The position numbers and the translations under genes are program-made. The notes under the pieces were generated by a model. That model was given only the letters and a program-made list of their open reading frames with translations, did not search any database and had not been told where the DNA came from. A stretch of 20,000 bases of DNA from an uncultured virus (IMG/VR IMGVR_UViG_3300049913_000012) (Duplodnaviria; Heunggongvirae; Uroviricota; Caudoviricetes): the IMG/VR virus record IMGVR_UViG_3300049913_000012, one strand, 5' to 3'. Positions 1 to 20,000 of the stretch are shown here, piece by piece (the stretch's first letter is position 1; every line of letters begins with the position of its first letter).

Positions 1-122
1 ACAATCACAAGTCTATGCTTGTGAAAGTCTACTGTATTATAGAGACTAGTAAGTGTTCTTTGGGTAAGAGCGCTACGCTTGTTCTCTTCGGTATCCCATA
101 CTGCTATCGTTATTAGAGCCAT
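1..122 (-). CDS. Partial CDS (runs off the window), probable GT2/GT-A family glycosyltransferase N-terminus
   Basis: Manual translation from ATG at 122 gives MALITIAVWDTEENKRSALTQRTLTSLYNTVDFHKHRLVI..., which fits the GT2 N-terminal pattern (I.I....T..L.SL......LIIVD). An AGGAGAGG RBS lies upstream. Not in the ORF track because it is truncated. Confidence 0.5.
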   Translation of the reverse strand, partial: MALITIAVWDTEENKRSALTQRTLTSLYNTVDFHKHRLVI

Positions 123-131
123 TTCCTCTCC

Positions 132-302
132 TCACTCATTCTCGTGCCAGTCATTACGAGCGCCCTGCTGCCATTCCTGACGACCATGTTTCTCATCGTC
201 TTTGTATGAAGCAAAGCACCAGCTAGCTACAAGTATCCCTAGTATGCCTCCAATAACTAACCCCACAAAGCATCCTATACTGCCAATCAACCACCAGGGC
301 AT
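132..302 (-). CDS. Small single-pass membrane protein
   Basis: ORF track 132..323; the start is more likely ATG at 302 (MPWWLIG...) behind an AGGAGG RBS. Hydrophobic stretch followed by a charged tail. Confidence 0.6.
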   Translation of the reverse strand: MPWWLIGSIGCFVGLVIGGILGILVASWCFASYKDDEKHGRQEWQQGARNDWHENE

Positions 303-303
303 G

Positions 304-1248
304 TTACCTCCTATGTGGTACATTGTAGATATGAAGTAGCTTTAGTTCGTAGAGTTGGATTCCTTCCCATTCTCCATTATCACCAGAATAACAAGTAGCA
401 ATGTATTTATAAATGAGAGAATCACTATCACTAAAGTACTTCCCATAAGGTTGGTAGGTACTACTTTTTATGGAATAGATATACATCTTTCCATTAGTAG
501 TCACAAGAATTATATCCCCGACCTTGAGCTCAAGCCAGCCTGTTTCCCACATTCTATGCGCCCATATCGTACCTCGATATGCTGCTGCTCCATGCAGCGT
601 GGCTGGTAGGAGCAGGGAACCACCAGGAGCGTTTACGCCAGCATAAAGGCTGTATGAGTAGCCATCCATATCTACTAGCCCCACAAGCTCACCTGGGTAT
701 TCATTTTGGTATGCTCCAAAAGCATCTGCTGGTACTGGAGGAAACGGAGTCTCGGTAGGGACAGGAGGTGTGGTTGAAGTAGGCGTTGGTACAGCGGTTG
801 ACGTACTAGTAGCAGTTGGAGTAGGTGTACTCGGTGGTTGTGTGGCAGTACTAGTAGGTGTAGGCGAGGGATCAACCTCAGGTGTTGGTGTCGGTGATGG
901 GTCTACTTCTGGAGTTGGCGTAGCCGTTGGCGTATTCGTGGGAATAGTCGTTGGACTAGCAGTTGGAGTGTCCGTAGGAGTACTCGTTGCTGTCTCCGTT
1001 GCTGTCGCTGTTGGTGTATCTGTAGGAATGTTTGTAGGCGTTTCAGTCGGCGTTGGAGTAGCAGTTGATGTCTCCGTTGGAGTATTTGTTGGTGTGTCAG
1101 TTGGAGTGGCACTTGGAACCTCCGTATTCGTTGGAGTAGGAGTCTCAGTAGGACAATTAGGATCAATCGGACTTGCTCTCGTAGTACCAGCAGCAATAAG
1201 GGCTAAAGCAATAAGAAGTACAACAGCAGCAATATATACAGTTTTCAT
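304..1248 (-). CDS. Secreted/membrane-anchored Pro/Thr-rich protein with C-terminal sortase-like domain
   Basis: N-terminal signal/TM ([21 protein letters not shown]) and a ~145-aa PT-repeat linker. C-terminal motifs WAHR...LKVGDIILV...YIYSI...IATCY match the sortase His and T-C motifs. Confidence 0.65.
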
Positions 1249-1277
1249 TCATTCTCCTCTCAATTTCATAAAGGTAT

Positions 1278-1475
1278 AAAGATGCAAGGGTTGGCTCACA
1301 CGCCTCCTTATACGCTAACTAGAGTATTCAAGCACTAGCCATCCTTTGTAGCCTTGCATCTTTGCAAGCCCTAGCAGTCCCTGACATTCGCAGGCATTTG
1401 TCCCATTCGTGAGTATGACGCTATAAAAGCACATCAAGGCATACTCATGAGTAAAAGTGCATCCTACTAGAGCTT
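1278..1475. other. Structured intergenic region: two long stem-loops (candidate ncRNA, regulatory leader or terminator)
   Basis: Perfect 12-bp inverted repeat AAAGATGCAAGG (1278-1289)/CCTTGCATCTTT (1352-1363). Second stem AAGCCCTAGCAG (1366-1377)/CTACTAGAGCTT (1464-1475) encloses TGAGTATG (1410-1417)/CATACTCA (1440-1447). Confidence 0.5.
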
Positions 1476-1490
1476 ATCCACATTGCAAGA

Positions 1491-1871
1491 CTACTTGGTC
1501 TTCGGGGTACGCTTGGCCTTTGGAACAGACTCGGTAGTCTTTGCCACGTCTTCAGTTTTTGGCTGGAAGGGTGGCACGATTCCTAAATGAGCCCAAATTC
1601 CATCAGGAGTAGCTTTGGCATTTATCGCCTGATTGATGGTAGCACGTAGGTTATCGAAGTACTTGGTGCGAGCATGCAGTGTTAGTGGTGCTGGTGCTGC
1701 AAGAGCATCCCACTCTGCACGATCTTGCTTGGTGAAGTTATACTGTTTTGCCAATTCATCAATGGTCACTTTATCTTGCACATATTTCTGCACGACCATA
1801 AAGAACGGTTCTAGCGGTAGCCAGCGTTTCTGGTCTTTCTCTAACTTTAGAAACCTCTCTATCAATGCCAT
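1491..1871 (-). CDS. Hypothetical protein, basic C-terminal tail
   Basis: 126-aa ORF with an AAGGAGA RBS, co-oriented with its neighbours. Confidence 0.7.
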   Translation of the reverse strand: MALIERFLKLEKDQKRWLPLEPFFMVVQKYVQDKVTIDELAKQYNFTKQDRAEWDALAAPAPLTLHARTKYFDNLRATINQAINAKATPDGIWAHLGIVPPFQPKTEDVAKTTESVPKAKRTPKTK

Positions 1872-1895
1872 AATATTCTCCTTATTTTGAGTATT

Positions 1896-2039
1896 CTAGA
1901 ATAGGAATGCAGCAGCAAAAGAAGCAGCACCCCACCATCCACTTACTTTGCCGATAGCTGCTATGATGAACAGCACAACCGCAACAATCAGCAGGACAGT
2001 ACGTAGGTTGAACACAAACGATCTAGGATTTTCAGCCAC
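1896..2039 (-). CDS. 47-aa hydrophobic protein, candidate holin
   Basis: Manual translation from a GTG start with AGGAGG RBS (2044-2049): MAENPRSFVFNLRTVLLIVAVVLFIIAAIGKVSGWWGAASFAAAFLF. Two hydrophobic segments; lies directly downstream of the endolysin. Confidence 0.55.
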   Translation of the reverse strand: MAENPRSFVFNLRTVLLIVAVVLFIIAAIGKVSGWWGAASFAAAFLF

Positions 2040-2053
2040 AATGCCTCCTTTCT

Positions 2054-2821
2054 TTATATAGTCCATCCATGAGCAATAGCTTGTAGCTTCAATCTGGCTA
2101 CATCAGCTTCGAGGGCAGCTACACGCTGCTCAAGAGTAATCTGAGGTAGCAAACTACCCCACCATGTCTGGAGGTTGATTAGGGTATCGTTCCACTCGAT
2201 GATGTCCATCGGGCGATTGGCACATCCAGGCAGGATATAACGATCAGCAGAGCACTGCCATCCTTTTAGGGGGCCAGGGCATCTCTTCTGAGGGTCTGGG
2301 TTCCATCCATATGTGACTAGTCTAGTATTCAGGTCAGCCCATGTTATCTCAATCCTTCCGTCAGGATATAGATAATTAGGATACCTAGCCCAACAATAAT
2401 CTACATTGGTTGGCCAGTAAGATAGGTTGCCCAAGAACCACTGCCCTGTATAGAGGACATGAGTATAGCGATACCTGGATGTTATCAGGTAGTAGTTGGC
2501 TACTTCTCTGGCATAGTCTGCTGCTGGATAGTCCTTCTTCACCACCTCAATATCATCCATGACCTTAGTAACTTCCTCGGTAGGTATGGTATCAAGTAGG
2601 AACTCTGCGTTTACTTTTCCTGAAACCCAAGGATTATAAACGAAGTATGGTGCTCTCAGAAACGACTCGCACTGTTCCCACTCAGTAGTGAAGTTGGCGT
2701 CTGGATGGTGTCCACCATTCATGTCATTCAAACGGATGAAGACGAACTTTACACCAGCCTCCAGAATGATTGATTCGTTGATGTCTAATGATCCTTCCCA
2801 AACATCTATGCCTGTTATCAT
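2054..2821 (-). CDS. GH25 muramidase (endolysin)
   Basis: GIDVW N-terminal motif, GVKFVFIR, DIE catalytic motif, LYTG..F and WQCS.....G...MD follow the GH25 pattern. Short C-terminal coiled coil (TLEQRVAALEADV). Start moved to ATG 2821, which overlaps the upstream stop (ATGA). Confidence 0.8.
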   Translation of the reverse strand: MITGIDVWEGSLDINESIILEAGVKFVFIRLNDMNGGHHPDANFTTEWEQCESFLRAPYFVYNPWVSGKVNAEFLLDTIPTEEVTKVMDDIEVVKKDYPAADYAREVANYYLITSRYRYTHVLYTGQWFLGNLSYWPTNVDYCWARYPNYLYPDGRIEITWADLNTRLVTYGWNPDPQKRCPGPLKGWQCSADRYILPGCANRPMDIIEWNDTLINLQTWWGSLLPQITLEQRVAALEADVARLKLQAIAHGWTI

Positions 2822-3024
2822 GCTTGAGTCTCCTGTTTCTCCCCACAGAAGGGACAATAGGCTGCGGTGAGCCTCACTGGGCCTTCTCGCACATGACTAT
2901 TGATCTTCTCAGTGGCAATGGCGATGCGAGTATCAAAGCCATTCTTGTTCCACATAACTGTGGGGGTTAGTCTGGTATTTTGCTTGGCTAACTCTAAATT
3001 CACTTTCTTATAGCAATCACACAT
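2818..3024 (-). CDS. Small Cys-rich hypothetical protein
   Basis: 68 aa with an N-terminal CxC and a C-terminal YCPFCG motif, common in small phage zinc-binding ORFs. Confidence 0.7.
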   Translation of the reverse strand: MCDCYKKVNLELAKQNTRLTPTVMWNKNGFDTRIAIATEKINSHVREGPVRLTAAYCPFCGEKQETQA

Positions 3025-3027
3025 ATA

Positions 3028-4116
3028 TCACATCCTTGGTCGTTGATTAGCGACCTCTATGAATTTTCTAGGATTTGTCTTTAGAAAAAGAATCTGCGCC
3101 AGGATATGGTCGTACAACGGATAGTCAGAATGAGGGGTAGTGCTATTGCTACCTACATTCAGGCAATATACATCATTTCCGCTATACACATTGTAGGTAG
3201 GAGGAGCCATGAAAGCTGGTTCGTTGTCACAGGCAGCATCAATCCTGAACACACCTATCTTAGTCCAGACAGTAACAGTGCTGAATGACTTGAACTCATC
3301 AAGCTCTGAAGCGGAGAGACACGAGAGAAATAGATTGAGCGCTTTTTCTTTGGATGCTATCTGCTCCTTTATTACTTTATCCATTCTCTCGTGCTGCTGC
3401 TCCATGACACGGAACGACTCTCGTTGACCACCAGCTTCGCCTACCATGAAACCACAACTTCCTGCGGTAGCCATGCTACGGAGAGCATTTATTAGCTGCT
3501 CGTTGAGTTCATTGACCGATTCTCCAAATGCTTGACGATGCTCTCGCATTTCATCAGGCGTTATGTTGCGATTAGGAACAGGTTCAGTTACTGTTGACAT
3601 CATTCTCTCTTGAGCAGGGCCACCCCATTGAGCTCTCCACATTGCGGAATTAGCTAGGTGAACAACTAGCTTACGTCCTGCTTCATAAGCTGGAATAGGA
3701 TTAGGGTTGCCAAATTCACGGATGTCTGGAACTTCCATACAGATAACTTCTGCTCGTTCAACATGGTAGCCCTGCCTTATTATGCCTAGGCAAGTTTCCC
3801 AGGCTTGATTTTTATCAGTAAAGACTTGATGCTCATAGTCGTTTAGGAAAAGATCAACAAAGCGAGCTTCACGAGTAAAGAAAAACTCATGTAGTCCCTC
3901 CATAAAGCCCCTTCTAGAAATTATTGTTGCCATAGCTACATCCTCGTCCGTGATGTATGGTGCTCCAAAGATAGCCTCAGGGGTATGTTGTGCATACACA
4001 ACTCTACAGTCGTGATTGCGTGCCCTTTTTCCCTTTATTATTGTAGTAATTATACCTAGCCAAGAGAAAAGCAAGCCAGATATGGCTACCAAAGGAGCAA
4101 AAACTTGAGGATCCAC
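3028..4116 (-). CDS. Hypothetical protein with N-terminal TM helix and a conserved-looking C-terminal domain
   Basis: 362-aa ORF with a hydrophobic N-terminus and C-terminal FRID...YNVY...YCL...P.YDHILAQILFLK...F...AN. Its start overlaps the stop of the upstream ORF. Confidence 0.75.
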   Translation of the reverse strand: MDPQVFAPLVAISGLLFSWLGIITTIIKGKRARNHDCRVVYAQHTPEAIFGAPYITDEDVAMATIISRRGFMEGLHEFFFTREARFVDLFLNDYEHQVFTDKNQAWETCLGIIRQGYHVERAEVICMEVPDIREFGNPNPIPAYEAGRKLVVHLANSAMWRAQWGGPAQERMMSTVTEPVPNRNITPDEMREHRQAFGESVNELNEQLINALRSMATAGSCGFMVGEAGGQRESFRVMEQQHERMDKVIKEQIASKEKALNLFLSCLSASELDEFKSFSTVTVWTKIGVFRIDAACDNEPAFMAPPTYNVYSGNDVYCLNVGSNSTTPHSDYPLYDHILAQILFLKTNPRKFIEVANQRPRM

Positions 4117-4343
4117 TACCCTCCAGAGACTTGAGGAACAGCAATTACCTGAACATGCTTTTGGAAGAGTTTATCTATCAGTGTAGTATCCTTAGTCTCA
4201 GGATCGACAGAGAATAGGGTAAAGCCAGCCTTACCTAATTCCTCGAACTTAGTCTGAGCTTTCTGAAACTCTGTCTCGATTGCAGGATCATATTGAAATG
4301 GAGTATCTCCACCAGTACCTAAAACTCTGATCGTATTCTTCAT
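4116..4343 (-). CDS. 75-aa protein ending in di-glycine (VIAVPQVSGG); possible ubiquitin-like/beta-grasp protein
   Basis: ORF with an AAGGAG RBS. Its size and C-terminus resemble ThiS/MoaD/Ubl proteins; the fold is unverified. Confidence 0.65.
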   Translation of the reverse strand: MKNTIRVLGTGGDTPFQYDPAIETEFQKAQTKFEELGKAGFTLFSVDPETKDTTLIDKLFQKHVQVIAVPQVSGG

Positions 4344-4357
4344 CTTATATCTCCTTT

Positions 4358-4636
4358 CTATATCTGTAACCCATTCATTAGGGTTTTGATGTGCTTGAAG
4401 ATGGAATTGATACGGATTGATTGTTCCTGTATCGTTCCACCTATCTGAGTTACCTGTTGCTTGAGCTCTGATGTAGTTGGCGTATTGGGTGATACCGCAA
4501 TAGCCGAGATCGGAGCAAGTCTTTTCTCTAACTCGTCAACCAACGACATTAGCTCGCTAATGCAGCCTTCTAGATATGATAGCTGCTCAGGTATCTCTCT
4601 ACCTCTTTCTTGTGCTACTCCACCACTAGACATCAT
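4358..4636 (-). CDS. Hypothetical coiled-coil protein
   Basis: 92-aa ORF with heptad-like Leu/Ile spacing and an ATGA overlap with the upstream gene. Confidence 0.7.
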   Translation of the reverse strand: MMSSGGVAQERGREIPEQLSYLEGCISELMSLVDELEKRLAPISAIAVSPNTPTTSELKQQVTQIGGTIQEQSIRINSIFKHIKTLMNGLQI

Positions 4637-5772
4637 ACTATTTCTCCTTTCACCTTATTGTAAATTTCCTGATAGGTGCTCAGGATTTTATCTATATTCT
4701 TGTCTATATCCTGAGCCATAGCAAACTCTAGACCAGAGTCTACTTTGTCTTTTGCTTCCTGATAGTGATCCATGATTGAGTAGATGGCACTCTTCCAATC
4801 ATAGGAGCTATTCTTGACCCTTGTACCATAAGCTGCTAGTTCTTCAGTAGGTGCAGCCTTTGTGCCAATCCAGGGAATGCCCATGAGGGTAAACTCTAAG
4901 GTCTTTATCCACGATCTACGATTATCGTATACGCCAGATAGCGGAATGAGTCCTAAGTCCCACTCTGCCATGACACTAGGCCACTTCTGAGGCTCGACCC
5001 AATCAATAGGGAAGACCTTGGTAGGGATGTTGATAGCTTCAGGAATACGTCTATCGCCACCAGCTACCCTGATAATAGCATTCTTGCGCTTGGCACATAC
5101 ATCATGTAGAGCGTCAATGAGGCCACTCTTAGTCCAGCTATCCATGTGTGTCCAGCTACCACCCCACCCAATAACAAACTTAGTGTCCCTACTATCATTT
5201 GTTCTTTGCTTTAGTCTCTTGAGAGGTAGATACATCGAGGTAGGGATATAGTTTGGCATGAGAAATAAATTGTTGTTGAAGTCAGACCAGTCCTTTAGGA
5301 TAATAGGAGATGGGCTGGCAACAGCATGCACTAGTTTCATGCCCCACTCTAGTTGCTCTATAGGAGGGTTACTCATTTTTGCACTGCGAAGGTTGCCTTC
5401 CTTATCTTTGGCTTTGATTATGCCTTCATGCCAGAAAGGATAGGTTGCTATTGTCTTTGGCATGAGCTTATAGGCATCGTCTACATCTGCAACAACGATC
5501 TTGCCTAGAGCCATCAATTCTATGAACCGAGGAATAGCAGCAGCCAGGATAAGCCTTTCAACAACCACAATATCAGACCAGTCACAGTACTGCTTGGTGT
5601 TTCCATCACCATTGACAAAGGTATCGAAGGGCAGGGTAAGTGCTCTAGATGCACCACTTCCTGATCCACTGGTGTCTGCTAATAGATTGATCGCCAAGGC
5701 AGGGTTGAGGCAGCGCCATTGTGAAGTATTCCATTCTTTTTCATTGTCTGCATAGACAAATAAGATATTCAT
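4633..5772 (-). CDS. GT-B fold glycosyltransferase (GT4-like)
   Basis: WRCLNPA, IVADVDDAY, PNYI, IGWGGSWTH and WDLGLIPL...YDNRRSWIKTLEF..MGIPWI follow the GT-B C-terminal K..E motif pattern. Confidence 0.85.
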   Translation of the reverse strand: MNILFVYADNEKEWNTSQWRCLNPALAINLLADTSGSGSGASRALTLPFDTFVNGDGNTKQYCDWSDIVVVERLILAAAIPRFIELMALGKIVVADVDDAYKLMPKTIATYPFWHEGIIKAKDKEGNLRSAKMSNPPIEQLEWGMKLVHAVASPSPIILKDWSDFNNNLFLMPNYIPTSMYLPLKRLKQRTNDSRDTKFVIGWGGSWTHMDSWTKSGLIDALHDVCAKRKNAIIRVAGGDRRIPEAINIPTKVFPIDWVEPQKWPSVMAEWDLGLIPLSGVYDNRRSWIKTLEFTLMGIPWIGTKAAPTEELAAYGTRVKNSSYDWKSAIYSIMDHYQEAKDKVDSGLEFAMAQDIDKNIDKILSTYQEIYNKVKGEIV

Positions 5773-6767
5773 TTGAGTACTCCTTCAATAGCTTCTTTCC
5801 ATACCTTAGACATCTTGGTCATTTCTCGTCCTCTAGCAGCATCGTGTCCGTTTCTGGCTATTGTTTTAGCTTCATCAGGGTGGGTAAATAGGTACTCCAA
5901 AGCACCATACCATTCATCACTCTCGTGTCCTACTTCAAAGCCACCTCCAGGCCAGTTAGAATAGACAGGCATTTTGGAGCAGATGTAAGGGATCATCTTA
6001 GCACCAGCATCTACTAGTTTGATGTCTGATTTAGCTTGGTTGAACTCATTATCTAGCAGAGGAGCCAGCATCACATCCCAAAGGGACAACATTGCGGGAT
6101 AAACATCGTAGCTAACCATTGGCACAAATAGCTTCTGCTTCTCTGGGATCCTCTTGAGCATGTTGTAGATTTCTGGGTCGCCAGCAATACACACCATAGC
6201 CTGTGGGTACTCTTTGATAAAACGCATGAGTGGATGCACACACATCTTGAAGTCCTCACGGTGAGTAATCGTACCACCCCATCCTATGATGAAGCGATCT
6301 TTGTAGAGTGAGCGCTTGACTAGCCAGTGGAAATTGTCAGCCGACCAGCCATTAGGAATAACCTTGATGTTCTTGTTGATAGGCAGGAGCCTGTCTCTCA
6401 GGATACTGGTGGCTGTAGTTATTAAGCTAGCTGCATAGATGCAGTTGTCCAGCTTCATTAGGTAGTAAGGATCGCCCTTGCCTACAAATTTGTAGCCTGG
6501 GTGTTTCTCTGGGATAGCATGGAAGTCATCGTCCATATCCACAATTACAGGGATACCTAAGCGCCTATAGGCTGTGATTAGCGAGTCGTGGTGCGGTCTA
6601 CTAAAGACGATGGCGTCATAGCCCATTAGAGGTACAAGAGTGCCTTCACGATATTCCAGTGCAGTGAAATCTACCTCGAAGCCTAGCTTATTGAGGTGAA
6701 ATCCTGGTAACTGGCAACGTACAGCATCGCTAACTGTACCTTCTCCTACAAAGAGAATCTTGGTCAT
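5769..6767 (-). CDS. GT-B fold glycosyltransferase (GT4-like)
   Basis: VRCQLPG, VIVDMDDDF, VIPNG, IGWGGTITHREDF and WDVMLAPLLDNEFNQAKSDIKLVDAGA; paralogous to the adjacent gene. Confidence 0.85.
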   Translation of the reverse strand: MTKILFVGEGTVSDAVRCQLPGFHLNKLGFEVDFTALEYREGTLVPLMGYDAIVFSRPHHDSLITAYRRLGIPVIVDMDDDFHAIPEKHPGYKFVGKGDPYYLMKLDNCIYAASLITTATSILRDRLLPINKNIKVIPNGWSADNFHWLVKRSLYKDRFIIGWGGTITHREDFKMCVHPLMRFIKEYPQAMVCIAGDPEIYNMLKRIPEKQKLFVPMVSYDVYPAMLSLWDVMLAPLLDNEFNQAKSDIKLVDAGAKMIPYICSKMPVYSNWPGGGFEVGHESDEWYGALEYLFTHPDEAKTIARNGHDAARGREMTKMSKVWKEAIEGVLK

Positions 6768-7012
6768 TCAGGCACTTTCCTGTACTTAGTGAATGCTTCT
6801 CCACTTTCCCACTCTGTCATAAGCTGGTTGAAAACACCCATAGTTACATGGGCTGAGCCACCACTATGACCATAGGAAGAGAAGGCTTCCGACATTTTCT
6901 CCACTACTGTGCCGAGTTCACCATCATAGTCGGAGTCGTCATCATACATTCCTAACTCCTTTAGGCGTCTGATGAAGTACTCGTGTCTATTTTCATGCGG
7001 ATTGCTATCCAT
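6764..7012 (-). CDS. Conserved-looking phage hypothetical protein (GHSGGSA motif)
   Basis: ORF track 6764..7069. The likely start is ATG at 7012 (MDSNPHE) behind an AAGGAG RBS, which avoids overlap with the upstream structured RNA. Confidence 0.7.
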   Translation of the reverse strand: MDSNPHENRHEYFIRRLKELGMYDDDSDYDGELGTVVEKMSEAFSSYGHSGGSAHVTMGVFNQLMTEWESGEAFTKYRKVPE

Positions 7013-7040
7013 TGTATTCTCCTTTGTTAGTTTAGTTATG

Positions 7041-7178
7041 CTATGTCGGGGGGAGTGGACTTTCACCACTCTGCCAGCCTAGAGTCTATCTCTTATGAGC
7101 AACTGCCACCCGTAGCCAGTTTCCCTCGGATAAGGTTTGTCGCTTCCAGGCCAGTCACATCCGACCTCCCCGACATAG
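7041..7178 (-). ncRNA. Unidentified structured RNA in the tRNA cluster (closing helix plus T-arm-like hairpin)
   Basis: The ends pair over 11 bp (CTATGTCGGGG/CCCCGACATAG). A GAGTGG-TGAAAGT-CCACTC hairpin sits next to the 3' strand, and there are internal stems TCGGAT/ATCCGA and AACTGGCTAC/GTGGCAGTT. Confidence 0.55.
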
Positions 7179-7206
7179 TACGACTTTGTAAGGTTCAGCA
7201 TTCCAG

Positions 7207-7291
7207 CGGAGAGAGCAGGACTTGAACCTGCATACCTTTTGAGGGGTGAGCTGGTTAGCAACCAGTCGCAATACCATTCTGCCATCTCTCC
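7207..7291 (-). tRNA. tRNA-Ser(GCT)
   Basis: GGAGAGA/TCTCTCC acceptor stem, TGGCAGAATGGTATTGCG D region, CTGG-TTGCTAA-CCAG anticodon arm, long variable arm, GCAGG-TTCAAGT-CCTGC T arm, G discriminator. No encoded CCA. Confidence 0.93.
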
Positions 7292-7294
7292 TAA

Positions 7295-7366
7295 TACCTC
7301 CAGCGGGACTCGAACCCACATCCTGAGTTTAGAAAACTCTCGCTCTATCCCTTGAGCTATAGAGGT
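7295..7366 (-). tRNA. tRNA-Arg(TCT)
   Basis: ACCTCTA/TGGAGGT acceptor stem, GCTC-AAGGGATA-GAGC D arm (A20 Arg identity element), GAGT-TTTCTAA-ACTC anticodon arm, GTGGG-TTCGAGT-CCCGC T arm. No encoded CCA. Confidence 0.93.
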
Positions 7367-7367
7367 A

Positions 7368-7914
7368 ATAGACTTTACTTCGCAACACATCACATTGCCT
7401 GACATCACTCCACTGAACAAAACTGCACTCGATACCATAGATATTACTTTACTCTACTGAGCATAGCACCACTCGACTACACAACACAAAACTAAACAGG
7501 GCTACACATCGCATAACCTTATTCCATAGACCTTACTTTACTCAACTTCGCCAGACATCACACTGCCCAACCTTACTATACTCCACAAGACAATACCTCG
7601 TACCATAGACCTGACTGTACATCACACCACTGTACCCGACCATGCTCCACCCAACATTACCGCATACCATAGGCTTTACTTTACTCCACCTGACTCCACT
7701 ATACATTACTAAACCTGGCTTAACTGGGCCGCATTCCATAGACTGAGCCTTACTCCGCAAAGCCTCACGTCACCAAACAAAACCAAGCTCCGCACTACCT
7801 GATACCATAGACCTTACTTTACTGCGCTAGACATCACTGCACTAGACCAAACTAAACCGAGCCTTACCAAATTCCATAAGCTTTACTTGACCTTGCATTG
7901 CCATACCGCACCCA
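7368..7914 (-). repeat. Array of pentamer-periodic units ([NN-DGY]n separated by CTATGGWAY anchors); candidate guide-RNA array
   Basis: The + strand parses as 96 pentamers RCHNN (95 start with RC, one is ATATT, one has G at position 3). They fall into blocks of 12, 16, 14, 11, 12, 12, 12 and 7. Blocks are separated by RTWCC-ATAR at 7432-7440, 7521-7529, 7600-7608, 7664-7672, 7733-7741, 7802-7810 and 7871-7879. Confidence 0.92.
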
Positions 7915-7920
7915 TCAGCA

Positions 7921-8235
7921 CTAGGCCTTGAGCCTCGGAAGTTTCTTAGCATCCAAAACTTTCACTAATGGTACATCGGGCAAACTCAGTTTGATATATT
8001 GCTCAAGTTGAGCCTTGTCTGTAGCTAACTCACGAGCCATGTTGAAATATACTGCTTCCTGAGCACGTTCAGCTTGCTTTAGGCGTGACCATGTGGATAA
8101 CACCGATGATGCCAGACGAGCAGTGTCGATGTCTGTATCCATCAACTCATCGCCTGGACTTAAGAATACCTTGCGTAGAGCCGATACTGCTGGTTCTACA
8201 AGGACTTCGAGTTTATCGCTGTCTTTCATAATCAT
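7921..8235 (-). CDS. 104-aa alpha-helical hypothetical protein between the RAMP-like gene and the array
   Basis: ATGA overlap with the RAMP-like gene; its stop codon is 6 nt from the first array pentamer. Confidence 0.75.
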   Translation of the reverse strand: MIMKDSDKLEVLVEPAVSALRKVFLSPGDELMDTDIDTARLASSVLSTWSRLKQAERAQEAVYFNMARELATDKAQLEQYIKLSLPDVPLVKVLDAKKLPRLKA

Positions 8236-8843
8236 CCTCCTTTGCTATTCTTGGTGTCGTGCCAGTCGATTACAATGAACCGACCATGTTCAGGACGCCA
8301 TGATCCAATACCAACCAAGATACCAGCTTCTTCAAGAGCAATACGTACTTGCTCTGGACTTCTGCGTGGATCAAGAACATTCAGAGTAAATGATGCAACC
8401 CATCCAGTCCTAAAGGCTGGTCGATAGATCATACACGCTCCACCAGTTTTGGGAGGGCGTTTGCCTGGATGTTCGTGCATATAATCAAATGGCAATTCCC
8501 TTTGTGATGGTATTTCTTTTATGTAATCAGGTGTTGCGGGAGTGATATAGATCAGCCCCTCTACAAACACTGTGGCGATTAGATAAGGAGCAATATTCTT
8601 GCGTCCTTCCTTGAGATTGCCTGCCCTAGCACCCGCAGCCATGACTTGCTTGAACATCCAGCTAGGAATATGAGCCTTGCCATTCTCATCAACAGGACAT
8701 TTCTGGATAGCATCTTCACGCCACACTGAGTCTGGAATCTTGCCTCCACCTATACCACCCTGAAGAGCTAATAATTCTTTAGGGGTCATACGATTGAACA
8801 GTAAATCTGCTGTTCCTTGCAACTTACCTGTTATTTGATACAT
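8232..8843 (-). CDS. Stand-alone RAMP/Cas7-like RNA-binding protein
   Basis: N-terminal strand I.G.L.G..DLLFN, HIPSWMFKQVM..GA (RAMP IP.S..K-like motif), YRPAF..GW..SFTL.V, and a C-terminal Gly-rich loop ALEEAGILVGIGSWRPEHGRF. GAGGTG RBS. Assigned by motif recognition only. Confidence 0.78.
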   Translation of the reverse strand: MYQITGKLQGTADLLFNRMTPKELLALQGGIGGGKIPDSVWREDAIQKCPVDENGKAHIPSWMFKQVMAAGARAGNLKEGRKNIAPYLIATVFVEGLIYITPATPDYIKEIPSQRELPFDYMHEHPGKRPPKTGGACMIYRPAFRTGWVASFTLNVLDPRRSPEQVRIALEEAGILVGIGSWRPEHGRFIVIDWHDTKNSKGG

Positions 8844-8854
8844 ATTTCACCTCT

Positions 8855-9160
8855 TTACCTTTCTTTTACTTCTGCCATTTGTGGATTGTCATACAGGATC
8901 ATCATGACCCCATAAGCTATAGCATCAACTAAACTCTCACTGATCTTATCTATCCCAGCGTGAGTTAGAATGCCATGAATAGTCTCATGCCAGATTGTCT
9001 GCATCTCAGCTTGATAGGGCAGAGAGTCATCAATGGCTATTTCACACTCGCCATATTTGATATGCCCATCTAGCCTCCGACCATCAGGGTGTCTCAATTC
9101 GTGTTCTCTAATTACCTGAAATATAATCCCGCCAATCTTTATCTTATCTACTCTTGTCAT
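8855..9160 (-). CDS. Small HExxH zinc metallopeptidase-like protein (ImmA/IrrE-like)
   Basis: G.I.Y....I.ID...QTIWHETIHGIL...E.LVD motif. The likely start is ATG 9160 (MTRVDKIKIGG) behind GGAGG. Confidence 0.75.
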   Translation of the reverse strand: MTRVDKIKIGGIIFQVIREHELRHPDGRRLDGHIKYGECEIAIDDSLPYQAEMQTIWHETIHGILTHAGIDKISESLVDAIAYGVMMILYDNPQMAEVKER

Positions 9161-9229
9161 GCTGCCTCCCTTCTTTGATCTTACGAACAATCTCATCAAC
9201 TACCCACGCAAAGAAAATCACAAGTGCCA

Positions 9230-9748
9230 TTACACCAAGGAAGTCCATAGCCACCTCGTTTTCTCATCAGCTATGGTGATGACATCTTTGATCGCATAAA
9301 GCCACTCATAGATTGAGGCTGCGGTGTGCCATTCTGTAATATAAGAAAGGCACTTTCTTGCTCCCGCTTCTCCATGTTGGAGATCAATATGGCAACGACC
9401 AGGATGGCAGATAACAACATTGCAAGGTACATATATCTGCATCTGCCACTCGAAGGGCGCTCCATCCACTTCACCTCTGGTAATGAGCCATTCATGTAAG
9501 TCTCCTTCCTTGAGATACTCACCACAATTGGGGCATTGTGTTGCCCAGGTCTGATAGTGCTTCTCTCCCATGCGTACCATCTTGTTTCGCTGGTAGAAGA
9601 CCTCTGCTTTCAACTGCCTTCTTGCTATCCCTAAGAAATCGCTTCGCTCTCTTGCTAATACTGAAAACTTGGTAATTGTATTCGAGGAAGTCAAGGATGC
9701 AGGAACATTGATATATGGTAAGGTCGTAGCTTGATCCGACATGCTCAC
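9230..9748 (-). CDS. Putative HNH-like/zinc-binding nuclease (start uncertain, probably downstream of 9748)
   Basis: CPNCGEYL...DLHEWL...CNVVICHPGRCH resembles the CxxC...H...N...C..CH HNH layout. Long overlap with the upstream ORF. Confidence 0.5.
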   Translation of the reverse strand: MSMSDQATTLPYINVPASLTSSNTITKFSVLARERSDFLGIARRQLKAEVFYQRNKMVRMGEKHYQTWATQCPNCGEYLKEGDLHEWLITRGEVDGAPFEWQMQIYVPCNVVICHPGRCHIDLQHGEAGARKCLSYITEWHTAASIYEWLYAIKDVITIADEKTRWLWTSLV

Positions 9749-9950
9749 CTATCCAGAGAGATAATATCCCTAAGCGCACCTCCCTACGCTTGGCAGCGTC
9801 TCGCATGCGAGAAAGACTGCCCTCAATTATGATATTCAGTGGTCTGATGTTGGTATACCTTGAGTGAATATACTTTGTCTCAAGGTTATGTTCGACAGCA
9901 ATCCGATTATGGAGGGCTTGCAGCTCCACTTGATAGTTGTATTTTCTCAT
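9519..9950 (-). CDS. Hypothetical protein
   Basis: 143-aa ORF with a strong AAGGAGGAG RBS. Confidence 0.6.
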   Translation of the reverse strand: MRKYNYQVELQALHNRIAVEHNLETKYIHSRYTNIRPLNIIIEGSLSRMRDAAKRREVRLGILSLWIGEHVGSSYDLTIYQCSCILDFLEYNYQVFSISKRAKRFLRDSKKAVESRGLLPAKQDGTHGREALSDLGNTMPQLW

Positions 9951-10209
9951 ACTCCTCCTTGCTTATGAGGTCTGCTTCATAAAGCACTTGAAACCCATAG
10001 TCAGTCAAACGCCGACTGCGGGGCTGTCTAAATCGTGGTTGGATTACTAGGCCTTGCTCCTGTAGCCATTTCAGGCGCTCAGCTATCGTTCCAGGCGAGT
10101 TAGCTTGGATGGCTGCTCTCATCTCATGCACGCTAGGATTGCCATTCTTTATCAAGATCATGATTAGCATATCCTTTTGGTCGATGTGAGTTTTCTTTCG
10201 ATCTGTCAT
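9907..10209 (-). CDS. LexA-type winged-helix DNA-binding protein without peptidase domain
   Basis: PSVHEM..AI.ANSPGTIAERLKWLQEQGLV.....QPRSRRL matches the LexA N-terminal domain pattern (PSVREI...S.STV...L..LE.KG.I.......R.I). Only 100 aa long. Confidence 0.75.
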   Translation of the reverse strand: MTDRKKTHIDQKDMLIMILIKNGNPSVHEMRAAIQANSPGTIAERLKWLQEQGLVIQPRFRQPRSRRLTDYGFQVLYEADLISKEEYEKIQLSSGAASPP

Positions 10210-10222
10210 ATTCTCTCCTCTC

Positions 10223-10287
10223 TAGGTAAGGGGAGGGAGGTCTTCCCTCCCCTAGCCTAAGTAGCTGGAGCCAGGGGAACTCCAGTT
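10223..10287 (-). promoter_or_regulatory. Two hairpins in the leader of the LexA-like gene
   Basis: GGGGAGGGAG (10230-10239)/TTCCCTCCCC (10243-10252), extendable via TAGG/CCTA, and AGCTGGAG (10263-10270)/CTCCAGTT (10280-10287). No U-tract follows. Confidence 0.45.
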
Positions 10288-10297
10288 GTAAACCATT

Positions 10298-10603
10298 TTA
10301 CTTCTCCTTGTCTAACTTGTCAACGTAATTACTTACAATTGAGTCGGCCTGAATTTGTACAGCTAGGTCTTTCAGATACGAAAACAAGTCAACAATTATT
10401 ACATTGCGTAGGTTAGGCAAGACATCTGGTTCAATATGCGAGAATGCCTCTTCCTTGGTATCAGCAAACACAAAGCCGAACATCGGAACAGGGCCGACAA
10501 TAGGTACTTCTGGCGGTGCATCTCCTACTGCTATCACCAGAAACATATTCTTCTCGCACATGATTTGTAGATTACCGAAACCAGCGAGATGACAGTATGG
10601 CAT
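10298..10603 (-). CDS. Hypothetical protein
   Basis: 101-aa ORF in tight operon spacing. Confidence 0.65.
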   Translation of the reverse strand: MPYCHLAGFGNLQIMCEKNMFLVIAVGDAPPEVPIVGPVPMFGFVFADTKEEAFSHIEPDVLPNLRNVIIVDLFSYLKDLAVQIQADSIVSNYVDKLDKEK

Positions 10604-10604
10604 A

Positions 10605-11327
10605 TTAGCCTCGTTTCATAACAATAGGTAAAGCGATGCTAGTGTCTAGGCGTCTCACTGTAAGCCTGAATAGCTTCTCCTGATTGGGATTGCCATCATC
10701 GGACTCGTCCTTGATATTAGTAGAGTACGGTCTACGCCCATCAGGTACAGTCTTATACCAGCCTAGCATCTTGGCGAAGTAAGCCACGCTAGATTGATCT
10801 TTCATGGCTAGCTTTTTACTTCTATAAAAGAAGCCCATTTCTTCTCCAGGTTTCAAGACGACTAACTCTTCCAGTAATGGATGCTCGCTAACATGGCGCT
10901 CTGGTCTTTGTACAGTCCTGGTAACTGCTGTCTGTCTGATCCAGTTATGTACCGCAGCAGCCATCTTTAGACCACGAACTTCCGAGCATGCCAAATCCTC
11001 TTTCGAGGCATGAAAGGTAGTAGTACTCTGGTGTTTGATAGGTCTTACATCGTACATATCATCACGAACTGAGTGCATAGCTCCAGCCAACCAGCGTCCT
11101 AGTTTAGCTTCTTCACTCTGCTTCTCGATAGGTAGCTCGTGCTCAATACCATGCTTAGTATAGCATTGTCTTAGCCTTGGATAATCGAACAGTAGATTGT
11201 TTCTGATGTTCTTCCAACTCTCAATATCCCCGCCATTGCGAATACTTGTGGCTAGACGATCACGAAACTCCTTCATGAAGGCGTCCATATCCTTACGGAA
11301 CATGTCTTCAAATGTTGTGCCTGTCAT
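10605..11327 (-). CDS. Hypothetical protein
   Basis: 240-aa ORF with an ATGA overlap with the upstream gene. Confidence 0.75.
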   Translation of the reverse strand: MTGTTFEDMFRKDMDAFMKEFRDRLATSIRNGGDIESWKNIRNNLLFDYPRLRQCYTKHGIEHELPIEKQSEEAKLGRWLAGAMHSVRDDMYDVRPIKHQSTTTFHASKEDLACSEVRGLKMAAAVHNWIRQTAVTRTVQRPERHVSEHPLLEELVVLKPGEEMGFFYRSKKLAMKDQSSVAYFAKMLGWYKTVPDGRRPYSTNIKDESDDGNPNQEKLFRLTVRRLDTSIALPIVMKRG

Positions 11328-11887
11328 ATTTCCCTACTTTCTCCCTCTATTGTGGTGAAGTCTTCTGTATCACCTGGGGGTAACAGATTATTCATTGGGC
11401 CATCTGTCCATAGCTGAGAGATGGTTTTGTCACCAGGGCCGAGCATGAATGGCACGAGCGCAGAGAAGCCAGGAGATAGCTGTTGCAAGAACCATGTTCC
11501 ATCTAGAGCTATACGTAGCATATAAAGCGACATTCTCAAAGACGCATCACGATGCTTGCTTTTATCTGCTCTATTCCAATTGATGTTCGGGTCAACTGGT
11601 AAGGCAGCAATGTCTATTCGACCAAACATCTGCCGACCATCTGGGGTTTCTACTGTGTATTTGATCTGGAAGCCATCACGACTGCCTTGTTCACTGTCAA
11701 ATGTACCTTGTTGAAAAGTTGTGATTACAGCCCCAAGTCTTCCAAGTGCCTCTGTAACTTCTGACTTTAGAGCCTTGAAGCTTTTGGATGTAGACTGTCC
11801 TTGCCAGCCACTCTCTTTTGCTCCTAGAGTCTCTTCGTAATACGGTACACGTTGTTCTTCTTCGGGTGTATTAGGTATGAATGGCAT
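11324..11887 (-). CDS. Hypothetical protein
   Basis: 187-aa ORF with an AAGGAGG RBS and TAATG overlap. Confidence 0.75.
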   Translation of the reverse strand: MPFIPNTPEEEQRVPYYEETLGAKESGWQGQSTSKSFKALKSEVTEALGRLGAVITTFQQGTFDSEQGSRDGFQIKYTVETPDGRQMFGRIDIAALPVDPNINWNRADKSKHRDASLRMSLYMLRIALDGTWFLQQLSPGFSALVPFMLGPGDKTISQLWTDGPMNNLLPPGDTEDFTTIEGESREI

Positions 11888-12087
11888 TATCCCTCCTTTA
11901 TAAAACTGTAGTGTTGAGCTTTCTCAAAGCAGTCAGGATTGTCATTACAATATCGGACGTTCTGAGTACCAACTTGTCGTCCACCTATAACAAGTGGTGT
12001 TTTCCACACCGATATTTTGTCATCGGGTCGCTCCTCGCCACAGATATGACACTTCCATGTAAGTTGACTCATATCAGATAGGTTCAT
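11887..12087 (-). CDS. Small zinc-finger-like protein
   Basis: WKCHICG...YCNDNPDC. Confidence 0.65.
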   Translation of the reverse strand: MNLSDMSQLTWKCHICGEERPDDKISVWKTPLVIGGRQVGTQNVRYCNDNPDCFEKAQHYSFIKEG

Positions 12088-12247
12088 TTTTTACCTTCTT
12101 TCTGCCTTCTATCTCATCGGCTTTGTCCATCAGGACATCGAATTTCTCCCGATCTTCGGGGTGTAATTTGGCACTCCAGCCATAATGCTCATTGGCATAG
12201 TTGCGTAGTGCCTTGACTATTAGCTTTCGCTTCTCACTCTTGGTCAT
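12074..12247 (-). CDS. 57-aa hypothetical protein (below ORF-track cutoff)
   Basis: Manual translation MTKSEKRKLIVKALRNYANEHYGWSAKLHPEDREKFDVLMDKADEIEGRKKVKNEPI. It fills the gap and has an ATGA overlap with the upstream gene. Confidence 0.6.
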   Translation of the reverse strand: MTKSEKRKLIVKALRNYANEHYGWSAKLHPEDREKFDVLMDKADEIEGRKKVKNEPI

Positions 12248-12489
12248 GGTATCTTATCTTCTAGCCAAGCCATGCCCACTGCCGTGAGTTGGATAACCTC
12301 CTTGATGATCGGATCATCCTTCAGGCTCTCATGGTCAATGTATCTTTTTACGATGGCTTCTGCTGCTTCACCAACCTCTTCCACAAGGATACCTAGCCAT
12401 TCCAAGTGAGAGTGATGTTGCTCACCCCATTTGGCTAACTGTCTTTCTCGCTCGTCATGTATCAATATAGTGATTTCAAGGAATGTCAT
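12244..12489 (-). CDS. MazG-like nucleotide pyrophosphohydrolase
   Basis: ERERQLAKWGEQ...WLGILVEEVGEAAEA...KEVIQLTAV follows the EExxE/ExxQ MazG-like pattern. Confidence 0.8.
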   Translation of the reverse strand: MTFLEITILIHDERERQLAKWGEQHHSHLEWLGILVEEVGEAAEAIVKRYIDHESLKDDPIIKEVIQLTAVGMAWLEDKIP

Positions 12490-13088
12490 CTGTACCTCCA
12501 GTCTCTTTCTTCACGTTTCTGTCGCAGGATATGGTCACGTCCCCACGCTCCCTGTTTCTTGGTATAGTGACCGAACCTACGCATGAGCAGTTTGTACTGA
12601 GGCCAATTCATATCGCTGGCTTCGTCCCAAATATCGTGCCAGACTGCACCATAGAACTTGTGCTTGGGTGGTCGCCACTCTAAGGCATCAGCCTGAATGA
12701 TTGTTATCATGTCGGGGAATAGCTTTTGTAGCTGAGTACCCACCAGTAAGATCACCATAGCGTCTATCTCTACGACCTCCACCCTGAAGCCTTTGTCGAG
12801 AGCTAGCTTTGCTGCTACGCCTAGACCTAGACCACTGATGTGTATCTCGTTACTCATGTCGCCATCAAACATACTGGTGAAGTCGTACAGATGTACCATT
12901 TCTTGGCGGGTATCACTCATGACGATGCCCCTCTTCTCGTGAAATAGACCAGTGTATCTCCCTGGGTGTGGTGCTATTTCATACGATCCATAACAGCTTA
13001 TCTGATAGATAGCTGCTTGTTCCTTGGATATATCAAAGTGCTTGATTGTCCAAGGCCCCAGTTTTCCTTCCTTTATCCAGTCTAGCAT
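12486..13088 (-). CDS. Class I SAM-dependent methyltransferase / spermidine-synthase-like fold protein
   Basis: IVMSDT..E, ISGLGLG (motif I), VEVVEID, IIQADAL, YGAVWHDIW. Confidence 0.8.
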   Translation of the reverse strand: MLDWIKEGKLGPWTIKHFDISKEQAAIYQISCYGSYEIAPHPGRYTGLFHEKRGIVMSDTRQEMVHLYDFTSMFDGDMSNEIHISGLGLGVAAKLALDKGFRVEVVEIDAMVILLVGTQLQKLFPDMITIIQADALEWRPPKHKFYGAVWHDIWDEASDMNWPQYKLLMRRFGHYTKKQGAWGRDHILRQKREERDWRYR

Positions 13089-13260
13089 ATTTCACCTCCT
13101 TCATTAGGTCTTTCGCTTTTGTTTCGTTTAGTAGTTTCATAGCAGATAAGGCACAAATGATACCAAAGGGGTCTACCTTAGCCCCATTTTCATTGCACCA
13201 AATAACTGCTATTTCTGATAGTCTCATACGTTGAGAGAACAATAGTCTATCTTCAAACAT
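13033..13260 (-). CDS. Hypothetical protein
   Basis: 75-aa ORF overlapping both neighbours, with RBS. Confidence 0.6.
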   Translation of the reverse strand: MFEDRLLFSQRMRLSEIAVIWCNENGAKVDPFGIICALSAMKLLNETKAKDLMKEVKYARLDKGRKTGALDNQAL

Positions 13261-13936
13261 TCCTTGCCTCCTTCTGTTCTTTTAGCCATGCGTCATGTTC
13301 TGGCTCTTCACAGAACTGATTATAGTAATCACCAATTGCTCGATAGAAGTAGGGTGGTAGGTGTGGATCACACTCGAACTCTACTTCACCACTACTGATA
13401 AGCTCGAACTGTGCTTCCTGAAACGATAGTCCATCTAGTTGCAATGAACCAATCAAGTCCTTGGTAAGCTCATCCCATACTGGCGACTCTCTCGTGTACC
13501 CCATAGGTATTGTCTGAAGATAGTTTTCCTTGAGCATATCCTTGATGAGCTTCTCGTCAAACGGCCTTACTTCTCCGTTCCACATGCGAATAAGCTGTGA
13601 TGCTGGTGTATGTAGTGTCATCCATGTTGTCTGTTTATCTGTCACACCATTTAGCTCAAGCATAAAGTCTACAGTGTCTGCATCCAAGAACTCGCCTCTA
13701 ACTATGTTGCTACCATAGAGTGTCCAGGGACAGCCCTCATCGTAGGCGTAGTAGATGTCCAGATGATGTACTCCAAGCTCGTGTATGCTTTCAGTGATGC
13801 GTAATCCTCGTGGAGCGTAGGGATTACCTATGATAGTGACCCAACCTCCCCAAGGTGGCAGTATTGTCTTGCCATCTTGACGAATGAAGTCGATCAATTT
13901 TCCTTCTGTTAGTTTAGTCTCCCTTTTCCTTACCAT
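13253..13936 (-). CDS. Hypothetical protein
   Basis: 227-aa ORF with an AGGAGGTG RBS. Confidence 0.75.
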   Translation of the reverse strand: MVRKRETKLTEGKLIDFIRQDGKTILPPWGGWVTIIGNPYAPRGLRITESIHELGVHHLDIYYAYDEGCPWTLYGSNIVRGEFLDADTVDFMLELNGVTDKQTTWMTLHTPASQLIRMWNGEVRPFDEKLIKDMLKENYLQTIPMGYTRESPVWDELTKDLIGSLQLDGLSFQEAQFELISSGEVEFECDPHLPPYFYRAIGDYYNQFCEEPEHDAWLKEQKEARNV

Positions 13937-14186
13937 CCTTCACCTCCTGTGCCTCGCTTTCTGTAACCTCATAGAAAAGCGAGTGGCTGTTCCTGATACC
14001 TAGAATGTCACCTGGGTAGCAAATGTTGTAGTCCATGATAGCATTAGCTCTTCCCTTGGTGACTTCAACATCAATGAAAGTATCAGGGGCTTCTAAATCT
14101 CCATTGATACTTAGTATCTTAGCGTAGAATGTACCCTTGCGGGTATGTACGATCTTATAGAATTTTCCTACTACTGGTTTATTCAT
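13914..14186 (-). CDS. Hypothetical protein
   Basis: 90-aa ORF with a GGAGG RBS. Confidence 0.7.
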   Translation of the reverse strand: MNKPVVGKFYKIVHTRKGTFYAKILSINGDLEAPDTFIDVEVTKGRANAIMDYNICYPGDILGIRNSHSLFYEVTESEAQEVKDGKEKGD

Positions 14187-14676
14187 CCTCCACCTTCTTT
14201 CTTAGGTATAAATTGCCATATAGATTAGTAACTCTCCATGCTAGAAGTCTAGCAGCTACCTTAGCCTTACCATCACCTATCTTCAATTTGAGTAGCTGAG
14301 GTGCTTGTTTTTTTATCCTCATATTCCAATAGAAGCGCTCATCGTCATAGTACACCTCGATCCATCCTGCATGTTCTGGTGGTTCTATCTGGAAGCCACA
14401 CGTCACATACCAGAAATAGTTAGGTGAGTATCTTGGAGTACCAAGGTAGTTCCATAGCCACTTACGTTTCTTGCCATCTCGGTTGTAGTCTGCCTTGCTG
14501 ATCTTCATCTCAAACTCATGGATAAGACCAGCCCTAGTCACAGAGATAAGGTCGGCCTCGCTACTGTAGTTGATGAAGGTATTGCTGTTGGGTATCACAT
14601 ATTCATGATGCTTCTCTCCCATACACCAGCGCATGACTACAGCCTGAAGAAGAGCTTCAGTGACTTTCATTTCCAA
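14179..14676 (-). CDS. MmcB-like PD-(D/E)XK nuclease-fold protein
   Basis: EADLISV...IHEFEMKISKADY.RD..K...PNYFWYV...P..AGWI. Confidence 0.75.
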   Translation of the reverse strand: MEMKVTEALLQAVVMRWCMGEKHHEYVIPNSNTFINYSSEADLISVTRAGLIHEFEMKISKADYNRDGKKRKWLWNYLGTPRYSPNYFWYVTCGFQIEPPEHAGWIEVYYDDERFYWNMRIKKQAPQLLKLKIGDGKAKVAARLLAWRVTNLYGNLYLRKKVEDE

Positions 14677-15557
14677 TAATCCAAGTCGATAGGATTAGCA
14701 ACCACATCTACATCTGCTAGTGTAGAAGTGGAGCCATTGAACCGTATTCTACAGTGGCTAATAGCAGTATCTCTACTACCTACCACCACAACATCACGAT
14801 AGTTATCCAAGATACGACCTGTGTCATCCTTAGCATTGGTAAGGATTATTCCTACATCCATGTCTCTCTCTAACGCACCAGTACCAAGGAAACTATTGGC
14901 GTCTACGATCTGACCTCTAATACTCTGTCTATTTAGCTGAGCAGCCAGGAAGACTAACATTGGTTTCTTTCTGCTAATAGACATCCGTTTGAAGCAATGA
15001 GACAAATCCTCCAGTGACTCATTTCTCTGTCTCCCTACTGGATGTTCCATAAGCTGAAAGTAATCTACGAATATTACTCTTATATCTATACCAGCCTCCT
15101 TCTCGATCTGGTCTAGGGTAGTTCCAATATGTTTGATAGTAGAGAAACCATAGTTCCACCATCCTTGAAATTGTGCAATCTCTTTCTCGGCAGTGTCAAT
15201 CTCATGCCAGTCAAGATCATCCAGAGCAATACGTCTCACCCTATTCTTGTCTACTCCTGAGAGTGAGCATACGATCCTGGTAGCCATAGCCATGTTAGTC
15301 ATTTCTCCACTGAAGTATAAGAATGGCTCATGTCTTTTCCCAAAGGCCTGAGCAGTGCATTGCAGAAGTGTAGATTTTCCTATCTTCTGAGCGCCACCAT
15401 AGATTATCATTTGCCCATACTCAATTCCCCCTCCCAAGATATGATCCAGGCCACGTAAGCCAGTAGAACGTAGTTTGTAGAGTTCTGGATTAGCCTCTCT
15501 GTCACGCTGATAGACTTTCCAGTGCTCAATGAGTGTCTTACTATTTATGGTTTCCAT
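14667..15557 (-). CDS. DnaB-like replicative helicase (C-terminal ATPase domain only)
   Basis: STGLRGLDHILGGG, Walker A GAQKIGKS, YFSGEM, IFVDYFQLM, AAQLNR, GALERDMD. Confidence 0.9.
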   Translation of the reverse strand: METINSKTLIEHWKVYQRDREANPELYKLRSTGLRGLDHILGGGIEYGQMIIYGGAQKIGKSTLLQCTAQAFGKRHEPFLYFSGEMTNMAMATRIVCSLSGVDKNRVRRIALDDLDWHEIDTAEKEIAQFQGWWNYGFSTIKHIGTTLDQIEKEAGIDIRVIFVDYFQLMEHPVGRQRNESLEDLSHCFKRMSISRKKPMLVFLAAQLNRQSIRGQIVDANSFLGTGALERDMDVGIILTNAKDDTGRILDNYRDVVVVGSRDTAISHCRIRFNGSTSTLADVDVVANPIDLDYWK

Positions 15558-16344
15558 TATGTCGCCTCCAGCTTGCTACGTCTTCCAGAACAATAAGCTT
15601 CCCGATCTTGTTGTCTAGTATCCTGTCAGCGATCCTTGGGTCTGTCTCATAGAGCTCGGACTTATCAAGGTTGCTGGTAACAATGGTGATGTACTCTGTG
15701 GGTCTGCGGTATCTGAAGTCAAACACACGCCTGATTAATGCTCTGATATAGTCTTTGCCATACTCAAGACCAAAATCATCGTAGAGCAAGATTGGTGCTT
15801 GGCTGATAACATCCAGCATATCTTCCAGGCTATACTCAGCTACTCCCTTAGTCGCTCTGAATGACTTAGCCTCGAAGTCAGCCGAGGTTATATACAAAGA
15901 CCAGGGATTGAGCTTCTTGTCTAAGGCAGACAGAACATGAGATTTACCAGAGCCAGGATCACCAAGGATAGTTATCCACTTGCTAGGCCACATAAACCAG
16001 TCACCAATATAATCCTGTAACTGGACTAAACTATCCTGAGATGTTGTGTTACCCCATACCTGAAAGTTCTCAAGCGTAGCATCTGCATTAGCAATACTTC
16101 GATACTCAGAGTGTTGGATTTTGAGAGTCTTAGTTCGCTGTTCTACAACACAAAGACACCACATCAAGCCATACTGCTCAGTAGTAATCTCTTTCCAACC
16201 TCCACAGAGACTACAAACACCGTTTACGTATGTTGTTTCCATTGGCACATGCTTACTAGCACACCAACCTCTCCATGCTAAATAACTCTCAGTCATAGAC
16301 GGTATGCTGTTACCATCTGCGTCAAGAATTGTCGCTAGTTTCAT
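15541..16344 (-). CDS. DnaC/IstB-like AAA+ ATPase (helicase loader)
   Basis: N-terminal Cys cluster, TLENF, Walker A GDPGSGKSH, Walker B LLYDDFGLE, TIVTSNL, RIADRI. Confidence 0.9.
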   Translation of the reverse strand: MKLATILDADGNSIPSMTESYLAWRGWCASKHVPMETTYVNGVCSLCGGWKEITTEQYGLMWCLCVVEQRTKTLKIQHSEYRSIANADATLENFQVWGNTTSQDSLVQLQDYIGDWFMWPSKWITILGDPGSGKSHVLSALDKKLNPWSLYITSADFEAKSFRATKGVAEYSLEDMLDVISQAPILLYDDFGLEYGKDYIRALIRRVFDFRYRRPTEYITIVTSNLDKSELYETDPRIADRILDNKIGKLIVLEDVASWRRHNGNHK

Positions 16345-16729
16345 AGCCTTCTCCTTTCTGAAATCTAGGTTTGTTTTTCTTGTCTCCCTTTACTCTATCA
16401 TAGAACTCAAACCTCCTCTCTTTGTTATTGAGGAGAGTCATCAAGCCTTTTAGCTGTATCATTTTACCGTGTTCTCGCATACGAGTAGCTATACCACAAC
16501 ATTCCTCAATCCATGAGACATCGGATTGATGAACCATATCAGAAGCTATTCGTAACTCTAATACAAGACTCTTCATAGCTCTAGACTCTGACTCACTCTT
16601 GTAGAACTTCCTCCCTACTGCTCTAAGGATCATAGACTCAAGGTTATTCCTTGGTCTAGACCACTTAGGTCTTTTCTTGAAGTTATACTCATCCTCAAAC
16701 GGATCCTCAGACGTGTATCTAGGTTCCAT
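16322..16729 (-). CDS. Hypothetical protein (in the position of a replication initiator partner)
   Basis: 135-aa ORF directly upstream of the DnaC-like gene with a GGAGGAGG RBS; function inferred only from position. Confidence 0.65.
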   Translation of the reverse strand: MEPRYTSEDPFEDEYNFKKRPKWSRPRNNLESMILRAVGRKFYKSESESRAMKSLVLELRIASDMVHQSDVSWIEECCGIATRMREHGKMIQLKGLMTLLNNKERRFEFYDRVKGDKKNKPRFQKGEGYETSDNS

Positions 16730-17078
16730 GTTCCTCCTCCCGCACTATACTTTGTACGCCTTTGTCAAGCGCAGTCGCTTCTTTGATAAAGTCCTTTCGT
16801 TTGTGTCCCTTTAGATAGAGTCCGTTGTATATTCTTCCTATAGTGAGCACGTCCCACAGTGCTATTGTAAGTAACTTTTCAAAAGCGTCCTTGCTAAACG
16901 TAACTTTGGCTATAACTTTGTGCTTGATAGCCTTGCTCTCCTCAAGCCGAGCGAAGTTTCTATCTGTGAACTCTATTATCTGGGCTACCTCTGGGGGTAG
17001 GTCATAGGTCTTGAGTATGGCAGCTAGAGTGCGAATGCACTCTAGCGCCAGCTTCACAATCTCATTCTCCGCTGTCAT
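16719..17078 (-). CDS. Hypothetical protein
   Basis: 119-aa ORF overlapping its neighbours. Confidence 0.65.
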   Translation of the reverse strand: MTAENEIVKLALECIRTLAAILKTYDLPPEVAQIIEFTDRNFARLEESKAIKHKVIAKVTFSKDAFEKLLTIALWDVLTIGRIYNGLYLKGHKRKDFIKEATALDKGVQSIVREEEHGT

Positions 17079-17637
17079 GGAAGGCTTTGAAGAAGTCGAT
17101 CATGATACGGATTTGCTGTAAATCCAATACGATCAACTCACGCTCGTCAGACAGCTTCTGAGCCTTGAGGTTAGCATCTTTGACTGCCCGAACAACATTG
17201 GGATAGGCACGAGTGACCTGGGCTTCACGCTCAGTATCATTTTTCCCCCACTTAAAATCGGGGTCGTCTTCCATCTTGGCCCTGGCTTCATCAACAGCCA
17301 TCTTAGCCATAGTGATCTCGACCTGTGCAGTTTGTAGCTTCTGCACTGTTTCTCGCATGCGAGAAAAGGTCTTGTCGATAGCTTCTGGAGTGATCCAAGT
17401 TGTGATTTTACTGTCCATAAATTTCCTCTCTTTCCATAGTATGACTCCCTCTGCAAGCATTAGCTCTTGAAAGGGATTGATTTCCTGTCCTTCGGTTGCG
17501 TGCATCATAGCCAAGAAATACTCGGTCTTGGTCACAGTAGACAGGTCTTTATAGGCTGGCATGCTCTCACAAATAGCATGAACGTCAGCCATATCGAGTG
17601 CTCTGAGCTCACTGTCAGTTAGATACATGACTCTCAT
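17062..17637 (-). CDS. Hypothetical coiled-coil protein
   Basis: 191-aa ORF with a helical C-half containing GKN..EREAQ; ATGA overlap. Confidence 0.75.
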   Translation of the reverse strand: MRVMYLTDSELRALDMADVHAICESMPAYKDLSTVTKTEYFLAMMHATEGQEINPFQELMLAEGVILWKERKFMDSKITTWITPEAIDKTFSRMRETVQKLQTAQVEITMAKMAVDEARAKMEDDPDFKWGKNDTEREAQVTRAYPNVVRAVKDANLKAQKLSDERELIVLDLQQIRIMIDFFKAFHDSGE

Positions 17638-18020
17638 GTGTCACCTCCTCTATTCTTTCTCGCCCACATTAGGAAGTGGGTGATACCACCCTCCTCGCAT
17701 TTCCACCCTGGCATGTGATATATTCTAGACCACCAGCCCATCATGGGTTTATTCTTTTGACCACAAGTAGGGCAGAACTCAGGCCCATATTGCTCATCGG
17801 CTAGTGCTGCTCGTCTCGCTTGTTCTACAGGGGAAGCAGCAAACTCCGCTGCTTCTACCCTGCATAAATATTCTGAATACTTTATGTCGTTCTCAGGATT
17901 GTACTTACCGAACTTCTCCCTAAGAAGTTGTTTGATTTTAGCTTCATCCCAAGACTTGAAGTGCGCTATCATCTTGGACATGAAGACAGTAAAGCTTGCC
18001 TCCTTGCCATTCGTAGCCAT
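17634..18020 (-). CDS. Hypothetical protein with C-terminal zinc-ribbon-like motif
   Basis: CPTCG...WKC....H; GGAGG RBS. Confidence 0.7.
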   Translation of the reverse strand: MATNGKEASFTVFMSKMIAHFKSWDEAKIKQLLREKFGKYNPENDIKYSEYLCRVEAAEFAASPVEQARRAALADEQYGPEFCPTCGQKNKPMMGWWSRIYHMPGWKCEEGGITHFLMWARKNRGGDT

Positions 18021-18021
18021 A

Positions 18022-18783
18022 TTATCCCTCCAGTGGAACTTGAGTTTCTAGACCCTTCGCTTTCTGATACACTGCTTCGTACGCTTCATAGAAACGATCA
18101 AGCAGAGTATCCTTGGTGATGTCGAGGCTCTTGAGAATTTCAATGATAGCCTCTCTAGTTAGACCTTGGTTCCTACCGAATGCAAGCAGCGCATTCCAGG
18201 CATCCAGTGGTGTCATAGTATTGTCTGCTTGCTTCAACTCAGAACCGATATTGAATGCACGCTCCATGCACTTGACCAATCCACGAGAAACGCTGGACGC
18301 AACCCGATCAGCAGTAGACATCGTAAACTCTGGCTTGCCAAGGGCGTCTAGAACTACAGCACCCTTGTCTTTCTTGAAATAGGACTCAAATGCACCTACT
18401 TCAGTGATGACACGAGTTTTGTAGATAGGCTCACCAGTTTGCTTATTGATCGTGACTGGAATATGAACAGACATTTTGGTGATGCTTGAAACACTACCAT
18501 CTTCATGAACCTGATAGGTAATCACCTCGAAGTCCCAATTCCACCTGAATGCTTCATTCATCAGGCGCTGAGCATAAGTATGATTGACATACTTCACAGG
18601 TTTAGGATAGCCAGGGCGCTCTAGAAGATGCTCAGGTGGTACTTGACCAGTGGTGAGCACATTCCATGCCTGGACGGTCTTAGCTGTGATTGTGCCAGTC
18701 AATTTAGCTAGACGGTCTAGCAGATCAATTTCTTTTGATTCAATGGGGACAATACTAGTATTACTTTTTGTAGATTTAGCCAT
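18022..18783 (-). CDS. Rad52/22-family (Sak-like) single-strand annealing protein
   Basis: ERPG.....KYVNH.Y..RLMNEAF..NWDFEV...S..L.KC.....IG.EL matches the Rad52 pattern; AGGAGGTG RBS. Confidence 0.8.
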   Translation of the reverse strand: MAKSTKSNTSIVPIESKEIDLLDRLAKLTGTITAKTVQAWNVLTTGQVPPEHLLERPGYPKPVKYVNHTYAQRLMNEAFRWNWDFEVITYQVHEDGSVSSITKMSVHIPVTINKQTGEPIYKTRVITEVGAFESYFKKDKGAVVLDALGKPEFTMSTADRVASSVSRGLVKCMERAFNIGSELKQADNTMTPLDAWNALLAFGRNQGLTREAIIEILKSLDITKDTLLDRFYEAYEAVYQKAKGLETQVPLEG

Positions 18784-18807
18784 GTTTCACCTCCTAAGTG
18801 TTGGCTG

Positions 18808-18836
18808 AGTATAATTGAAAACCTTTACAACGTCAA
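18808..18836 (-). promoter_or_regulatory. Sigma70-type promoter for the recombination/replication operon
   Basis: TTGACG (18836-18831), 17-nt spacer, TATACT (18813-18808), in the intergenic gap upstream of the Rad52-like gene. Confidence 0.8.
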
Positions 18837-18860
18837 GAGTCTGGATACTTATGTCTCGGA

Positions 18861-19091
18861 TTACCTCCGTTTCTCTGGTTTTGGTTGAGGATTGAAGCGC
18901 CTTGCTAGTAACTCTGCTGCCTTAGGTGGCTTGAACTCAAAGGTAGTAGTATTACCAGTCACACTGTCCTCGATTTTACCTGTATAGCCTTGTTTTGCTA
19001 GCCATTCAGCCAGTTTATCTTCCAGACGCTCAGCTTCCTCCGATATTATTGTGCCTTCAATCTCGATAGTGAGTATAGATTTAGTCTCCAT
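18861..19091 (-). CDS. Hypothetical protein
   Basis: 76-aa ORF with an RBS-like sequence upstream. Confidence 0.65.
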   Translation of the reverse strand: METKSILTIEIEGTIISEEAERLEDKLAEWLAKQGYTGKIEDSVTGNTTTFEFKPPKAAELLARRFNPQPKPEKRR

Positions 19092-19275
19092 TATCCTTGG
19101 CCTCCTTTACTTTGTCCCGCTTTACATAAACATATAGCCGACCATTCTCGATCTTAGCAAATGGCTCAGCAGTTCTACCATTCCAGAAGGTTCGTACCTC
19201 TAACCCTTCTGGGATTGGTACTGATACTTTTCCATATTGCTTGAGTCTGCCTTCATCATACCAATGTATTTTCAT
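19081..19275 (-). CDS. Hypothetical protein
   Basis: 64-aa ORF with a GGAGGTG RBS. Confidence 0.65.
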   Translation of the reverse strand: MKIHWYDEGRLKQYGKVSVPIPEGLEVRTFWNGRTAEPFAKIENGRLYVYVKRDKVKEAKDNGD

Positions 19276-19615
19276 TATTCACCTCCGCTTGTGAATGCCA
19301 GTATCCATCAGTTAGCATCTCTAATCCTTTTACTTTACCAGCTAGAATCTCTTCTAGGTGCTGTTTCCAGGCTGTCCAGAATTTGTTTTTCTGCTCATAG
19401 AACTCAGGATCATAGGCTGCATTGGGGTCTGGCTCATCATAGTTGGGGCCATAAGGAAACTCATCTAGTGCCATCATGAAGGCTAGACTTTTAGCTGCTG
19501 CTCGTCTACTATCCTTGTAGACATAGCGGTACTTGCTCTTGGAGAACTTGCTGTCCACTTCGTACCTGATTACCCACTGGCGAACTTGCCTTGTTGTTAC
19601 TCTTACCTTTTCCAT
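19256..19615 (-). CDS. Hypothetical protein
   Basis: ORF track 19256..19681; the likely start is ATG 19615 (MEKVRV) behind AAGGAGG. Confidence 0.65.
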   Translation of the reverse strand: MEKVRVTTRQVRQWVIRYEVDSKFSKSKYRYVYKDSRRAAAKSLAFMMALDEFPYGPNYDEPDPNAAYDPEFYEQKNKFWTAWKQHLEEILAGKVKGLEMLTDGYWHSQAEVNNENTLV

Positions 19616-19787
19616 GATCGGCCTCCTTCCATTCAAGTGTTGTCCATTCTTCGCAGTTATTGCAATAGCATTCATCAGCATCGCCAGCCTCAGACCAGCC
19701 AGCGAATCTATGCGTGTTGATGTTTACCATCGCCATAGCCTCAAGGTCTTTCGATCCACACTCACGACATACTGCTATTTGTGTCAT
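19509..19787 (-). CDS. Small zinc-ribbon protein
   Basis: Likely start ATG 19787 (MTQIAVCRECGS...YCNNC) behind AAGGAGG; two CxxC motifs. Confidence 0.6.
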   Translation of the reverse strand: MTQIAVCRECGSKDLEAMAMVNINTHRFAGWSEAGDADECYCNNCEEWTTLEWKEADHGKGKSNNKASSPVGNQVRSGQQVLQEQVPLCLQG

Positions 19788-19956
19788 CTTGTTCCTCCTT
19801 TTCCTCCCTGCGGAGTAGTGCCAGGATATGTTTAGCTCTGGTTTCACCATCTTCATGCTGATCGAAATTTGAGCAGACACAATACTCTGAGTTGCTCTTG
19901 TCAACAATCCATGTATCTAAATCGAATTGATATACATTATATTTTGTCTTTGTCAT
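19762..19956 (-). CDS. Hypothetical protein
   Basis: 64-aa ORF with an AAGGA RBS. Confidence 0.55.
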   Translation of the reverse strand: MTKTKYNVYQFDLDTWIVDKSNSEYCVCSNFDQHEDGETRAKHILALLRREEKEEQDDTNSSMS

Positions 19957-20000
19957 AACTATTTTCCTTTCTTTGGACTCGTTAGCACAAAGGTATTATC

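Follow-up and report, generated by a model that had tools for sequence, protein, structure and literature searches.

A minus-strand array of 99 pentamers in an uncultured phage, together with the two genes located upstream of it, very likely constitutes a VIPR system with eight guides. VIPR, a CRISPR-related phage gene silencer, was first described in 2026 (10.64898/2026.04.26.720920). The array lies within a stretch of 20,000 nucleotides from a member of the Caudoviricetes, here called the window, and all identified flanking genes as well as both neighboring tRNAs share its strand. The locus comprises the following features, in the direction of reading:

8232 to 8843, minus strand: vipr, 203 aa, single-RRM RAMP (Cas7-like) protein, PHROG 4652, with a match to PDB 36pp
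7921 to 8235, minus strand: partner gene in the vap position, 104 aa, all-helical model, between vipr and the array
7367 to 7929, minus strand: putative vrRNA array with eight guides, 99 NN-DGY pentamers, seven internal 9-nt anchors, and a terminal 5-nt element
7880 to 7929, minus strand: guide U1, 10 pentamers, overlapping the last codons and the stop codon of the partner gene
7811 to 7870, minus strand: guide U2, 12 pentamers
7742 to 7801, minus strand: guide U3, 12 pentamers; candidate target a Walker-B-like motif of DUF3987, in sense, with the skip at codon position 3
7673 to 7732, minus strand: guide U4, 12 pentamers
7609 to 7663, minus strand: guide U5, 11 pentamers; fits best, though not significantly (p = 0.07), the tyrosine-recombinase segment with the catalytic Arg
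7530 to 7599, minus strand: guide U6, 14 pentamers; candidate target the tyrosine-recombinase (PF00589) segment that directly follows the catalytic Arg, in sense and in codon frame (p = 0.001)
7441 to 7520, minus strand: guide U7, 16 pentamers; candidate target a conserved motif of PHROG 6247 ("DNA topoisomerase")
7372 to 7431, minus strand: guide U8, 12 pentamers; between it and the tRNA lies the 5-nt terminal element (7371 to 7367)
7294 to 7366, minus strand: tRNA-Arg(TCT), abutting the array, with its +1 at 7366 (Rfam) or its start at 7367 (ARAGORN)
7206 to 7291, minus strand: tRNA-Ser(GCT), found by ARAGORN and Rfam

Results

The array repeats a pentamer with a fixed GY core

Read on the minus strand, each guide repeats the unit NN-DGY 10 to 16 times, with the consensus YNNNG. 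An earlier note on this DNA had described the triplet as constant; upon counting all 99 pentamers, we found only its G and its Y to be fixed (98 of 99 each), the first base being A in 41, G in 30, T in 27, and C in 1. On recounting, the NN series and the anchors, seven of each, agreed with those given earlier, as did the unit lengths (69, 89, 79, 64, 69, 69, and 69 nt, all 5n+4), while the first block turned out to hold 10 pentamers (7880 to 7929, one of them degenerate) instead of 7. The letters of the NN series were right on the plus strand, but they need to be reverse-complemented because the guides lie on the minus strand. Similarly, all seven anchors are present, but the topmost one reads TTAT and not CTAT. 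The pair AA is the last NN in six of the eight units and the penultimate one in five of eight, and hence the earlier figure of ~22 to 32 nt of specificity per unit is ~4 nt too high.

The periodicity stands out clearly from the rest of the window. Self-identity at a lag of 5 reached its maximum at 7372 (0.51, versus a window mean of 0.26 with an SD of 0.046), and runs of NNxGY did not exceed 6 in 200 Markov-resampled windows, as compared to the 10 to 16 in every array unit. Contigs from two sequencing runs (X7 and X9), neither of which was flagged as a possible source, cross the whole array without a difference, and the array is therefore no assembly artefact. All 23 listed holders of the array sequence were freshwater sediment metagenomes, and no RNA dataset carrying the array was among them.

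Vipr keeps the SUSP1 residues that hold G2 and Y3 but not those that read the first triplet base

The vipr gene, with which the earlier note had not connected the array, lies ~300 nt upstream of it. Its product had a sole significant match among PDB sequences, the SUSP1 Vipr (36pp_D, phmmer E = 2e-7), and a 27-sequence profile matched that protein over its full length (E = 9e-17). The structural model (pLDDT 84.7) retrieved CRISPR RAMPs with both Foldseek and VIA, the best RAMP fold match having a Z of 12.0 and an rmsd of 3.5 with 134 aligned. According to the text of the SUSP1 structural work, R138, W178, and R179 hold G2 and Y3, while H17 and D177 read G1 (10.64898/2026.04.26.720927). In our alignment, the former three are conserved as R141, W182, and R183, and the latter two are replaced by N17 and S181. 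As this clade lacks the G1-reading His/Asp pair, the variation at the first triplet base is probably for the most part tolerated variation. In SUSP1, GGY-to-AGY was among the changes tested for loss of silencing. The closest relatives (52 to 58% identity) carry Ser at the D177 position but have a G-rich first triplet base, so that replacing Asp by Ser can at best be permissive. We rejected this change as a sufficient cause of the relaxed first base, since it is contradicted by the L011 locus, where Vipr has the Ser and 21 of 22 triplets are nevertheless G-led, and by phage wV8, which has the Asp along with A/T-led triplets. In wV8 (L009:1029-1078 and 2564-2628), His and Asp are both kept, yet two of the four tracts contain several A/T-led triplets. 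A further peculiarity of the protein is a 14-residue insertion ahead of the thumb (approximately residues 107 to 120), which was modeled with low confidence and which, among the 26 homologs aligned, only P0001 shares.

Searches of Pfam, PHROG, PDB sequences, and 50,697 phage records returned nothing for the partner gene, and comparing the fold of its model gave no clear match either (best Z 6.9). Of 23 distinct related loci, 16 carry a homolog of it next to vipr, and the protein may have a helper role.

These 23 distinct loci remained from 28 related ones after removing five duplicates (the pairs L001/L017, L002/L019, L007/L028, L004/L024, and L029/L030). IMG/VR contributed eight Vipr relatives, and GTDB held none by the pattern used. 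A period-5 array lies next to vipr in 22 of the 23 loci; the L013 locus stops 114 nt past vipr. The array is of the NN-xGY type in 20 of 23, and two loci carry other period-5 arrays in place of xGY, namely GAC/NN (L015:143-213) and a GAT-like form (L025:814-884), which indicates that the scaffold triplet varies inside one protein clade. Among individual relatives, phage DSL-LC04 (L010, OR003939.1) has GGY-rich arrays and a Vipr homolog that is annotated as a "helix-turn-helix transcriptional regulator", and at L008:4669-4753 two adjacent guide blocks have a run of identical pentamers in common, which suggests a recent duplication inside the array.

The gene neighborhood is viral, with window genes matching DnaB-like, DnaC-like, GH25 endolysin, and Tad3 families. 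The 21 ORFs scanned in the 20-kb window gave no match to cas genes, and the window contains neither a long tandem repeat nor a repeat-spacer array of the CRISPR type. Just downstream of the tRNAs, a 101-aa ORF (6764 to 7069, minus strand) matched the type I Thoeris inhibitor Tad3 (Pfam PF25185, E = 1.8e-9, passing the cut-off) and is, as judged from its sequence, a putative second counter-defence gene near the VIPR locus. Two tandem glycosyltransferase genes (4633 to 6767, minus strand; PHROG 7162) possibly serve DNA or surface modification. Farther away, a 314-aa protein (304 to 1248, minus strand) begins with a signal-like sequence, continues with a long Pro/Thr linker containing tandem repeats, and has a C-terminal domain that has no Pfam match and that, by its look, we take to be sortase-like.

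Guide units are staggered by one base, and the array abuts a tRNA

The shared anchor hexamer starts at 7435, 7524, 7603, 7667, 7736, 7805, and 7874, and at all seven junctions the pentamer register slips by one base. Each anchor consists of the closing pentamer in the upstream register and the opening pentamer in the downstream register, with one base common to both, and nothing beyond these 9 nt separates the array units. This slip fits the published staggered vrRNA arrays, whose guides overlap by one nucleotide (10.64898/2026.04.26.720920, fig. S18 legend). At the far end of the array, the closing pentamer of the last unit (7371 to 7367) leads directly into the +1 of the tRNA-Arg. RNase P cleaves at the +1 of tRNAs; a cut there would give the last guide an end that corresponds to the middle of an internal anchor. 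Hence, RNase P probably cuts the 3' end of the last guide at the tRNA-Arg, and, by analogy with the published arrays and with this junction, we infer that the guides are separated at the anchors. The tRNA-Ser is probably part of the array transcript as well. None of the 28 related loci carries a tRNA, many of these loci being short. Folding six units gave no shared RNA fold at the anchors, an Rfam scan of the locus returned tRNAs only, and no sigma-70-like promoter was detected between 6900 and 9300.

The anchor had been proposed to be a processing handle, but linkers vary among relatives, which rules out the anchor as a conserved, clade-wide handle. At L022, the register slips by one base at six of six junctions with a different 4-nt linker, and other loci slip by other amounts; thus, register slips recur, while this anchor sequence does not.

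Three guides fit conserved gene-family motifs at a one-base skip

For target searches, we adopted the published rule that one base is skipped between NN pairs (10.64898/2026.04.26.720920). Exact gapped scans yielded zero matches for U7 and U6 in IMG/VR and zero for U7 in metagenomes, and the GTDB matches to an eight-pair seed of U7 (four) and a nine-pair seed of U6 (seven) were all unrelated on extension. U6 was also absent, at up to three mismatches, from 401 genomes of the phylum of genome G001. Searching the guides of the window and of its relatives against the collected related loci gave nothing above chance, and no self target was present within the 20-kb window. Five phage records showed no prominent sites other than those already known for U3 and U7, and the four integrases in those records matched U6 at only 7 to 15 of 24 positions.

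At the level of gene families, at least three guides (U3, U6, and U7) appear, from sequence comparison, to fit conserved motifs at a skip of one base and in the codon frame, the three families having been picked after their motifs had been recognized in the guides. We trimmed the last two pairs of U6 and scored it, with 2000 shuffles, on a profile built from the nucleotide sequences of 56 tyrosine-recombinase segments (60 loci, four short ones dropped). Its best site lay at skip 1, in sense and in frame 0, with a p value of ~0.03 over 32 tests (0.001 for the single test), and skips of 0, 2, and 3 gave p = 0.68, 0.54, and 0.28. A cruder test on 24 ORFs reached a z of only 1.6. U5 placed best on the segment that adjoins the U6 site. 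Guides at L012:1171-1260 and L021:807-876 presumably resemble phage nuclease (VRR-NUC) and integrase motifs; the L021 guide did not reach significance on the integrase profile, and the guides of the relatives hit this profile at skip 1 in 1 of 63 cases, i.e., at chance level.

A relaxed U7 pattern gave 38 matches, 19 of them in frame in a single family, PHROG 6247 (three of three members scanned). For this guide as for U3, the seeds overlap the scored sites. Outside the seed, the U7 pairs NN2 and NN14 matched 15 and 14 of the 19 members, which are related to each other and not independent, and the best locus reached 25/32. The last two pairs of U7 matched none of the 19 members, and the 3' pairs are therefore probably scaffold or loosely read; the penultimate pair of U3 does fit its family. 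The best of 33 matches for U3 was 21/24 in a DUF3987 gene, a score that is not significant on its own. Its site is a conserved motif in 150 DUF3987 homologs, where the out-of-seed Q (136/150) and R (99/150) are the consensus residues. In six DUF3987 loci, which were retrieved with a peptide overlapping the U3 site, the guide matched 21, 21, 20, 20, 17, and 17 of the 24 positions under skip 1, the two top scores coming from phages, versus 15 to 18 at other skips, thereby reaching the 80% bar of the original description (10.64898/2026.04.26.720920) in four of the six. All four elements scoring 20 to 21 carry a tyrosine integrase, in line with temperate rivals, and the targets probably belong to rival temperate phages or satellites. 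A search for longer DUF3987 homologs gave none. U1, U2, U4, and U8 fit none of the families tested, and contiguous reading (skip 0) fits none either.

The earlier view of the NN pairs as a spacer-like code thus agrees with both the VIPR rule (10.64898/2026.04.26.720920) and the family-level fits of these guides. Its gapped NN-x-NN reading held for a skip of one base, at family level and for three guides, while an exact target appeared nowhere in the scans run; likewise, the proposed comparison with shuffled series separated U6 from its controls on the integrase profile, while the exact scans for U6 and U7 did not yield a target. The absence of an exact target could be taken to mean that the array is a degenerate satellite repeat or a low-complexity spacer devoid of guide function. 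We consider this scarcely credible, given that G and Y are fixed while NN is free, that the register slips at constant anchors, that linkage to vipr holds across the relatives, and that in-frame motif fits occur at skip 1 only. Guides that act on RNA, or that serve as decoys for the Vipr of a rival, would be another reading: the SUSP1 VIPR can form a guide-RNA duplex in vitro, as stated in the text of (10.64898/2026.04.26.720927), and decoy vrRNAs are described in that of (10.64898/2026.10.15.759431). The three decoded guides, however, have mRNA sense and so cannot pair with that mRNA, and an intact vipr gene of its own lies beside the array, which makes this reading very improbable as compared to DNA-directed guides.

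Does the first triplet base carry target information?

With G1-reading residues lost in this Vipr, the first triplet base, freed from its protein pocket, might record or pair with the skipped target base, with RNase P freeing the last guide at the tRNA. Two versions are conceivable: a pairing version, in which three bases are read per subunit and U covers both pyrimidine codons by wobble, and a relic version, in which GY was inserted after every third target base during guide copying. At split-codon sites of U3, U5, U6, and U7, excluding two that were covered by fewer than three members of the family, the first base gave the family residue at 18 of 26 sites, where 12.3 were expected (p = 0.014). 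Leaving out the last four pentamers raised this to 17/21 (p = 0.001), a cut that was chosen after seeing the data. A codon-usage test over all eight units gave p = 0.015 in sense and 0.034 for the best of two orientations, and reading NN plus first base as codons produced two stops in 99 (3.8 expected). At the L176 locus, the first base equaled the skipped base at 8 of 12 positions (p = 0.009), including the only C of the array and both four-fold Gly sites.

Several results argue against such a link. The split-codon test left eight sites that clearly did not fit, some of them in near-invariant columns, and weakened to p = 0.09 without U7 and to p = 0.08 without U3; restricting it to strongly determined columns gave 12/19 (p = 0.12), and mutual information of the first base gave p = 0.10. 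At L174, L173, and L175, the first base equaled the skipped base at 5, 6, and 3 of 12 positions (p = 0.35, 0.05, and 0.43). In the relatives, the codon-usage test gave p = 0.94, and 18 stop codons were observed versus 16.4 expected. The motifs had originally been noticed by reading the first base, so that the test is biased in favor of the link and partly circular. In addition, the SUSP1 structure, as described in the preprint text, has the skipped base flipped into a pocket (10.64898/2026.04.26.720927). The data hence weakly suggest a link between first base and skipped base, and we regard such a link as unlikely, tolerated variation being the preferred explanation.

Discussion

Our preferred reading of the locus follows the mechanism described for SUSP1. 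Vipr, the partner gene, the array, and the tRNAs would be expressed as a single minus-strand transcript that gives rise to eight guide RNAs. Vipr subunits would polymerize along each guide, one per pentamer, burying the GY of the triplet and probably D too, and the exposed NN pairs would read double-stranded DNA two bases at a time with one skipped, whereupon the bound complexes would silence transcription. The texts of the VIPR papers describe a single subunit for each pentamer, gapped pairing to double-stranded DNA, silencing, and anti-recombinase action (10.64898/2026.04.26.720920; 10.64898/2026.04.26.720927; 10.64898/2026.10.15.759431). The slip at each anchor may stop the filament from entering the next unit and mark the point of guide separation, with RNase P forming the 3' end of the final guide at the tRNA. 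At least three guides would aim at catalytic motifs of integrase, DUF3987 (primase-associated), and topoisomerase-like genes, the skip falling on the wobble base.

The closest counterpart is the set of VIPR systems with YNNNG repeats and staggered arrays (10.64898/2026.04.26.720920), which lists NNNGG, YNNNG, and NNNNG as alternatives to GGY/NN. Both share a phage setting, vipr with one accessory gene, 9 to 16 pentamers, a 1-nt guide overlap, a relaxed first base, and a one-base skip at the wobble position; the published systems lack self targets, and none lies in the 20-kb window here. The partner gene here has no named family, and the text of that paper mentions neither a tRNA next to the array nor target information carried by the first base. 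With the type II VIPR of SUSP1 (PDB 36pp; 10.64898/2026.04.26.720927; 10.64898/2026.10.15.759431), as presented in the preprint texts, our locus shares full-length Vipr homology, the thumb Arg, the G-loop Trp-Arg, and a guide against the recombinase catalytic segment. It differs by the change of H17/D177 to N/S and by having only 30 of 99 triplets led by G, and in place of a structured 3' tail of ~40 nt it has only 9 nt between its units. The type II features, i.e., GGY read by His17/Asp177 and a structured tail, are thus absent here, and the text of (10.64898/2026.10.15.759431) makes no mention of tRNAs, staggering, or processing. Non-canonical VIPR-like clusters with WGT/NN and GAC/NN arrays, as far as their preprint text goes, likewise combine a degenerate first triplet position with a Vipr-like fold beside the array (10.64898/2026.10.21.760802), and GAC/NN recurs in our relative L015. 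The passages describing these clusters give neither targets nor processing. Class 1 CRISPR-Cas systems share the RAMP fold with thumb and G-loop (the Cas7/Csm3 backbone), but here a repeat-spacer array and cas genes are absent (21 ORFs) and the code is non-contiguous.

YNNNG repeats, staggered arrays, and degenerate triplets are already published, as the preprint texts show (10.64898/2026.04.26.720920; 10.64898/2026.10.21.760802). The tRNA junction, the DUF3987 and PHROG 6247 targets, and the hint of information in the first base are absent from these texts and are possibly new, although the supplements may hold this clade.

Overall, the locus extends the known VIPR systems by a compact one that has eight guides and belongs to a distant clade. 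It brings in DUF3987 and PHROG 6247 genes as candidate target classes beyond recombinases, and its tRNA junction provides a base-exact prediction of the cut position in staggered guides. The VIPR preprint texts give no account of how guides are programmed, a question that could be tested on sequences if the link between the first base and the skipped base were real. Such a link would mean either that the code comprises three bases or that VIPR guides directly preserve traces of the way in which they are written.
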